From Gaiellaceae bacterium (GTDB lineage: Bacteria; Actinomycetota; Thermoleophilia; Gaiellales; Gaiellaceae): 64,000 nucleotides of DNA. Under the pieces are notes generated by a model that made no database searches, was not told the origin of the DNA, and worked only from the letters and a program-made list of their open reading frames with translations. Shown here piece by piece: positions 1 through 64,000 of this stretch. A program made the position numbers and the translations under genes. Where the stretch lies: positions 3,305 to 67,304 of the forward strand of contig DASPSY010000094.1 in assembly GCA_035623685.1 (NCBI GenBank), in the 5' to 3' direction. The stretch's first letter is position 1, and every line of letters begins with the position of its first letter.

Positions 1-1311
1 CGTCCACTCGTCGCGCTTCACCGAGATGAAGTAGTCGACGTAGTCCTCGTCGCGTGCGCGGCCGAGCGCCTCGCGCAGGACGTCGTCCCGCTCGAGCTCG
101 TGCGTCGCCTCCAGCAGGTTGGCCGGCAGGAGCTCGATGCCCTGCTTCTTCAGATCCTTGGTCGACGTCGTGTAGAGGTTGCCCTTCACGGGATCGCCCG
201 GATCGAGCTTGTTGTCGATTCCGTCGAGACCGGCGGCCAGCACGACCGTCGCCGCGAGGTACGGGTTGCACGAGCCGTCGATCGTCCGGTCCTCGACACG
301 CCCCGGGCCGGGGACGCGCAGCATCTGCGTTCGGTTGTTGTAGCCGTAGCTGATGTAGACCGGCGACCACGTTGCGCCGCTCGTCGTCGTTCCGTGCTTC
401 AGGCGCTTGTACGAGTTGACGGTGGGCGCGGTGACGGCGATGTACGCCTTCGCGTGCTTCTTGAGCCCGCCGATGAAGTTGTACGCGAGCTCCGAGAGGC
501 CGAGGCCGCGCGGGTCGTCCTCGTCGAGGAACAGGTTCGTGTCCCCGTCCCACAGCGACATGTGGAAGTGGCAGCCGTTGCCCGTAAGGTCGGTGAACGG
601 CTTCGGCATGAACGTCGCGAGCAGGCCCTGCTGCTGCGCGAGGGTGTGCACCATGTAGCGGAAGAAGATCGCGCGGTCGCAGCTCGTCAGCGCGTCCGCA
701 TAGGTGAAGTTCTGCTCGAACTGGCCGTTCGCGTCCTCGTGGTCGTTCGCGTAGTTGCCCCAGCCGAGCCCGTTCACGTAGTTCGAGACGCGTCGGAGGA
801 ACTGGTAGTTGCGCGTCAACCCCTTGAGGTCGTAGCAGGGCTTCTCGAGGTCGTCGAGCTCGTCGGCGATCCTGATTCCGCCGTTGTCCCCGTCGCGCTC
901 GAGCAGGAAGTACTCGAGCTCGAGGCCGACCTTGAACTCGTAGCCCGCGGTCCTCGCGCGCTCGAGCTGGTGCCGGAGGATCGTGCGCGGATCGTACGGC
1001 CACTCCTCACCCTCGACCGTGACGTCGCAGGCAAAGCGTGCGAGCGTCGGCTCCCACGGCACCGGCGTGAAGCTGCGGAGATCGGGAATCGCTGCGATGT
1101 CCGGATCGCTCGGAAGTTGCCCGATCTCGCCTGCGGCGAACCCCGCGAATCCGGCGCCCTCCGTGACGAGGTCGTCGAGGCATACGGCCGGCACGAGCTT
1201 CGCGCTGGGACGCGCGTACATGTCGACGAACTGTGCGAAATAGAACTCGACCCCGAGCTCCTCGGACCTGGCGCGAATGTCTTCGACACCCGGCTCTGTC
1301 ACTGTTGCCAT
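1..1311 (-). CDS. glutamine synthetase family protein (GlnA-like); C-terminal end lies beyond the window
   Basis: Runs off the window, so it is absent from the ORF track. The reverse strand from ATG at 1311 (GGGGAGGG SD just upstream) reads MATVTEPGVEDIRARSEELGVEFYFAQFVDMYARPSAKLVPA... Later it carries GNGCHFHMSLWD and NSYKRL motifs typical of glutamine synthetases. The frame stays open to base 1 (437 codons). Confidence 0.8.
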   Translation of the reverse strand, partial: MATVTEPGVEDIRARSEELGVEFYFAQFVDMYARPSAKLVPAVCLDDLVTEGAGFAGFAAGEIGQLPSDPDIAAIPDLRSFTPVPWEPTLARFACDVTVEGEEWPYDPRTILRHQLERARTAGYEFKVGLELEYFLLERDGDNGGIRIADELDDLEKPCYDLKGLTRNYQFLRRVSNYVNGLGWGNYANDHEDANGQFEQNFTYADALTSCDRAIFFRYMVHTLAQQQGLLATFMPKPFTDLTGNGCHFHMSLWDGDTNLFLDEDDPRGLGLSELAYNFIGGLKKHAKAYIAVTAPTVNSYKRLKHGTTTSGATWSPVYISYGYNNRTQMLRVPGPGRVEDRTIDGSCNPYLAATVVLAAGLDGIDNKLDPGDPVKGNLYTTSTKDLKKQGIELLPANLLEATHELERDDVLREALGRARDEDYVDYFISVKRDEWT

Positions 1312-1344
1312 CTTGCCCTCCCCACGAGGTAATGGTCAGGGCGG

Positions 1345-4056
1345 TTATATCGCGGTCCGCGCGGCCGCGGAAACCGGCGCCAAGTCCGAGACGAGCTCTT
1401 CCAGCGAGACCGGCGCCCGATCCGCCGACTGAAGCGGGGTGACCGTTCCGGCCGAGCGCGCGCGGGACGCGGCCCGGAGCGCGCGGCGGTACGCCTCCGC
1501 GACGGTCCGACCACCGGCCATGACCTCCCCGGTGGAGCGCATCTCGACGCCTCGATCCGCAGCGCCCGCGAAGCGCTCGGTCGGGAAGATCGCCTCCTTC
1601 GCCCACGCGCGGGTCGGCTCGGCCCGCTCGGGGAGAGCGAGCGCGGCGAGTGGTTCTCCGAGCAGAAGCCGACACGCGTGGTCGACGAGCGGGATGCCCG
1701 TCGCCTTCGAGACGAAGGGCACGGTGCGGGAGGCGCGCGGATTCGCCTCCAGGACGTGGAGCTCGCCGCCCGACAGCGCCAGCTGGAGGTTCAGCAGCCC
1801 GCGGGCGCCGAGGCGTGGCACCAGCGCGCGGGCGAGGTTCCGGATCTCGGCGTCGACCGACGCGGTCACCGACGGCGCCGGCACGACGCAGGCCGAGTCG
1901 CCCGAATGCACGCCCGCTCGCTCGACGTGCTCGAGCACGGGCGCGATCCATGCGTCCTCGCCGTCGCAGAGGATGTCGACGTCGAGCTCGATCGCGTGCT
2001 CGAGAAAGCGGTCGACCAGAGCGGGACCGGTCAGCTCGAGCTCGTCCGGGCCGCGCGCGATCGACATCCCGCGGCCGCCGAGCACGAACGAGGGCCTCAC
2101 GAGCACCGGGTAGCCGAGCTCCGACGCGATCGCGCGCGCCTGCTCGGTCGTCGCCGCGATTCCCCACGCGGGTGCACGCAGACCGAGCTCCGCGAGCGCT
2201 GCGGCGAAGCGGCCGCGGTCCTCGGCGGTCTCGATCGCCTCGAGCGGATCGCCGAGCAACGGCACTCCTTCGTCGGCGAGCGACCGCGCGAGAGCGAGCG
2301 GCGTCTGGCCGCCGAGCTGCACCGCGACGCCGAGCGGCTGCTCCAGCTCGCAGACGTCGAGCACGCGCTCGACCGTCACGGGCTCGAGGTAGAGACGTCC
2401 GCACGTGTCGTAGTCCGTCGACACCGTCTCGGGATTCGAGTTGACGAGCACAGTCTCGTAGCCGAGCCGCCTGAACGTCTGCGCAGCGCGCACGCAGCAG
2501 TAGTCGAACTCGATCCCCTGGCCGATACGGTTCGTGCCCGAGCCGAGCACGACGATCGTTCGTGCACCGGGCGAGGCTGGCTCGTCTTCGAGCTCGTGCG
2601 AGAGGTAGTAGTAGGGCGTCCGCGCCTCGAACTCACCGGCGCAGGAGTCGACTGCGAGCCGACCGGCCCGTCGACGCCGCTTGCGTACGTCGCGCTCGCC
2701 GAGCCCCAGCACACGCGCGACGACCGAGTCCGGCAGACCGAACCGCTTCGCGGCTGCGACGTCTCCGGTCGCGGCGAGCTCGCGCTCCGCGGCGTGGATC
2801 GACTCGAGCTCGGCGACGAAATACGGGTGCAGACCGGGGATCACCGGCAGCGCCGCCCCGGACTCGACTCCTTCGAGCGCCTTGAGGAACGCCTCCGGAA
2901 ACGTTCTGCCGAGCCCGAGCGACTCGCCGACGGCGCGCATCTCCGTCCCGAGCACGGGTTCCTCGTGCGGGAACTTCCGGAAGTCGAAGCGCGGTGCCTT
3001 CACCGCCACGTAGTCGAGCGCGGGCTCGAACGCGGCGCTCGACGCACCGGTGATGTCGTTGGGCAGCTCGTCGAGCGAATAGCCGACCGCGAGCAACGCA
3101 GCGAGCTTCGCAATCGGGAATCCTGTCGCCTTCGACGCGAGCGCCGACGAGCGCGACACACGCGGGTTCATCTCGATCAGCGCGAGCTCGCGTGTTTTCG
3201 GCTCGTATGCGAACTGGACATTGGCCCCTCCCGTCGCGACGCCGACCGCGCGTGCACACGCGAACGCCGCGTCGCGAAGGCGCTGGTACTCCCGATCGGA
3301 CAGCGTCTGCTGCGGAGCGACGGTCCACGAGTCGCCCGTGTGCACGCCGACGGGATCGAGGTTCTCGATGGAGCAGACGACCACGCAGTTCCCGGCCGCG
3401 TCGCAGACGACTTCGAGCTCGAACTCCTGCCAGCCTTCGAGCGACCGCTCGACGAGCACCTGCGCGATCGGGCTCGCCGCGAGACCGGCCTTCACTCGCG
3501 TCTCGAGCTCCTGGGGCGTCCGTGCGAGACCGCCACCGCGGCCGCCCAGCGTGAAGGCGGGTCGGACGACGCTCGGCACCGGGCATCCGCCGAGCTGCGC
3601 TAGGGAGGTGACGACGACACTGTCCACGACAGGGAGTCCTGCCGCACGGGCCGCGGCGCGGAACGCGGACCGGTCCTCCGCCCGGCGGATCGCGTCGAGG
3701 TCGGCGCCGATCAGCTCGACGCCGTGCTCGGCGAGCACGCCAGCCTCCGCCAGCTCGACCGCGAGATTGAGCGCTGTCTGGCCGCCGAGGGTCGGTAGCA
3801 GGGCGGACGGGCGCTCGCGCGCGACGATCGCGGCGAGCGTCTCCGCGTCGAGCGGCTCGAGATACGTCGCGTCCGCCCATTCCGGGTCGGTCATGATCGT
3901 CGCGGGGTTGGAGTTGACGAGCACGACGCGGTAGCCCTCGGTGCGGAGCACCCTGCACGCCTGTACGCCCGCGTAGTCGAACTCACATCCCTGCCCGATG
4001 CGAATCGGGCCTGAGCCGACGATCAGGATGCTGCGTAGATCGGTGCGCTTCGGCAC
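1345..4056 (-). CDS. carB: carbamoyl-phosphate synthase large subunit, short form without C-terminal allosteric domain
   Basis: ORF 1345..4740 trimmed to GTG 4056: [30 protein letters not shown] (cf. E. coli [30 protein letters not shown]). The second ATP-grasp half starts [23 protein letters not shown]. The upstream 228 codons are Arg-rich and overlap carA. The protein ends about 55 aa after [11 protein letters not shown]. Confidence 0.9.
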
Positions 4057-5108
4057 GACTCCACGATCCGGTCGAAGAAGGGAACTGCATCCCGCGGGCC
4101 CGGCGCCGCCTCCGGATGGAACTGCAACGTGACGAAGTCGTCGCCCTCGAGACCCTCGACGGTGTCGTCGTTCAGCGAGAGGTGGCTCACGGACACGTCG
4201 TCGGACGGCTCGACGGCGAAGCCGTGATTCTGCGCCGTCACCAGCACGCGGTTCGAGCCGCGGATCCGCACCGGGTGGTTCGCGCCGCGATGGCCGAACT
4301 TGAGCTTGAACGTCTGCAGGCCGAGCGCGAGCGCAACGAGCTGGTGTCCGAGGCAGATGCCGAAGAGCGGAACCTTCCCGAGCAGATTGCGCGTCGTCTC
4401 GATCGGACCCGTCAGCTGCGCCGGGTCGCCGGGGCCGTTGCCGACGAGGACCGCGGCCGGCGCGAGTGCGAGCACTTCGTCGGCGCTCCACGAGCCCGGG
4501 ACGACGACCGCCTGCGCGCCGGCCTCGACGAGCCGTCGGGCGATCGAGCGCTTGCAGCCGAGATCGAGGACGACGACGCGCGGACCGGTGCCGAGGACGT
4601 ACGGCTCGCCGGTCGCGGCCTCGAGCGCGGGCGGTGAGGACGCGAGCGCCGGCTCTGCGAGCATGCGCTCCCAGTCCAGATGCGGCTGCGCGAGCGCGAG
4701 CGCATGCAGCTCGTCCGGAGCGGCGTCGCCGAGCGCGCAACGCATCGTCCCGTCCTCACGGAGGCGCCGAACGAGTGCTCGCGTGTCGATCTCGTCGAGC
4801 GCGACCACGCCTCGTCCGGCGAGCCAAGCGCTCCAGAGCGGACGTGCGCGGCGCATGACGACACCCTCGGTCCACACACGACCCGACTCGAGCAGCGCCT
4901 CGTCGACCCCGTAGTTGCCGACGAGCGGATACGAGAAGGCGAGCACCTGCCGCGCGTAGCTCGGGTCGGTCACCGCCTGCTCGTAGCCGCTCATGGTGGT
5001 GGTGAAGCACGCCTCCCCGGCCGAGACGCCGGCGGCGCCCACGGAGCGCCCCGGAAAGACAGTGCCGTCCTCGAGCACGAGCGCGGCGGGAGCGTACGCG
5101 ATTTGCAT
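4023..5108 (-). CDS. carA: carbamoyl-phosphate synthase small (glutaminase) subunit
   Basis: ORF 4023..5594 trimmed to ATG 5108 ([25 protein letters not shown]...). It has the class-I amidotransferase motif [10 protein letters not shown] and HGFAV...QFHPEA. The 5' part of the long ORF is Arg-rich junk. Overlaps the carB start by 34 nt. Confidence 0.9.
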
Positions 5109-5137
5109 AGTAACTCTGATTTTGCATAATACGCACA
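5099..5137. promoter_or_regulatory. divergent carA/argC promoter region with two TTTGCATA (ARG-box-like half-site) motifs
   Basis: This is the only AT-rich patch for kilobases: cgATTTGCATAgtaactctgatTTTGCATAatacgcacaGTG. TTTGCATA occurs at 5102-5109 and 5121-5128. A possible argC promoter is TTTGCA(5102)-16 nt-CATAAT(5124-5129), which leaves about 0-2 nt before GTG 5138. argR is encoded in the operon. Confidence 0.45.
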
Positions 5138-6118
5138 GTGACTGCAACCGTCGTCCTCGGTACGTCCGGCTTCGCGGGGCAGGAGACGCTCGACCGAGTG
5201 CTCGCCCACCCCCGGCTCGAGCTCGTCGCGCTCGGCTCCGACTCGCTCGCGGGGGAGCTGGCGGCCGCGCTGGACCCGCGTCTCGGCCAGGAGCTGCCTC
5301 CGTTCGTCCCGAACGACGAAGCGCTCGCCGCCGGGGCCGAGCTCGTCCTCTGCTGCCTCGGGCACGAGCAGGCCGCCGCACTGGAGCCGCCGGAGGACGC
5401 CGTCGTCGTCGATCTCTCGGGCGCTCACCGGCTCGACGATGCGGAGCTCTATGCGAGGTGGTACGGGTTCGAGCACCCGCGGGCCGATCGTCTTGCCGAC
5501 TGGTGCTACGCGGTTCCCGAGCTCTTCCCGCCGACGACCTCCCGGATCGCCAACCCAGGCTGCTACGCGACCGCCGCGCTGCTCGCGCTCGCACCGCTCG
5601 CCGACGTCGTCGACGCGACGAGCGTCGTCGTCGTCGACGCGAAGTCGGGTGTGTCGGGTGCCGGGAAGGAGCTGAAGCCCGCGTCGCACGCGGCGGCCGT
5701 GCTGGAGAACGTCGCGCCCTACCGCGTCGGCAGTCACCAACACGTCCCCGAGCTGCAGCAGGCGCTCGGCTTCCCGGTTTGCTTCGTCCCTCACCTCCTT
5801 CCGGTGCGGCGGGGCCTGATCGCGACGTGCTACGTCCGCACCGGCGCGGACGTGCGCCACCTGCTCGAGGCGACCTACGCGACCGCGGCGGCCGTCACCG
5901 TGCTGCCCGAAGGGATGGCGCCGGAGCTCTCACGCGTGCAAGGGACGGACGCGGCGGAGCTCGGCGTCTTCGTCGACAACGCGACCGGCACCGCGATCGT
6001 CATCTGCGCACTCGACAACCTCGGGAAAGGCGCGGCCGGCCAGGCGGTCCAGAACGCGAACCTCGCACTCGGACTGGACGAGACCGCCGGCCTGCGACTC
6101 GCGGGAGTGCTCGTATGA
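5138..6118 (+). CDS. argC: N-acetyl-gamma-glutamyl-phosphate reductase
   Basis: MTATVVLGTSGFAGQETLDRVLAHPRLELVALGS... with the active-site region ANPGCYATAALLAL. First gene of the arg operon. Its stop overlaps the argJ ATG (ATGA). Confidence 0.93.
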   Translation: MTATVVLGTSGFAGQETLDRVLAHPRLELVALGSDSLAGELAAALDPRLGQELPPFVPNDEALAAGAELVLCCLGHEQAAALEPPEDAVVVDLSGAHRLDDAELYARWYGFEHPRADRLADWCYAVPELFPPTTSRIANPGCYATAALLALAPLADVVDATSVVVVDAKSGVSGAGKELKPASHAAAVLENVAPYRVGSHQHVPELQQALGFPVCFVPHLLPVRRGLIATCYVRTGADVRHLLEATYATAAAVTVLPEGMAPELSRVQGTDAAELGVFVDNATGTAIVICALDNLGKGAAGQAVQNANLALGLDETAGLRLAGVLV

Positions 6119-7278
6119 GCGTCACCGCGCCGAGAGGTTTCGTCGCAGGTGGGATGCACGCGGGCATCCGTCGGGACGCGAAGGACCTCGCGCTCGTGCG
6201 CTCGACGGCACCGGCCGTCGGCGCCGCCATGTTCACCGCGAACCGCGTCCAAGCCGCGCCGGTCGTCGTCTCGAAGTCGCATCTCGCCGAGGCCGAGCCG
6301 CAGGCGGTCGTGATCAACTCGGGCGTCGCAAACGCCGCCACGGGCGTGCGGGGAGAGCTCGACGCGCTCGCGACCGCCGCGGAGGCGGGTCGCCTCCTCG
6401 ACCTCGACGCCGAGGAGGTGCTCGTGCTCTCGACCGGCGTGATCGGCACGCTGCTCCCGCTCGAACGGCTGCTCGGCGGCCTGCGCGCGCTCGCGCCGAC
6501 GCTGAGCGGCGACGGAGGCGCGGACGCAGCAGAGGCGATCCTCACGACCGACACACACGCGAAGCAGGCAGCCGTCTCGACGGCCGGGTTCACCGTCGGC
6601 GGCATGGCGAAGGGCTCGGGGATGATCCACCCGCAGCTCGCGACCATGCTCGCGGTCGTCACGACCGACTATCCGCTCGAGCTCGGCGAGGCGGGCGACT
6701 TCCTCCGCCCCGCCGTCGAACGGAGCTTCAACTCGATCTCCGTCGACGGCGAGTGCTCGACGAACGACGCCGTCGTCCTGCTCGCGAACGGCACGAGCGC
6801 CGTCCCACGCACTCCGGCCTCGGACGAGGCGTTCGCGCGCGCGCTCCAGGAGGTCTGCGCACGGCTCGCTGAGCAGATCGTCGCGGACGGCGAAGGCGCG
6901 ACCGTGCTCGCGGAGATCGCGGTGCACGGCGCCGTCGACGGCGAGCAGGCACGCGCGATCGCGTCGCGGATCGCGACGTCGTCGCTCGTCAAGACCGCGC
7001 TGTTCGGACGCGATGCCAACTGGGGCCGCGTGCTCGCGGCGGCAGGATCAGCTCCGTTCGACGGCGGCTTCGCCGAGATCGAGCCGTCGCGCGTCACGCT
7101 CGCCTACAACGGCACGGTCGTACTCGCGGAAGGGGTGCCGCAGGCGCTCGAGCCGCAGCTCTCCAACGGCCACTGCCGGATCGAGCTCGACCTCGGACTC
7201 GGCGAGGGCAGCGCGAGCTACCTGACGAGCGATCTCTCCTACGACTACGTCCGCATCAACGCCGACTACCGGACATGA
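6115..7278 (+). CDS. argJ: bifunctional ornithine acetyltransferase / N-acetylglutamate synthase
   Basis: In-frame ATG 6115 inside ORF 4993..7278: MSVTAPRGFVAGGMHAGIRRDAKDLALV..., the autoproteolytic site region GMIHPQLATMLAVVTTD, and it ends LSYDYVRINADYRT. The 5' extension of the ORF overlaps argC in another frame. Confidence 0.93.
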   Translation: MSVTAPRGFVAGGMHAGIRRDAKDLALVRSTAPAVGAAMFTANRVQAAPVVVSKSHLAEAEPQAVVINSGVANAATGVRGELDALATAAEAGRLLDLDAEEVLVLSTGVIGTLLPLERLLGGLRALAPTLSGDGGADAAEAILTTDTHAKQAAVSTAGFTVGGMAKGSGMIHPQLATMLAVVTTDYPLELGEAGDFLRPAVERSFNSISVDGECSTNDAVVLLANGTSAVPRTPASDEAFARALQEVCARLAEQIVADGEGATVLAEIAVHGAVDGEQARAIASRIATSSLVKTALFGRDANWGRVLAAAGSAPFDGGFAEIEPSRVTLAYNGTVVLAEGVPQALEPQLSNGHCRIELDLGLGEGSASYLTSDLSYDYVRINADYRT

Positions 7279-7940
7279 GCCTCGTCGTCGTGAAGCTCGG
7301 CGGTGCGGTCGCAGAGGACGCGGCGGAGATGGTGCTCGCCCTCGCGCTGGAGCACGACGTGTGCGTCGTCCACGGCGCCGGCCCGCAGATCACGGCGGAG
7401 ATGGAGCGGTTCGGGATCGAGGTCTGCTTCGTCGGTGGACGGCGGGTCACGAGCGAGGCGGGCCTCGCGGTGGTTCGCTCGTCGGTCGCGGCGGTCAACC
7501 GCGCCGTGTGCGCCGCCATCGGCCCGCGCGCGCTGCCGATGTTCGGCGACGAGGTTGGCCTCCACGCTGCGCATGTCGGGCCCCTCGGCTTCGTCGGAGA
7601 TCCGCTCCCGTCGCGACCGCCCGCGATCGTCGAGGCGGTGCGCGACGGTCGCATCCCTGTCGTCGCGCCGCTCGCCGTCGGCCCGCTCAACGTCAACGCG
7701 GACGAGGCGGCAGCCGCGCTCGCAGTCGGGCTCGAGGCCGACCGGATCGTGTTCGTCACCGACGTGCCCGGGCTGCTCGTAGGTGACGCCGTCGCGCCGG
7801 AGATCGCCGTCGGCGACGCGGTACGGCTGCTCGACGACGGCGAGCTCGAGGGCGGGATCGTGCCGAAGCTCCGCGCAGCGGTTTCCGCAGCGCGGAACGG
7901 CGTGGACGCGGTGATCGGGGACACGGCGGTGGTCGCGTGA
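7275..7940 (+). CDS. argB: acetylglutamate kinase (short, 221 aa)
   Basis: MSLVVVKLGGAV...VVHGAGPQI...GRRVT...NVNADEAAAALAVGLEADRIVFVTDVPGL...GGIVPKL. ATGA overlap with argJ and GTGA overlap with argD. Confidence 0.9.
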   Translation: MSLVVVKLGGAVAEDAAEMVLALALEHDVCVVHGAGPQITAEMERFGIEVCFVGGRRVTSEAGLAVVRSSVAAVNRAVCAAIGPRALPMFGDEVGLHAAHVGPLGFVGDPLPSRPPAIVEAVRDGRIPVVAPLAVGPLNVNADEAAAALAVGLEADRIVFVTDVPGLLVGDAVAPEIAVGDAVRLLDDGELEGGIVPKLRAAVSAARNGVDAVIGDTAVVA

Positions 7941-9076
7941 CGACCGCCGTGTCGCAGAACGCGGTCCTCCCGCTCTACCCGCGGCAGGACGTCACGCTCG
8001 TGGCGGGTCAGGGGACGACCGTCGTCGACAGCGACGGCCGGAGCTACCTCGACTTCCTCGCCGGGATCGCCGTAGTCGGCCTCGGACACTGCCATCCCGT
8101 TCCCCTCGCAGCGGCGAGTGCGCAGCTCGAGCGGCTCTGGCACGTGTCGAATCTCTACTGGACCGAGCCGATGACGGCACTGGCCGAGCGTCTGTCGGCG
8201 CGGTTCGGTGGCGCGCGCGCGTTCTTCGCCAACTCGGGAGCAGAGTCGATCGAGGCCGGGCTGAAGCTCGCGCGCAAGGCAACGGGGAAGCCCGGCGTCG
8301 TCGCGCTGCACGGATCGTTCCACGGCCGCACGCTCGGCGCGCTCTCCATCACCGGCCAGCCCGAGAAGCGCGAGGCTTTCGAGCCGTTGCTCCCGCACGT
8401 TCGGTTCGCGGAGCGGAACGCGACCGAATCGCTCGAGGGGGCCGTCGACGACGAGACCGGCTGCATCGCGCTCGAGCCGATCCAGGGAGAGGGCGGCATC
8501 CACGTCCTCGAGCCGGGCTTCCTGCGCGCCGCGCGCCGCCTCGCCGACGAGACCGGAGCGCTGCTCCTCTACGACGAGATCCAGACCGGCGTCGGTCGCA
8601 CCGGTACGTTCTTCGCCTGGGAGCAGACGCCCGTGCGCCCCGATGCCGTGACGCTCGCAAAAGGCCTTGCCAACGGCCTGCCGATCGGCTGTCTGCTCGT
8701 CGCCGACGGCGTTTCCGATGCCTTCACGATCGGTGACCACGGCAGCACGTTCGGCGGGAACCCGGTCGCGTGCGCTGCTGCGACGGCGGTCTGCGACACG
8801 CTCACGGACGAGCTGCTCGCATCGGTGGCGCAGAACGGCCGCCTGCTCGCCGACGGGCTCGCCGAGCTCGATGCCGTTCGCGAGGTCCGTGGTGCCGGCC
8901 TGTTGCTCGGCGCGGAGCTCGACCGGCCCGCGGCGGATGTGGTGGACGAGTGCCGCGCGCTCGGGCTCCTCGTCGGCACCGCCGGCGACAACGTCCTGCG
9001 CGTGACCCCGCCGCTGGTCGTCACGCCGCCGGAGATCGAGACGGCGCTCGGAATCCTCGAGGAGGTGCTCGCGTGA
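7937..9076 (+). CDS. argD: acetylornithine aminotransferase
   Basis: Class-III aminotransferase motifs: FANSGAESIEAGLKLAR, LLLYDEIQTGVGRTG, and PDAVTLAKGLANGLPIG (PLP lysine). Confidence 0.93.
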   Translation: MTTAVSQNAVLPLYPRQDVTLVAGQGTTVVDSDGRSYLDFLAGIAVVGLGHCHPVPLAAASAQLERLWHVSNLYWTEPMTALAERLSARFGGARAFFANSGAESIEAGLKLARKATGKPGVVALHGSFHGRTLGALSITGQPEKREAFEPLLPHVRFAERNATESLEGAVDDETGCIALEPIQGEGGIHVLEPGFLRAARRLADETGALLLYDEIQTGVGRTGTFFAWEQTPVRPDAVTLAKGLANGLPIGCLLVADGVSDAFTIGDHGSTFGGNPVACAAATAVCDTLTDELLASVAQNGRLLADGLAELDAVREVRGAGLLLGAELDRPAADVVDECRALGLLVGTAGDNVLRVTPPLVVTPPEIETALGILEEVLA

Positions 9077-9537
9077 AGAAGTTCGAACGGCAGGGCGCGA
9101 TCCTGCGACTCGTCAAGGAGCAGAAGCTCTCGACGCAGACGGAGCTCGCGGAGGCGCTGCACGGCGCCGGCTTCGGCGCGGTCCAGACGACGGTCTCACG
9201 CGACATCGCCGAGCTCGGGCTCGTCAAGGTCAGGGACGAGCAAGGGCGACTCGTCTACGCACTGCCCGGTGCGGCCGATCTCTCCCGCCTCGGCGAGCTC
9301 GGCTCCGCGCTCCGACGATGGGCGCTCTCGATCGTGTCGACGGGGAACCTCGTCGTCATCCACACACCTCCGGGAACGGCGAACGCGCTCGCCCGCACGA
9401 TCGACGCGACCGGTCTCGCCGACGTCGCCGGGACGGTCGCGGGCGACGACTCGATCTTCGTCGCTGCACGCGACGGCGTCGAGGGCGCGGCGCTCGCCGA
9501 CCAGCTCCGCCACCACCTGGAAGGAGAGACGCAGTGA
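9073..9537 (+). CDS. argR: arginine repressor
   Basis: GTG 9073 (GTGA overlap with argD) within ORF 8770..9537: VKKFERQGAILRLVKEQKLSTQTELAEALHGAGFGAVQTTVSRDIAELGLVKV (winged helix). C-terminal motif GTVAGDDSIFV. Confidence 0.9.
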   Translation: MKKFERQGAILRLVKEQKLSTQTELAEALHGAGFGAVQTTVSRDIAELGLVKVRDEQGRLVYALPGAADLSRLGELGSALRRWALSIVSTGNLVVIHTPPGTANALARTIDATGLADVAGTVAGDDSIFVAARDGVEGAALADQLRHHLEGETQ

Positions 9538-10736
9538 GCAGGATCGCGACGCTCGCCTACTCGGGCGGGCTCGACACGAGCTGCGCGATCGCATGGCTCA
9601 AGGAGGACTACGGCTTCGACGAGGTCGTCGCCGTGCTCGTCGACGTCGGGCAGGAGGCGAGCTTCGAGCCGGCGATCGCGCGCGGAACGCTCGCAGGCGC
9701 CGATGACGTACTCCTGCTCGACCGCAAGGACGAGTTTGCCGACGACCAGGTGGCGAAGGCGCTCGTTGCGAACGCGCTCTACGAGGGGAAGTACCCGCTC
9801 GTCTCCGCGCTCTCGCGGCCCGTGATCGCGGGCGCCGTCGCAGAGGTCGCTCTCGACCTCGGAGCGGAGGCAGTCGTCCACGGCTGCACGGGGAAAGGGA
9901 ACGACCAGCTGCGCTTCGAGCTCGCGTTCAAGGCGAGGTACCCGGGAGTGAAGGTGATCGCGCCGCTGCGCGACCGTGTCTGGACGAGGGACGAGGAGAT
10001 CGCGTACGCACAAGCGCGCGGCATCCCGGTCGAGGCGAAACAGGAGTCTCCGTACTCCGTCGACGACAACCTGTTCGGACGGGCAATCGAGGCGGGCGTG
10101 CTCGAGGACGCGTGGAGCGCGCCGCCTGACGATGCGTTCGTGCTCACGTCGCAGCCGCGCGAAGGCGCCGAGCCGACAGAGGTCGTGGTCGGCTTCGAGG
10201 GCGGCCACCCGCTGACGCTCGACGGAGAGGAGCTCTCGCTCGCGACGCTCGTCGGTGCCCTCAACGAGCTCGCGGGCATGTACGGGATCGGGCGGATCGA
10301 CATGATCGAGAACCGCGCGGTCGGCATCAAGAGCCGCGAGCTCTACGAGGCGCCGGCCGCCCTGACGCTGATCGCGGCGCACCGCGCGCTCGAAGAGCTC
10401 GTGCTCACCAAGGGCGAGCTGGAGGCGAAGCGCGAGCTCGAGCCGCGCTGGGCGAAGCTCGTCTACGACGGCGGCTGGTTCGCGCCGGTTCGGCCGGCCT
10501 ACGACGCCTTCTTCGACGCGACGCAAGAGCGAGTCTGCGGCGAGATCCGCGTCGCACTTCGGCCGAACGCGGCGGTGGTCACCGGGCGCCGGTCGGAGCA
10601 CGCGCTCTACTCCGAGTCGCTCGCCTCGTACGCGACCGGCGAGTCCTTCCCGCACGAGGCGGCGGCCGGCTTCATCCAGGTGACTGCGCTCGAGACCGAG
10701 CTGCTGGCCGCGCGCGAGCGGATCGGCGTGCTGTGA
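9534..10736 (+). CDS. argG: argininosuccinate synthase
   Basis: GTG 9534 (GTGA overlap): VSRIATLAYSGGLDTSCAIAWLKE..., then HGCTGKGNDQLRFE and ENRAVGIKSRELYEAP. Confidence 0.93.
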   Translation: MSRIATLAYSGGLDTSCAIAWLKEDYGFDEVVAVLVDVGQEASFEPAIARGTLAGADDVLLLDRKDEFADDQVAKALVANALYEGKYPLVSALSRPVIAGAVAEVALDLGAEAVVHGCTGKGNDQLRFELAFKARYPGVKVIAPLRDRVWTRDEEIAYAQARGIPVEAKQESPYSVDDNLFGRAIEAGVLEDAWSAPPDDAFVLTSQPREGAEPTEVVVGFEGGHPLTLDGEELSLATLVGALNELAGMYGIGRIDMIENRAVGIKSRELYEAPAALTLIAAHRALEELVLTKGELEAKRELEPRWAKLVYDGGWFAPVRPAYDAFFDATQERVCGEIRVALRPNAAVVTGRRSEHALYSESLASYATGESFPHEAAAGFIQVTALETELLAARERIGVL

Positions 10737-11965
10737 CGCTCTGGTCGGCACGCGTTCGGACGGAGCTCGCGCCCGAGGTCGCCTCGTTTCTTCGAGCTCC
10801 GGACGCGGAGCTGCTCCCATACGACTGCGCGGCCACGGCGGTGCACGTGCGCCGCGTCTGGGCCGCGGGCCTGCTGACCGACGCGGAGCTGGCCGAGGCG
10901 GAGGCGACGCTCGAGTCGATCGCCGCGACCGGCGCCGTCGAGCCGAAGGACGAGGACGTCCACTCCGCGATCGAGCGACAGCTCGGGCGGGTGGGCCGGA
11001 AGATCCACGCCGGCCGCAGCCGCAACGACCAGGTGGCCGCGGCGCTGCGCCTCTACGTGGAGGAAGCGTGCGGTGAGGCGACGACGGCGATCGAGACGTT
11101 CGCAGGCGCCGTGCTCGACCGGGCCGAGGAGCACGCGAGGACGCCGCTGCCCGGTTACACGCACCTGCAACGCGCTCAGGTGGTGACGGTCGGGCACCAC
11201 CTGCTTGCGTGGGTAGAGATGCTCGAGCGGGACCGCGACCGGTTCCGTTTCGCGGCGGCTCGGGCCGCGCACTCACCGCTGGGTGCCGCGGCGCTCGCCG
11301 GCTCGACGCTGCCGCTGCCTCCGCCGCCCGGCCCGCAGCTCCGCAACTCGCTCGACGCGGTCGCGGACCGCGACTTCGCGCTCGACTACCTGTATGCGTG
11401 CGCCGTGCTCGGCGTACACCTCTCGCGCATCGGCGAGGAGCTCGTGCTCTGGTCGACGTCCGAGTTCGGCTTCGTGAGGCTCCCCGAGGAGGCCGCGACC
11501 GGATCGTCGATGCTGCCGCACAAGCTGAACCCCGACGTCGCCGAGCTCGTGCGTGGCAAGGCCGGCGCGGCGATCGGACGGCTCGTCGGCCTGCTCGCAA
11601 CCGTCAAGAGCCTCCCGCTCGCATACAACCGTGATCTCCAGGAGGACAAGACGCCGGTGTTCGAGTCGCGTCACGCCGTCGCGGGGTCGCTCGCAGCGCT
11701 CCGGACACTCGTCTCGGGGATGACCCTCGACGTCGATCGGCTCGCGGCCGCATGCGGCGATCCGCTGTTGAGCGCGGCCGACGCCGCCGAGTCGCTCGTG
11801 CGACAGGGAACGCCGTTTCGCGATGCGCACGAGGAGGTCGCTGCATCGGTCCGCGACGGGAGCTTCGAACCCGGGCACGACGCGGCGGCGCAGCGCGTGT
11901 CACCCGGCGCCGAGGACGTCGCCGGCGCGATTGGCGCGGCGCGTCTGCGCCTTGCCGGCTCCTAG
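10733..11965 (+). CDS. argH: argininosuccinate lyase (410 aa, shortish)
   Basis: Fumarate-lyase signature GSSMLPHKLNPDVAELVRGK. Also TPLPGYTHLQRAQ and LPLAYNRDLQEDK. GTGA overlap with argG. Confidence 0.92.
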   Translation: MTLWSARVRTELAPEVASFLRAPDAELLPYDCAATAVHVRRVWAAGLLTDAELAEAEATLESIAATGAVEPKDEDVHSAIERQLGRVGRKIHAGRSRNDQVAAALRLYVEEACGEATTAIETFAGAVLDRAEEHARTPLPGYTHLQRAQVVTVGHHLLAWVEMLERDRDRFRFAAARAAHSPLGAAALAGSTLPLPPPPGPQLRNSLDAVADRDFALDYLYACAVLGVHLSRIGEELVLWSTSEFGFVRLPEEAATGSSMLPHKLNPDVAELVRGKAGAAIGRLVGLLATVKSLPLAYNRDLQEDKTPVFESRHAVAGSLAALRTLVSGMTLDVDRLAAACGDPLLSAADAAESLVRQGTPFRDAHEEVAASVRDGSFEPGHDAAAQRVSPGAEDVAGAIGAARLRLAGS

Positions 11966-11981
11966 GCCAGCAGACGCTCCG

Positions 11982-12341
11982 TCAGCGACGCGAGGTCAGC
12001 GTCGCCGTCCGCGACCGGAGCCACGAACGTCCGAAGTCGGTCATCGCATCGAGGATCGGGAGCACGTCGCGGCCCTTCGCCGTCAGCTCGTACTCGACCC
12101 GCGGCGGCGACTCCGGGTAGCTCTGACGGCGGACGATGCCCGCCCGCTCGAGCCCACGTAGCCGTTCGGCGAGCGTCCTGCTGCTGATCCCGGCGCACGA
12201 ATGCTCGAGCTCGCGGAAGCGGCGCGTGCCGCCGGCGAGGTCGTAGATCAGGAGCGCCGTCCACTTGGCTCCGACGATGTCGGCCGACGCCGCGACTGCC
12301 TCACGCTTCTCGTCGCCGATCCCGTCAAGACCCGCGGCCAT
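11982..12341 (-). CDS. HxlR-family winged-helix transcriptional regulator
   Basis: 119 aa: IVGAKWTALLIYDLAGGTRRFRELEHSCAGISSRTLAERLRGLERAGIVRRQSYPESPPRVEYELTAKG is the typical HxlR/MarR-like pattern. It lies 12 nt downstream of the gltB stop. Confidence 0.8.
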   Translation of the reverse strand: MAAGLDGIGDEKREAVAASADIVGAKWTALLIYDLAGGTRRFRELEHSCAGISSRTLAERLRGLERAGIVRRQSYPESPPRVEYELTAKGRDVLPILDAMTDFGRSWLRSRTATLTSRR

Positions 12342-12353
12342 GCCGGGCCAAGT

Positions 12354-16730
<4,377 letters not shown>

Positions 16731-16880
16731 CTGCGCAGCACCTTTCTCGGTCGAAGAGAGGAAGCCCCGCCCTTTGTGGTCGGCTAGCCGGCGAGGGCGG
16801 GAGGTCGAAACCGCCGGCTAGCGAACGCGCTTGCGCGCGGTGCCGACAAAAAGCGTAATCGGTCCGTGCGCGCAGGCCAT
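16731..16880 (-). promoter_or_regulatory. structured 5' leader of gltB (candidate pseudoknot / alternative hairpins)
   Basis: In the minus-strand RNA, GCUAGCCGGCG (16822-16812) pairs with CGCCGGCUAGC (16793-16783), giving 11 bp. This is interleaved with UCCCGCCCU (16802-16794) pairing with AGGGCGGGG (16773-16765). There is also a GNRA hairpin at 16839-16826. The 5' end CCUGCGC (16876-16870) is complementary to GCGCAGG (16736-16730) at the start codon. Confidence 0.4.
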
Positions 16881-16886
16881 GGCGAC

Positions 16887-16915
16887 AGGATAGAACGACC
16901 AGCCGGTCAGATCAA
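16887..16915 (-). promoter_or_regulatory. candidate sigma70-type promoter of gltB
   Basis: Minus strand: TTGATC (16915-16910), 17-nt spacer, TATCCT (16892-16887). It lies in an AT-richer divergent intergenic region. Confidence 0.35.
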
Positions 16916-16940
16916 CCGAAAAACCGCATCAATCCGAAAA
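16911..16940. repeat. direct repeat ATCAA(T)CCGAAAA x2 in the gltB/leuA divergent control region
   Basis: ATCAACCGAAAAA at 16911-16923 and ATCAATCCGAAAA at 16928-16940, spaced 17 bp start to start. The first copy overlaps the predicted gltB -35. Confidence 0.5.
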
Positions 16941-16960
16941 TCTGTAGCGAAGAAAGCGGC

Positions 16961-16989
16961 TTGACAAGGTAAAGCGCGTCAGCCACACT
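16961..16989 (+). promoter_or_regulatory. candidate promoter of the leader-leuA-ilv operon
   Basis: TTGACA (16961-16966), 17-nt spacer, CACACT (16984-16989). The leader ATG at 17001 would then be only about 3-5 nt from the TSS. Confidence 0.45.
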
Positions 16990-17000
16990 TCGGGATCACG

Positions 17001-17087
17001 ATGAGGACACGCACGACTTCCTGCACGCCTGCCCGGACGATCTCGTCCGGTTCGATCGTGCTCGTCCTCTCGATTCTCCCCCTCTAG
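17001..17087 (+). CDS. candidate branched-chain amino acid leader peptide (28 aa)
   Basis: ATG 17001..TAG 17087 reads MRTRTTSCTPARTISSGSIVLVLSILPL. Eight of the last ten residues are Ile/Val/Leu. Codon third positions are mostly G/C. Located 90 nt upstream of leuA. Too short for the ORF track. Confidence 0.5.
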   Translation: MRTRTTSCTPARTISSGSIVLVLSILPL

Positions 17088-17176
17088 GGGGAGACGCGAA
17101 CCACGCGCCGCCGGCGCACACACCCACCGTTCGACGCCACCGGTGCGCCTTCCGGCCACCGCGACGAGGAGGTTCC
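17075..17176 (+). promoter_or_regulatory. candidate attenuator / SD-control structures between the leader peptide and leuA
   Basis: A perfect 8-bp hairpin UCUCCCCC-UCUA-GGGGGAGA (17075-17094) covers the last leader codons and the stop. Competing helices are GCGCC/GGCGC (17105-17117), GGCGCAC/GUGCGCC (17113-17119 with 17143-17149), and CGGUG (17141-17145) pairing with either CACCG at 17125 or CACCG at 17157. The leuA SD GAGGAGG is at 17166-17172. Confidence 0.4.
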
Positions 17177-18322
17177 GTGAGTTCGCGCAAGATCCAGATT
17201 TTCGACACGACGCTACGAGACGGGGAGCAATCGCCGGGCATCGCGCTGCGCCCGGACGAGAAGGTGGAGATCGCCAAGCAGCTCGAGCTTCTCGGGGTGG
17301 ACGTGATCGAGGCGGGCTTCGCGGTCGCGTCACCGGGGGATCACGAAGGAGTTTGTGCCGTCTCGAAGGCGGTGGACACGACCGTCGCCTCGCTATGCCG
17401 GACCCGCCGTGAGGACATCGACGCGTCCGTCGACGCGCTGCGCGACGCGAAGCGCTCGAGACTGCACATCTTCCTCGCAACGAGCCCGATCCACATGGAG
17501 AAGAAGCTCGGCCTCGAGCCGGACGAGGTCGTCGAGCAGGCGGCGTGGGCGGTGGGCTACGCACGCGAACGCGCGGACGAGGTCGAGTTCTCGTGCGAAG
17601 ACGCCACGCGCTCGGATCCCGCGTTCGTGGCTCGTGTGTGCGACGCCGTCGTCGAGGCAGGCGTCGACGTCGTCAACCTCCCCGACACGGTCGGCATCTG
17701 CTTCCCGAACGAGCACGCTGACTTCTTCCGGACGGTGCGCGAGCTCTGCCCGTCCCTCGAGCGGGTCACCCTCTCCGCGCACTGCCACGACGACCTGGGT
17801 CTCGCGGTCGCGAACTCGTTGGCGGCCGTCGAGGCAGGGGTCGACCAGATCGAGTGCACGATCAACGGCCTCGGCGAGCGCGCGGGCAACGCCGCGCTCG
17901 AGGAGGTCGCGATGGCTATGCGCGTTCGAAAGGACCGCTTCGACGTCGTGACCGGTATCGATCCGACCGCGATCGCCGCCACCTCGGCGCTGGTCGCACG
18001 CCTCACGGGCTACGACGTGCAACCGAACAAGGCGATCGTCGGCGCGAACGCGTTTGCACACGAGGCGGGCATCCACCAGGACGGCCTGCTCAAGGACGTG
18101 TCGACCTACCAGATCATCGATCCGCGCGAGCTGGGCTACGCGATGACGCTTCCGCTCGGCAAGCACTCGGGCCGGCACGCGTTCGCACGCGCATGCGCCG
18201 ACGCGGGCATCGAGCTCGACCGAGAGCAGCTCACGAGTGCCTTCGAGCGCTTCAAGGAGCTCGCGGATACCGGCAGACCCGTGACGATCGCGGACGTGCT
18301 CGACGAGGTGGTCGTCGCATGA
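17177..18322 (+). CDS. leuA: 2-isopropylmalate synthase family enzyme, short form (381 aa) lacking the C-terminal regulatory domain
   Basis: MSSRKIQIFDTTLRDGEQSPG..., HCHDDLGLAVANSLAAVEAG and GLGERAGNAALEEV are LeuA/CimA/NifV catalytic-barrel motifs. The protein ends shortly after the GKHSGRHAF subdomain. Confidence 0.8.
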   Translation: MSSRKIQIFDTTLRDGEQSPGIALRPDEKVEIAKQLELLGVDVIEAGFAVASPGDHEGVCAVSKAVDTTVASLCRTRREDIDASVDALRDAKRSRLHIFLATSPIHMEKKLGLEPDEVVEQAAWAVGYARERADEVEFSCEDATRSDPAFVARVCDAVVEAGVDVVNLPDTVGICFPNEHADFFRTVRELCPSLERVTLSAHCHDDLGLAVANSLAAVEAGVDQIECTINGLGERAGNAALEEVAMAMRVRKDRFDVVTGIDPTAIAATSALVARLTGYDVQPNKAIVGANAFAHEAGIHQDGLLKDVSTYQIIDPRELGYAMTLPLGKHSGRHAFARACADAGIELDREQLTSAFERFKELADTGRPVTIADVLDEVVVA

Positions 18323-19224
18323 GCCGCCGAACGTACAGCGTGATCTGTCTCGCTTGGCACGGCGTCGGCCCGGAGGTGATGGCGGCCGCGAGCAGAGCAC
18401 TCGCCGCCACCTGTCGTCTCCACGGCATGCTGGTCGAGGAGCGTCACGTCCCGTTCGGCGCGGATGCGCTGACGCGATTCGGGCGCCCGTTCCCGCACTC
18501 CTCACGGCGCGCGGTCGTCGCCGCGGACGCGGTGCTCGTCGCATCCAAGTCGGGGCACGCGCTCGTCGCGCTGGAGGAAGACCTCGACTTCCACGCAACG
18601 GTCGTCAGTGTCCGCTTCGACCACGGCAACATCACGCTGTTCTCGCCGCTCGGGCCGGACGGCTGGGCCTGGACGCTCGAGCGCGCGAGCGCATCCGCGC
18701 GCGCGAGCCGCGGCCGGATCACGCTCGTCGGCGTCGACCCGCGCTGGGCGGACGAGGCCGATGAGCTCGAGGCGTACGGCGACGGGCTCGAGGTCGAGCG
18801 GCTTGACGCACAGGAGGCGGTGCGAGCCCTCGTCTTCGACCCGGAGCGGTTCGACGTCGTCGTCTGTCCGCCTGAGCTCACGCGAACGGCGCCCGATCTC
18901 GCCGCCGGCCTGCGCTCCCGGAGGACGACGGCTTGGGGCAGGCTCGCGCCGGAAGGGCCGAGCGTCTTCGGCGTGTCGGACGACGCCGCGGACGAGCTTG
19001 CCGGCCATGGGGTCGCGGATCCGAGCTCGATGCTGCTCGCCGCCGCACTGATGCTCGGCGAAGGGCTGGGCGAGCGAAGCGCCGCCGCGACTCTGACGAA
19101 CGCCGTCGGACGTGCAGGACCCACCGGCATGCTGCTGCCGTCGACGCGGGACCGCGCGGACGTCGTGGTCGCTCAGCTCCCGCTCGCACTTGCGAATGCC
19201 GAGTTCTACCGGGAGGCCGTATGA
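18319..19224 (+). CDS. isocitrate/isopropylmalate dehydrogenase-like protein, apparently catalytically degenerate
   Basis: ATG 18319 (ATGA overlap with leuA) inside ORF 17854..19224. It aligns by eye to the leuB in this window ([12 protein letters not shown] vs [33 protein letters not shown] vs [20 protein letters not shown]). However, it lacks the R/Y/K/Asp catalytic residues. Confidence 0.7.
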   Translation: [301 protein letters not shown]

Positions 19225-20960
19225 GAATGCAGGGTGCCGACGCCGTGCTTCGGTCGCTCGAGGCCGAGGGCGTCGACGTCGTCTTCGGGCTACCCGGCGG
19301 AGCGATCCTGCCGACCTATGACGCGTTCGCGCGCGGCACGACCGTCAGGCACGTGCTCGCGCGCCACGAGCAGGGCGCGGGTCACATGGCTGAGGGCTAC
19401 GCGCGCGCGTCCGGCCGGGCCGGTGTGGCGCTCGCAACCTCCGGACCGGGCGCGACGAACCTCGTCACGCCGATTGCGGACGCCTGGATGGACTCGACGC
19501 CGCTCGTCTGCATCACGGGGCAGGTCCGGTCGCACCTGATCGGTACCGACGCGTTCCAGGAGTGCGACATCACCGGGATCACCATCCCAATCGTCAAGCA
19601 CTCGTGGCTCGTGAAGGACGTCGAGGAGATCCCGCACGTGCTCAAGTCGGCGTTCCACGTCGCGCGCACCGGCCGATGTGGGCCAGTTCTGGTGGACATC
19701 CCGCGCGACGTCCAGGAGGCGGAGCTCGAGTTCGAGTATCCCGACGCAGTGGACCTGCCCGGCTGGCGTCCGCCCCGCCGCGGCCACCCGCGCCAGATCC
19801 AAGAGGCGGCGCGGCGCATCGCCGCGGCCGAGCGGCCGGTCCTCTACGTCGGGGGCGGCGTCGTCAACGGCGACGCCTGCGCGGAGCTGCTCGAGGTCGC
19901 CGAACTCGCGCGCCTCCCCGTCATCACGACGTTGATGGCGAAGAGCAGCTTCCCGGAGACGCACGAGCTGCACTTCGGCTGGCCCGGCATGCACGGTCCC
20001 AAGTGGTCGAACTGGGCGATGAACAAGTGCGACGTCCTCGTCTCGGTCGGAGCGCGCTTCGACGACCGCGTCACGGGCAAGCTCGCGTCGTTCGCACCGG
20101 GGGCGACGGTCGTGCACCTCGACATCGACTCGGCCGAGATCGACAAGCTCCGCCGCGCGGACGTCCCCGTGGTCGGCCCGCTGAAGCCCGTGCTGTCCGA
20201 GCTCGTGCGCGAGCTGCGGCTCGCGGCGCGGCCGGATGCGACCGAGCCGTGGCTCGCCCAGCTCCGCCGCTGGCGGGAGGAGTTCCCGCTGCGCTACGGC
20301 GACGTCGGACCGCTGATGAAGCCCCAGCCGGTGCTCGAGACGCTGCAGCGGCTCACCGCCGGCCGGTCGGACGTGATCTGGACGACCGGCGTCGGCCAGC
20401 ACCAGATGTGGGCGATGCAGTACCTGCTCTGCGATCGGCCGCGGACCTTCATCACCTCGGGCGGACTCGGGACGATGGGCTTCGGTGTCCCCGCTGCGAT
20501 CGGCGCAAAGGCCGCCCGGCCGGACGCGACCGTGATCTGCGTCGACGGCGACGGCTGCTTCCAGATGACGCAGCAGGAGCTGGCGACCGCGGTCCTCGAG
20601 CGCCTCCCGATCGTGGTCGTGCTCGTCAACAACGGCCACCTCGGCATGGTTCGCCAATGGCAGGACATGTTCTTCGAGGAGCGGTTCTCGCAGATCGAGC
20701 TGACGCACCACGTGCCGGACTACGCGGGGCTCGCCGAGGCGTACGGCGGCCGCGGCTTCGTCGTCGACGACGAGAGCCGGCTCGAGGAGACGCTGTCAGA
20801 GGCAATCGGGTGCGGAACGACCGCGGTCGTCGACTGCCGAGTCGATCCGCACGAGCACTGCTTCCCGATGATTCCGGCCGGCGCTGCCGCGCTCGAGCTC
20901 GTCGAGTATCCGGGAGCGTCCGAGACGGAGACGCCGACCGAGCCGGCGGTGTCGGCATGA
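19221..20960 (+). CDS. ilvB: acetolactate synthase large subunit
   Basis: ATG 19221 (ATGA overlap): [35 protein letters not shown]...[35 protein letters not shown]. ThDP motif [15 protein letters not shown]...DGDGCFQMT...NN. Confidence 0.93.
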   Translation: [579 protein letters not shown]

Positions 20961-21472
20961 AGCACACGCTCTCGGTGCTCGTCGAGAACAAGCCCGCCGT
21001 GCTCGCGCGGATCTCCAGCATGTTCGCTCGGCGCGGCTTCAACATCGAGAGCCTCGCCGTCGGCACGACCGAGCGGCCGGACATCTCGCGTATCACGCTC
21101 CGCGTCGACTGCGACCAGGCTTCCCTCGCACAGATCGAGAAGCAGATGCACAAGCTCGTCAACGTGCTGCGGATCACGGAGCTCGCGGCCGGCGAGTCGA
21201 TCGAACGCGAACTCGCGTTGATCAAGGTCACCGCGCCGCCCGCGAAGCGCACGGAGCTGATGGCGCTCGGCGAGGTCTTCGGCGCGCGCGTGGCCGATCT
21301 CGGCCGCGACGCGCTCGTCTTCGAGCTCGCCGGCGCGCCGGAGGAGATCGACTCGTTCGAGGAGCTGCTCCGTCCGCACGGCGTGAAGGAGCTCGTCCGC
21401 ACCGGCCGCGTCGGCCTCAGCCGCGCGGCCTCCAACTCGACCATCCGGCGCCGCCAGCTCGTGCTGCGCTGA
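20957..21472 (+). CDS. ilvN: acetolactate synthase small (regulatory) subunit
   Basis: ATG 20957 (ATGA overlap): [39 protein letters not shown] is the ACT domain typical of IlvN/IlvH. Confidence 0.92.
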
Positions 21473-21488
21473 CCGAAAGGAGCCTCCG

Positions 21489-22499
21489 TTGGCAACCATT
21501 CACCGCGAAGGAAACATCGACCTCCTGTCCGGGAAGGTCGCGGTCATCGGATACGGCAGCCAGGGCCACGCGCATGCGCTGAACCTGCGCGACTCCGGCG
21601 TGGACGTCGAGGTCGGACTGCGCGAGTCGAGTCCGTCACGCGAGGCCGCCGAGGACGCCGGCCTCGCAGTCGGCACGATCGCCGAGGCGACGAGCGGCGC
21701 AGAGCTCGTCGCCATCCTCTTGCCGGACCACGTGCAGAAGGGCGTCTACGCGCAGGAGATCGAGCCGAACCTCGAGGCGAACGCCGCGCTGCTGTTCGCG
21801 CACGGGCTCAACGTCCACTTCGGCCGGATCGTTCCCGCCGCCGGCCACGACGTCGTGATGGTGGCTCCGAAAGCGCCCGGTCACCGGGTCCGCGAGCTGT
21901 TCGAGTCCGGCGCGGGCACGCCGGGCCTCGTCGCCGTGCACCAGGACGCGAGCGGACGCGCGCTCGAGCTCGCCCTCGCCTACGGCACCGCGATCGGATG
22001 CGGACGGGTCGGTCTGCTCGAGACGACCTTCGCGGAGGAGACCGAGAGCGACCTGTTCGGCGAGCAGGCCGTGTTGTGCGGCGGTGCGACGGCGCTGATC
22101 TCCGCGGGCTTCGAGACGCTGGTCGCCGCCGGTTACCAGCCGGAGATCGCCTACTACGAGTGCGTCAACGAGCTCAAGCTCATCGTCGACCTGATCTATG
22201 AGGGAGGATTCGAGTACATGCGTCACTCGATCTCCGACGTCGCCGAGTACGGCGATCTCTCCCGGGGTCCGCGCGTCGTCGACGAGCGCGTGAAGCAGAC
22301 GATGCGGGAGCTGCTCGAGGAGATTCGCAGCGGCGCGTTCGCACGCGAGCTCTTCGCCGACGACGAGGCGGGACGGCCCCGATTCGAGGAGCTGCGTGCA
22401 CGCAACGCCGGCGGGCTACTCGAGGAGGTCGGCTCCGAGCTGCGCGACCTCGCTGGGAAGCGAGGGCTCCTCGGCGTGGACGTGCATGGCGTCAGTTGA
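21489..22499 (+). CDS. ilvC: ketol-acid reductoisomerase
   Basis: TTG start with GAAAGGAG SD. Sequence ...[25 protein letters not shown]..., class-I KARI, 336 aa. Confidence 0.95.
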
Positions 22500-23775
22500 C
22501 GTTCCCGTCGCGCTGCTCGGCTACGGCACGGTCGGCGCGGCGGTCGATCGACTGCTGATCGAGAACGGGGACGAAATCGAGCGGGCGACCGGCCACAGGC
22601 TGCGCGTCGTGCGCGCGCTCGTACGTGACTCGGGCAAGGAGCGCGAGCACCAACCGGCCTCCGACGTCCTGACTACCGACTTCGAGTCGATCCTCGAGGA
22701 CGACTCGATCGCGCTCGTGGCCGAGGTGATGGGCGGGCTCGAGCCGACGGGAAGCTACGTGCTCGAGCTGCTGCGCGCCGGCAAGCCGGTCGTGTCGGCG
22801 AACAAGCAGCTGCTCGCGCGGCGGAGCGCGGACCTGTTCGCCGCGGCTGCGGAAGGAGACGTCCAGCTCCGCTTCGAGGCGTCCGTCTGCGCGGCCATCC
22901 CTGTGATCAAGGTCCTGCGCGAGTCCCTCGTGGTCACGAACGTCCACCGTGTGCTCGGGATCGTGAACGGAACGACGAACTTCATCCTCACGCGCATGGA
23001 GAGCGGGACCGGGTACGAAGAGGCGCTCGCCGAGGCACAGCGGCTCGGCTACGCCGAGGCCGATCCGACGGAGGACGTGTCGGGAGCGGACGCCGCGGCG
23101 AAGATGGCGATCCTCGCCACGGTCGCGTTCGGCTCGCGCGTCGAGCTCGGCGACGTCCGCTACGAGGGAATCGAGGGGATCAAGCCGCACCACGTCGCCG
23201 CCGCGTACACGGAGTCCGCCGTCATCCGCCTCGTCGGCTCGGCCACGCTCGTCGGCGATGCCGTCGACGTCCGCGTCGGGCCCGCGTTCGTCGATCGCCA
23301 CCATCCGCTCGCCTCGGTCGACGGCCCGTTCAACGCGGTCATGCTCCAGGGCGACGCGATCCGCGAGATCACGCTGGAAGGTCCCGGCGCGGGCGGCGTC
23401 GAGACCGCATCGGCCGTGATCGCCGACATGGTGAGCGTGCTGGGGACGAACGAGACCGGGTTCCTGCAGAACGACGCGAGCTGGCGCTCGCTCGAGCGGC
23501 TACCTCCCGGCGAGCTGCCCGCGCGCTTCTACGTCCACGTCGAGGTCGACGACAAGCCCGGAGTCCTCGCGCACCTCGCCGAGTGCTTCGCAGAGGAAGG
23601 GGTCTCCATCGCCACGCTCGCGCAGCACCTCGTCGACGGCAGCGCCGCGCTGGACCTCGTCACGCACGAGGCGCCCGCGGGACGAGTCGAGTCGGCGCTC
23701 GACGCCGCCGCACGGCTCGGCGACGTCCGCTCCACGCCGGAGGCGTTCAGGCTGATCGCGGAGCGTGGGCTCTAG
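22486..23775 (+). CDS. hom: homoserine dehydrogenase with C-terminal ACT domain
   Basis: ATG 22486 in ORF 22396..23775: [20 protein letters not shown]..., [10 protein letters not shown] and [15 protein letters not shown]-like C-terminus [28 protein letters not shown]. Overlaps the ilvC end by 14 nt. Confidence 0.87.
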
Positions 23776-23799
23776 TCCGCCTGCAACGATGACGGCGTC

Positions 23800-25524
23800 G
23801 TGAGCGATCCGTACGACCGCCCTTCGGATCCCGCCAAGCGGCACAGCGCGGCGCTGACCGACGGCGTCGAGCGCGCGCCCGCGCGAGCGATGCTGAAGGG
23901 CACAGGCTTCGACGACGACGACCTCGCGCGCCCGCTGATCGGAGTCGCGACGACGTGGATCGAGACCATGCCGTGCAACCTCAACCAGCGGGAGCTTGCG
24001 CAACATGTCAAGCGCGGCATTCGCGACGCGGGCGGCATGCCGGTCGAGTTCAACACGATCGCCGTCTCGGACGGCGTCTCGATGGGGACCGAGGGGATGC
24101 GCGCGTCACTCGTGTCGCGCGAGGTGATCGCCGACTCGATCGAGCTCGTCGCGCGCGGCCACCTGCTCGACGGCCTCGTCTGCCTCGTCGGCTGCGACAA
24201 GACGATCCCGGCGGCGGTGCTCGCGCTCGCCCGGCTCGACCTGCCGGGCCTCGTGCTCTACAACGGCTCGATCGCGCCGGGGCGGTTCCACGGACGCGAC
24301 GTGACGATCCAGGATGTCTTCGAGGCCGTCGGCGCACACGCTGCAGGCACGCTCGACGCAGCCGACGTCCACGAGCTGGAGGGCGTCGCCTGCCCGGGTG
24401 CGGGCGCATGCGGCGGCCAGTTCACCGCGAACACGATGTCGCTCGTGCTCGAGTTTCTCGGCATCAGCCCGGCCGGCGGCAACGGCATCCCCGCAACCGA
24501 TCCCGCGAAGGCGTCCGCGGCGGAGCAGGCGGGCGCGCTCGTGCTCGAGCTGGTTCGCACCGACACCCGGCCCTCCTCGATCCTCACCCGCGAGGCGATC
24601 GACAACGCGATCGCGGCGGTCGCCGCCACGGGCGGCTCGACCAACGGAGTCCTGCACCTGCTCGCGATCGCGCGCGAGCTCGGCGTGCCGCTGGAGCTCG
24701 ACGAGTTCGACGGCATCGCGGAGCGGACGCCGGTCGTCGCCGACCTCAAGCCCGGCGGCCGCTTCGTCGCCACCGACCTGCACCGTGCCGGCGGCGCCGC
24801 GCTCGTGGCGCGCGAGCTGGTCGCGGGCGGGCTGGTCGACGTCAGCGCGCGCAACGTCGACGGCCGGACGCTCGCCGAGATCGCCGCGGCTGCCCGCGAG
24901 ACGCCGGGACAGGAGGTCGTCGTCCCGATCGACCGGCCACTGAAGGCGACGGGCGGCATCGCGATCCTCCATGGCAACCTCGCTCCGGAGGGCAGCGTCG
25001 CGAAGCTGGTCGGACACGAGCGCCGACTGCACCGCGGGCCTGCACGAGTGTTCGACTGCGAAGAGGACTGCTTCGCCGCCGTGGCCGCCGGTGCGATCGA
25101 GCCGGGAGACGTCGTCGTGATCCGGTACGAGGGGCCCGCGGGCGGGCCCGGCATGCGGGAGATGCTCCACGTCACGGCCGCGCTCGTCGGCGCCGGACTC
25201 GGTGACGAGGTCGCGCTGCTGACCGACGGACGCTTCTCCGGCGCGACGCACGGCCTGATGGTCGGGCACGTCTCCCCCGAAGCGGCGCGCGGCGGTCCGC
25301 TCGCTGCGCTGGAGGACGGAGATTCGGTGGTGATCGACGTCGACGCGCGCGAGCTGCGCGTCGAGCTCAGGGACGGCGAGCTCGAGCGCCGGCTCGCACG
25401 ATGGACACCCCCGCCGCCGCGCTACGAGTCGGGCGTGCTGGCAAAGTACGCCGCGCTCGTCTCCTCCGCCTCCGAGGGTGCGATCACACGCCCGCCGGAG
25501 CGAGTCGGCTCGCTCTCGTCGTAG
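23800..25524 (+). CDS. ilvD: dihydroxy-acid dehydratase
   Basis: [26 protein letters not shown] and [21 protein letters not shown] are IlvD/Edd family signatures. Confidence 0.95.
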
Positions 25525-26555
25525 AGCACGAGCCGGTCACGGTGGACTGCCTCGATGCCTCGGGGCCTGCCGCGCACCTCAGCCGCGGCTGCACTCGCAA
25601 GTCCTTTCCCGAAGACGACGCCGTCGGGAGCGACGAGCTCGACCGCGTCGCCCGCGACGAACTCGCCGTCGCACTCGGCGACGCCGACGGCCAGGAGGCT
25701 CCGCCCGTCCGCAACGAGCGCGCGATGCGCACCCGCGTCGAGAACGAGGCGGCCTGCCGCCGGTTTCGCGTACCGCAGCCAGAGCTTGAAGGCACTCGTC
25801 GGCGTGCTCGTCGGCGTGAAGCGCGTGCCTCTGCCCTTGCCTCCGACGAGCGGCACGAGGACATCCTGGCCCTTGCCGGACGCGATCACCGTCGGGATCC
25901 CCGCCGCCGACGCGAGTCGCGCCGCGGCGATCTTGCTCTCCATCCCGCCGCGTCCGGCGGAGCTCGGCCGGCCGGGGCGGACCTCGTGCGTCTCCGCTCC
26001 GTCGGCGAGATGCCGGGCGCCGGGTTCGGCCGGGTGCTCGCTGTACACGCCGTCGACCTCGGTCAGGAGGACGAGCAGTCGCGCGCGGACGAGGACAGCG
26101 ACCTGCGCGGCGAGCGCGTCGTTGTCGCCGAAGGTGATCTCGTCCGTCGCCGTCGCGTCGTTCTCGTTGACGATCGGCACGAGACCGAGCTTGAGCAGCT
26201 CCTCCAGCGCGTTTCGCACGTTCACGTAGCTCGCGCGCTGCGCGAGATCCGGTGCCGTGAGAAGGACCTGCGCGGCCTCGAGGCCCTCGGTGGCGAGCGC
26301 GGCGTTCCACGCGGCCTGCAGGCGGGCCTGACCCGCAGCCGACGCCGCCTGGAGACGCGTTGTCGCACGGGGCCGCCGCGACAGCCCGAGGCGCGGGAGG
26401 CCGAGCGCGATCGCGCCCGACGAGACGATGCACACCCGCTCGCCCAGCCGCTTGAGCGTGGCCACCTCGGATGCGAGGGCAGCGAGCTGGGAGCGCCGGG
26501 CGCGGCCCGCCTCGTCGACGACGAGCGACGAGCCGAGCTTCACGACCAGCGTCAC
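25422..26555 (-). CDS. proB: glutamate 5-kinase (with PUA domain)
   Basis: GTG 26555 (GTGA overlap with the proA stop): [14 protein letters not shown]..., [20 protein letters not shown], and PUA region [22 protein letters not shown]. The last ~34 codons overlap the 3' end of convergent ilvD. Confidence 0.9.
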
Positions 26556-27658
26556 CGTTGCTCGCTGCCGTCGCCGACGACGCGGTACTGCCGCAGGCAG
26601 AGGTCGTCGTACGTCACAGGCCCGCGCGGACCCGGTGCACGGTCGACGTTGACGCCGGTCTCGGGTGTGCCGAGCAAGGCGAAGCCGTCGGTGAACCGGG
26701 TGCTCGCGTTCCAGAACGCCGCAGTCCCGCGGTACCCGTCGAGAAACCGTACCGCCGCGGGCTCGTCCTCGGTCACGATCGACGCCGCGAGCGCCGACGT
26801 GTCGTCGTTCGCGATCCGCAGCGCCTCGTCGAGGTCGCCGACGACGTGGACGGTCACCGTCGCCACGCGGTCCGGATCTGAGGCCCACTCGTGTCCGAGG
26901 CGTACGTCCAGCGGCAGCACGCCGTCCACGCTCAACGCCTCGTCGGTGCCACGCACTTCGAGGCCGAGCTCCGTGAAGAGCGCGACGAGCGCGGGCAGCT
27001 GAACGAGCGCGCCGCGGTCGACGAGCACGAGGTTGAGCCGGTTGCAGACGCCGAGCCGATCGAGGCTCGAGCGGACGACCGCTTCGAGCCGCTCGGGCGA
27101 CGCGCCCGCGTGGACGTAGAGCACGCCGCCGCCCTCGGCGTGCGCGAGCGTGCGGACACCGTTCGATGCGGCGCGGCGCGCGAGCTCGGCGGTCGAGGGG
27201 CCGCTGCCGCGGAGGATGACGAGCGGAATCAGCTCCGGAAGGGAGACGAGCGCCTCGGCGCCGTCGCGCTCCGGCGTTCGGACGAGCCCGACTGCGGCGC
27301 TCGGCAACCCGGCCTCCTCCAACGCAGGACGGAGCACCGAGTCCACGAGCACCGTGACGGTGGCGAGCGCCGCACCGCCCGTCCGCAGGACGACGGCGTT
27401 GCCGCTCTTCAGCACCTGCGAGGCGATGTCGACTGCAACGTTCGGACGCGCCTCGAAGTTCGCGCCGACGACGCCGATCGGGACGCGCCGCTCCGACACC
27501 TGAAGCCCGTTGGGAAGGCGCCAGGAACGCACCTCGCGGTTCAGCTGCGGGAGCGATGCCGTCGCCTCGAGCCCGGCGACGGCGACCTCGAGCCTGGCGT
27601 CGTCGAGCCGGAGGCGATCGAGCCCGCCCTGGTCGAGCCGGGACTCGGCCGTTCGCAC
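26552..27658 (-). CDS. proA: gamma-glutamyl phosphate reductase (minimal extent; the coding region probably continues upstream to about 27841)
   Basis: RRVPIGVVGANFEARPNVAVDIASQVLKSGNAVVLRTGG and ...CNRLNLVLVD... are ProA motifs. GTG 27658 is the first canonical start. ProA-like sequence nevertheless continues in frame for 61 more codons upstream (see findings). Confidence 0.85.
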   Translation of the reverse strand: MRTAESRLDQGGLDRLRLDDARLEVAVAGLEATASLPQLNREVRSWRLPNGLQVSERRVPIGVVGANFEARPNVAVDIASQVLKSGNAVVLRTGGAALATVTVLVDSVLRPALEEAGLPSAAVGLVRTPERDGAEALVSLPELIPLVILRGSGPSTAELARRAASNGVRTLAHAEGGGVLYVHAGASPERLEAVVRSSLDRLGVCNRLNLVLVDRGALVQLPALVALFTELGLEVRGTDEALSVDGVLPLDVRLGHEWASDPDRVATVTVHVVGDLDEALRIANDDTSALAASIVTEDEPAAVRFLDGYRGTAAFWNASTRFTDGFALLGTPETGVNVDRAPGPRGPVTYDDLCLRQYRVVGDGSEQR

Positions 27659-27830
27659 GTCGGCGGCGTTCGCCGCCAGTATCTCGTCCCGCCGAGAGCG
27701 GAGCAGGGCCGCGCCGCTCCGAAGCGCCTCGCCGACGAGCGACTCGTCAAGACCGGGGAGCGCGTCGCGCGCCGCCTCGGCCTCGCCCGCAACCAGCTCG
27801 AGAGTGTCGCGGCGGCGCGTTTCTTTACTT

Positions 27831-27860
27831 TCTACACCGATCGTCGCCCTACTCTATAGT
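27831..27860 (+). promoter_or_regulatory. candidate promoter for the SAM riboswitch-thrC paralogue transcript
   Basis: TCTACA (27831-27836), 18-nt spacer, TATAGT (27855-27860), in a locally AT-rich stretch about 27 nt upstream of the riboswitch P1. Confidence 0.35.
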
Positions 27861-27886
27861 GCGTCCCCAGCGAGCGGGCCCGTCCC

Positions 27887-27993
27887 GCTCCGCATCAAGA
27901 GAGGTCGAGGGAACCGGCCCGACGACGCCTCGGCAACCTGCGCGAAGCGCAAGGTGCCAAGCCGGCCGAGCAGCCGCTCGGACGATGTAGAGC
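27887..27993 (+). promoter_or_regulatory. SAM-I (S-box) riboswitch
   Basis: GCUCCGCAUCAAGAGAGGUCGAGGGAACCGGCCCGACGACGCCUCGGCAACCUGCGCGAAGCGCAAGGUGCCAAGCCGGCCGAGCAGCCGCUCGGACGAUGUAGAGC carries the conserved AUCAAGAG-GG-GAGGGA-GGCCC-GA-CC-GCAACC...GGUGC-AA-CC...GAUG core. P1 is GCUCCGCAUC/GAUGUAGAGC. It lies 23 nt before ATG 28017. Confidence 0.85.
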
Positions 27994-28016
27994 GAGACAA
28001 CCGGAGGAGGCCTTCC

Positions 28017-29234
28017 ATGCCCGCCACGCACCTCTGCTGCACCCGCTGTGCGAACACGCTCCCGCTCGATGCGGTCGTCGCGTGCCCGAAGTGCTTCGCG
28101 CCGCTCGAGCCGGTCTACGACAGCGCCGAGCTCGAGCGAACCTGCACGCGGGAGTCGATCGCGTCCGGCCCGCCGTCGATCTGGCGCTACGCGCCGCTGC
28201 TGCCGGTCGAGCCCGCATCGGCACGGCTCGCACCCGGCCTGACGCCGCTCGTTGGCGCACCGCGACTCGCCGCCGAGCTCGGCGTCCGCGAGCTCTACCT
28301 GAAGCTCGACACCGCGAATCCGACACACTCGTTCAAGGACCGCGTCGTCGCCGTCGCGTGCGCGAAGGCACAGGAGCTCGGGCTCGAGACCCTCGCGTGC
28401 TCGTCCACGGGGAACCTCGCGAACGCAGTCGCCGCGCGCGCCGCCGCCGAAGGGCTCGACGCCGCGGTCTTCTGCCCGGTCGACCTCGAGCGCGAGAAGC
28501 TCGTCGCAACCGCCGCGTACGGCGCGACGATCTACGCCGTGCGCGGCACGTACGACGACTGCAGCCGCCTGACGGTCGAGCTGTCGTTCGAGCTGCCGTG
28601 GGCGTTCGTCAACGTCGGGCTGCGCTCCTACTACTCCGAGGGCTCGAAGACCGTTGGGTACGAGATCGCGGAGCAGCTCGGATGGGAGCTGCCGGACGCC
28701 GTCGTGTGCCCGATCGCATCGGGGTCGCTGCTCTCGAAGGTCGGGCGCGGGTTTCGCGACTTCCTCGAGCTCGGTCTCGTCGACGGTCGCCCGCCGAAGC
28801 TGGTCGGCGGACAGCCGGCCGGTTGCTCCCCGGTTGCGGACGCGTTCGCGGAGGACCGTGCTGTCAAGCCCGTGCGTCCGTCGACGGTCGCCCGCTCGCT
28901 CGCGATCGGGAGCCCGGCCGACGGAGGACCGGCGATCGCCGCAGTCCGCGAGTCGGGCGGATCGATCCACGCGGTCGCCGAGAACGAGATCGGCAACGAG
29001 ATGGCGACGCTCGCGGAGACGACCGGGGTGCTCGGCGAGACCGCGACAGGCGTTACGCTCGGCGCTCTGCGCGAGGCGATTCGCATCGGACGGGTGGGCT
29101 CGGACGACCGCGTCGTCCTGCTCGTCACGGGCGACGGGCTGAAGACGCCCGGCCCGGTCGCGGACCGGCTCGCGCCCGTCGAGATCGAGCCCGACGCCGA
29201 CGCGCTCCTGAACGACCTCGGAGTCGCCGTCTGA
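28017..29234 (+). CDS. threonine synthase-fold PLP enzyme with N-terminal zinc ribbon (SAM-regulated paralogue; MetM-like hypothesis)
   Basis: ATG 28017 with GGAGGAGG SD: MPATHLCCTRCANTLPLDAVVACPKCFAPLEPVYD (CxxC..CxxC). PLP lysine motif NPTHSFKDRVV, plus STGNLANAVAARAA. 405 aa. Confidence 0.8.
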   Translation: MPATHLCCTRCANTLPLDAVVACPKCFAPLEPVYDSAELERTCTRESIASGPPSIWRYAPLLPVEPASARLAPGLTPLVGAPRLAAELGVRELYLKLDTANPTHSFKDRVVAVACAKAQELGLETLACSSTGNLANAVAARAAAEGLDAAVFCPVDLEREKLVATAAYGATIYAVRGTYDDCSRLTVELSFELPWAFVNVGLRSYYSEGSKTVGYEIAEQLGWELPDAVVCPIASGSLLSKVGRGFRDFLELGLVDGRPPKLVGGQPAGCSPVADAFAEDRAVKPVRPSTVARSLAIGSPADGGPAIAAVRESGGSIHAVAENEIGNEMATLAETTGVLGETATGVTLGALREAIRIGRVGSDDRVVLLVTGDGLKTPGPVADRLAPVEIEPDADALLNDLGVAV

Positions 29235-29253
29235 CCTCGCGCGCACGAGTCTG

Positions 29254-30243
29254 ATGCGCGTCGTCTGCCTGCCCGGGGACGGAATCGGCGCCGAGGTGAC
29301 GGCTGCCTCGCGTCGCGTGCTCGAGGCGCTGCCGCTCGAGGTCGAGCTCGAGGAGTACGTGTTCGGCGGCGCGGCGATCCACGAGACCGGGGATCCGCTT
29401 CCCCCCGAGACGCTCGCGGCGTGCCGTCGCTCGGACGCCGTGCTGCTCGGCGCGGTCGGCTTACCCGAGTTCGACGGCGCGCCGGTGCGTCCCGAGCAGG
29501 GGTTGATCCGCATCCGCGGCGAGCTGGACGTCTACGCCAACCTCAGGCCGAGCCAGGGCGACGGGATCGACCTGCTGATCGTCCGCGAGCTCGTCGGCGG
29601 CCTCTACTTCGGCGCGAGCGGTCGACGCGCGGACGGTTCCGCATTCGACACCTGCGACTACACACCGGCCCAGATCGACCGCCTCGCGCGACGCGCATTC
29701 GAGCTCGCACGCGACCGCCGAGGGCTCGTCACCTCCGTCGACAAGGCGAACGTGCTCGAGACCGGACGACTCTGGCGGGAGACGGTGACCGAGGTCGCCG
29801 TCGACTACCCCGACGTGCGCCTCGAGCACATGCTGGTCGACACTGCCGGCCTGCAGCTCGTGCTCGACGCATCGCGCTTCGACGTGATCGCCACCGAGAA
29901 CACGTTCGGGGACATCCTCTCGGACGTCGCTGCAGGGACGTGCGGCGGTCTCGGACTCGCCGCCTCCGCTTCGCTCGGCGACGGCAATCCCGGGATCTTC
30001 GAGCCCGTGCACGGATCGGCGCCGGACATCGCAGGCAAGGGGATCGCGAACCCGGCCGCGTCGCTTCGCTCCACTGCGTTGCTCCTTCGCCACGCCGCCG
30101 CAGAGCTCGTGCTCGCGGCCCAGCTGGAGCGCGCCGTCGAGGCGGCCCTTGCGACGATCCCCACACCCGACCTCGGCGGAACGGCCACGACCGACGAGTT
30201 CACGGACGCCGTGCTGGCGGAGCTCGACGGCGCGGCGCTGTAG
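29254..30243 (+). CDS. leuB: 3-isopropylmalate dehydrogenase
   Basis: [15 protein letters not shown]..., [42 protein letters not shown] and [15 protein letters not shown] form the canonical IPMDH motif set. Confidence 0.9.
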   Translation: [329 protein letters not shown]

Positions 30244-30257
30244 CTAGGCTCGGCGTC

Positions 30258-31100
30258 ATGAACGAACACGGGACATCGACCACGATCGCGTACGCAGGCG
30301 GCGCCGCCGCGCACAGCGCTGCTGCCGCCGAGCGCCTGTTTCCCGACAGTGGCGAGCTGCGATCGCTGGACACATTCACCGACGTCGTGCAGGAAACGGT
30401 CGAGGGCCGTGCGACGTACGGCGTCCTACCGATCGAGAGCTCGCTCGTCGGACCCGTCGCGGAGACGCACGACCTGCTCTACCGTGCACCGCTCTCGATC
30501 ACCGCGGAGACGTCGATCCCGATCCGGCATCACCTCGTCGCACGCGAGCAGCTCGCGCCGACGGACGTGCGAGTCGTGCGTTCGCATCCCGTCGCACTCG
30601 AGCAGTGCCGCGAGCTCCTGCGGCGACTGCGCGGAGCGAAGGCGATCGCTGCACCGACGACGGCGGATGCAGCGGCTCAGGTAGCCGAGTCGGAGGAGTC
30701 GGGCGAGGCCGCGATCGCGAGCGACCGGGCCGCGGCCCTCTACGGGCTGCACGTGATCGAGTCGGACGTCGGCGACCACCCAGAGGCATTCACGCGCTTC
30801 GTCTCCGTCGCCTCCCACACGCGTATCGACCGCGAGCACGAGACCTGGAGAACGGCGTTCTCGTTCGTCACCGACCATCGCGCCGGCGCGCTGCACGGCG
30901 CGATCGAGCCGTTCGCACGCCACGGCATCGACCTCGTCCAACTCGTGTCGCGTCCGATCCCGGAGTCGCCGTGGAGCTACCGCTTCGACGCTGTGCTCAC
31001 GGGCCATCCGCTCGACCCGGAGATCCGCGTCGCGCTCGGCGAGCTGCGCGAGCGTTCGCTCACGCTCCGCGTCTTCGGCTCGTACCCGGCCGGCGCCTAG
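30258..31100 (+). CDS. pheA: prephenate dehydratase (PDT + ACT domains)
   Basis: ATG 30258 in ORF 29421..31100: ...IAYAGGAAAHSAAAAERLFP...YGVLPIESSLVGPV..., TRFV, and ACT region SFVTDHRAGALHGAIEPFARHGIDLVQLVSRP. Confidence 0.86.
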   Translation: MNEHGTSTTIAYAGGAAAHSAAAAERLFPDSGELRSLDTFTDVVQETVEGRATYGVLPIESSLVGPVAETHDLLYRAPLSITAETSIPIRHHLVAREQLAPTDVRVVRSHPVALEQCRELLRRLRGAKAIAAPTTADAAAQVAESEESGEAAIASDRAAALYGLHVIESDVGDHPEAFTRFVSVASHTRIDREHETWRTAFSFVTDHRAGALHGAIEPFARHGIDLVQLVSRPIPESPWSYRFDAVLTGHPLDPEIRVALGELRERSLTLRVFGSYPAGA

Positions 31101-31690
31101 ACCGCGAGCGCCGTCGTGTCGACCGGAGCGGAGTGCGAGGCCTCGTACTGCGCGATCTCGTCGACCCGCTGCAACGTCAGCGCGATGTCGTCGAGCCCGT
31201 GCAGAAGGCACTCACGGGAGAAGGGGTCGAGCTCGAACTCCATCACGCTCCCGTCCGGCGCGACCACCTGCTGCTCCTCGAGATCGACGGTCAAGGACGC
31301 GCCGTCCGCGCACGCTGCGATGAGGGCGCGCACCCGGTCCGACGCGAGCGCCACCGGCAGGAGGCCGATCTTGAGCGCGTTCGTCCGGAAGATGTCGCCG
31401 AACGAAGGCGCGATCACGACGTCGAAGCCGTAGTCCTGGAGCGCCCAGGCCGCATGCTCGCGTGACGAGCCGCAGCCGAAGTTCCGTCCCGCGAGCAGGA
31501 TCTTCGCGCCCTCGTACTCATCGCGTCGCAGCTCGAAGCCGGGATCCTTGATCCAGTCGTAGAACAGGTACTCGCCGTAGCCCGTGCGCTCGATCCGCTT
31601 CAGGAACTGCTTGGGGATGATCTGGTCGGTGTCGACGTCGACGCGGTCGAGCACGGCGACGCGCGCCGTGAGCCGATGGAACTCCTTCAC
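31097..31690 (-). CDS. leuD: 3-isopropylmalate dehydratase small subunit
   Basis: GTG 31690 (GTGA overlap with the leuC stop): [46 protein letters not shown]...[17 protein letters not shown]. Confidence 0.92.
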
Positions 31691-33099
31691 GCCGCTGGCT
31701 CCAGCGCCCGTGGGTCGACGAAGTGTCCCGCGAGCGCAGCCGCAGCGGCGAGCGCCGGGCTGACGAGGTGCGTGCGGCCGCCGCTTCCCTGCCTGCCCTC
31801 GAAGTTCCGGTTCGACGTCGACGCGCAGCGCTCGCCGGGCTGCAGGATGTCTGGATTCATGCCGAGGCACATCGAGCAGCCGGCGTTGCGCCACTCGAAG
31901 CCCGCGTCGATGAAGATCCGGTCGATCCCCTCCTCCTCGGCGCGGCGCTTCACGGTCGCCGATCCCGGAACGACCATCGCGCGCACGGACGGATGGACGC
32001 GCCTGCCCGCGACGACCGCCGCGGCCGTCCGCAGGTCCTCGATGCGCGCATTCGTGCACGAGCCGATGAAGACCCGGTCGATCGCGATGTCCTCGATCCG
32101 CGTTCCCGGCTCGAGCCCCATGTAGACGAGCGCGCGCTCGGCCGCGGCGCGCGCGTCGGGGTCGGCGAAGTCGGTCGGGTCGGGAACGCGGCCGTCGAGC
32201 GGGACGACCATCTCGGGGTTGGTCCCCCAGGTAACTTGCGGCGCAAGCGAGGACGCCTCGACGACGACCTCGCGGTCGAACCGCGCGTCGCCGTCCGTGG
32301 CCAACGCACGCCAGTCGTCGAGCGCGCGCTCCCAGGCGCCGCCGACAGGCGCGGCAGGCCGTCCTTCCATGTACGAGAAGGTCGTGTCGTCGGGAGCGAT
32401 CATCCCGGCGCGCGCGCCCCACTCGATCGACATGTTGCAGATCGTCATCCGGTTCTCCATCGAGAGCTGCCGGATCGTCTCGCCCGCGTACTCGACGACG
32501 TGGCCGACACCGCCGGCGACGCCCACCTGCCCGATCGTCGCAAGGATCAGGTCCTTCGCGGTCACGTAGTCTGGCGGCTCGCCCGCGAACGAGACGCGCA
32601 TCGTCCTCGGCCGCGGCTGCGGAAGGGTCTGCGTGGCGAGCACGTGCTCGACCTCCGAGGTGCCGATCCCGAACGCGAGCGCGCCGAACGCGCCGTGCGT
32701 GGAGGTGTGCGAGTCGCCGCACACGATCGTCATCCCGGGCTGCGTCAGCCCGAGCTCTGGCCCGATCACGTGGACGATCCCTTCGCGCCCGCTGCCCGTG
32801 GCGAGAAGCGGGACGCCGAACTCCTCGCAGTTGCGTCGTAGTGCATCGAGCTGCTCCCGGGCGAGCGGATCACGCACAGGCCCGTCCTCGGTCGGCACGT
32901 TGTGGTCCATGGTCGCGACCGACAGGTCGGGCCGCCGCACCCGGCGCCGCGCCAGCCGCAGCCCTTCGAAGGCCTGCGGCGAAGTCACCTCGTGGATCAG
33001 GTGGAGGTCGACGTACAGCAGCGCAGGCTCGCCGTCGCGCTCCGCGACGACGTGCCGCTCCCAGATGCGATCGAACAGCGTGCGGCCCGCTCCCGTCAT
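31687..33099 (-). CDS. leuC: 3-isopropylmalate dehydratase large subunit
   Basis: [18 protein letters not shown]...[21 protein letters not shown]..., [24 protein letters not shown] and [12 protein letters not shown] are aconitase-family Fe-S ligand motifs. Confidence 0.95.
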
Positions 33100-33141
33100 C
33101 GCTCTAAGGCTAGACGGGCGCGCGTCGCCCGCGCGAACCAG

Positions 33142-33690
33142 CTACGCGTGCGCCGGCTCGGTCTCCGCGACGAGCTCGTCCGCCGTCGTCAGCCGCGCGC
33201 CATAGGCCATCTCGAGGTAGGCGAGCGCCTCGCCCTCGTCGACGCCCTCGAAGCCGCAGACGGCATCGCCTGGAATCGTGATTCCGTAGCCGCGGATCAG
33301 CGCTCCGTACGAGGAGTGCCGGACACAGATGTGCGTGTGCTGCCCGGTGATCACGACCTCGTCGACGCCACGCTCCTTCAGCTGCTCGTCGAGGCCCGTG
33401 AAGTCGAAGGCGCCGTACACGCGCTTCGGCGAGACGATCTCGCCCTCGCGGGGCGCCAGCTGCGGGATCACCTCGGCCTCCGGCGTCCCTGCCATCGCAT
33501 GCTCACCCCAGACGCGAAGCTCGGGGTCGCCCGGCTCGTGCGCGTCGTTCGAGTAGACGACGACCCAGCCGTCCTCGCGCGCGCGCTCGAGCAGCTGCTG
33601 GATCGGCCCGATGATCGCCTGCGCTTTCGGATTCGCGAGTTTCCCGTCGACGAAGTCGTTCAGCATGTCGACAATGATCAGTGCGCGCAT
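33142..33690 (-). CDS. isochorismatase-family cysteine hydrolase (nicotinamidase-like)
   Basis: ATG 33690 with GGAGG SD: MRALIIVDMLNDFV...VVITGQHTHICVRHS (catalytic Cys context). 182 aa. The remainder of ORF 33142..34860 is antisense to thrC. Confidence 0.75.
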   Translation of the reverse strand: MRALIIVDMLNDFVDGKLANPKAQAIIGPIQQLLERAREDGWVVVYSNDAHEPGDPELRVWGEHAMAGTPEAEVIPQLAPREGEIVSPKRVYGAFDFTGLDEQLKERGVDEVVITGQHTHICVRHSSYGALIRGYGITIPGDAVCGFEGVDEGEALAYLEMAYGARLTTADELVAETEPAHA

Positions 33691-33855
33691 CACGGGACCT
33701 CCAGTTATCGACTCATAGTCTAAAACCTCGTGTGGCACCAGCATAGCGCCGTTCCGTGGCCCGATGACGGATGAAGCGTCGACGGCGTCCGCCGTGAGCG
33801 CCGTTATGGTCAGCGCCATCCTCACGACCGTGATCTCCTCGGGCGCGAGAGCGTC

Positions 33856-34842
33856 GTGACGCAGCCGCTCGCCGAGCGCTACCGCGACCGACTGCCGCTC
33901 ACGGCGACGACGCCGATCGTCTCGCTCGGCGAGGGGTCGACGCCGCTTCTCGCCGCGCCGCGGCTCTCGCAACGGCTGGGCCTCGAGCTCTGGCTGAAGT
34001 GCGAGGGCCAGAACCCGACGGGCTCCTTCAAGGACCGCGGCATGACCGTCGCGCTCTCCAAGGCACTCGAGGACGGCGCCGAGGCCGTCGTCTGCGCGTC
34101 GACTGGAAACACGGCCGCGTCCGCGGCCGCGTACGCCGCCCGCGCCGGGATCGCCGCGCTCGTCCTCCAGCCCGCCGGCGCGGTCGCCGCAGGCAAGCTG
34201 GCCCAGGCACGGGCCGTCGGCGCGCGCCTGCTCGAGGTTCGTGGCTCGTTCGACGAAGCGCTCGCCGCCGCGGAGGAGTTGGCGAGGCGCGGCACGCACG
34301 TGCTCGTCAACTCGGGGATGAACGCCTATCGGATCGAGGGCCAGAAGACGGCGGCCTTCGAGATCTCCGACGAGCTGGGCCGTCCGCCGGACGTCGTCGC
34401 CCTCCCGTACGGTGGCGGCGGCAACACGCGCGCGTACTACAAGGGCTTCGTCGAGCTCGGCGCAGGAATCCCGCGGCTGCTCGCAGGGGAGTCCGCGCAG
34501 CGGACGACGACGGCCGCGACCGCGATCCGGATCGCCGATCCGGTGCACGCCGCCGAGGTCGAGGAGGCGGTACTCGGATCGGACGGCCGGGTGGTGACGC
34601 TCAGGGAGGAGGCGATCATCGACGCGTGGCGACTGCTCGCCCACGACGAGGGCGTCTTCTGCGAGCCGGCGTCGGCCGCCGGAGTCGCGGCTGTCCAGGC
34701 GACGGAGCTCGCCCCCGGCACGCGTGTGGTCTGCGTCGTCACGGGCCACGGCCTCAAGGACCCGGCCTCGGCGACGCGCTTGACACCTGAGCCGATCGCC
34801 GTCGACCCCGACCCGGACGCCATCGCCGAGGCCGGGCGATGA
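33856..34842 (+). CDS. thrC: threonine synthase (housekeeping type, 328 aa)
   Basis: RYRDRLPLTATTPIVSLGEGSTPLL...KCEGQNPTGSFKDRGMTVALSKA...CASTGNTAASAAAYAARAG closely follows the actinobacterial ThrC pattern. ATGA-coupled to thrB. Confidence 0.9.
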   Translation: MTQPLAERYRDRLPLTATTPIVSLGEGSTPLLAAPRLSQRLGLELWLKCEGQNPTGSFKDRGMTVALSKALEDGAEAVVCASTGNTAASAAAYAARAGIAALVLQPAGAVAAGKLAQARAVGARLLEVRGSFDEALAAAEELARRGTHVLVNSGMNAYRIEGQKTAAFEISDELGRPPDVVALPYGGGGNTRAYYKGFVELGAGIPRLLAGESAQRTTTAATAIRIADPVHAAEVEEAVLGSDGRVVTLREEAIIDAWRLLAHDEGVFCEPASAAGVAAVQATELAPGTRVVCVVTGHGLKDPASATRLTPEPIAVDPDPDAIAEAGR

Positions 34843-35647
34843 GGATCCACGTCCGGGCACCGGCGACCACCGCGAACCTCGGCCCCGCCTTCGACTGCGC
34901 GGCGGTCGCGCTCGAGCTCTGGAACGAGCTCGAGGTCACGAACGGCAACGGCGACGCCGACCCGTCGCACCTCGGCATCCGCGCGTTTGCGCGATTCGCT
35001 CCGGCCGACGGGCTCCGCTTCGAGTTCGTCGACCGCGTCCCACGGGAGCGCGGGCTCGGCTCGAGCGCTTCGGTGGTCGCGCTCGGGCTGGTCGCAGGCG
35101 CGGTCGCCGCGGGCGTCCAGCCCGACGCGGAGCGGCTGCTCGCAGCGGGTCTCGACCTCGAGGGTCACGGCGACAACCTCGCGGCCGCGCTCGCGGGTGG
35201 CGTTTGCCTGACGTGGGAGCAGCGGATCGCGCGGATCGCGGACGACACGCCCGCCACCCCGATCGCGGTCGTTCCGGCGGCGCGAGTGAACACCGCGAAG
35301 TCCCGCGCGTCGCTTCCCGTCGAAGTGACGCACGCCGACGCCGCGTTCAACGCGGGACGCGGCACGCTGCTCGGCGCCGCGCTCGCGTCCGGATCGACCG
35401 ACCTGTTCGCTGCCGCCCTGCACGACCGCCTGCACGAGCCGTATCGCTCGCCCTTCCTCGACGAGGTCCGCAACGCGCTGCCGGACGGGGCGCTCGGCGC
35501 GACGCTCTCCGGGTCCGGTCCGACGGTGATCGTGTGGGCGGAGCGAACCGCGGCCGGCGGGTGCGCGACCGAGCTGGCGCAGACGTTTCCCGAGCAGGAC
35601 GTCCGGCCGCTCGCGGTCGCGACGACCGGCGCGGTCGCCGCCGTGAG

Positions 35648-35651
<4 letters not shown>
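34839..35651 (+). CDS. thrB: homoserine kinase
   Basis: [22 protein letters not shown]..., the GHMP kinase motif [11 protein letters not shown], and LSGSGPTV. Confidence 0.9.
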
Positions 35652-36739
<1,088 letters not shown>

Positions 36740-36790
36740 CTGACGGCTACCTCCGAGCTTGATGGTTGACGGGGGACTCGATCGACCTTC

Positions 36791-36822
36791 AAGACGCGAA
36801 AGAGCCGGTACACGCCCGGCTC
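36791..36822 (-). terminator. hairpin + U-tract downstream of the asparaginase-like gene
   Basis: Minus-strand RNA GAGCCGG-GCGUGUA-CCGGCUC followed by UUUCGCGUCUU, 55 nt after the stop at 36877. Confidence 0.45.
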
Positions 36823-36876
36823 ACGCTCTCGCCACGGCGGATATTACACCGACGGTCGAGTTTCGCCACGTTTTTT

Positions 36877-37863
36877 TCAGCCCTCGGCGACCATTTCGCC
36901 GACGGCCTCGCCGCGGGTGTTCTCGACCGTGGCGACGGCCAGGCCGCCGAGGTCGTGGCCGAGCCGACCGAGGAAGGCTGCGGCGGCAGGCCCGAGCGAG
37001 CGGCCGTTCCCGTCCTCGCACTTGAGGGCGACGCCGATCCCGTCCCCGGCCGCGCAGAGGAGCCCCTCGGCCCCACCCTTCGCGATCCAGCCGGGCAGCG
37101 CCTTCATCAGCTCGGTGTCGGTCGCGCCCGGGCCGCGGATCAGATCGGGGTCGCCACGGATGGCGGCGGCGACGCGCGCACCCCCCTCGACCTCCTCGAA
37201 GCGGGCGAACGCGCGCGCCATTCGCTCAAGTGGCATTGCGAACGTGACCACGCCGCACCCGTCGACGCCGGTCTCGAGCTCGTCCACCGTCAGCTCCGCC
37301 GCCTCGGCGTGGACGGCGTGCATCGCACGTTGGACGCGGTGGCCCTCGAGCCGGTAACCCTCGCTCCGCCAGCCGTGCGCGCGGCAGAGGGCGAGCATCG
37401 CCGCGTGCTTCCCCGAGCAGTTGTGGTTCAGCCTGCGCGGAGGGTTGCCCGCGGGCCCGCACTCGAGCTCGCCCTCCGTGGCCGGAGCCTTCGCCAGCAG
37501 GGCGCGCACGGCCTCGAGCTGGCGTGCGTCCGCGAGATGCGAGGCCGAGGCGATCGCCAGATCGCGATCGTCGAGATCGTCGCGTGCGCGGGCGAGCGGT
37601 ACCGCCTGGATCGGCTTCGAGGACGAGCGCATGAAGCACACGCCGCTCACATCCCCCGCCTGTTCGACGACGGCCCCGTCCGCGACCGCAACGGCATGGA
37701 CGCGATGGCGCGCCTCGACGATCCCTGCTCGCTTGACCGTTACGCTGATCGCGTCGATGGCCTGGAGCCTAAAGGCGTTCGTCGAGCTCGATGCCTGAGC
37801 TGCCCGAGATCGAGGCGTGGCGCCGCGCGCTCGACGCACCGGTGTCGGCCGCCCCGATCGCAA
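36877..37863 (-). CDS. asparaginase family protein (Rhizobium-type 'asparaginase II' fold); start uncertain
   Basis: ISVTVKRAGIVEARHRVHAVAV...MRSSSKPIQA...ASHL...NCSGKHAAML...GVDGCGV...AKGGAEG resembles the R. etli-type asparaginase family. TTG 37863 and GTG 37839 both give an Arg-rich extension that overlaps fpg. Confidence 0.6.
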   Translation of the reverse strand: MRSGRPTPVRRARGATPRSRAAQASSSTNAFRLQAIDAISVTVKRAGIVEARHRVHAVAVADGAVVEQAGDVSGVCFMRSSSKPIQAVPLARARDDLDDRDLAIASASHLADARQLEAVRALLAKAPATEGELECGPAGNPPRRLNHNCSGKHAAMLALCRAHGWRSEGYRLEGHRVQRAMHAVHAEAAELTVDELETGVDGCGVVTFAMPLERMARAFARFEEVEGGARVAAAIRGDPDLIRGPGATDTELMKALPGWIAKGGAEGLLCAAGDGIGVALKCEDGNGRSLGPAAAAFLGRLGHDLGGLAVATVENTRGEAVGEMVAEG

Positions 37864-38618
37864 AGGCCGGCCCCGCGCACGTGGCGACGCTGAAGACGTT
37901 CGAGCCGCCGCTGTCCACGCTCGAAGGACGACGGCTCGCTGGCGCGGAGCGGCGCGCGAAGCGATTGCTCTTCCCGACCGACGATGGCGAGCTCGTCCTG
38001 CTCGTGCACCTGATGACGGCGGGCCGGCTCAAGTTCCTCGGCGCGGAGGCGCGAGGACCGCGCGCGCCCGCCTTCCAGCTCGTGTTCGAGAACGGCACGC
38101 GGCTCGTGCTCACGGAGGCGGGCTCGAAGAAGCGCGCGGGCGTCTGGCTCTTGACGCCCGACGCCGCGGAGCTCGAGCTCGGACACCTCGGACCGGACGC
38201 GCTCGGGATCGGCGCCGACCGCCTCGGAGAGATCCTCGCGTCGGAGTCGCGCAGGCTGCACTCGCTGCTCCGCGACCAACGCGCGATCGCGGGCATCGGT
38301 CGCGCATGGGCGAACGAGATCCTCCATCATGCGCAGCTCTCGCCGTACGCGCTCTCTCGCGAGCTGGACGTGTCAGAGACCGAGCGGCTCGCGGAGTCGA
38401 TCGACGCGGAGCTGACGCGTGGCCTCGCCCTCCGTGAGCGCGGCGCGGGCAACGAACGGACGTATCGCGTCCACGACAAGCTCGGCGAGCCGTGTTACGT
38501 CTGCGGCGCATCGATCGCGCGCGTGGACTACGAGGAGCACACGGTCTACTACTGTCCCCGTTGCCAGACCGGCGGACGGGTGCTCAAGGACCGCCGGCTC
38601 TCACGACTGCTCCGCTAG
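37791..38618 (+). CDS. mutM: formamidopyrimidine-DNA glycosylase / endonuclease VIII family (Fpg/Nei)
   Basis: MPELPEIEAW... (N-terminal catalytic Pro after Met), the H2TH region AIAGIGRAWANEILHHAQLSP, and a C-terminal zinc finger CYVCGASIARVDYEEHTVYYCPRCQ. The Fpg versus Nei subtype is not resolved. Confidence 0.75.
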   Translation: MPELPEIEAWRRALDAPVSAAPIAKAGPAHVATLKTFEPPLSTLEGRRLAGAERRAKRLLFPTDDGELVLLVHLMTAGRLKFLGAEARGPRAPAFQLVFENGTRLVLTEAGSKKRAGVWLLTPDAAELELGHLGPDALGIGADRLGEILASESRRLHSLLRDQRAIAGIGRAWANEILHHAQLSPYALSRELDVSETERLAESIDAELTRGLALRERGAGNERTYRVHDKLGEPCYVCGASIARVDYEEHTVYYCPRCQTGGRVLKDRRLSRLLR

Positions 38619-38622
38619 ACCG

Positions 38623-39102
38623 ATGTCCGATCTGCTCCAGGCCCTCTATCGAGGCGACGACGCTCGCTTGTCCGAGCTCCTCGCCGACGATCCCGAGCTC
38701 GACGTCTTCGAGGCGGCCGCCCTGGGCAGGACCGATCGTGTGCGCGAGCTCCTCGACGGCGACCGGTCGCTCGCGAACGCCTACGCGGACGACGGCTTCC
38801 AACCGCTCGGCCTCGCCTGCTTCTTCGGACGCGTCGACAGTGCGACGCTGCTCGTCGACCGCGGCGCCGATCCGAACACGCTCGCGCGCAACGAGCATGT
38901 CCAGACCTCGGCGCTCCATGCCGCCGCCGCACGCGAGCACAAGGACGAGGACACGCGCTACCGGCTCTGCACGCTGCTGCTCGAGCACGGCGCCGACCCG
39001 AATCTCCCCCAGGGCGGCGGCTTCACGGCGATGGACGCCGCCCGAATGAACGGCGACGGGCGCGTGCGCGAGGTCCTGCTCGAGCACGGGGCGACCGGCT
39101 AG
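38623..39102 (+). CDS. ankyrin-repeat protein (159 aa)
   Basis: ATG 38623 in ORF 38419..39102. Repeated motifs: ...AAALGRTDRVRELLDGD..., GFQPLGLACFFGRVDSATLLVDRGADPN, and SALHAAA...LLLEHGADPN...TAMDAAR. Confidence 0.75.
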   Translation: MSDLLQALYRGDDARLSELLADDPELDVFEAAALGRTDRVRELLDGDRSLANAYADDGFQPLGLACFFGRVDSATLLVDRGADPNTLARNEHVQTSALHAAAAREHKDEDTRYRLCTLLLEHGADPNLPQGGGFTAMDAARMNGDGRVREVLLEHGATG

Positions 39103-39305
39103 CCCCGCTCTTCCTCCCATGCGTCGAGCAGGCCGTCGACGTGCCGACGCTGCTCGGCAGTGAACGGCACATCCGCGAGCAGGCGCCGGACCTCCGCCGG
39201 ATCGTTGTTCTCGACCGCCGCCTCGAGCCGTTCGCGCACGTCCAGCGGCTGCGCGAGCTGTCGGCGCAGCCACCGGCGCAGGCTGACTCCCGCCGCGGTC
39301 GTCAC
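39099..39305 (-). CDS. small hypothetical protein (68 aa) translationally coupled to the HK-like gene
   Basis: GTG 39305 overlaps the TGA of the upstream gene (GTGA). VTTAAGVSLRRWLRRQLAQPLDVRERLEAAVENNDPAEVRRLLADVPFTAEQRRHVDGLLDAWEEERG reads as ordinary helical protein, unlike the rest of ORF 39099..39905. Confidence 0.4.
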   Translation of the reverse strand: MTTAAGVSLRRWLRRQLAQPLDVRERLEAAVENNDPAEVRRLLADVPFTAEQRRHVDGLLDAWEEERG

Positions 39306-39889
39306 TGCGGGAGCCGAACCGTCACCGCCCCGCCGTCGAGCGTGATCGAGCCCCCAAGCGCGTCGACGAGGACGGTGGCGACCGCAGCGCCGAGATCGCG
39401 CAGGTCCTCGCCGAGCAGGACCGGGCCCGAGGAGGCGGTGACGGGACGGATGACGACGTGCGATCCGTCCGCGTCGCACGTCACCTCGTCGAGCCCGCCG
39501 TGTCGCAGCGCCGCCTGCACGAGCGCCGAGACGGCGCGCCGCGTCGCCTCGACGTCGACGTGGACGGTGCCGCCGGCTCCGCCCACGTGGACTCGATCCG
39601 GGCCGAGGTTCTCCGCTGCGCCGCGCGCGAGGTCCAGCGTGTCCACGGGCTGCAGGTTGGGTTCGTAGCGGCCGCTGCGGATGCGCGCGGCCAGGCCGAG
39701 CTCGTCGAGCAACTCGCCGAGTTGCAGCGCCGCCGCGGCGATCATGTCGACGTACTTCTGTGTCGGCTGGCCGAGGTCGTCCATGCGGACGAGCGTCTGC
39801 GCGAAGCCGTGCACCGTCGCGAGCGGTGTACGCAGGTCGTGAGCGGCCAGCGAGACGAGCCGCGCGAAAGTGGTGTCGTCGTCCCCCAT
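39302..39889 (-). CDS. soluble histidine-kinase-like protein (HisKA H-box present, ATP-binding boxes degenerate)
   Basis: 195 aa. H-box FARLVSLAAHDLRTPLATVHGF. The C-terminal half has HATPase-like topology but no clear N, G1 or G2 boxes. No TM or sensor domain, and no response regulator nearby. Confidence 0.7.
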   Translation of the reverse strand: MGDDDTTFARLVSLAAHDLRTPLATVHGFAQTLVRMDDLGQPTQKYVDMIAAAALQLGELLDELGLAARIRSGRYEPNLQPVDTLDLARGAAENLGPDRVHVGGAGGTVHVDVEATRRAVSALVQAALRHGGLDEVTCDADGSHVVIRPVTASSGPVLLGEDLRDLGAAVATVLVDALGGSITLDGGAVTVRLPQ

Positions 39890-39917
39890 GGGCGCGCGCG
39901 GACACTAACCTGTCGGG

Positions 39918-40910
39918 GTGAGCGAGTCACGTCACGTGCTCGAGGATCTCCAGGCGTCGACGCCGGAGATCGCGATCGGCCTCTCGCGGGCGGGCGTGCG
40001 CGGCATCTCGAAGGCGATCAGGCTACGTCGCGGCAGCGCCGAGAAGCTGATCGCGGCAGAGATCGACTGCGCCGTGGACCTCGATCCCGCACAGAAGGGC
40101 GTCCACATGTCGCGCTTCCCGGAGCTCTTCGAGGAGGCGATCGAGGAGGTCGTGATCGGAGAGGCGTTCCTCGTCGAGGAGCTCGCGGAGCACATCGCGC
40201 GCCACATCGTCGAGCGCCAGCGCGCGGGCCGCGCCGAGGTGCGCATCACCGCCCGCTATCCGCTCGAGCGACGCACGCCGGTGACCGGCCTCGCCACGCA
40301 GGAGATCGTCGCGCTGATCGGCATCGCCGCGGCGTCCGAGCACGGCACGCGGCGTCTCGTCGGCGTCGAGGCGACGGGTATCAACGCGTGCCCGTGTGCG
40401 CAGGGCCTCGTGCGTGGCCGCGCCGGCGAGCGGCTGGCCGAGGCCGGGTTCGACGACGACGACGTCGAGCGGATCCTCGAGCTCGTGCCGCTCGCGACTC
40501 ACAACCAGCGCGGCTGCGGGACGCTGTACGTCGGCGGCCACGACCATGTGAACGCGGACGAGCTGGTGACGATCGTCGAGTCCTCGATGAGCTCGCCGAT
40601 CTACGAGCTACTGAAGCGCCCCGACGAACTGTTCGTCGTCGAGCACGCGCACCTCCAGCCTCGCTTCGTCGAGGACTCGGTGCGCATCGCGCTCAAGTCG
40701 ACGCTCGACCTCTACGACGGCCTCGACGACGACGGGTACGTGCTGGCGCGCCAGCTGAACTTCGAGACGATCCACAGCCACGAGGTCCTGGCCGAGCGGT
40801 TCGGGACCGTCGGCGAGCTGCGACGCGAGCTGGCGAGCGGCGAGCCGGAGCCGCGACACACGGAGCTGCACGAGTGGCTCGCCCGCGGCGCCGGCCAGAA
40901 CACGCGCTGA
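39918..40910 (+). CDS. folE2: GTP cyclohydrolase I type 2 (FolE2/MptA family)
   Basis: KGVHMSRFPELF, GINACPCAQ, ATHNQRG and ELLKRPDELFVVE are characteristic FolE2 (DUF198) motifs. Confidence 0.8.
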   Translation: MSESRHVLEDLQASTPEIAIGLSRAGVRGISKAIRLRRGSAEKLIAAEIDCAVDLDPAQKGVHMSRFPELFEEAIEEVVIGEAFLVEELAEHIARHIVERQRAGRAEVRITARYPLERRTPVTGLATQEIVALIGIAAASEHGTRRLVGVEATGINACPCAQGLVRGRAGERLAEAGFDDDDVERILELVPLATHNQRGCGTLYVGGHDHVNADELVTIVESSMSSPIYELLKRPDELFVVEHAHLQPRFVEDSVRIALKSTLDLYDGLDDDGYVLARQLNFETIHSHEVLAERFGTVGELRRELASGEPEPRHTELHEWLARGAGQNTR

Positions 40911-40919
40911 GCACGGCCG

Positions 40920-41567
40920 TTACGCGCGCGCGGGGCGGCGCAGCCTGAAGCGGTTCTCGGTTCCTGCCCGCAGGCGCGCGATGTTGGCGCGGTGCAGGAC
41001 GACGACGGCGACCGCGGCGGCAGCGGCGAAGACGATCACGGGCCACGGCTCTCCGAGCGCGACGGCGATCAGCGGCAGGGAGCACGCCGACACCATCGAG
41101 GCGACCGAGGCATAGCGGAAGAGCAGGAAGGCCACGATCCAGATCGCCGCGCCGATGCCGCCGACGATCGGCGCGACGCCCAGGAACGCACCGCCGCACG
41201 TCGCGACTGCCTTTCCGCCGCGCTGCCACCGGAGGAACAACGGCCGCCAGTGCCCGAGCATCGCCGCGCCTCCCGCGAGCACACCGGCTAGGTGCGAGAT
41301 CGTCAGCGTCCCCACGAGTGCAGGCACGAAGCCTTTGGCCGTATCGACGAAGATGACCGGGAGGCCGAGCCGCCACCCGTACACGCGCCAGACGTTCGTG
41401 CCGCCGATGTTTCCGCTTCCGATCGACCGGATGTCGACGTGCTTGACGGCGCGGACGAGCCAATACCCGGTGGGGATCGACCCGGCGACGTAGCCGGCGA
41501 GTATGAGAAGTAGCGTGCCTACGTCGTGATCTCGTACTTCTGGACCCAGTCCTCGATCGTGCCCCAA
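40920..41567 (-). CDS. plsY: glycerol-3-phosphate acyltransferase PlsY; start uncertain
   Basis: LLLILAGYVAGSIPTGYW...DIRSIGSGNIGGTNVWR...LDTAKGF-like VDTAKGFVPAL...GHWRPLFLRWQRGGKAVAT. The nearest in-frame canonical start is TTG 41567, 49 nt inside the upstream SOD-like gene. Confidence 0.8.
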   Translation of the reverse strand: MGHDRGLGPEVRDHDVGTLLLILAGYVAGSIPTGYWLVRAVKHVDIRSIGSGNIGGTNVWRVYGWRLGLPVIFVDTAKGFVPALVGTLTISHLAGVLAGGAAMLGHWRPLFLRWQRGGKAVATCGGAFLGVAPIVGGIGAAIWIVAFLLFRYASVASMVSACSLPLIAVALGEPWPVIVFAAAAAVAVVVLHRANIARLRAGTENRFRLRRPARA

Positions 41568-42139
41568 TCGAGGTTGTCGAAGAACGCATCGATGTAGGAC
41601 GCGCGGTCCGTCTGGTAGTCGAGGAAGTACGCGTGCTCGTAGACGTCGAGCGCGATCAGGGGTGTCGCGTTCCAGACCGGGAACGTGTTCTGTGCGTCGC
41701 CGATGTAGTTGAAGATGCGGGCCTCGTCCCAGTCGTACGCGGTCCACGCCCAGCCGCGTCCGGCCATCCCTGTCGCCTTCAGGTCGGCGCGCCAGTTCGC
41801 CACGGAGCCGAAGTCGCGGACGATCAGGTCCGCGATTCGCCCATCGGGGTCCCCGCCGCCGCCTCCCAGGTGCTCGAAGTAGATCTCGTGGTTCTTGATC
41901 CCTCCGATCGCAAAGGTCAGGTCGACCTTGAGCGCGCGCAGCTCCGAGTACACCTGGTTGGCGCTCGCGAGGTCGATGCCGTCGAGCTTGCGCAGGATCT
42001 CGTTGCGCTTGTTCACGTAGCCCTCGTACAGCTTGTAGTGGGCCTCGACCGAGACGCGCGAGATGCCGTCGAGCTCGTACAGGGCGGGCTTGAGCTTTCG
42101 GGGGATGATCTCCTCGAACTGGAACGCGAGCGTCGCCAT
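41519..42139 (-). CDS. divergent Fe/Mn superoxide dismutase family protein
   Basis: ATG 42139 with GAGAGGAG SD. The four metal ligands look retained (EAH.., GGIKNH, DVYEHAYFLDYQ). The conserved HHxKHH block, however, reads AHYKLYEGY. Confidence 0.8.
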   Translation of the reverse strand: MATLAFQFEEIIPRKLKPALYELDGISRVSVEAHYKLYEGYVNKRNEILRKLDGIDLASANQVYSELRALKVDLTFAIGGIKNHEIYFEHLGGGGGDPDGRIADLIVRDFGSVANWRADLKATGMAGRGWAWTAYDWDEARIFNYIGDAQNTFPVWNATPLIALDVYEHAYFLDYQTDRASYIDAFFDNLDWGTIEDWVQKYEITT

Positions 42140-42207
42140 CGTCTCCTCTCTCGCCGTGATGAGCCGGGGCAGCATATCCTCGCGGAGAACGCGAGCAAGG
42201 AGGACAA

Positions 42208-42816
42208 ATGGCCTTCGAGGTACCACCACTTCCCTACGCCTACGACGCGCTCGAGCCGCACATCGACGAGCAGACGATGCACCTGCACCACGACAAGCAC
42301 CACCAGGCGTACGTGGACAACGCGAACAAGGCACTCGAGGGGACTGAGTGGGCCGACAGGCCGATCGAGCAGCTGCTCGACAACCTCGATCTCCTTCCCG
42401 AGGACAAGCAGGCGCCGGTCCGCAACAACGCCGGCGGCCACGCGAACCACTCGCTCTTCTGGGAGATCATGAGCCCGAACGGCGGAGGCGAGCCCTCGGG
42501 CTCGCTCGCGGCGGCGATCGAGTCGACCTTCGACAGCCTCGATGCGCTCAAGGCACAGGTCAACGACGCGGGCGTCAAGCGGTTCGGCTCCGGCTGGACG
42601 TGGCTGATCCACGACGGCACGGGCCTCGCCGTCGTCTCGACGCCGAACCAGGACTCGCCGCTGATGAACGGCGACACGCCGCTGCTCGGCATCGACGTGT
42701 GGGAGCACGCCTACTACCTCACGTACCAGAACCGACGGCCCGACTACCTCGCGGCGTGGTGGAACGTCGTCAACTGGGACGCCGTCCAGCAGCGCTACGA
42801 CGAGGCCGGCCGCTAA
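42208..42816 (+). CDS. sodA: Fe/Mn superoxide dismutase (canonical)
   Basis: [36 protein letters not shown]..., [10 protein letters not shown] and [18 protein letters not shown]. Confidence 0.92.
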
Positions 42817-42822
42817 AAGGCG

Positions 42823-42848
42823 ACCGGGGGAGCTCTCGCTCCCCCGGT
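42823..42848. terminator. strong hairpin between convergent sodA and the cupredoxin-like gene
   Basis: ACCGGGGGAGC-TCTC-GCTCCCCCGGT is an 11-bp perfect stem starting 7 nt after the sodA TAA. On the minus-strand transcript it is followed by CGCCUUUUAG. There is no U-tract on the plus side. Confidence 0.55.
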
Positions 42849-42876
42849 GCCGACCCCACCCGACGACCTTCTCGGA

Positions 42877-43755
42877 CTACCGGCGAACGATCGGCTGCGT
42901 GCCGCTCCACCCCTCGACGTATGCCGGCCCGACCTGATCCGGCGTGATCAGCACGCGGATCGACCAGCGCCCACGCGGGACGATCGCGCGGATCGAGCGC
43001 ACCGAGACGAGGCGGCCCGACCTCGAGCCGAGGACGAGCTTCCGGATGCTGATCCACTGATGCGCGAGCGTCAACCGCTGAAGGTAGACGTAGTGTCCGG
43101 CGAACGACGTCCCTGCGGTCACGTAGAAGTGGAACCACCCTCCGCGCGACGGACCCGGCAGCTTGATCACCGGTGCGACTTGAACCGTGACGCTGCTCTC
43201 GGCGCCTTTCCACTGCGCCTGGTAGAGCGTGTTGGCCTCCGGTGTCACGCTGAACGAGAACGCGCCGTTCGTCGTCGTCTGCAACGTCGCCACCACCTGC
43301 TTGGTCGTCTGTCCGCTCGGTAGCGCGACGATGGTCACGCTCTCACCGGCCTTCAGGTCGTTGACGGTCCCGCTCAGCGTCACGGCGGAGCCGTACTTCA
43401 CGACCGGCGCGGACACCGCGAGCGTCACCACCGGCGGCAGGCCCTTGACCGTGATCGTCCCCTTCAGCTTGGGGTAGAGCGCATCGTGATAGTGGAATGT
43501 CCCGCCGCGCGGGAACGCATGGGTGTAGGTCTTGCCCGCTGCGAGCGTCGGCGACGCGAACTGACCGCCGTTCGCGACGACCTGGTGGTCGACGGTGTCG
43601 GCGTTGTGCCATGTTACGGAGTCGCCGGCGCCGATCGTGAGGTTCGCGGGCGTGAACGCGGTCTTCGTGATCTGCACCGTGACGGTCGCGGTCACCGCCG
43701 GAGCGACGAGGACCAGAGCGAGCGCCGCCACGACGCCCAAGAGCAGCCTGCGCAT
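42877..43755 (-). CDS. secreted protein with N-terminal cupredoxin-like domain lacking type-1 copper ligands
   Basis: ATG 43755: MRRLLLGVVAALALVLVAPAVTA (signal peptide). Then FTPANLTIGAGDSVTWHNADTVDHQV...GTFHYHDALYPKLKGTITV, a plastocyanin-like pattern with Cys/His/Met replaced by D/Y/L. The C-terminal ~190 aa are beta-rich. Confidence 0.6.
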   Translation of the reverse strand: MRRLLLGVVAALALVLVAPAVTATVTVQITKTAFTPANLTIGAGDSVTWHNADTVDHQVVANGGQFASPTLAAGKTYTHAFPRGGTFHYHDALYPKLKGTITVKGLPPVVTLAVSAPVVKYGSAVTLSGTVNDLKAGESVTIVALPSGQTTKQVVATLQTTTNGAFSFSVTPEANTLYQAQWKGAESSVTVQVAPVIKLPGPSRGGWFHFYVTAGTSFAGHYVYLQRLTLAHQWISIRKLVLGSRSGRLVSVRSIRAIVPRGRWSIRVLITPDQVGPAYVEGWSGTQPIVRR

Positions 43756-43848
43756 TCCTGGAAACCCCCCTCCACTGGGTTCACCGGTTTGGCTTTCCCG
43801 TTCCACTGAAATATGACCGCGGGGGACCGTTAAAGGTTCTTAAGGGTT

Positions 43849-44535
43849 GTGTTCGCTGCTATGACACGGGCGTACAGCAATCCGGAGGACCCGGTGGCGC
43901 GTAAGAAGCGTGGAGAGATGGGGCTCACACTCGCCTACCCAGCGGCAGTACCCGACGACGACTCCTCCGACGAGGGCAGCGCCGCCGCCGGCCCGTCTCC
44001 CGCACCGACGGACGGGGAGCTGATCCAACGCGTCGGCCACGGGGACGCGGGGGCCTTCGAGCTCCTCTACCGGCGCTACGCCAGGCCGGTCTTCGGGCTC
44101 GCCCTGCGCCGGCTCGGCGAGCGGATGCGCGCCGAGGACGCCGTCCAGGAGACCTTCGCCGCCGTCTGGCGCTCCGCCAAGACGTACAAGCCCGAGCGCG
44201 GGCCCGGCGCGCCCTGGCTCTATGCCGTCGCGCGCAACGCGATCGTCGACCGGGCACGCAACCGCACCGATGCGCCTGGCGAGATGCCAGAAATGGCGTC
44301 GACGGAGCTCGGCCCGGACGAACGCGCCGAGGCGTCGTTCGTCTCCTGGCGGGTCCACCGCGCGCTCGAGGATCTGCCGAGGACCGAGCGCGACGTGCTC
44401 GAGCTCGCGTACTACGGCGGGCTGTCGCAGAGCGAGGTGGCGAGCTTCCTGGACATCCCGCTCGGCACCGTGAAGACCCGCACACGCTCCGGCCTCGGTC
44501 GGCTGGCTGGGCTGCTGGAAGGAGAGCTGGGGTGA
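43849..44535 (+). CDS. ECF-type sigma-70 family sigma factor; start uncertain (GTG 43849, ATG 43861 or ATG 43918)
   Basis: Region 2: ELIQRVGHGDAGAFELLYRRYARPVFGLALRRLG...AEDAVQETF. Region 4: LPRTERDVLELAYYGGLSQSEVASFLDIPLGTVKTRTRSGL. Confidence 0.87.
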   Translation: MFAAMTRAYSNPEDPVARKKRGEMGLTLAYPAAVPDDDSSDEGSAAAGPSPAPTDGELIQRVGHGDAGAFELLYRRYARPVFGLALRRLGERMRAEDAVQETFAAVWRSAKTYKPERGPGAPWLYAVARNAIVDRARNRTDAPGEMPEMASTELGPDERAEASFVSWRVHRALEDLPRTERDVLELAYYGGLSQSEVASFLDIPLGTVKTRTRSGLGRLAGLLEGELG

Positions 44536-45176
44536 GCAGGCGCGACGTACCGAGCTTCGACGACCTCGTGGGCCGCGACGTCCCGCCGGCGGAGCGCGAG
44601 CGGCTGCGCAACGCGCACGAGCTGCTCCTGCAGGCCGGCCCTCCGCCCGAGCTCTCGCCCGAGCTCGAGCAGGTGCCCTGGCCGGAGGAGGCCCTCGCCC
44701 CGCTCGGGCTCTACCGCGAGCGCAGGCAGCGGCAGCAGAAGCCTTGGCTCCTGATCGCCACCGCCGCAGCGGCCGCGATCCTGATCGGGTTCGTCGTCGG
44801 GCACTCGACTTCGAACACGACGTCCGCGTCGTTCGCCGTCGTTCACACCGTCAACATGCACGGCACCGCCCGCGCACCGCGCGCCCTCGCGTCGATCGAC
44901 CTCGGCAAAGCCGGCGCCGACGGGAACTGGCCGATGCTGATCACCGTGACGAACCTGGCGCCGGTCAAGGGCGGCGGCTACTACGCGCTGTGGCTCTCAC
45001 GCCACGGCCGCCGGATCGCGCTCTGCGGCAGCTTCAACACGAAGACCGGGGCGAAGACCGAGGTCAAGATGTCCGCGGCGTACTCGCTCAAGGGGATCGA
45101 CGGCTGGATCGTCATGCGCGAGCCGCCCGCTTCGTCACGGTCTGCACCGCAGCTCGTGATGACCTCCGAGACCTGA
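44532..45176 (+). CDS. membrane anti-sigma factor (RskA-like C-terminal domain)
   Basis: GTGA-coupled to the sigma gene. Single TM WLLIATAAAAAILIGFVVG. Extracytoplasmic domain has GGGYYALWLSRHGRRIALCGSF...WIVMREP, as in the anti-sigma-K RskA family. Confidence 0.65.
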   Translation: MSRRDVPSFDDLVGRDVPPAERERLRNAHELLLQAGPPPELSPELEQVPWPEEALAPLGLYRERRQRQQKPWLLIATAAAAAILIGFVVGHSTSNTTSASFAVVHTVNMHGTARAPRALASIDLGKAGADGNWPMLITVTNLAPVKGGGYYALWLSRHGRRIALCGSFNTKTGAKTEVKMSAAYSLKGIDGWIVMREPPASSRSAPQLVMTSET

Positions 45177-45180
45177 GCGA

Positions 45181-45888
45181 CTACGGCGCGACGCGACCGG
45201 CCGAGACGAACGCCGCGTGCGTGATCGGCATGCGTTCCTCGAACAGGCGCTCGACCGCCTCCGCGTAGTAGCGGATCTCGCGCTGGGCGGTCTCCGCGGC
45301 GCGAAGCGAGAGGAAGTTCATCACCGCCCGAGCGTTCACCGTCCAGTAGAACTCGGTGTACGCGCCGACGGGCATCGCCGCACGTGCGAGCTCGCGCGCG
45401 ACTCCTGCCTCGACGAGTCGCTCGTACGTCGCGAACGCCTGCTGGTAGAGCTCTGCGAGCTCCTCACGGGTGCGCTCTGCGAGCTCGGGCTCGACGGGCT
45501 CGAACGAATACGCGCCGGGCTTGCCGACCTGCGTGCGCACGTCCTCGGGCTCGGGGACGTAGAACTCGTCCGTCGCCTTCGCATAACGCATGCTGAACTC
45601 GTTGAAGGAGCCGACGCGGTGCCTGAACCACTCGCGCGCGACGAAGATCGGGGCTCGAACGTGGAATCGGAACGAGTTGTGCTCGAATGGCGTGCCGTGC
45701 CGCTCGCGCATGAGGAAGCGGATCAGCCCCGCGTCGGCGGAGTCCATCTCCTCCTTCCTGCGAGCGAAGCTCACCCTCGCTGCGTTGACGACAGAGAGAT
45801 CCGTCGCCATCGAGTCGTCGAGCCGTACGAAGCCGTGGTCGAGGACACGCACGGTGCTGTCGGGTATCACTTCGTGCGTGACTGCCAT
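45181..45888 (-). CDS. thyX: FAD-dependent thymidylate synthase
   Basis: ThyX motif REWFRHRVGSFNEFSMRY, plus GTPFEH and YTEFYWTVNARAVMNFLSLR. Confidence 0.92.
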   Translation of the reverse strand: MAVTHEVIPDSTVRVLDHGFVRLDDSMATDLSVVNAARVSFARRKEEMDSADAGLIRFLMRERHGTPFEHNSFRFHVRAPIFVAREWFRHRVGSFNEFSMRYAKATDEFYVPEPEDVRTQVGKPGAYSFEPVEPELAERTREELAELYQQAFATYERLVEAGVARELARAAMPVGAYTEFYWTVNARAVMNFLSLRAAETAQREIRYYAEAVERLFEERMPITHAAFVSAGRVAP

Positions 45889-45907
45889 ACCGGCGAGTGT
45901 AACCGGG

Positions 45908-46537
45908 GTGCTCGTCGGAGTCTCCGGATGGTCCTATCCGTCCTGGAAGCCGGGCTTCTACCCCGCCGGCACGGACTCGAGGCGGTTCCTGGCGTATTAC
46001 GCGGAGCGGTTCCGCACGGTCGAGCTGAACACGACGGGCTACCGGCTACCGGCCGAGGAGCAGTTCACGCGCTGGGCCGGGCAGACACCGCCCGGATTCC
46101 TGTTCGCGCCGAAGCTCCCCGGAAACCGCAGAGGGATGCTGGCGGACTTCGCGGCCCGAGTCTCCACCCTCGGCGAGCGCCTCGGGCCGATCCGCGTTCA
46201 GCTGATCAGCGCGCGCGACGACGGCATGATCGAGCTGCTCCTCGGCTCGCTCGGGCCGGGCCTCCTCCTCGCCTTCGACCTCCCGCACCCGACGTGGGAC
46301 GGCATCGAGCCGACCCTCGCGCAGGCGGGCGCGGTCCGCGTCAACGACCTCGAGCACGAGGCGCCGTTCCGGTACCTGCGGTTCCGCGATCCGCCGTACT
46401 CCGACGACGAGCTACGAGTGTTGGCCGAGCGGATCGCCGGCCGCGACGAGCCGGTTTTCGCCTACTTCAGGCACGAGGACGAGCCGACGGCGCCCGCGTA
46501 TGCAAAGCGGCTGCTCGAGCTCGTGGCCGACGGGTAG
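45908..46537 (+). CDS. DUF72 (UPF0759) family protein
   Basis: GTG 45908 within ORF 45590..46537: (M)LVGVSGWSYPSWKPGFYP...YAERFRTVELNTTGYRLP...FAPKLP...AYFRHED is the typical DUF72 pattern. Confidence 0.75.
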   Translation: MLVGVSGWSYPSWKPGFYPAGTDSRRFLAYYAERFRTVELNTTGYRLPAEEQFTRWAGQTPPGFLFAPKLPGNRRGMLADFAARVSTLGERLGPIRVQLISARDDGMIELLLGSLGPGLLLAFDLPHPTWDGIEPTLAQAGAVRVNDLEHEAPFRYLRFRDPPYSDDELRVLAERIAGRDEPVFAYFRHEDEPTAPAYAKRLLELVADG

Positions 46538-46555
46538 CGGAGCGCGGCTGCCGCG

Positions 46556-47518
46556 TCAGTGCGTACGGCAGAGCTTGTCGACGCCGACGATCGAATCGAG
46601 GATCGCGTTCTGCTGCTGCTCGTACGCGACGTCGCTCGGGTCGTTCCTGTTGTAGGGGTGCAGGCCGGGAACGACGACGCTGACGTCGGGGGTGACGCCC
46701 GGACCTTCGACCGTGAGGCGGTACTTGCTGCCGGTGCCGGGGCCGCGCAGTGTGCTCGGAAACCCGCGCGGATGCGGGTACCCCTTGGTCGGATTGAACC
46801 GGTAGAAGCCGTAGCAGAAGATCCCGGTCGGGTCGTGCGTCACGAACGAGTTCTCGCGATGCCAACCGCGTCCGTAGACCGAGTCGAACGTGTCGAGGAA
46901 GACGAGCCGACCGTAGCCGTCCGTCGGTGCGCCTCTCCGCGTCGTTCCGAACCCGTGCACGGGCTGGCCGTCGTACGTCACGCGGCCGAAGACCTGCTGG
47001 TAACGCTGGCTACCGACCCAGTCCGTCCAAGCCTCGAGCTTCGCGATCGGTCCGCGCCAGTGCGACAGGTGCAGCTCGCGCGCGCGCTGAACGGGCAGCC
47101 ACGGAATCATCCCGAGGTCGGGCAACGGCGTCCGCCAGCTCTGCAGCGCCCAGTGCGAACCGTCGGGCGCGTCGCACGCCGCGACAAGGAACGGCAACGG
47201 TGGACCGGTGTACGGACGGCACTGGTTGCCGAACGTCTGCCAGTAGAGACGGCGGTACTTGCCCCAACCACCCGAGTAATCCTTCCTGAAGCGAACCTGC
47301 GGCCGCGAGCGAGTCGGCTGGCGTGCATCGATCGCTCCCCAGACGAGCGTGTGCCAGAGTCGGCCGCGCGCCGTGTACGTGACGAGCGCCTCACCGCTCG
47401 CGTTGACCGCGAGGCGGACGTGCGTGGCGTTGCGGTCGATCAGCTGTGACGCGTGCGCGCCTGTTGCGAGCGTGAGCGCTGCGGCCGAGGCGGCGGCGAT
47501 GGCGACGGCGGATCGCAT
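46556..47518 (-). CDS. secreted hypothetical protein (320 aa), no family recognised
   Basis: MRSAVAIAAASAAALTLATGAHA is a signal peptide. The remainder is Trp/Tyr/Gly-rich with G/C-dominated third codon positions. It follows the PLP-enzyme gene by 41 nt on the same strand. Confidence 0.6.
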   Translation of the reverse strand: MRSAVAIAAASAAALTLATGAHASQLIDRNATHVRLAVNASGEALVTYTARGRLWHTLVWGAIDARQPTRSRPQVRFRKDYSGGWGKYRRLYWQTFGNQCRPYTGPPLPFLVAACDAPDGSHWALQSWRTPLPDLGMIPWLPVQRARELHLSHWRGPIAKLEAWTDWVGSQRYQQVFGRVTYDGQPVHGFGTTRRGAPTDGYGRLVFLDTFDSVYGRGWHRENSFVTHDPTGIFCYGFYRFNPTKGYPHPRGFPSTLRGPGTGSKYRLTVEGPGVTPDVSVVVPGLHPYNRNDPSDVAYEQQQNAILDSIVGVDKLCRTH

Positions 47519-47559
47519 GACCCCTTCGGTGTATCGGCACTGAGCGGGCGCATCTTCAC

Positions 47560-48714
47560 CTAGAACCGCGCGGTCGCGCCGAGATGGCGCTCGAAGGCGC
47601 CTGTCTCCACGATCTCGACGATCTGCCCTGCCACGTGGCGCAGCTCGTCCTCCGTGTTGAAGTAGTGCGGCCCGAGGCGGATGCCGGCGTCCGGCCGGAA
47701 GTCACAGAGGACCTGGCGCTCGGCGAGTTCGCGGTGGACCGCCTCGAACTCCGGCGTGCGGACCGTCACTGTGCCGCCGCGGCGCATGGGATCGCGCGGG
47801 CTGGCGATCTCGAAGCCCGCCTCGTCGAAGAGGTCGAGCAGGAGCTGCGTCTGACGCAACGAGTTCTCGCGGATCCGGTCGACGCCGATCTCGTCGATCA
47901 GCTCGTAGCCGGCCGTTCCCGCGTACAAGGCCGGCACGTTCGGCGTCCCGGTCAGGAAACGCGCCGCGCCCTGCGCATACTCGAGCTCGGGCTGGAACGC
48001 GAACGGGCGCGCGTGCGCCTGCCAGCCCATGAACGTCGGCTCGAGGCGCTCCGCGAGATCGGGACGCACGTACAGCCAGCCGTTGCCAGGGCCGCCGCAC
48101 AACCACTTGACGCTCCCGCCGACCGCGAAGTCGACGTCGAGTGCGGTGACGTCGAGCGGGACGATGCCTGCCGACTGGTACGCGTCGAGGACGACGTGGG
48201 CGCCGACCTCGTGCGCGCGCCGCACGATCGAGGCCACGTCCTGGATCTCGCCGGTCCTGAACAGCACGTGCGTGACCGGCACGAGCAGCGTGCGCTCGTC
48301 GATCGCCTCGACGATCGCCGCGTCATCCGGCACGACGACGACGTCGAGGTCGGGCTGCGCCTGGTAGAGGTAGCGAACGGACGGGAAGTTGCCTTCCTCG
48401 TACACGACGCGGTTTCGCGACGGCTCGACTGGGCGGAAGCAGGAGAGGACGATCGCCTCCGCGATTGCGACGTTCTGGTGCATCACCGTCGTGCCGCACG
48501 GTGCGCCGATGATCCGGCCGACGATGTCGCCGACCGTCAGGGGCATCTCCCACCAGCCTTCGGCCCACGCCCTGATCCCGCGCTCGCGCCACACGCGCGC
48601 GTACTCGAGCACGCGCTCCTCGGCCTTCGCGGGCATCGCGCCGAGCGAATGGTTGATCAGGTACGTCGTGTCACGGAGGATCGGGAACTGCTCGCGGTAC
48701 TCCGTGAGCTCCAC
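47560..48714 (-). CDS. class-V aminotransferase-fold PLP enzyme, kynureninase-like
   Basis: MELTEYREQFPILRDTTYLINHSLGAMP..., LDAYQSAG and GGSVKWLCGGPGNGWLYV (PLP Lys context resembling kynureninase). 384 aa. Confidence 0.7.
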   Translation of the reverse strand: MELTEYREQFPILRDTTYLINHSLGAMPAKAEERVLEYARVWRERGIRAWAEGWWEMPLTVGDIVGRIIGAPCGTTVMHQNVAIAEAIVLSCFRPVEPSRNRVVYEEGNFPSVRYLYQAQPDLDVVVVPDDAAIVEAIDERTLLVPVTHVLFRTGEIQDVASIVRRAHEVGAHVVLDAYQSAGIVPLDVTALDVDFAVGGSVKWLCGGPGNGWLYVRPDLAERLEPTFMGWQAHARPFAFQPELEYAQGAARFLTGTPNVPALYAGTAGYELIDEIGVDRIRENSLRQTQLLLDLFDEAGFEIASPRDPMRRGGTVTVRTPEFEAVHRELAERQVLCDFRPDAGIRLGPHYFNTEDELRHVAGQIVEIVETGAFERHLGATARF

Positions 48715-48726
48715 GTGCGGGGCCGT

Positions 48727-49818
48727 CTAGGTCTGCTGAGCGGCGCTCCGCTCGGCCGGGCCGACGTAGCGCGCGGACGGCCGGAACAGCCTGCCCGTCC
48801 GCTTCTGCTCGAGGATGTGCGCCGACCAACCGGCGACGCGCGAGCACGCGAACATCGCGGGAGCGAGCGGCGGCGGGATCTCCGCGACGTCGAGCACGAG
48901 CGCGGAGTAGTACTCGACGTTCGTCTTGAGCGGACGCTCCGGATGCCTGCGCTCGAGCTCCGCGAGCGCCGCCTCCTCGAGCTGCTCGGCGATCTCGATC
49001 TGCGGCGAGCCGAGCTCGCGTGCCGTCCTTTTCAGGATCCTCGACCGCGGATCCTCGGCGCGGTAGACGCGGTGCCCGAAGCCCATGATGCGTTTGCCGG
49101 AGTCGAGCGACTCGCGCACCCATCTCTCCGGGTCCCCCATCGCGGTGACCTCTTCCAGCATCGGCTTCACGTACGCGGGCGCGCCGCCGTGGAGCGGCCC
49201 CGAGAGGGCGCCAACCGCCGACGAGAGCGCGGCGCCGCAGTCCGCTCCGGTCGACGCCACGATCCGCGCGGCGAACGTCGACGCGTTCAGCCCGTGCTCG
49301 GCCGTGCAGATCCAGTACGTGTCGATTGCCTTGACGTGGCGGGGATCGGCATCGCCGCGCCAGCGCAGCAGGAACCTCGCGGCCGCGGTCTCCCCACGGT
49401 CGACGAGGTCGTCGGGAACGACGTCGGTCCTCCCGTCCGCGATCCGTGCGGAGCGGGCGACGATCCCCATCATCTGTGAGGAGAGTCGCCCGAGGTCCGT
49501 GCGCGCCTGGTCGACGGAGATCTCGTTCAGCTTCCCGAGCTTCCACTCGCCCGCGAGCCGTGCAGTCTCGGCCTGGAGGTCGGCCGGTGCGTTCCCGGTG
49601 AGCCGCGCCGGCTCGTACGGCTCGGGCATGGGCATCACGGAGTGGAGATCGTCGTCGACGAGCAGCCCCCAGACGTTCTCGTATGGGTAGTGGCCGACCA
49701 GCTCCTCGATATCGACGCCGCGGTAACGGAGGACGCCGCCTTCGCGGTCGGGCTCGGCAATCTCGGTCTCGACGGCAACGACACCTTCGAGCCCCGGCTT
49801 GAAGTCATTGCTGCTCAC
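48727..49818 (-). CDS. citrate synthase family enzyme (short type, 363 aa; citrate vs 2-methylcitrate not resolved)
   Basis: GLEGVVAVETEIA...LRYRGVDIEEL..., EHGLNASTFAARIVAST, GPLHGGA, MGFGHRVYRAEDPR and FACSRVAGWSAHILEQ. Confidence 0.85.
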   Translation of the reverse strand: MSSNDFKPGLEGVVAVETEIAEPDREGGVLRYRGVDIEELVGHYPYENVWGLLVDDDLHSVMPMPEPYEPARLTGNAPADLQAETARLAGEWKLGKLNEISVDQARTDLGRLSSQMMGIVARSARIADGRTDVVPDDLVDRGETAAARFLLRWRGDADPRHVKAIDTYWICTAEHGLNASTFAARIVASTGADCGAALSSAVGALSGPLHGGAPAYVKPMLEEVTAMGDPERWVRESLDSGKRIMGFGHRVYRAEDPRSRILKRTARELGSPQIEIAEQLEEAALAELERRHPERPLKTNVEYYSALVLDVAEIPPPLAPAMFACSRVAGWSAHILEQKRTGRLFRPSARYVGPAERSAAQQT

Positions 49819-50768
49819 GACGTTCCCTCCAACTCGATCTCGACGCCGAGCGACTGCTCTCGCGCCGCGGCGAGGACAAGGGCTGCGGCGGCGGCGTCCT
49901 GGATCGCGACGCCCACCGACTTATACAGGGTGATCTCGTCTCTGGAGCGGCGTCCTGGCCGCGCCCCGCTGACGAGCTCGCCGAGGTCTGCGTCGACGCG
50001 CTCCGGGTCGAGCCCGACGAGCTCGGGTGCGCCCGCGGGTGGCGGCGCGAGTGCGTCGACTCGCGACTCGACCACCAGCGTCGCATCGGCCACGGTCTCC
50101 TCGTCCACCTCTCGTCCGGACGGGTTCAGGCCGACCGAGTTGACGTGCGTGCCGGGGTCGAGCCACTCGCGACGGACGACTGGTTCGACGGCGTGCGTCG
50201 TCGCTGCGACCACGTCTGCACCGCGAATCGCATCCTCGTAGGAGGCGAACGCCGTCCCGCCGACCTCGGCGGCGAACGCCTCCGCCTTCGCCCGGTCGCG
50301 GCCGGCGACCCTGATCTCCTCGATCGGGCGGACACGGGGAATCGCAGCGGCGTGCGTCCTCGCCTGGACTCCGGTGCCGATCACCGCGAGGACGCGTGCG
50401 TCGTCGCGCGCGAGCAGGCGCGTTGCGAGCGCCGACCCGGCCGCGGTCCGCGCGGCCGTGACGTACGTCCCGTCCATCAGCGCGAGCGGCGTGCCGTTGT
50501 CTGCATCGAACACGCAGATCACAGCCTGGTGGGTCTCGCGGTCCGTGTTGTGCGGGAAGAGCGTGACGAGCTTGCAGGCAAGGCCGGCCGACGGCAGGTA
50601 CGCCGGCATCGCCCCAAGCAGTCCCTCTTTCGGCTCGACCAGCGCGGCGATGCGCGACGGCATCGACGCCTTCCCCGCCGTCAAGTCGGCATGCGCATCC
50701 GCGAGCGCGTCGACCAGACGGTCGAGGTCGAGTACGGCCTCCACGTGGCGTTTGGTCAGGACGAGCAC
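49815..50768 (-). CDS. ornithine cyclodeaminase / mu-crystallin family NAD(P) enzyme
   Basis: GTG 50768 with GAGGAG SD: (M)LVLTKRHVEAVLDLDRLVDAL..., TAARTAAGSALATRLLA, LAVIGTGVQART, and NSVG. GTGA overlap with the citrate synthase start. Confidence 0.75.
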   Translation of the reverse strand: MLVLTKRHVEAVLDLDRLVDALADAHADLTAGKASMPSRIAALVEPKEGLLGAMPAYLPSAGLACKLVTLFPHNTDRETHQAVICVFDADNGTPLALMDGTYVTAARTAAGSALATRLLARDDARVLAVIGTGVQARTHAAAIPRVRPIEEIRVAGRDRAKAEAFAAEVGGTAFASYEDAIRGADVVAATTHAVEPVVRREWLDPGTHVNSVGLNPSGREVDEETVADATLVVESRVDALAPPPAGAPELVGLDPERVDADLGELVSGARPGRRSRDEITLYKSVGVAIQDAAAAALVLAAAREQSLGVEIELEGTS

Positions 50769-51793
50769 TACGACAGTCTCCTCAGCAGCCCAAGCGCTTG
50801 CTGGTTCCAGGGGACCCGGTGCGTGACGCCCGCTGCAGCCACCCGTCCGCGATTCGCGAGGTACCAGTCGTACGTCTCGGTCAACGCCTCGCGGTTCGAC
50901 AGACGCGGCTGCCAGCCGAGCACGCGCTGCGCTCTCGTGACGTCGACGAACGAGTCGCGATGCGCGGTCTTGTAGTGCCACTCGGCAAGCGGAGAGACGT
51001 GCATCAACTCGAGCGCGCGCAACACGACCTCTGCGGGTCGGACCGGCACAGGCTGCAGCCGCGAGGACGAGTGCGCATGCGCGATGAGCCCACCGAGGTC
51101 CTCGCGAACGGTTCCGAACTCCGTCGCACCGACGTTGAACGTCGTTCCGGCCGCCTCGGACGTCGTCGCGGCGCGCACGATCGCGTCGACGAGATCCTCG
51201 ACCGAGAGCAGCTGATAGCGGTTGTTCCCCTTGCCGAGGATGTAGATGCGCCGACCTTCGCGGATCCAGTCGAACAGGATCTCGAACACACCGAGACGCT
51301 CCGGACCGATGAAGGTCTTCGGCCGCACGATCGTGGTCTCGACTCCCGCGACGCGGCAGAGCGCCTCGCCGTCGATCTTCGACTCGCCGTACCAGCCCAC
51401 GCCGACGAGCGGATCGTCCTCTTCGATCGGGTGCTTCTCGGGAACGCCGTACACCGCGGTCGACGAGATGAAGACGACGCGGCCGACACGTGCGTCCTGC
51501 GCGGCTCGGAGGACGTTCTCAGTGCCGCCGACGTTGACGGAGCGAATCGCCTCTCGCGACGCCTGGATCGGCAGCGCCGCAGCGGCGTGGACGACGACAT
51601 CGGCGCCGTCGACGAGCTCGCGCACAGCTGAGAGGTCTCTCACGTCTCGCTCGAGCGCTTGGACGGAACGCTCGAGCCCGGGGTCGTCGAGCGGGACGAT
51701 GTCCAGCGTCCGCACTGAATGGCCGTCGGCGAGCAGGCGACGCGCCAGATGCAGGCCGAGGAAGCCTGCGCCGCCGGAGATGGCCCACTGCAT
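50768..51793 (-). CDS. NAD-dependent epimerase/dehydratase (extended SDR)
   Basis: MQWAISGGAGFLGLHLARRLLADGHSV is a Rossmann GxxGxxG motif. YGESK is the catalytic YxxxK. 341 aa. Confidence 0.8.
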   Translation of the reverse strand: MQWAISGGAGFLGLHLARRLLADGHSVRTLDIVPLDDPGLERSVQALERDVRDLSAVRELVDGADVVVHAAAALPIQASREAIRSVNVGGTENVLRAAQDARVGRVVFISSTAVYGVPEKHPIEEDDPLVGVGWYGESKIDGEALCRVAGVETTIVRPKTFIGPERLGVFEILFDWIREGRRIYILGKGNNRYQLLSVEDLVDAIVRAATTSEAAGTTFNVGATEFGTVREDLGGLIAHAHSSSRLQPVPVRPAEVVLRALELMHVSPLAEWHYKTAHRDSFVDVTRAQRVLGWQPRLSNREALTETYDWYLANRGRVAAAGVTHRVPWNQQALGLLRRLS

Positions 51794-51847
51794 CCGTTTG
51801 ACCCTAGCGGGAGGAGTCTCGCGGCTGCGGCGAAAGAGGGTCCTCCC

Positions 51848-52753
51848 GTGCGACGCCTCGTTTGCGTCCTGTTGATCGCGCTCGCCGTTCCCGCGGTGGC
51901 GTCAGCGCACGTGAATCCCCAGGCAGCTGGGCTCCAGGTCGCACTGCGTGCATACGGTCTGTACAGCGGGCCGATCGACGGCATCGCGGGACCCGCGACG
52001 GTCCACGGCGTCGAGCGCTTCCAGCGGCGCGTCGGCCTTCACGCCGACGGGAAGGCCGGGCCTGCGACTCGTCGCGCGATGGGACCACTGGGCCGGCCGT
52101 TGTTCGGCCGCCGCCCACTGCACCGTGGGCTGTTCGGCTGGGACGTCTCGGTGCTGCAGTTCCTGCTCGTGCGACAGGGCCTGCTCGTCCCGATCGACGG
52201 GTACTTCGACGCACGGACGGACCGTGCGCTGCGCCGGTTCCAGCGGAAGCGCAGGCTTGCGGTCGACGGGATCGCGGGGAAGCGGACGCTCGCCGCGTTC
52301 ACGAAACGCACGACCACCGCCGCCGATCACGCTGTTCTCGTTCGACAGGTCACGACGACGTCGGCTTCACGCGTGCGCTCGCTGCTCAACTACTGGGCCA
52401 GGCGATACGGCGTGGACGCGCAGCTCGTCCGCGCGGTCGCATGGATGGAGTCCGGCTACCAGACCAATCTCACCTCGTCCGCAGGTGCGTGGGGAGTGAT
52501 GCAGATCCTCCCGCCGACGTGGAGTTACGTCGAGACGGTGCTGCTCGGACAGAAGGTGCCGCGAACCGCATCGGGCAACATCCGGGTCGGTGTCCTCTAC
52601 CTCCGGGAGCTCTTGCACGAGTTCGGCGGCAACGTGCGGCTCGCGCTCGCCGGGTGGTATCAGGGCCCTGCGTCGGTTCGCAAGCTCGGCGTCTTGCGCG
52701 AGTCGAAGCTCTTCGTCGCCAACGTGTTGGCCCTCCGCGACGGCGCGGTCTGA
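51848..52753 (+). CDS. secreted lytic transglycosylase (2x peptidoglycan-binding domain + SLT domain)
   Basis: GTG 51848: VRRLVCVLLIALAVPAVASA (signal). Two PG_binding_1-like repeats (LRAYGLYSGPIDGIAGPAT...; DGYFDARTDRALRRFQ). SLT catalytic region AVAWMESGYQ...GVMQI. Confidence 0.75.
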   Translation: MRRLVCVLLIALAVPAVASAHVNPQAAGLQVALRAYGLYSGPIDGIAGPATVHGVERFQRRVGLHADGKAGPATRRAMGPLGRPLFGRRPLHRGLFGWDVSVLQFLLVRQGLLVPIDGYFDARTDRALRRFQRKRRLAVDGIAGKRTLAAFTKRTTTAADHAVLVRQVTTTSASRVRSLLNYWARRYGVDAQLVRAVAWMESGYQTNLTSSAGAWGVMQILPPTWSYVETVLLGQKVPRTASGNIRVGVLYLRELLHEFGGNVRLALAGWYQGPASVRKLGVLRESKLFVANVLALRDGAV

Positions 52754-54051
52754 AGCACGCGCGAGGGCACCGGCTGCGGCGGCGGTCTCGAGTCGACGAG
52801 CACGGCAGCGGCGAGCAACACGGCCATTCCGGCGAGACTCTCACCGAGCACGCTTCGCGGGAGGACGCGGAACAACCCCTCGTCCCCGTGCGCGACCCGC
52901 GGCACCGCGAACACGCGGTGCGCGCCTCCCCACGCCAGCGCGAGCGCGACGAGCGAGAGCTTGACGATCAGGACGTGGCCGTAGCTCGTCGTCCAGAGGT
53001 CGTGGACGCGCGGCAGGCGAAGGACGCTGAGGTAGATGCCGGCCGCGAGCAACAGGGCGATCAGGACGGTCGCGAACGTCGAGAAGCGGAGGAACGTTCG
53101 ACGCCGCAGCTCCGGTGCGAGCGGCAGGACGACGACAGCCAGCTGGACGAGGCCACCGATCCAGAGACACGCGGCCGAGAGATGCACCCAGTCCGCGAGC
53201 TCCGACTTCCACGAGTCGCCGACGTCGGCCGCCGAGTGGCCGGAAAGCGACAGCCCCGACAGGAACCCGAGCCCGAGCAGGAACGCCGGCCAGAGGAGGA
53301 CCGTCCGGTCCGATAGCCAGGCGAGGTAGAGGAACGCGGTCACGAGCGCGAACCCGAGCGTCATCGCGATGAACGCGCTCCCGAAGCGCGTGCCGTTCGC
53401 GATCGGCGACAGGTCGCCGTACAGGAAGCGGCTGAACGGCAGCTGCAACGCGTCCTCCGAGCGGAGCAGGAAGGCGACGATCCCGACCTGCAGCGTCGCG
53501 ATCGCACCGATTCCCGTGAGGACGTAGAAGCGCTTGTCCGCCTGCGGCGGCAATGTGTCGCGGACGACGATCAGACGGAAGCCGAGACCGCCGACGAGCA
53601 ATGCGAGCGAGAGGAAGTACAGCCAGCGCACGACGTGCTCGGTCCGAGTAGGCCCGGACGCGCCGTACGCCTGCGTCGGCGGCGGCGCAGGCACGCGGAG
53701 CCCGAAGGTGTAGACGCCCGAGACGACGTGCCCGTCTGCGGAGATGACGTGCCACCGAATCGTGTACGCGCCCTTGACGAGCCTCTTCAGGGCCACGACG
53801 ACGTCGTGCGTGTCGCGGTCGGAGCGCGCCGCGCCGGAGACGATCTTCCCGGTCGCGGTGTACACCTCGATCGAGTTGGGCAGCGGCTTCACCTGCTGAT
53901 CGAAGACGAGTCGCACAGTGGTCGGCGCGACCGCGACTCGCTGCTCGAATCCCGGTGACTCGTGGATGAGGCTCGCGTGCGCGAACGCGGCCGACGGGAA
54001 CGCGAGCGCGGCCCCGACCGCCAGAGCGAGCGCTGCCCTCCTTCGGATCAT
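52660..54051 (-). CDS. copper resistance CopC-CopD fusion protein (YcnJ-like)
   Basis: ATG 54051: MIRRRAALALAVGAALAFPSAAFA-HASLIHESPG...YTIRWHVISADGHVVSGVYTF is a CopC domain with N-terminal His after signal cleavage. It is followed by about 8 TM helices of CopD type. The last ~31 codons overlap the convergent SLT gene. Confidence 0.8.
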   Translation of the reverse strand: MIRRRAALALAVGAALAFPSAAFAHASLIHESPGFEQRVAVAPTTVRLVFDQQVKPLPNSIEVYTATGKIVSGAARSDRDTHDVVVALKRLVKGAYTIRWHVISADGHVVSGVYTFGLRVPAPPPTQAYGASGPTRTEHVVRWLYFLSLALLVGGLGFRLIVVRDTLPPQADKRFYVLTGIGAIATLQVGIVAFLLRSEDALQLPFSRFLYGDLSPIANGTRFGSAFIAMTLGFALVTAFLYLAWLSDRTVLLWPAFLLGLGFLSGLSLSGHSAADVGDSWKSELADWVHLSAACLWIGGLVQLAVVVLPLAPELRRRTFLRFSTFATVLIALLLAAGIYLSVLRLPRVHDLWTTSYGHVLIVKLSLVALALAWGGAHRVFAVPRVAHGDEGLFRVLPRSVLGESLAGMAVLLAAAVLVDSRPPPQPVPSRVLQTAPSRRANTLATKSFDSRKTPSLRTDAGP

Positions 54052-54632
54052 CGGTGCGGAACCCCGGCGAGCGGCGACAAGTGACCGAAGACGGGTGCGA
54101 GGTCGCGGTCGCAGTAGAGCATCACCGCGAGCACGAGGAACGTCACCGCGAACATGCCGCTGAGCGCAGGCGAGCGCGGACGGATGCAGCGGGCGAGCGG
54201 TATGACCGCAGCGCCGATCAGCGTCCAGCCCATCAGGTGGTGCAGGAAGGACGACCGTTGGAAGTACCAGCCGTTCTGCTCGTGGACCAGCAGCGCCGTC
54301 CCCGAGATCAGTAGTGCCGCGACCGTCGTCAGCCGCCACCACGGGTTCGAGATCTTCCCGCGGACGAGCGCGAGCTCGGTCGCGCCGGCGAGCATCAGCA
54401 CTTCCGCCCACGAGCCGTGCGCGACCATGTGGATCATCGAGTTCGTGAAGAAGGTCATCACCGGCCACATCAAGATGCCCATCAAGAAGAGCACCCCGGG
54501 CCAGAGGTAGGCGCGCCAGCGCCGCTTGCACCAGACCTCCGTCCCGACGATCGTCTCGGCCAGAAGGCAGAGTCCGAGGATCACGAAGCCCGTTGCGAAC
54601 ATCCAGTGGACGTGCTCAGCGGGGGGCTGCAT
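54048..54632 (-). CDS. His-rich polytopic membrane protein, uncharacterised; ATGA-coupled to copCD
   Basis: 194 aa with about 5-6 hydrophobic helices. His residues lie in or near helices (EHVHW, IHMVAHGSW, LVHEQ, FLHHLMGW, FGH). GC content is locally lower. Confidence 0.6.
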   Translation of the reverse strand: MQPPAEHVHWMFATGFVILGLCLLAETIVGTEVWCKRRWRAYLWPGVLFLMGILMWPVMTFFTNSMIHMVAHGSWAEVLMLAGATELALVRGKISNPWWRLTTVAALLISGTALLVHEQNGWYFQRSSFLHHLMGWTLIGAAVIPLARCIRPRSPALSGMFAVTFLVLAVMLYCDRDLAPVFGHLSPLAGVPHR

Positions 54633-54894
54633 CGTCCAGGTCCTCGAGGAGTCCGGGTGCGATCAGGATGTGGAAGAGCAGGCCGACGAGCACGACGAGC
54701 AGCGGCGGCTCGACCGCCAGCCACCAGAACGACTGGCCGTGGGGATGGAGCAGGGTGATGCGGTACGGCTGGATCAGCGCCCAGGCGGTTCCGGCGAGCG
54801 CGGTCAGCGGGCCGAGCACCGAGATTGCGCGCGCACGCGCCGACCGGTGTCGCAGCCGTTCGAGGTCGAGATCGCTGGCGAGTTCTGCATGCAC
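54616..54894 (-). CDS. small membrane protein (92 aa, 2 predicted TM)
   Basis: ...AISVLGPLTALAGTAWALIQPYRITLLHPHGQSFWWLAVEPPLLVVLVGLLFHILIAPG... Overlaps the next gene by 17 nt. Supported only by hydrophobicity and frame. Confidence 0.4.
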   Translation of the reverse strand: MHAELASDLDLERLRHRSARARAISVLGPLTALAGTAWALIQPYRITLLHPHGQSFWWLAVEPPLLVVLVGLLFHILIAPGLLEDLDDAAPR

Positions 54895-54953
54895 GACGTC
54901 CTCCCATCGTCGAGATTCGCGGGACCGAGACCCGCGGACGTCGTGCCCGCGGG

Positions 54954-55616
54954 CTAGGCCGGCGCGGGAGGAGGCCGGCTCTCGAAGGCCAGGCCGAAGA
55001 GGCTCCGGGGCGTGACCTCCTCACGAGCCCGGACGACCGGGACCGGCACGGGCGCACCCGCGGCACGCGATGCCCTGGCGGCCGTGTCACGCGCATACGT
55101 CTCGTATTCGCAGAGCCAGACCGCGACCGCCCGGTAGACGACCGCGACGACGACCGAGAGCACGGCGAACACCGGCAGCGCGGACGTGTGCAACCACGGC
55201 GCGAGCAGCGGCCAGCGCCCCGTCGCGAGTCGCTCCGCGTCCATCTGTACGAGGAAGATCGAGGAAGTGGCGAGGAACGATCCGAGCCAGAGACGCGGCG
55301 ACAGCTCGATGCGCACCCGGGGCCGCGCCGGCGTGGCGCTGCCGCCGTGGCGGGCGAGCAGGCGGCGCGCCGTCCCAGCGACCGAGCGGGCCTTGGCGAA
55401 CCGCCATGCGACGCGCGCGAGCATCAGTGCCACGCCGGCCTTCACGAAGATCATCAGGATCGGGTAGTAGTTCGCTCCCGAGTACGAGGGCGAGGCCACG
55501 TGCCGGCCGACGTCGAGACGATGCGTCAGCGACCGGCCGGCGAGCTCGGCGACGAGCGCGAGCATCCCGAGGGCGAGTCGCGCCAGCAAGACGTGGTGGC
55601 GCCGGGCACGGTCCAT
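54954..55616 (-). CDS. hypothetical membrane protein (220 aa)
   Basis: ATG 55616 in ORF 54954..55841: MDRARRHHVLLARLALGMLALVAELAG..., YYPILMIFVKAGVALMLARV, LWLGSFLATSSIFLVQ and ALPVFAVLSVVVAVVY suggest about 4 TM helices. Confidence 0.5.
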   Translation of the reverse strand: MDRARRHHVLLARLALGMLALVAELAGRSLTHRLDVGRHVASPSYSGANYYPILMIFVKAGVALMLARVAWRFAKARSVAGTARRLLARHGGSATPARPRVRIELSPRLWLGSFLATSSIFLVQMDAERLATGRWPLLAPWLHTSALPVFAVLSVVVAVVYRAVAVWLCEYETYARDTAARASRAAGAPVPVPVVRAREEVTPRSLFGLAFESRPPPAPA

Positions 55617-55648
55617 GGTCGAAGTGTGCGCGCTGCTCGGCGCGCCGG

Positions 55649-56032
55649 TCAACCGAGAAGCGTGAGCGTCCATTCGTCGGCGCAGCGGTCTGCGAAGCCG
55701 AGCAGCAGGATCCGCTGCCAGCGCCCGAGGCACAGGCTCCCGTCGCTGTACGGGATCTGCTCGGTCCGCGGCCCGAGCAGGGAGCAGACGACACGCACCC
55801 GGTCCGGGGCATCGAGCGGGACGAGCCGCTCGAGCAGGCACTCGAGGTCGAGGAAGAAGCCCGTCTCGCGTTCCTGCACGCGCACGAGCGACGGGTCGCC
55901 GCTCGGCGACACGTACGCGATCCCGCTGCCTCCTGCCTTCCCGACAACGCGCTGGACGTCGCTCGTGATGTCGAGGACCGTCAGGTTCGGCAGCGCCGCC
56001 GCGATCGAGACGGGGATCTCGACCGACGTCAC
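55649..56032 (-). CDS. YjbQ/UPF0047-like protein (divergent), GTGA-coupled to ispH
   Basis: LDITSDVQRVV..., ERETGFFLDLECLLERLVP and IPYSDGSLCLGRWQRILLL follow the UPF0047 pattern. The usual HTT and His motifs are not obvious. Confidence 0.5.
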   Translation of the reverse strand: MTSVEIPVSIAAALPNLTVLDITSDVQRVVGKAGGSGIAYVSPSGDPSLVRVQERETGFFLDLECLLERLVPLDAPDRVRVVCSLLGPRTEQIPYSDGSLCLGRWQRILLLGFADRCADEWTLTLLG

Positions 56033-57003
56033 GCCGATCCGCCTCCTTGCGCCGCCGTGGTCACCTGCGCGCGTCTCGCGCTCTGCATCGACGAGGGAAG
56101 CCGGAAGTGGACGTCCTCACGCGCGACGGTGATCTCCTCGAGCTCCGACCAGCCGAGCTCGGAGAGCCGAGCGACGGTCGCTTGCACGAGCGCCTCCGGC
56201 GTCGACGCGCCGGCGGTCAGGCCGATCGTCTCGTGCGGCGCGAGCGAGGACCGGTCGAGCGCGTCCTCGCCTTCGATCAGCTCCGCCTCGGCGCCGGCGT
56301 TGCGCGCGACCTCGACGAGCCGCTGCGCGTTCGAGCTCGTCTGCGAGCCGATCACGAGGATGAGGCTCGCCTCCTCGGCGAGCTGCTTGACTGCGTCCTG
56401 CCGATTCTGGGTCGCGTAGCAGATGTCATCGGCGGCTGGCCGCCGGAGGTTACCGAACCGCTCCGAGAGGGCCTCGACCGTCTCGCTCACGTCGTCGAGC
56501 GACAGCGTCGTCTGTGTGACCACTGCGACCGGCAGGCCGCCTGCGTCCAGGCGCCGCGCGTCCTCCGGCGACTCGATCACGACCGTGGACTCGGGCCGCT
56601 CGCCGCGCGTCCCGATCACCTCGACATGGTCGGCGTGGCCGACGAGCGCAACCAGGTGGCCGCTGTCCGCGTACCGGCGCGCCTCGGCGTGCACCTTCGA
56701 GACCAGCGGACAGACGGCGTCGACGACGCGCAGTCCCCGTTGCTCGCAGTTCTCGCGGACCGACGGCGCAACGCCGTGCGCGGAGAGCACGCAGATCTCG
56801 CCCGCCGGGACCTCGTCCTCGGAGTCGACGAAGACGGCGCCCAACCCCTCGAGCCGTCGCACGACGTGGTCGTTGTGCACGATCTGGTGCCTGACGTAGA
56901 TCGGCGGCCCGTGCTCGGCGAGCAGGCGCTCGACGATCTCGATCGCACGGTCGACGCCCGCACAGAAGGAGCGCGGCGCGGCGAGCAGGACACAGCGACT
57001 CAC
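56029..57003 (-). CDS. ispH: 4-hydroxy-3-methylbut-2-enyl diphosphate reductase
   Basis: GTG 57003 in ORF 56029..57408: VSRCVLLAAPRSFCAGVDRAIEIVE...IYVRHQIVHN..., SAHGV, DAVCPLVSKVH, HVEV, VTQTT, ICYATQNRQ and GSQTSSNAQRL. Confidence 0.92.
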   Translation of the reverse strand: MSRCVLLAAPRSFCAGVDRAIEIVERLLAEHGPPIYVRHQIVHNDHVVRRLEGLGAVFVDSEDEVPAGEICVLSAHGVAPSVRENCEQRGLRVVDAVCPLVSKVHAEARRYADSGHLVALVGHADHVEVIGTRGERPESTVVIESPEDARRLDAGGLPVAVVTQTTLSLDDVSETVEALSERFGNLRRPAADDICYATQNRQDAVKQLAEEASLILVIGSQTSSNAQRLVEVARNAGAEAELIEGEDALDRSSLAPHETIGLTAGASTPEALVQATVARLSELGWSELEEITVAREDVHFRLPSSMQSARRAQVTTAAQGGGSA

Positions 57004-57028
57004 GGCGTCCGCTCCTGACGGCGTCGTC

Positions 57029-57598
57029 TCACGAAACCGCCTCGAGGCTCTTGAGCGCCCGCCGCGCGTCGCGGGCCGCGCGCGCGGTCGCGCGCGGCTC
57101 CCGGACGAGCGCGCGGAAGAAGCCGCGGTAGTCGGTCTCGCCGCTCGGCTTCGCCGCCTGCGCAAGGCCGCCCAGCTGCCGCTCGGGCGTGTCGCTGATC
57201 GCCCTGACGCAGCCGGCCAGCCGGCCGCTGCGCGCGAGCGGGCCAGACTCCATGTCGACGACGTCCGCGCCGGTCTCCGCGCACAGCCGCGCACGCTCGG
57301 CCGGAAGGTCGACGATCCGCGAGGCGCCGAGCACCGTGCCGGTGCGCGCCGAGGAGACGCCAAGCGGCCCGCCCTCCCACAGGACGTGCCCATCCTCGTC
57401 GACGACACGCGTCGCGTCGATCACCGTGCCGACCGGGAGATCGCTGCGCAACGCGCCGGCGATCCCGAACGAGACGAGCCGGCCCTCCGGCACGCCGTTC
57501 GCCGTGCCGAGGCCGACTCTCACCGTCGGCCCGAGACGGCGGGCGATCCGTTCCTCGACCGTCATCGCACAGGCGAAGGTCAACCCGTCAGTGTCCAC
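57029..57598 (-). CDS. hpnG: hopanoid-associated phosphorylase/nucleosidase (PNP_UDP fold)
   Basis: ...LTFACAMTVEERIA..., SFGIAGAL and VVDMESGPLA are MTA/SAH-nucleosidase-like motifs. Positioned directly after hpnH. The start could be GTG 57598 or ATG 57565. Confidence 0.65.
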   Translation of the reverse strand: MDTDGLTFACAMTVEERIARRLGPTVRVGLGTANGVPEGRLVSFGIAGALRSDLPVGTVIDATRVVDEDGHVLWEGGPLGVSSARTGTVLGASRIVDLPAERARLCAETGADVVDMESGPLARSGRLAGCVRAISDTPERQLGGLAQAAKPSGETDYRGFFRALVREPRATARAARDARRALKSLEAVS

Positions 57599-58584
57599 GC
57601 CATGCTCCTGGCGCTCTCCTTGATCGAGCCGGCAGCCTCGTACGCGGCCGACGGCTCGAACCCCGAATGGATGGCGCAGTGCTCGCAGCGTGCGTCGTTC
57701 CCCGGGCCGTACTCATCCCACTCGATGCCGTCGAGGAGCGCGTCGTAGGTCGGGAAGATCCCGTCTGTCAGCAGGTAGCACGGCCCCTTCCACCCATACG
57801 GGTTGCGCGTGATCGATCCCCACGGCGCGCACGGGAGCTTGCGCTCGCCAGTCAGGAACTCCTGGTAGATCGGGCTCGCGAGCCACCGGTAGCCGCGCTG
57901 ACGGGCGACCTTGCGGATGATGCGGAACTTCTCCTCGTGCTCCGCGCGCGTCATCGTCAGCGACGGGTCGATCTGCGAGTACTGATAGCCAGGAGCGATC
58001 AGCATGCCGTCGATGCCGACCTCGTTCGTCAGGTAGCCCATCATCTCGAGCAGGTCGTCGACGGATGTCTCCTTGAAGATGGTCGTGTTCGTCGTGACGC
58101 GGAACCCGGCCTCGCGCGCCTTCTTGATCGCGTCGACCGCGACGTCCCACAGGCCCGGGTAGTCGCAGATGTAGTCGTGGATCTCGCGCATCCCGTCGAG
58201 GTGCACGACGAACGTGAGCCGGTGGCTCGGCGTGAAGACGTCGAGGTACTGCTCGAGGCGCAGGGCGTTCGTGCAGAGATCGATGTTCTTCTCCAGCTCG
58301 AGCATCCCGGCGACGACGTCCTCGATGCCCTTGTAGACGAGCGGCTCGCCGCCGCAGATCGAGACCACGGGCGCGGGGCACTGGACGCCCGCGTCGAGAC
58401 ACTCCTCGACCGTGAGGCGCGCCTTGTTCGACTCGTACTCGCGGATCTTCCCGCAGCCGATGCAGGCGATGTTGCAGGCGAGCGTCGGCTCGAGCATCAG
58501 CACGAGCGGATATCGCTCGCCCTTCCGTTGCTGCTGAGCGACGTAGCGGCCGATCTGGACCGTTGAGCGGAGCGGGAACTTCAT
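57580..58584 (-). CDS. hpnH: adenosylhopane synthase, radical SAM protein HpnH
   Basis: ATG 58584 (ATGA overlap with the shc stop): MKFPLRSTVQIGRYVAQQQRKGERYPLVLMLEPTLACNIACIGCGKIREY (CxxxCxxC)...GGEPL...VHLDG...CAPWGSITRNPYGWKGPCYLL...CEHCAIHSGFE. Confidence 0.87.
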   Translation of the reverse strand: MKFPLRSTVQIGRYVAQQQRKGERYPLVLMLEPTLACNIACIGCGKIREYESNKARLTVEECLDAGVQCPAPVVSICGGEPLVYKGIEDVVAGMLELEKNIDLCTNALRLEQYLDVFTPSHRLTFVVHLDGMREIHDYICDYPGLWDVAVDAIKKAREAGFRVTTNTTIFKETSVDDLLEMMGYLTNEVGIDGMLIAPGYQYSQIDPSLTMTRAEHEEKFRIIRKVARQRGYRWLASPIYQEFLTGERKLPCAPWGSITRNPYGWKGPCYLLTDGIFPTYDALLDGIEWDEYGPGNDARCEHCAIHSGFEPSAAYEAAGSIKESARSMAWTLTG

Positions 58585-60371
58585 TCGCGATTGAGCCTTT
58601 CTCTCAGTCTCCCCAATGCAAGAAGGGGAAACGTGAGCCGGTAGAGGTGATAGCGAATCATGAAGTCGAGCGGGAAGCCCGTGCCTGTGAAGTGCTGCTC
58701 GTCCCAGTCGCCGTCGCGAAGCTGGGTGCGGCAAAGATACTCAGCCGCCCGCCGCGTCGACAAGCGACGTCCCTCGCCCGCAGCCACGTAGGCGAGCAGC
58801 GCCCAGGCCGTCTGCGACGCCGTCGCGGCGCCGCGGCCGCGCCTCGCCGGATCCGCGTAGGAGCCGACGTCCTCGCCGAACGCGCCTCCAGGCTGCTGGA
58901 CGGAGTCGAGCCACGCGACCGCGGAGCGGTAGGCGGGGTGGTCGTATGGAAGGCCGCACGCCTCGAGCGCCGGGAGGGCCGCACCGGTGCCGTAGACGTG
59001 GTTCACGCCCCAGCGGCCGAACCAGGAGCCGTCCGCCTCCTGCTCGGCGAGGAGCCATGCGAGGCCCTCGCGGACCGGCGCGGCGTAGCCGTCCTCGGGT
59101 GCGAGCGCCTCGAGCGCATGCGCCGTCACGTCAGCGCTCGGCTCGTCGGTCACCTTGCCGAAGTCGCAGAACGGGATCCGGTAGAGCCACATCGCCTCGT
59201 TGTCGACGTCGAAGGCGCCCCAGCCGCCCGAGCGCGACTGCATTCCCGCCGTCCAGTCGAGACCGCGTCGGATTGCGGCGTCGCCGATGTCGAGCTCGCG
59301 CAGCGCGAGCGCGACGACCACCGTGTCGTCCACGTCGGGATAGAGGTCGTTCTCGAACTCGAACGCCCAGCCGCCGGGTTCGAGCTCCGGCAGCCGGATC
59401 GCCCAGTCGCCGCTGGGGTTCGTCACCTCCTCGGCCAGCAGCCAGCTGCCCGCAGCCTGCAGCTGCGGATGGTCGGCCGGCACGCCGGCCGCGCGCAGGC
59501 CCAGGACCGCGAGCGCCGTGTCCCAGACCGGTGACTGGCACGCCTCCGGGCGGAGGCGGTCGCCGTCCTCGATCATGAACGCGTCCCAGCCCTGGACCGC
59601 GCGACGGAAGGTCTCGTCCTCGAACCCGTGGCCGAGGGCCGCGAGCATGAGGATCGCCCACACCCAGGGCGGCTGGATCCCGCCCCAGGAGCCGTCGGCC
59701 TCCTGCCGTGCGCGCACCCAACGCTCGCCGGCGGCGATCGCCTCGCGTCGGAGGCGCCCGGGCCGCGCCGCGGGCTGCGACTCCCCCGGGCGAGCACCGA
59801 TGTCGCGCAGGTCGAGATCCGCGGGCCTGACGGGTCGCAACGCGCTCGTCACCGCAAGCGGCACGAACGTGCACCGCGCCCAGCACGAGAAGCTGTAGAC
59901 CGAGATCGGGAACGACGGTCGAGAGAGCACGAGTTCGGGCGGGATCGGCACGATCCGCTGCCACGGCCATTGCCCGAGCAGCGCGAGGAAGCACTTGGTG
60001 AAGATGCGCGCCCGCGGGACACCGCCGTTTCTCCGGATGAAGTCGCGCGCGGGCGGCCCCGCGTCGACTCCGGCGAGCTTCAGGGCGACGTACGCCTCGA
60101 TCGTCGTGTCGAGATCGCCCGGGCCCTCGAACCAGATGCCCCACGTGCCGTCGTCGCGCTGTCGCGTGAGCAACTCGCTGGCGATCCTCCGGTCGAGCTC
60201 GGGCGTGCGCAGTCCGAGCACGTGATGCCAGAAGAGATGCTGGGCGGTCATGGTCACGTTCGACTCGAGCTCTCCCTTCCACCAGCCGTCCGGATGCTGG
60301 AGCTCGAGCAGCCGCTCCGCCGCCATGTCGACGGCACGGTCGAGAGAGGTCAGCTCGGCCACCGCGCTCAC
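58581..60371 (-). CDS. shc: squalene-hopene cyclase
   Basis: GTG 60371 (GTGA overlap with the hpnE stop). Repeated QW motifs (QHPDGWW, QRDDGTWG, QEADGSWGG, QSRSGGWGAF, QEADGSWFGRWG, QQPGGAFG, QLRDGDW). Catalytic DVDDTVVV. Confidence 0.92.
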   Translation of the reverse strand: MSAVAELTSLDRAVDMAAERLLELQHPDGWWKGELESNVTMTAQHLFWHHVLGLRTPELDRRIASELLTRQRDDGTWGIWFEGPGDLDTTIEAYVALKLAGVDAGPPARDFIRRNGGVPRARIFTKCFLALLGQWPWQRIVPIPPELVLSRPSFPISVYSFSCWARCTFVPLAVTSALRPVRPADLDLRDIGARPGESQPAARPGRLRREAIAAGERWVRARQEADGSWGGIQPPWVWAILMLAALGHGFEDETFRRAVQGWDAFMIEDGDRLRPEACQSPVWDTALAVLGLRAAGVPADHPQLQAAGSWLLAEEVTNPSGDWAIRLPELEPGGWAFEFENDLYPDVDDTVVVALALRELDIGDAAIRRGLDWTAGMQSRSGGWGAFDVDNEAMWLYRIPFCDFGKVTDEPSADVTAHALEALAPEDGYAAPVREGLAWLLAEQEADGSWFGRWGVNHVYGTGAALPALEACGLPYDHPAYRSAVAWLDSVQQPGGAFGEDVGSYADPARRGRGAATASQTAWALLAYVAAGEGRRLSTRRAAEYLCRTQLRDGDWDEQHFTGTGFPLDFMIRYHLYRLTFPLLALGRLRERLNRE

Positions 60372-61606
60372 GCGGCCACCTGTGAGGTTCGTGCCGCGAG
60401 CGCGCGCGCCGCGGCGCGGCCGGACCGCACGGCGCTCTCCATCGTCGCCGGCCAGCCGGTGTCCGTCCACGCGCCCGCGCGAACGACGTTCGGCCGCGAC
60501 GTCTCTGCGCCCGGTCGCACGCGCGCGGTGCCGGGCCGGAGCGCGATCGTCGCGTGCGGTTCCCGCGAGACGCGTGACCAGACGAGCTCGGCCGGGCCGA
60601 GCCGCTCGGTCAGCTGCCCCGCGATCAGATCGACGAGCGCGCGGCCGCGAAGCTCCATCAACTCCGGCACGCCACTCGACACTACCGTCAGGTACTGGCC
60701 TTCCGCGGGCGGATGTCGCGTCAGCGCGCCGCGGTCGAAGACCCAGTGCGCATCGGATCCGAGCAGTGCCGCCAACGGGGGCTCGAGCAACTTCCGGTCG
60801 AACTGGAGGTGCACGCTCACGATCGGCGAGTCCTCGAGCCGGGGCGGCGGCTCGTCGAGCAGGCGCGCGCACTCGTTCGGCGGCACGGCCAGGACGACAG
60901 CGTCCGCGTCGAGGTCGTCGAGCGACTCGACCCGCGAGCCCGTGTGGACGGACGCGCCGGCCGCCTCGAGCGCACGTCCCGCCGCGTCGCCGTGCATCCA
61001 GCCGAGCGGTCTCGCCGGCAGCAGCACCTCGCTCGCCTTGCGTCCCGAGAGAAGTCCTGTCTGAACCGTGAACAGCGCGGCTCCAGCACTCACCGCTCGC
61101 GTCGGCAGGTTGAGCGCGGGGCGGATGAACACGTCCCAGAACCGATCGATCGCCCGCTCGGTCTGTCCCATCCGCAGCAGCACCTTGCCGAACGTCTCGT
61201 CGTCGTGGGCCGCGGGCTCGAGCCCGCGCAACGACAGGAGCACCCGCGCGCCAGGCCGCTCGCGGCGCGGGAGGTGGCCGTACCTCCCGAGCAGGATCGA
61301 GAGCGCGGAGATCCGTGACCAGTGCCGGTTCTCGTCCACGACGGGGAGGTCGAGCCGCAGCCGGTCGACGGAGCCGGCTTCGCCGACGCGCTCGAGGAAG
61401 CGGATGTACTCGGTGAAGCAGCCGAGCGCGATGTGCTGGCCGTTGTCCGGCGGCGGACTCGGGTCTCCCTCGCGCTCCGGAAGCGTCTGCACCGCGCCGC
61501 CGAGCGTCGGCCGCGCCTCGACCAGCGTGACCTCGTGGCCCGCGTCGACGAGCTCGAGCGCGGCGGTGCAGCCGGCGAGCCCGCCGCCGACCACGACCGC
61601 TCTCAT
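60368..61606 (-). CDS. hpnE: hydroxysqualene dehydroxylase (FAD-dependent amine-oxidase fold)
   Basis: ATG 61606 (ATGA overlap): MRAVVVGGGLAGCTAALELVDAGHEVTLVEARPTLGG is an FAD dinucleotide fold. Located between hpnD and shc. Confidence 0.75.
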   Translation of the reverse strand: MRAVVVGGGLAGCTAALELVDAGHEVTLVEARPTLGGAVQTLPEREGDPSPPPDNGQHIALGCFTEYIRFLERVGEAGSVDRLRLDLPVVDENRHWSRISALSILLGRYGHLPRRERPGARVLLSLRGLEPAAHDDETFGKVLLRMGQTERAIDRFWDVFIRPALNLPTRAVSAGAALFTVQTGLLSGRKASEVLLPARPLGWMHGDAAGRALEAAGASVHTGSRVESLDDLDADAVVLAVPPNECARLLDEPPPRLEDSPIVSVHLQFDRKLLEPPLAALLGSDAHWVFDRGALTRHPPAEGQYLTVVSSGVPELMELRGRALVDLIAGQLTERLGPAELVWSRVSREPHATIALRPGTARVRPGAETSRPNVVRAGAWTDTGWPATMESAVRSGRAAARALAARTSQVAA

Positions 61607-62442
61607 CGTCGCAACCCCTTGCCGACGATGCGCAGCTTCGTCAGCGGCGACAGCCGCGGCGGACCGGCGAAGACGTCGAATCCCGCGGAGTCGATCCGGT
61701 CCAACGTCGCCTCGTAGAGATCCGCGAACGTCGCGACGCAGAGGGCGCTGCGTCCGTCGAGCGAGTCGAGGAGTCGCCGCCCGTCCTCGAGGTAGGCGCG
61801 CGCGCGGGCCGCCTGGAACGCCATCAGCGCGCGCCACGCGTCGTTTGCGCGGTGCTCGGCGATGTCGTACTCGGCGACGCCGAACGAGGCGAGCTCGTCT
61901 TGCGGGATGTAGACGCGGCCGAGCTCCCAGTCCTCGCGGACGTCGCGCATGATGTTGATCAGCTGCAGTGCGACGCCGAGCGCCTCGGCTCGCATCAAGT
62001 CGTCCGAGCCGTAGACCGCGATGCACGCGTGGCCGACCGCTCCCGCGACTTTCTCGCAGTAGCCGCGGAGCTCGTCGAAGGTCGCGTAGCGGGTCTGGTC
62101 GAGGTCCTGCACGCCGCCGTCGACGAGCGCCTGCAACGCGGACTCGGCGATCGGGAAACGCGTGCGCGCGTCACCGAGCGCGATCAGCATCGGATCGTTG
62201 CCGGGCGGAGCGTCGAGCGCCGCGCGCAGCTCCTCGAGCTGAGCGCGCTTCTCGACCGAGGGGAGATCACCGTCGGCGATGTCGTCGACGCGCCGGGCGA
62301 ACGCGTAGATCGCCGCAATCGCACGTCTCTTCTCCCGCGGGAGCACCATGATCCCGTACGCAAAGTTGCGCGCGCGCCTGCGCGTCAGCCGTTGGACCTC
62401 GCCGTACGCGGCGTCGACGCTCATCGTGGTGTCGACACTCAT
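61603..62442 (-). CDS. hpnD: presqualene diphosphate synthase (SQS/PSY family)
   Basis: ATG 62442 (ATGA overlap with the hpnC stop; alternative ATG 62424): ...RNFAYGIMVLPREKRRAIAAIYAFARRVDDIADG..., YCEKVAGAVG, and NIMRDVREDWELGRVYIP. Confidence 0.8.
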   Translation of the reverse strand: MSVDTTMSVDAAYGEVQRLTRRRARNFAYGIMVLPREKRRAIAAIYAFARRVDDIADGDLPSVEKRAQLEELRAALDAPPGNDPMLIALGDARTRFPIAESALQALVDGGVQDLDQTRYATFDELRGYCEKVAGAVGHACIAVYGSDDLMRAEALGVALQLINIMRDVREDWELGRVYIPQDELASFGVAEYDIAEHRANDAWRALMAFQAARARAYLEDGRRLLDSLDGRSALCVATFADLYEATLDRIDSAGFDVFAGPPRLSPLTKLRIVGKGLRR

Positions 62443-63233
62443 CGCACCGCTGCGAGGGCAAGCCGCATCCGCGACGGACGAGGGCGCTGCGTGAAGATGT
62501 CCCACTGCGCGGACTCGAGCGCTTCGAGTGCGGCGAGGCCTCCGCGCGCGAACAGGCCGACGGCCCGGCCGACGCGTCCGCCGATCCGCGCTTGCAACAC
62601 CCCCCCGGACGAGAGGAGCAGGCGCGCACGCGACGCTTCGAACTCGAGCAGGGCCCGGAGCTCGGCGCCCGGCCGGTCGAGCGCGACGACGTCGAAGAGG
62701 CGACGGTCCTCAGCGGGCAGGTAGATGCGGCCGAGCTCGAGGTCGCGCGGGACGTCCTGGAGGAAGTTGACGAGCTGCAGGCCCGTACAGACCTCGTCGC
62801 TGGCCGCGACGAGCCGCTCGTCGTCGGCCATGCGCAGGACGCCGAGCACGAGCCTCCCGACCGGGTCGGCCGAATGCATGCAGTAGAAGCGCAGGTCCTC
62901 CCACGTCTCGTACTCGGAGATCCGCTGGTCCATCCGGTTCGCCTCGATCAGCCGGAGGAATGGCTCGCACGGGAGGTCGAACTCGCGAATCGTGGGCTGC
63001 AGCACCACCATCACCGGCCATTCCGGTCGGCCGGTGTAGCAGCGGTCGACCTCTCGCTCGAGCTCGTCGAGCGCCGCCAGCCGGTCTCCGTCGACCTCGT
63101 CCCCGAGGATGTCGACGAGCCGCGCGAAGCCGTAAATCGCGCGCAGGTGCGGGCGCAGGCTCCGCGGGAAGAGGAACGAGGCGACCGGGAAGTTCTCGGT
63201 CCGCGCGCGACGGGCAACGGAAGCCGCGTCCAT
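62439..63233 (-). CDS. hpnC: hydroxysqualene synthase (SQS/PSY family)
   Basis: ATG 63233 with GAGGTGAAGG SD: MDAASVARRARTENFPVASFLFPRSLRPHLRAIYGFARLVDILGDE..., YCMHSADPVG, and NFLQDVPRDLELGRIYLP. First gene of the hpnCDE-shc order. Confidence 0.8.
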   Translation of the reverse strand: MDAASVARRARTENFPVASFLFPRSLRPHLRAIYGFARLVDILGDEVDGDRLAALDELEREVDRCYTGRPEWPVMVVLQPTIREFDLPCEPFLRLIEANRMDQRISEYETWEDLRFYCMHSADPVGRLVLGVLRMADDERLVAASDEVCTGLQLVNFLQDVPRDLELGRIYLPAEDRRLFDVVALDRPGAELRALLEFEASRARLLLSSGGVLQARIGGRVGRAVGLFARGGLAALEALESAQWDIFTQRPRPSRMRLALAAVR

Positions 63234-63304
63234 GCCGAAACCTTCACCTCTTTGCCCGCCGTCAGTCAAACGGCGCCCCGGCTCGACGCCTCGCCTTGGG
63301 GCGG

Positions 63305-64000
63305 TCAGCCGGCCTGCGTCACCGGCTCGGGGACGTCTCGCATCTCGTCCTGCTTCACGAGCGTGATCGTGGCGATCACGCCCGCGATCGCGATCCCGGC
63401 GAGCGCCCAGAAGGCCCACGTGTACCCGGCGGTGAGCGCCACGAGACTGTGAGGCCCGAGTCCGAGCGAGCGCGTGTGACTCGCGGCGATCGTCGAGGCG
63501 ACGGCGACGCCGATCGCGCCGCCGATCTGCTGCGAAGTGTTGATCAAGCCCGAGGCGAGCCCGGACTCCTTCACCTGGACCCCCGCGAGCGCGGCGATCG
63601 AGACGGGAATGAACGAGAACGCGAGGCCGACGCCCATCATCAGGTACCCCGGCAGCAGATCCGAGACGTAGTCGCCGCTTACCGGGACCTGCGCGTACCA
63701 GATCATCGCGCCTGCGGTCAGCGCCATCCCGGTCGCCAGGATCCACTTCGGGCCGTAGCGCGTCACCAGCGCCTGCGTGGGCGCGGCCACGATCACGACG
63801 GTTCCCGCCGTTGCAATGAAGGTCGCACCGGTCTTGAGCGCAGACCAGCCGAGCACGCCCTGTACGTACAGCGTGAGGACGAAGAAGTTGCTGAACACGA
63901 CGGCACCGAGCAGGAAGCCGACGACGTTCGCGCCCGCGACGGTGCGCGTGCGGAAGATCCGGAACGGCAAGATCGGATCCTTGGCCGTCCGCTCGACCGC
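63305..64000 (-). CDS. MFS transporter (DHA2/EmrB-QacA-like), N-terminal part beyond window
   Basis: ORF 63305..63970 plus in-frame continuation to the window edge (...AVERTAKDPILPFRIFRTRTV...). Successive TM helices include GWSALKTGATFIATAG and LINTSQQIGGAIGVAV. Confidence 0.8.
   Translation of the reverse strand, partial: AVERTAKDPILPFRIFRTRTVAGANVVGFLLGAVVFSNFFVLTLYVQGVLGWSALKTGATFIATAGTVVIVAAPTQALVTRYGPKWILATGMALTAGAMIWYAQVPVSGDYVSDLLPGYLMMGVGLAFSFIPVSIAALAGVQVKESGLASGLINTSQQIGGAIGVAVASTIAASHTRSLGLGPHSLVALTAGYTWAFWALAGIAIAGVIATITLVKQDEMRDVPEPVTQAG

Follow-up and report, generated by a model that had tools for sequence, protein, structure and literature searches.

What does the ~150-nt leader between the promoter and the start codon of gltB do in this Gaiellales-like genome? 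A sequence-only reading of the window, by which we mean the whole 64-kb stretch of DNA analysed, found two interleaved helices in this leader and suggested either an H-type pseudoknot or two mutually exclusive hairpins, with a riboswitch-like function as one possible use. The gene itself is recognizable from its product, which carries the N-terminal sequence ...ERDACGIGFV and matches NCBIfam NF008730 over its first 500 residues (E = 1.5e-133). The elements of the locus are listed below in their 5' to 3' order on the minus strand.

16910–16915, minus strand: –35-like hexamer TTGATC, read directly from the sequence.
16887–16892, minus strand: –10-like hexamer TATCCT, read directly from the sequence.
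16818–16880, minus strand: upstream ORF (uORF) for a putative leader peptide, ATG at 16880–16878 and TAG at 16820–16818; translated sequence MACAHGPITLFVGTARKRVR followed by the stop.
16826–16839, minus strand: GC hairpin CGCGC-GCAA-GCGCG inside the uORF (codons –6 to –2), clade-specific.
16812–16822, minus strand: 5' arm of helix A (A), GCUAGCCGGCG, holding the uORF stop at its positions 3–5.
16803–16811, minus strand: loop L1, GUUUCGACC, 9 nt, C/U-rich and G-poor.
16794–16802, minus strand: 5' arm of helix B (B), UCCCGCCCU, anti-Shine-Dalgarno-like, directly abutting the next arm.
16783–16793, minus strand: 3' arm of helix A (A'), CGCCGGCUAGC, which pairs with A.
16774–16782, minus strand: loop L3, CGACCACAA, 9 nt, A/C-rich.
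16765–16773, minus strand: 3' arm of helix B (B'), AGGGCGGGG, Shine-Dalgarno-like and G-rich.
16753–16764, minus strand: pyrimidine tract CUUCCUCUCUUC, immediately 3' of B'.
16741–16748, minus strand: Shine-Dalgarno region of gltB, GAGAAAGG, read directly from the sequence.
12354–16730, minus strand: gltB, large subunit of glutamate synthase, GTG start at 16730–16728, from the ORF list.

Reading of the minus strand agrees with the two helices first proposed, with both loops 9 nt long and no linker between B and A'. Helix A:A' consists of 11 base pairs (computed hairpin dG –22.3 kcal/mol) and B:B' of 8 Watson-Crick pairs and one GU (computed dG –15.2 kcal/mol). Judged from the window alone, the signal is weak against chance: the fold of the whole leader has a z-score of –1.82, and the window contains 60 inverted repeats that are 11 nt or longer and lie within 45 nt. 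It is the comparison of leaders that lifts the helices above chance, because it shows that the pairing is conserved. Nine gltB leaders located through the similarity of their GltB proteins constitute an unbiased set. In these, A:A' is 92.9% paired, compared with 13–57% in shifted registers, and three pairs are changed on both sides, in addition to U.G wobbles. The exchanges include G-C to A-U and C-G to U-A, and the wobbles can pair only on the gltB-sense strand.

The wider collection extends this to the second helix. The whole structure is 86% paired in 82 leaders (slid registers, 23–54%) and B:B' 73.5%, with double changes at 5 of its 9 pairs; the search pattern behind the metagenomic set prescribed the A and A' arms, so the conservation of these arms is circular there. 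The CCGCC core of B is conserved although it was absent from the search pattern, and the pairs flanking this core covary (columns 57–97: C-G in 36 leaders, U-A in 20). In one of the nine gltB leaders, L007, B and B' are unrelated in sequence to the others yet complementary to each other (CAGGCCU/AGGCCUG). The strand order A-B-A'-B' is found in all leaders, with covariation in both stems, and the covariance-model score falls from 77.6 bits on the sense strand to 26.3 on the antisense strand. The proposal of a conserved cis-regulatory RNA upstream of gltB is thus borne out by the orthologous leaders, both stems being conserved with compensatory changes.

The loops vary in sequence and length, and we find no invariant unpaired pocket. 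Across the family, L1 is composed of 55% C, 30% U and 8% G, L3 has a median length of 10 nt and contains 40% C, 28% A and 13% G, and the gap between B and A' is mostly 0–2 nt. By rule of thumb, such loop lengths would be sterically compatible with an H-type pseudoknot, with L3 able to span the 11-bp stem, so the pseudoknot suggested for the window is permitted.

The first reading had taken the leader to be untranslated. We find instead that it opens with a conserved ORF of 20 codons, the TAG of which lies within the 5' arm of helix A. A uORF is in frame in all nine protein-anchored gltB leaders, and its stop occupies the identical helix position in each of them, as TAG except for TGA in L007 and TAA in L008. 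Among 107 metagenomic leaders, 99 have an ATG-initiated ORF of 15–37 codons that ends at the helix-A TAG, compared with 1 and 4 in the shifted frames; the remainder start with GTG. The uORF is therefore likely to be translated, with the conserved frame and stop pointing to a genuine short leader ORF.

The start of this ORF is closely tied to the promoter. The two hexamers, separated by 17 nt on the minus strand, are as first read, and TATCCT ends 6 nt upstream of the uORF ATG. The same arrangement recurs throughout the family: in 78 of 100 distinct leaders a TANNNT ends 6–11 nt upstream of the ATG and hardly ever at another place within the preceding 45 nt, which supports the sigma70-like promoter call. 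TTGATC is unchanged in the closest relatives (L134, L164 and L188), and TTGAC-like hexamers lie 17–18 nt upstream of the –10 box in many other leaders. A Shine-Dalgarno sequence was not found in front of the leader uORFs, which have the –10 box 6–11 nt upstream instead. From this placement of the –10 box, we infer that the transcript begins at or very close to the uORF, i.e. that it is leaderless or near-leaderless. Ahead of the structural genes, GAAAGG-type Shine-Dalgarno sequences are recurrent among related leaders.

The element is not specific to gltB, contrary to what the first description of a gltB leader had implied. It is conserved in the gltB leaders of related Gaiellales-like genomes and at ~109 metagenomic loci, ~109 of 120 pattern matches carrying the full syntax of uORF, B and B'. 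The downstream genes are gltB (39, +3), pheA (33), a threonine-synthase-like gene (11), a gene for a small Zn-ribbon protein (~14), leuC (2) and chorismate mutase (2), so that no fewer than six types of operon share one core. The Zn-ribbon protein has no match in Pfam or NCBIfam, and ORF calling in these operons is unreliable in the GC-rich DNA. Genomes may carry several copies, with two in L134; a search of the window and the fetched contigs with covariance model R1 for further copies with divergent arms returned only those already known, one of them in the window. On some of the contigs GltB is just ~42% identical, and four loci have an inserted HNH_repeat ORF that separates the leader from gltB.

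If the uORF serves as a sensor, its codons should follow the pathway downstream. Codons specific to each class are located within the last 3–13 codons of the peptide. The leaders of pheA contain 19% Phe, with Phe in 100% of cases at codon –3, those of chorismate mutase 15% Phe and 9% Tyr, and those of the threonine-synthase-like gene 12% Ile and 17% Leu. In these sister leaders the enrichment of codons matched to the pathway is clear. In the gltB leaders, codons for Glu and Gln are underrepresented. These leaders contain 5.5% Lys compared with 1.6% elsewhere (p = 5e-7), and at codons –6 to –2 both Lys (9.3% versus 0) and Pro (9.3% versus 2.2) are raised, these being related sequences that are not independent of each other. 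The peptide of the window, with a single Leu, has Lys at codon –4 and Arg at codons –5, –3 and –1 relative to the stop. On composition, Lys is a candidate for the residue sensed by the gltB leader, possibly together with Arg and Pro.

Taken together, we consider it probable that Gaiellales-like soil Actinomycetota use a modular, ribosome-sensing leader-peptide attenuator whose core is able to form a pseudoknot, and that this element is its copy at gltB. As long as A is free of ribosomes, the two helices could both form, probably as an H-type pseudoknot, and the G-rich, Shine-Dalgarno-like B' would be sequestered. Judging from how mRNA usually runs through the channel of the ribosome, A:A' would have to be unzipped for the last 3–4 codons to be decoded, and the entire A arm would be unwound once the stop codon had reached the A site. 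A shortage of the sensed aminoacyl-tRNAs would make the ribosome dwell on the last codons and keep helix A open; the core would be remodelled, and gltB expression would rise. Under good supply, it would terminate and depart, allowing the core to refold to the repressive state. In fold modelling of the window, covering the stop with a ribosome footprint abolishes A:A', and B:B' forms with 9 bp. The wiring could also be the reverse: A:A' and B:B' would then exclude each other, A:A' would be the state in which the gene is on, and B:B' would be favoured by a ribosome that terminates.

This scheme is least secure at its readout, and the effect on gltB may be exerted through translation, Rho or a U-poor terminator. 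In 8 of 11 threonine-synthase-like leaders, the equivalent of B' ends –1 to +7 nt from the start codon; B' is therefore their Shine-Dalgarno sequence, and control would most simply be translational. In the window, B' lies 35 nt upstream of the gltB start, so what is affected could be 30S loading or standby binding, Rho-dependent polarity, or both. Nested thermodynamic models give an accessibility of ~0.40 for the gltB Shine-Dalgarno sequence in all states, whatever the position of the ribosome, and excess structure between B' and the start was not found. A relay through a hairpin between the pyrimidine tract and the Shine-Dalgarno sequence was considered and rejected: CCUUUC...GAAAGG or CCUC...GAGG recur, yet z is ~0.15–0.25 and the accessibility is constant. 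Elsewhere in the same genome, a SAM riboswitch without a terminator is located ~25 nt upstream of its start codon, which indicates that translational control is in use in this genome. The divergent leuA, on the plus strand, has its own ILV-rich uORF with the stop inside a hairpin; leader peptides thus appear to be a habit of this lineage.

A more specific form of the attenuator reading, which we offer tentatively, is pseudoknot-gated translational attenuation. Here a ribosome on the last codons of the leaderless uORF would unzip stem 1 of the pseudoknot and free a Shine-Dalgarno or standby element. This general-purpose platform, which needs no terminator, would have been copied within one lineage in front of many operons with only the sensor codons retuned, and the gltB copy would report the supply of Lys, Arg and Pro, which are glutamate-derived and nitrogen-rich.

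A classical transcription attenuator is unlikely, though it deserves serious consideration. In such a model, B:B' and the pyrimidine tract would act as a U-poor intrinsic terminator or as a Rho entry or pause site, and A:A' would be the antiterminator that traps B; a ribosome at the stop would melt A:A', B:B' would form, and transcription would end before gltB. The uORF, the stop within helix A and the codon bias fit this model as well as they fit the ribosome-sensing attenuator with a pseudoknot-capable core, and the modelled footprint that blocks A does allow B:B' to form. L1, L3 and the tail, the 14 nt 3' of B' (41% C, 24% U and 17% G across the family), are C-rich and G-poor and in this respect rut-like. 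At the four loci with the inserted HNH_repeat ORF, control of gltB would persist only if exerted on the transcript. Against termination, no hairpin followed by a U-tract is found in 16600–17300, and no U-run follows B' in any class of leader. The missing U-tract is not decisive, since canonical U-tract terminators are not enriched genome-wide (4 versus 5.3 expected; 2 versus 4.4 expected). The interleaved helices share no nucleotides and their loops allow a pseudoknot, so A:A' need not exclude B:B'. A ribosome stalled at codon –3, the invariant Phe of the pheA leaders, would already invade helix A, which is the 'off' signal of this model, and the role of B' as the Shine-Dalgarno sequence in threonine-synthase-like leaders points to translation.

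Conservation in sequence at A:A' and at CCGCC/GGCGG could reflect a trans-acting factor. An RNA-binding protein or a DNA-binding dimer would then bind these sites and co-ordinate many amino-acid operons, leaving the uORF secondary. We regard this as improbable. The A arms and the B core, the latter outside the search pattern, are indeed conserved beyond what pairing demands, GCTAGC and CCGGCG are palindromes in DNA, and a protein factor has been proposed for the comparable LEU element (PMC1262725). A DNA operator is opposed by the U.G wobbles at columns 36–71 in 18 of 82 leaders, which become C.A on the other strand and spoil the dyad symmetry, as well as by the strong strand specificity of the model score. 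The arms are 18 nt apart and lie ~60–100 nt downstream of the promoter. A pure operator would also leave the invariant position of the stop and the pathway-tracking composition of the peptide unexplained.

A metabolite-binding riboswitch, in which the pseudoknot would be the aptamer for a nitrogen metabolite, is very improbable. A compact, conserved, pseudoknot-capable fold upstream of gltB would suit this explanation, and glutamine riboswitches of the known type use pseudoknots. Rfam 15 was scanned with the gathering score for the window and for 15 sister loci, and with E ≤ 10 for 16600–17300; SAM riboswitches were the only hits, and the element has no match even at E ≤ 10. The glutamine riboswitch models RF01739 and RF01704 do not match at the gathering score or at E ≤ 10. 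Genes of unrelated pathways, in at least six classes, follow the same core; the loops are variable without invariant unpaired positions; and a uORF that looks translated and carries pathway-specific codons always accompanies the core. These features, together with accessory elements that are not conserved, speak against the riboswitch-like reading first suggested, whether the ligand is taken to be glutamine, glutamate or 2-oxoglutarate.

We give hardly any weight to recoding of the UAG, in which pseudoknot-driven read-through would yield an N-terminally extended pro-GltB. The uORF of the window is in frame with gltB, with the TAG as the single intervening stop, and GltB is made with a cleaved propeptide. 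Among gltB leaders, though, only 17 of 39 are in frame, 6 of these with further in-frame stops, as are 7 of 33 pheA and 2 of 11 threonine-synthase-like leaders, which corresponds to chance. It scarcely merits belief that the complementarity arose by chance in GC-rich DNA, or that the element is a dispersed repeat or a mobile element bounded by terminal inverted repeats: the modest fold z-score, the many inverted repeats of the window and the several copies per genome (two in L134) would fit, but the window has one copy only, ~109 of 120 pattern matches carry the full syntax, and the conserved position and orientation between promoter and biosynthetic genes, the covarying helices and the in-frame uORF refute these readings.

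Two further structures had been suggested for the leader. The GNRA-capped hairpin is present in the window and in its nearest relatives. It is not a feature of the family, where 49% of the cells are paired, no better than in shuffled sequences; an alternative GCGCGC/GCGCGC register is 70% paired, but shares the periodicity of the GC repeats. The segments proposed to pair the 5' end of the leader with the gltB start, CCUGCGC (16876–16870) and GCGCAGG (16736–16730), do occur in the window, but the pairing is absent in the five closest relatives and is at chance level (z = –0.65). Duplex energies between the uORF and the Shine-Dalgarno sequence and start, computed for 65 leaders, show no excess of pairing, with a mean z of 0.2 for gltB and –0.15 for pheA (p = 0.70). 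A uORF/Shine-Dalgarno stem of the LEU or Cys type is rejected on this basis (z ~0).

The literature and Rfam searches returned no paper or family describing the element, in line with its absence from Rfam 15. If our reading is correct, the element would constitute a new and widely reused attenuation architecture, combining a leaderless sensor ORF, a stop codon in a pseudoknot stem and no terminator. Its host lineage, Gaiellales/Thermoleophilia, is a major uncultured group of soil bacteria in which essentially no gene regulation is known, and the gltB leader would be the first candidate for RNA-level control of glutamate synthase in Actinomycetota. Should the gltB copy report Lys, Arg and Pro, this would amount to RNA-level nitrogen control of GOGAT, which is not known in any bacterium. 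The family also offers a natural series in which the same platform carries different sensor codons (Phe, Phe/Tyr, Ile/Leu, perhaps Asn/Gln, Lys/Pro), suited to testing how the position of a ribosome can be read out without a terminator.

Several known systems share parts of this architecture. The glutamine riboswitches (glnA RNA and the Downstream-peptide motif) are likewise nitrogen-metabolism leaders with pseudoknots; the gltB element differs in its coupling to a uORF, in its occurrence beyond nitrogen genes and in the lack of a conserved ligand pocket. The classical attenuators of trp, phe, thr, leu and ilv, and the ribosome-mediated attenuator in the ilvB1 leader of Mycobacterium tuberculosis (PMC13236596), have a short ORF rich in codons of the pathway, as do the sister leaders here, a stop next to or in the first helix arm, as here, and a fold selected by the position of the ribosome, as may also hold for this element. 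In contrast to these, the element has no hairpin with a U-tract, its helices are interleaved instead of sharing a strand, one core serves many operons, and the uORF is apparently leaderless. None of the Rfam leader families matches it.

The leaderless polycysteine short ORFs of mycobacteria are, as summarized in PMC13236596 (citing Canestrari et al. 2020), translational attenuators that sense tRNA charging and have no intrinsic terminator. According to that summary, the stalled ribosome remodels the mRNA and raises downstream translation, and the pairing partner of the downstream Shine-Dalgarno region is the uORF itself. As far as this account goes, an actinobacterial short ORF, putatively leaderless here, and the absence of an intrinsic terminator are common to both, and the sensing of tRNA charging by a stalled ribosome would be so too; here, uORF/Shine-Dalgarno pairing is at chance level, and the conserved core is separate from the uORF, beginning at its stop codon.

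The LEU element of actinobacterial leuA (Seliverstov et al. 2005, PMC1262725) consists of a uORF and a conserved structure, a pseudoknot or an alternative fold, with no obvious terminator; its uORF contains a run of Leu codons, which a base stem pairs with the Shine-Dalgarno sequence. In the window, the leader more likely to be of LEU type is the one upstream of leuA on the plus strand, a probable relative of the LEU element on the opposite strand of the same intergenic region, and the present element may help to explain the long-unexplained LEU element. The LEU element and the gltB element are both actinobacterial leaders with a conserved, pseudoknot-capable structure between uORF and gene and no obvious terminator. 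The element described here lies upstream of gltB, pheA, thrC-like and other genes rather than leuA, lacks a Leu run and has no uORF/Shine-Dalgarno stem beyond chance; its defining trait is the stop codon within the first stem of the pseudoknot.

The stretch between the promoter and the gltB start had been read as a leader carrying two interleaved helices. When the minus strand is read directly, all of the elements listed in this sequence-only reading are present where it placed them. A 446-bp intergenic spacer separates gltB from a divergent 2-isopropylmalate synthase gene.

Elements of the gltB leader and flanking genes in the window
16915-16910, minus: -35 box TTGATC, 17-nt spacer to the -10 box, read from the sequence
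16892-16887, minus: -10 box TATCCT, read from the sequence
ATG 16880 to TAG 16820-16818, minus: upstream ORF (uORF) of 20 codons, MACAHGPITLFVGTARKRVR
16876-16870 opposite 16736-16730, minus: CCUGCGC opposite GCGCAGG (5'/3' clamp)
16839-16826, minus: GNRA-capped hairpin
16822-16812, minus: helix A, 5' arm, GCUAGCCGGCG
16802-16794, minus: helix B, 5' arm, UCCCGCCCU
16793-16783, minus: helix A, 3' arm (A'), CGCCGGCUAGC
16773-16765, minus: helix B, 3' arm (B'), AGGGCGGGG
Core loops, minus: L1, 9 nt; L3, 9 nt; B-A' linker, 0
12354-16730: gltB ORF, NCBIfam glutamate synthase large subunit
17177-18322, plus: short 2-isopropylmalate synthase gene (leuA)

Taken by itself, the window does not place the interleaved helices beyond chance, since the fold of the whole leader gives z = -1.82 and the 64 kb contain 60 inverted repeats of 11 nt or longer within 45 nt. 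The computed energies of the isolated hairpins are -22.3 kcal/mol for A:A' and -15.2 kcal/mol for B:B'. When the GltB N-terminus was searched against one genome per species, the window fell among Gaiellaceae-like Actinomycetota. Nine gltB leaders were collected through protein similarity as the sole route (the window and comparison loci L003, L004, L005, L007, L008, L010, L012 and L015), and the A-B-A'-B' order is preserved in all of them. A:A' is 92.9% paired in this set, compared to 13-57% in shifted registers, with both-sided changes at three pairs; U·G wobbles, able to pair on the gltB-sense strand only, are also present. The B arms of L007 (CAGGCCU/AGGCCUG) differ wholly in sequence while keeping their complementarity, and in L015 and L005 C-G pairs of B:B' are exchanged for U-A.

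A metagenome scan using both A arms as the pattern returned at least 120 loci. The full syntax is found in about 109 of the 120 matches listed, while about 11 accidental pattern matches among them were rejected by a covariance model, with one borderline exception. In a MAFFT alignment of 82 sequences among the matches listed, 73.5% of B:B', which lies outside the search pattern, is paired and 5 of its 9 pairs show double changes; the whole structure is 86% paired, compared to 23-54% when slid. The covariance model derived from the alignment scores 77.6 bits on the sense strand of the window and 26.3 on the antisense strand; it finds no second copy of the module (uORF and A-B-A'-B' core) in the 64 kb. 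Both helices are thus kept with compensatory changes in related leaders. On this comparative sequence evidence the interleaved helices are real, but they had been incompletely read.

While the coordinates of the leader stand, the premise that it is untranslated does not: the 20-codon uORF opens it. Its ATG lies 6 nt past the -10 box, and its stop codon, TAG, falls on positions 3-5 of helix A. A uORF of 19-27 codons is present in 9/9 genome leaders, in frame every time, and its stop, TAG except for TGA in L007 and TAA in L008, keeps its position in the helix. Among the metagenomic matches listed, 99 of 107 leaders have a 15-37-codon ATG ORF ending at the helix-A TAG (1 and 4 of 107 in shifted-frame controls), and those without it start with GTG instead. 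Of 100 distinct leaders among the matches listed, 78 carry a TANNNT motif that stops 6-11 nt short of the ATG, and the motif is nearly absent at other upstream positions; no Shine-Dalgarno sequence was found ahead of the ATG in these 100. This spacing, together with the missing Shine-Dalgarno sequence, suggests that the uORF is leaderless or near-leaderless.

Two proposed accessory elements did not survive comparison. The GNRA hairpin is common to the closest relatives only and, as a family feature, does no better than shuffles; the clamp over the gltB start is missing in the closest relatives, its complementarity being at chance level. Pairing reaches 70% in a GCGCGC/GCGCGC register, but this register shows the periodicity of a GC repeat and runs across conserved Ala-Arg codons. 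The window uORF is in frame with gltB, but read-through was rejected because the frames across leaders match chance expectation.

Genes downstream of the module, among the matches listed
gltB: 39 loci, plus 3 with an inserted HNH_repeat ORF
prephenate dehydratase (pheA): 33 loci
threonine-synthase-like PLP enzyme: 11 loci
small CxC...CxxC protein, 48-52 aa: about 14 loci
leuC: 2 loci
chorismate mutase: 2 loci

Among the matches listed, the pheA leader peptides contain 19% Phe, with Phe at codon -3 (counted back from the uORF stop) in 100%. Those of chorismate mutase contain 15% Phe and 9% Tyr, and those of the threonine-synthase-like genes 12% Ile and 17% Leu. The gltB peptides are poor in Glu (1.0%) and Gln (0.6%), with Lys at 5.5% versus 1.6% elsewhere (p = 5e-7, the sequences being related and the counts non-independent). 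Their codons -6 to -2, again from related, non-independent sequences, show Lys at 9.3% versus 0, Pro at 9.3% versus 2.2% and Phe at 2.7% versus 18.9%. Which amino acids the gltB leader would sense is suggested by this composition. Class-specific codons lie within the final 3-13 codons of the uORF, and L1 and L3 vary freely in sequence and length (both among the matches listed). Peptide composition that tracks the downstream gene, with variable loops, is the signature of leader-peptide attenuation and argues against a metabolite aptamer. The riboswitch-like, gltB-specific reading is not supported on the same grounds, the module also preceding pheA, leuC and other genes.

On the 10.8-kb contig L134, the module stands at ~1345 before a threonine-synthase-like gene and at ~8303 before gltB, and is therefore multi-copy within a genome. 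The conserved small protein (46-53 aa at these loci; ...WCTCEKPLPVHIAERKGAARSVCARCERPLRLQLR..), without a match in Pfam or NCBIfam, is the first gene ~40-70 nt after A' (L084, L090, L108-L110, L120, L122, L171, L178, L186, L187, L200); among the matches listed, its leader peptides have Asn at -3 in 75%, with Gln upstream. The HNH_repeat ORF inserted between leader and gltB (~97 aa; L012 ~2120-2480, also L103, L126 and L156), whose domain is homing-endonuclease-associated, occupies gltB's usual Shine-Dalgarno and start position.

That these leaders form a ribosome-sensing family is well supported; how the family acts on expression we infer. By established ribosome geometry, mRNA is opened ~11 nt 3' of the first nucleotide in the P site, so that a ribosome on codon -3 would abut the foot of helix A; once the stop codon is in the A site, the entire 11-nt A arm would be unwound. 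In the modelled window leader, a footprint placed at the stop removes A:A', and B:B' forms. In the preferred model, the core would be folded and repressive in its ground state. Stalled at the last sensor codons, a ribosome would keep stem A open and relieve repression, while after normal termination it would depart and the core refold. This model has the right polarity, starvation switching expression on, and accounts for the most conserved sensor codon lying at -3. Among the matches listed, B and A' are mostly 0-2 nt apart and the A/C-rich L3 has a median length of 10 nt, which leaves room for the two stems to exist together in an H-type pseudoknot. Of the 11 threonine-synthase-like leaders among the matches listed, 8 have the end of B' at -1 to +7 nt from the start codon, so that B' is the Shine-Dalgarno sequence there and its sequestration should repress translation. 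Alternatively, A:A' may be the 'on' and B:B' the 'off' state, mutually exclusive, with a terminating ribosome favouring B:B'.

At gltB itself, B' lies 35 nt upstream of the GTG in the window. No U-tract was found after B' in the window leader or in the metagenomic leaders among the matches listed. This is uninformative, because hairpin plus U-tract terminators in window positions 1-40000 are not enriched over shuffled sequence (4 versus 5.3 expected, 2 versus 4.4); termination in this organism is probably Rho-dependent or non-canonical. In nested thermodynamic models, accessibility of the gltB Shine-Dalgarno sequence is unchanged by ribosome position. The spacer from B' to the start shows no excess structure, uORF/Shine-Dalgarno complementarity is at chance level, and short pyrimidine-tract/Shine-Dalgarno hairpins recur between B' and the start. 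Translational or standby control would rank first as the readout, and Rho or U-poor termination is a possible second.

Translational control is in use in this genome: a SAM riboswitch (27889-27991, plus; 70.2 bits) ends ~25 nt ahead of its start codon, ATG 28017; GGAGGAGG lies in this gap, and no terminator was found there. The product of its gene has an N-terminal CxxC...CxxC Zn-ribbon resembling the threonine-synthase-like proteins of the uORF/pseudoknot loci, so that related genomes may place genes of one kind under different RNA controls.

Other leaders were observed nearby and elsewhere. The leuA leader region (17001-17176, plus) contains a uORF (17001-17087, peptide MRTRTTSCTPARTISSGSIVLVLSILPL*) whose TAG lies inside the hairpin CTCCCCCTCTAGGGGGAG (17076-17093, plus). 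An ILV-rich uORF, this hairpin and a conserved downstream block recur in L003, L004, L007, L008, L010 and L012; this is probably the form that the actinobacterial LEU element takes in this lineage. In other Actinomycetota (L016-L019), a distinct conserved leader without an Rfam match lies ~60-120 nt upstream of gltB. Its TTGACA promoter precedes GAGCAAUGGCGCUCC...GGGGCGCCUUUUUU, which is a GC hairpin with a genuine U-run, containing a possible AUG.

As the sequence-only reading had proposed, the gltB-leader element was scanned against Rfam 15, and no family matches it; literature searches found no gltB attenuator or leader peptide. Among described elements, the actinobacterial LEU element comes closest, being a terminator-free uORF plus pseudoknot whose mechanism is unknown (PMC1262725), but its leuA context, Leu codon run and codon/Shine-Dalgarno base stem are all absent in the gltB leader. 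Classical attenuators have the sensor logic in common, but the terminator they require is absent here. Mycobacterial leaderless Cys uORFs (PMC13236596) share the terminator-free, leaderless logic but depend on uORF/Shine-Dalgarno pairing, which is at chance level in the gltB leader. Given the Rfam and literature results and these differences, we file the element as a putative variant of the leader-peptide attenuators: pseudoknot-capable, with its stop inside the first stem and a conserved core reused across operons.

Follow-up and report, generated by a model that had tools for sequence, protein, structure and literature searches.

The window analysed here, a stretch of 64,000 nucleotides from a Gaiellaceae bacterium, holds a large amino-acid biosynthesis supercluster, and embedded within it is a gene of the threonine synthase (ThrC) fold that lies behind a SAM-I riboswitch aptamer. 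This gene (28017..29234, + strand) encodes a PLP enzyme of 405 aa that belongs to the MetM family. It is followed 19 nt after its stop codon by leuB (29254..30243, + strand; TIGR00169 at 358.7 bits), with pheA (about 30258-31100) downstream of leuB, as an earlier note on this DNA had read the gene order. The gene for homoserine dehydrogenase, hom, which supplies homoserine, lies at 22396..23775 (+ strand) and was assigned from Pfam families on the identical contig L002. A second, canonical thrC (33856..34842, + strand) is located 4.6 kb downstream of the riboswitch-controlled gene and overlaps the homoserine kinase gene thrB (34839..35651, + strand) by 4 nt, in keeping with the translational coupling that the earlier note had described. 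ThrB, which makes O-phosphohomoserine, was identified through TIGR00191 together with the N and C domains of the GHMP kinases, the TIGR00191 score of 154 bits (E 3e-45) being under the curated cutoff of 168.

The aptamer, placed by the earlier note at 27887-27993, is matched by the Rfam model RF00162 at 27889-27991 on the + strand with 70.2 bits (gathering score 44.4, E 2.3e-14). The match spans model positions 1-108 of 108 and is not truncated; no other Rfam match was found in the 64-kb window. Alignment to the model reveals all four helices P1-P4 and the core motifs, comprising AUCNAGAG, GGCAACC, GGUGCCAA and the GAUG that closes P1, and the minimum-free-energy fold is a four-way junction, as in the Rfam model. 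The P1 strands GCUCCGCAUC and GAUGUAGAGC can be read from the sequence as had been claimed, and P1 continues into an extended helix (GUC-CGCUC-GCAUC / GAUGU-GAGCG-GAC), so that aptamer and extension together occupy 27882..27998 on the + strand. Across 27 relatives, 88% of the cells in P1 and its extension are paired, against 20-40% in slid controls, with four pairs changed on both sides and a covariation score reached by 3 of 500 shuffles. The extended P1 is backed by this covariation. The P3 and P4 stems vary among four aptamers that were compared.

The same aptamer is found 5' of orthologues in a second Gaiellaceae contig, in Micromonospora and in Actinoplanes (69-77 bits), at 13 of 15 further loci from Actinomycetota and Chloroflexota (51-88 bits), at L074, and at seven more metagenomic loci. 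Within the clade of the window protein it precedes the gene in 30 of the 31 loci with sufficient upstream sequence, and it is present in nearly all non-cyanobacterial members of the family; at the cyanobacterial loci a SAM riboswitch was found in 0 of 23. The survey combined Rfam searches of selected loci with a strict regular expression for the core motifs, and negatives from the expression by itself are unreliable, as it missed true aptamers (13 of 15 and 7 of 11 regex-negative loci were positive by Rfam). These sequence comparisons indicate that the pairing of a SAM-I aptamer with a MetM gene is the norm in Actinomycetota and is shared by some Chloroflexota.

The product of the riboswitch-controlled gene scores 218.6 bits against PF00291, 223 bits against TIGR00260 (cutoff 167) and 280 bits against NF006050, a model of ribbon-bearing threonine synthases with a curated cutoff of 303. 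All database copies of the protein are named threonine synthase. Its AlphaFold model (pLDDT 91.6) has ThrC structures as its best structural matches, with a TM score of about 0.84. The PLP Schiff-base lysine, K107 (codon 28335..28337, + strand), lies in the motif NPTHSFKDR and aligns with K61 of Thermus ThrC in a column that is invariant among the riboswitch-copy family and the ThrCs in an alignment with PDB entries. At the N-terminus (28038..28094, + strand) a four-cysteine ribbon, CTRC...CPKC (C8-x2-C11 ... C23-x2-C26), is predicted from the sequence and from the model, where it forms a pair of beta-hairpins with pLDDT 85-90; its four cysteines are invariant in alignment A1, and the CxxC...CxxC pattern occurs in 156 of 162 family members. 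Translation and both domain models thus agree with the earlier description of a 405-aa PLP enzyme carrying these two motifs.

Although both paralogues of the window pass TIGR00260, which is therefore non-discriminating, they are only 35% identical to each other. The thrB-linked ThrC scores 275-286 bits against the crystallised enzymes 2zsj, 6cgq, 1uim and 2d1f, whereas the riboswitch copy reaches 148-174 bits against the same set, about 110 bits lower. In a neighbour-joining tree with 60 bootstrap replicates, as opposed to a maximum-likelihood tree, the PDB ThrCs (98%), the thrB-linked copies (100%) and the riboswitch-copy family (100%, stem 0.46) form separate groups; the thrB-linked ThrC groups with the PDB ThrCs, and both lie outside the riboswitch-copy family, which contains the MetO-linked genes. 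Positions 134 and 206 of the window protein are Leu and Tyr in 100% of the family, and Thr and Arg in 100% of the ThrCs compared; the corresponding residues of Thermus ThrC, T88 and R160, are ones that we take to be the phosphate-binding residues underlying product-assisted specificity. The thrB-linked copy keeps both equivalents. The riboswitch copy lacks high similarity to validated ThrCs, linkage to thrB and the T88 and R160 residues. These comparisons identify the thrB-coupled copy as the canonical threonine synthase and place the riboswitch copy in a separate family, which agrees with the earlier suggestion that the latter is not the housekeeping ThrC.

Members of this family are commonly accompanied by a sulfur carrier. 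A MetO-like ThiS/MoaD carrier lies directly downstream of the gene in 112 of 167 related loci drawn from four phyla, the linked loci coming from Actinomycetota, Cyanobacteria and Chloroflexota. The carriers are CysO-like proteins of roughly 90 aa with PF02597 and a C-terminal GG, and their genes often overlap the preceding gene by 1 or 4 nt. At one locus, L049, MetM and MetO are fused in frame, in a single MAG; a second apparent fusion, at L112, is ruled out by a stop codon in its translation. In the window itself no MetO-like open reading frame was detected by tblastn (E=10) or by a profile HMM of the 112 MetOs (E<=10), which bears out the earlier observation that no ThiS/MoaD-like frame is adjacent. 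None of MoeZ/ThiF, JAMM/Mec, rhodanese, CysK/M or cystathionine beta-lyase was found among the window ORFs scanned, a result that fits the earlier view of a sulfur donor that is encoded elsewhere or unknown.

This arrangement is shared by the whole Gaiellales-type clade of the window protein. An adjacent MetO is absent from all 39 loci with at least 61% identity, and relatives with at most 59% identity almost always have one; leuB follows the gene at most loci of the clade and so occupies the position held by MetO in most relatives. The 260-390-nt gaps that precede leuB in clade relatives were considered as sites of a cryptic carrier, but what they contain is an AroQ chorismate mutase or else an ORF of roughly 80 aa that is unrelated. 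Within this range of relatives, the missing MetO is a genuine feature and one particular to the clade of the window protein. A second unlinked clade, comprising Micromonospora, Actinoplanes, Mycobacteriales and Frankiaceae, retains the SAM-I riboswitch, and on the sequence comparisons at least two clades have lost the linkage to MetO. In a profile search of a large database for unlinked MetO, the 120 matches listed were all Solirubrobacterales-type carriers. The window's clade has all the family-specific residues of the MetO-linked members and is separated from the rest of the family by only six positions, none an obvious active-site change. In the neighbour-joining tree it branches as the sister group of all other family members and does not fall among them, so that a functional shift in this clade is possible.

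Synthesis of cysteine and homocysteine from a carrier thiocarboxylate is known from CysM/CysO of M. tuberculosis and HcyS/MetY of Wolinella, in which a PLP enzyme takes its sulfur from the thiocarboxylate of a ThiS/MoaD-like protein and has as substrate a hydroxy-amino acid that carries a phosphoryl or acyl group. CysM, a cysteine synthase, and MetY, of fold type I, represent other PLP lineages, while the window enzyme is of the ThrC type and has no linked carrier. With the class-I ThrCs of B. subtilis (6cgq), Aquifex (2zsj), Thermus (1uim) and M. tuberculosis (2d1f) it has in common the fold, at a TM score of about 0.84, as well as the PLP lysine motif and the STGN loop, and O-phosphohomoserine is the presumed common substrate. 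It is only 32-35% identical to these enzymes, however, and carries the additional N-terminal four-cysteine ribbon. Relative to Thermus ThrC, besides the changes of T88 to L and R160 to Y, N157 is replaced by R, Q164 by S and GM64-65 by VV. Unlike the genes of class-I ThrCs, that of the window is not coupled to thrB and is predicted to be SAM-regulated, and members of its family are coupled to carriers.

The closest described system is that of Streptomyces albulus. According to citing papers, S. albulus MetM, a protein "often misannotated" as a threonine synthase, is a MetO-thiocarboxylate-dependent homocysteine synthase (10.1101/2024.10.14.618325), and metM is preceded by a SAM riboswitch (PMC12172450, citing Hasebe et al. 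2024). The SAM-riboswitch/metM/metO locus is attributed by citing papers to Hasebe et al. 2024, Appl Environ Microbiol 90:e01247-24. No further account of MetM chemistry turned up in the literature searched. As far as these sources describe it, the two systems share a ThrC-homologous PLP enzyme behind a SAM riboswitch, the logic of converting O-phosphohomoserine to homocysteine under SAM feedback, and the protein family, the last judged by the MetO linkage of relatives and by a Microcystis member reported to be 51.6% identical to S. albulus MetM (PMC12172450) and found here, at locus L072, to be 48% identical to the window protein. Support for orthology to S. albulus MetM (GenBank BHXC01000007) is thus indirect and comes from the linkage to MetO, from the riboswitch and from the identity reported for the Microcystis member. 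The systems differ in that S. albulus is described as having metO, whereas the window contains none, over 28 kb on the upstream side of the gene and 35 kb on the downstream side, and has leuB instead; since MetO is neither in the window nor adjacent in the clade, the system as published lacks one of its parts here. The host also differs, being an uncultured Gaiellales-type member of the Thermoleophilia and not a Streptomyces, and here the gene lies in an amino-acid supercluster. The "ThrC" of Microcystis aeruginosa is of the same family and has a MetO-like gene adjacent, but cyanobacterial loci lack a SAM riboswitch, its ribbon cysteines are degenerate, and it was reported as a threonine synthase and threonine deaminase in vitro, with methionine not raised in vivo (PMC12172450).

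Taken together, we consider it likely that the SAM-I riboswitch represses a MetM-family enzyme that turns O-phosphohomoserine into homocysteine. The earlier note had proposed such a MetM-type homocysteine synthase under SAM control, and the family, its MetO linkage, the upstream aptamers and the literature support the proposal as far as sequence comparison reaches. Hom and ThrB, both encoded in the window, would provide O-phosphohomoserine, for which ThrC, converting it to threonine, would compete with the MetM-like paralogue. By analogy with published work on the Streptomyces orthologue, from which the reaction is taken, the latter would exchange the gamma-phosphate for sulfur and release homocysteine, the precursor of methionine and SAM. 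The sulfur would most likely come from the thiocarboxylate of a ThiS/MoaD-type carrier encoded elsewhere in the genome, with free sulfide as the alternative. Transcription would proceed from the gene's own promoter near 27831-27860, and at high SAM the riboswitch (27882-27998) would repress the gene (28017-29234). As the product of the enzyme leads to SAM, SAM binding would close a feedback loop, for which we infer the direction of an OFF switch.

The leader contains several elements that may contribute to this control. A promoter-like element (TCTACA, 18-nt spacer, TATAGT) at 27831..27860 (+ strand) is a consensus match only, found as one site against 0.0 expected in shuffles, and every clade leader examined has a TAnAnT box in the corresponding place. 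Transcription would be predicted to start a few nucleotides 5' of a second element, GCGAGCGGGC (27870..27879, + strand), which is conserved in about 27 distinct clade leaders and may serve as an RNA pairing element. Its complements are the P1-extension strand (candidate helix A) and the region of the start codon (candidate helix B); in the minimum-free-energy fold its partner is 28019-28024. The Shine-Dalgarno sequence GGAGGAGG (28003..28010, + strand) was correctly recognised in the earlier note, together with ATG 28017 and a spacing of 23 nt from 27993 to the ATG; it stands 6 nt 5' of the ATG and 4 nt 3' of the extended P1, and AGGAG-type sequences occupy the same place in clade leaders. No terminator-like site was detected between the aptamer and the ATG. 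Control is probably exerted at translation initiation, as the earlier note had proposed, because only 25 nt, devoid of a terminator, separate the end of the Rfam match from the ATG.

How the start site might be closed is suggested chiefly by the start codon and the following CCCGC (28017..28024, + strand; codons 2-3, M-P-A), the candidate 3' strand of helix B. Where codon 2 encodes proline, it is CCC in 23 of 24 cases, compared with 29% where proline is encoded elsewhere in these genes (binomial p 8e-12, without correction for phylogeny). In MetO-linked relatives CCG is favoured at this position. Helix B is 70% paired across the clade leaders against 36-54% in slid controls, and its duplex energy of -16.0 kcal/mol compares with -14.7 in control windows (p 0.04), a weak difference given a genome of 70% GC. 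Its 3' strand hardly varies among leaders, leaving column covariation little to score. In thermodynamic modelling the probability of pairing between the 5' element and the start region is 0.46 with P1 enforced and 0.26 otherwise (p 2e-4), the accessibility of the start codon barely differs (0.26 vs 0.29), and that of the Shine-Dalgarno sequence is higher in the P1-closed state. A helix between the 5' element and the start codon is therefore only suggested, mainly by the synonymous bias at codon 2; SAM, by stabilising the long P1 in its closed form, may shift the 5' element towards pairing with AUG-CCCGC. Of two other designs, helix A, a 5' hairpin considered as an anti-sequestrator, is not supported, since it does not exceed shuffled or slid controls; simple sequestration of the Shine-Dalgarno sequence is rejected as a general mechanism, as this sequence is more accessible in the P1-closed state and the SD-CCUUCC hairpin of the window is not conserved in relatives.

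Several other explanations have to be weighed against SAM-controlled, carrier-dependent homocysteine synthesis. That SAM acts on transcription, through Rho-dependent termination or through a non-canonical terminator that lacks a U-tract, is in our judgement unlikely. The modelling gives no convincing SAM-dependent occlusion of the Shine-Dalgarno sequence or AUG, and neither a terminator nor an obvious promoter was found between the stop codon and leuB, only 19 nt away; with control at transcription, leuB and pheA would respond to SAM as well. The gap between aptamer and ATG is however too short for a terminator hairpin, the nucleotide-level constraint on the first codons suggests an RNA element at the start site, and co-regulation with leuB is not conserved, since unrelated ORFs separate the two genes in other clade members. 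Another true threonine synthase, or an enzyme with both threonine synthase and threonine deaminase activity, that stands under SAM control by chance would account for the TIGR00260 score, for the name given to every database copy, for the best structural matches and for the threonine and 2-ketobutyrate formed by the Microcystis member in vitro (PMC12172450). We regard it as very unlikely, given the canonical thrC-thrB pair nearby and its lead against validated ThrCs, the split from ThrCs at 100% support, the loss of the Thermus T88 and R160 equivalents, the family members whose genes are translationally coupled to, or fused with, that of a sulfur carrier, and an NF006050 score under its cutoff. 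To shut off threonine synthesis with SAM would also make no sense as regulation; in plants, SAM activates threonine synthase.

The remaining alternatives concern the sulfur itself. To our knowledge there is no precedent for cystathionine gamma-synthase chemistry in an enzyme of the ThrC fold, and this, together with family-specific residues that are all common to the clade and the MetO-linked members and with the lack of a cystathionine beta-lyase among the scanned ORFs, makes a different gamma-replacement on O-phosphohomoserine, for example a plant-like condensation with cysteine that is still SAM-regulated and feeds methionine, extremely improbable. The clade without a linked carrier would fit such a reaction, as would the use of O-phosphohomoserine, a branch-point substrate, by plant cystathionine gamma-synthase (10.64898/2026.09.15.751699). 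A departure in the sulfur donor only, with the clade enzyme lacking a dedicated carrier and taking free sulfide directly or sharing a general carrier such as CysO, is a tentative possibility. The sharp boundary between unlinked loci (39 of 39 at >=61% identity, and the window) and almost always linked relatives (<=59%), the pre-leuB gaps without a cryptic carrier and the second unlinked clade that retains its riboswitch all speak for it. The absence of MetO from 64 kb is nevertheless silent on the rest of the genome, the Solirubrobacterales-type matches listed do not address Gaiellales, none of the six clade-separating positions is an obvious active-site change, and GapMind describes MetM as thiocarboxylate-dependent. 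Slightly more doubtful is the wider proposal that in the Gaiellales-type clade the enzyme is freed from a dedicated MetO, as a one-gene route using sulfide or a shared carrier, and that, as a separate point, the riboswitch acts through an unusual expression platform, the 5'-terminal element pairing over the full length of the aptamer with the AUG and the two codons after it.

The reading that we favour, a MetM-family homocysteine synthase repressed through a SAM-I riboswitch, extends a discovery of 2024 in a modest way and introduces no new principle. The MetM system was published in that year and has been built into GapMind (10.1101/2024.10.14.618325). The arrangement of a SAM riboswitch with MetM is already known, and the point of difference is the lack of an adjacent MetO in the Gaiellales-type clade. 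The label "threonine synthase" nonetheless masks the probable only route to homocysteine in Gaiellales, with the result that models of metabolism built from genomes predict, in error, either methionine auxotrophy or a thrC that is redundant. Gaiellales are abundant, mostly uncultured soil Actinomycetota. If the MetO-less clades use sulfide directly, their pathway would be simpler and would reveal the partners that the enzyme truly needs.

The SAM-I riboswitch (RF00162) is matched at 27889-27991 on the forward strand with 70.2 bits against a gathering score of 44.4 (E 2.3e-14), and the match runs the full length of the model (1-108 of 108) and includes every helix from P1 to P4. This significant score bears out the earlier note, which had placed a SAM-I aptamer upstream of a ThrC-like gene. 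When 4227 Rfam families were compared with both strands of the 64-kb window, it was the single match above the gathering score. The minimum-free-energy fold of 27880-28040 recovers the four-way junction and lengthens P1 outward to 27882/27998. A promoter-like site (TCTACA, an 18-nt spacer and TATAGT) lies at 27831-27860, while a Shine-Dalgarno (SD) sequence, GGAGGAGG at 28003-28010, directly follows the aptamer and precedes the ATG at 28017, 25 nt from the end of the Rfam match. No terminator-like hairpin was found 3' of the aptamer in the window leader, as had been noted earlier. A terminator-like hairpin with a T-run does occur at 27804-27828 (+), just 5' of the riboswitch promoter, where it adjoins proA on the opposite strand.

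The controlled gene (28017-29234) encodes a protein of 405 residues in which CTRC...CPKC stands close to the N-terminus and K107 lies within NPTHSFKDR, all features of the ThrC-fold PLP enzyme described in the earlier note. The protein matches PF00291 at 218.6 bits and passes the generic thrC model TIGR00260 (223 bits vs 167), but at 280 bits does not reach the cutoff (303) of NF006050, a "threonine synthase" model that includes the ribbon. Its nearest database proteins, 73-82% identical, are labelled "threonine synthase [Gaiellaceae bacterium]", which identifies the source as Thermoleophilia of Gaiellales type (G+C 70.6%). The AlphaFold model (pLDDT 91.6, pTM 0.91) superimposes on ThrC structures with a TM of about 0.84 at 32-35% identity; among the solved structures compared with it, none covers the N-terminal ribbon and none is a MetM. 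Of 162 family members, 156 have the four-cysteine ribbon; among cyanobacteria it has degenerated in Microcystis and in one more, and takes a CxxxC form in three others, so that it is not essential for linkage to MetO, the ThiS/MoaD-like sulfur carrier of MetM.

A second thrC (33856-34842) overlaps thrB (34839-35651) by 4 nt, and it is this copy that resembles the four crystallized threonine synthases taken as references (Aquifex 2zsj, B. subtilis 6cgq, Thermus 1uim and M. tuberculosis 2d1f), scoring 275-286 bits against 148-174 bits for the riboswitch-controlled copy. The two paralogues share 35% identity. A neighbor-joining tree of 61 sequences over 396 columns, with 60 bootstraps, separates the PDB ThrCs (98%), the copies linked to thrB in the window and in its relatives (100%), and the riboswitch-controlled gene with all its homologues (100%, on a long stem of 0.46). 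The view that the thrB-coupled gene is the ordinary thrC, and the riboswitch-controlled copy not the housekeeping enzyme, is thus upheld by scores and phylogeny alike. Fifty-nine positions are identically conserved in the ThrCs and the riboswitch-copy family, such as the PLP lysine (K107 in the window, K61 in Thermus) and the STGN loop, whereas 16 are fixed differently in the alignment. Among the latter, Thermus T88 is replaced by leucine (window L134) and R160 by tyrosine (window Y206), in 100% of the family against 100% of the ThrCs. In the Thermus enzyme these two residues bind the phosphate of the substrate or product, which directs water to C-beta, and their loss would fit an altered reaction outcome.

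The family was surveyed in 80 loci from species-representative genomes, 80 from metagenomes and a few from contig look-ups, spanning Thermoleophilia, Acidimicrobiia, Actinomycetes, Cyanobacteria and Chloroflexota. In Microcystis the neighboring gene encodes a protein of ~90 residues with the C-terminus AVAGG, called MetO-like in the literature, and this protein, followed by a profile made from its matches, served as the probe for MetO. Of the 167 loci, 112 have a MetO-like gene, belonging to Pfam PF02597 (ThiS/MoaD family), directly 3' of the ThrC-like gene, commonly with an overlap of 1 or 4 nt. In a Solirubrobacteraceae MAG (L049:5001-6509) a single ORF joins the ThrC-like enzyme, through a linker of 16 residues, to a full MetO with the AVAGG end. 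This candidate for a natural fusion of MetM and MetO was seen in one MAG and may stem from misassembly or a frameshift error. L112, which had looked like another fusion, was rejected on account of a stop codon.

SAM-I aptamers precede the gene in Micromonospora and Actinoplanes (69 and 73 bits), in a second Gaiellaceae contig (77 bits), in one Dehalococcoidia locus, in 13 of 15 further actinobacterial or Chloroflexota loci negative by a strict regular expression (51-88 bits), and in 7 of 11 metagenomic loci negative by the same expression. In total, the evaluable loci carry the aptamer in 30 of 31 cases within the window's clade and in 45 of 46 other genome-derived Actinomycetota; in cyanobacteria it lies upstream of the gene in 0 of 23 loci. 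The P4 stem, retained in the window, is wholly missing from about half of the clade's aptamers (L008, L011, L012, L091, L093, L098, L099, L101, L103-L106 and L108), of which L012, L091 and L104 nonetheless match RF00162 over ~91 nt at 61-67 bits. In a Chloroflexi MAG (L024:6687-7113) a metM-metO pair lacks SAM-I, and a T-box leader (104 bits) stands right after metO, before the next gene.

Later papers credit Hasebe et al. 2024 (Appl Environ Microbiol 90:e01247-24) with the discovery, in Streptomyces albulus, of a new route to methionine. One of these, PMC12172450, describes a SAM riboswitch upstream of S. albulus metM and homologues in cyanobacteria, and notes that the Microcystis protein shares 51.6% identity with S. 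albulus MetM and has a MetO-like neighbor but no riboswitch. The Microcystis protein had threonine synthase and threonine deaminase activities in vitro and did not act as a full MetM in vivo (PMC12172450). The surveyed loci show exactly this pattern of riboswitch, cyanobacterial homologues and a riboswitch-free Microcystis locus with a MetO-like neighbor, which places the window element within the published kind; its putative orthology to S. albulus MetM rests on the linkage pattern and on the identity reported for the Microcystis protein. The MetO-linked family and the conserved SAM-I aptamer thus support the proposal of a MetM-type enzyme under SAM control, predicted to make homocysteine, and the assignment of the element to a new, uncultured-lineage member of the system described in 2024.

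Adjacent MetO is absent from all 39 loci at least 61% identical to the window protein, which form a clade with 100% bootstrap, and is present in nearly all loci at most 59% identical. A second MetO-unlinked clade (Micromonospora, Actinoplanes, Mycobacteriales and Frankiaceae) is nested among MetO-linked lineages. The earlier statement that no ThiS/MoaD-like ORF adjoins the gene extends to the whole 64 kb, where tblastn (E=10) and a profile HMM (filters off, E<=10) found no MetO-like ORF; among 40 of its ORFs scanned against Pfam, no ThiF/MoeZ, JAMM, rhodanese, cysteine synthase or methionine synthase came to light. In a large protein search, the MetO matches listed were swamped by those of Solirubrobacterales. 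The sulfur donor would be either an unlinked carrier or free sulfide.

MetO's position is occupied by leuB (29254-30243), followed by pheA (about 30258-31100), the neighbors named in the earlier note. In relatives, gaps of 260-390 nt before leuB hold an AroQ chorismate mutase or an unrelated ORF of ~80 residues. The small AroQ-type enzyme occurs in L087, L109, L111 and L115, and the conserved ORF (MRTGPRTGFRWTPETIVYAITLW...GSWNAA..., function unassigned) in nine clade loci: L093 (2716-2995), L091, L096, L097, L098, L099, L102, L105 and L114. In the window, leuB and pheA belong to an unusually clustered amino-acid biosynthesis supercluster filling more than half of the stretch (1-35651), with glnA, carB, argC/J/D/G/H, gltB, a leuA-like gene, ilvB, ilvC, hom, ilvD, proB/A, the riboswitch gene, leuB, pheA, leuD/C, thrC and thrB. 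Only 19 nt (29235-29253) separate the riboswitch gene's stop from leuB, with no terminator, obvious promoter or SD, so that in this genome leuB and pheA might respond to SAM through polarity; in relatives the ThrC-like gene and leuB are often separated. Elsewhere, an isoprenoid/hopanoid group on the reverse strand (56029-60872) comprises lytB/ispH (56029-57408), a radical-SAM DUF3463 protein (57580-58734) and squalene-hopene cyclase (58581-60872).

Given the 25-nt distance and the lack of a terminator, control at translation initiation is the most economical reading of how the switch would work, as the earlier note had thought probable. Across 27 distinct clade leaders, P1 and its outward extension are 88% paired against 20-40% in slid controls, with four pairs altered on both sides and a covariation score reached by 3 of 500 shuffles. 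Lying 5' of the extended P1, 8-12 nt past a conserved TAnAnT box, is a conserved element (GCGAGCGGGC at 27870-27879 in the window) complementary to AUG-CCCGC. The two are paired in the minimum-free-energy fold of most clade members, with a perfect 9-bp match in L009. At codon 2 (codons 2-3 being 28020-28025 in the window) proline is encoded by CCC in 23 of 24 clade cases, against 29% CCC and 62% CCG at the other proline codons of these genes (p 8e-12, uncorrected for phylogeny), whereas the MetO-linked relatives prefer CCG; codon 3 is GCC in 20 of 25 clade cases against a background of 39%. This strong synonymous bias points to selection at the level of the RNA sequence. In L008 and L106, where the N-terminus is now M-S-A, CCC stands directly before GUG and the complementarity is thereby kept.

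Modelling makes the pairing likelier with P1 enforced than with its 3' strand withheld (0.46 vs 0.26, p 2e-4), but duplex energies are barely better than controls, column counts are weakly above slid controls, start-codon accessibility is little changed and SD accessibility moves in the wrong direction. Tests on the clade leaders gave no support to an alternative 5' hairpin. With the evidence thus mixed, we offer as a hypothesis a helix, favored by closed P1, in which the 5' element would pair with AUG-CCCGC and sequester the start codon; the main alternative to such sequestration is Rho-dependent control of transcription.

Set beside the S. albulus MetM/MetO system, the window's clade is peculiar in having no linked MetO, and the window's expression platform may perhaps also be unusual. 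The identification is useful for annotation, and will be no surprise to specialists familiar with the 2024 work.
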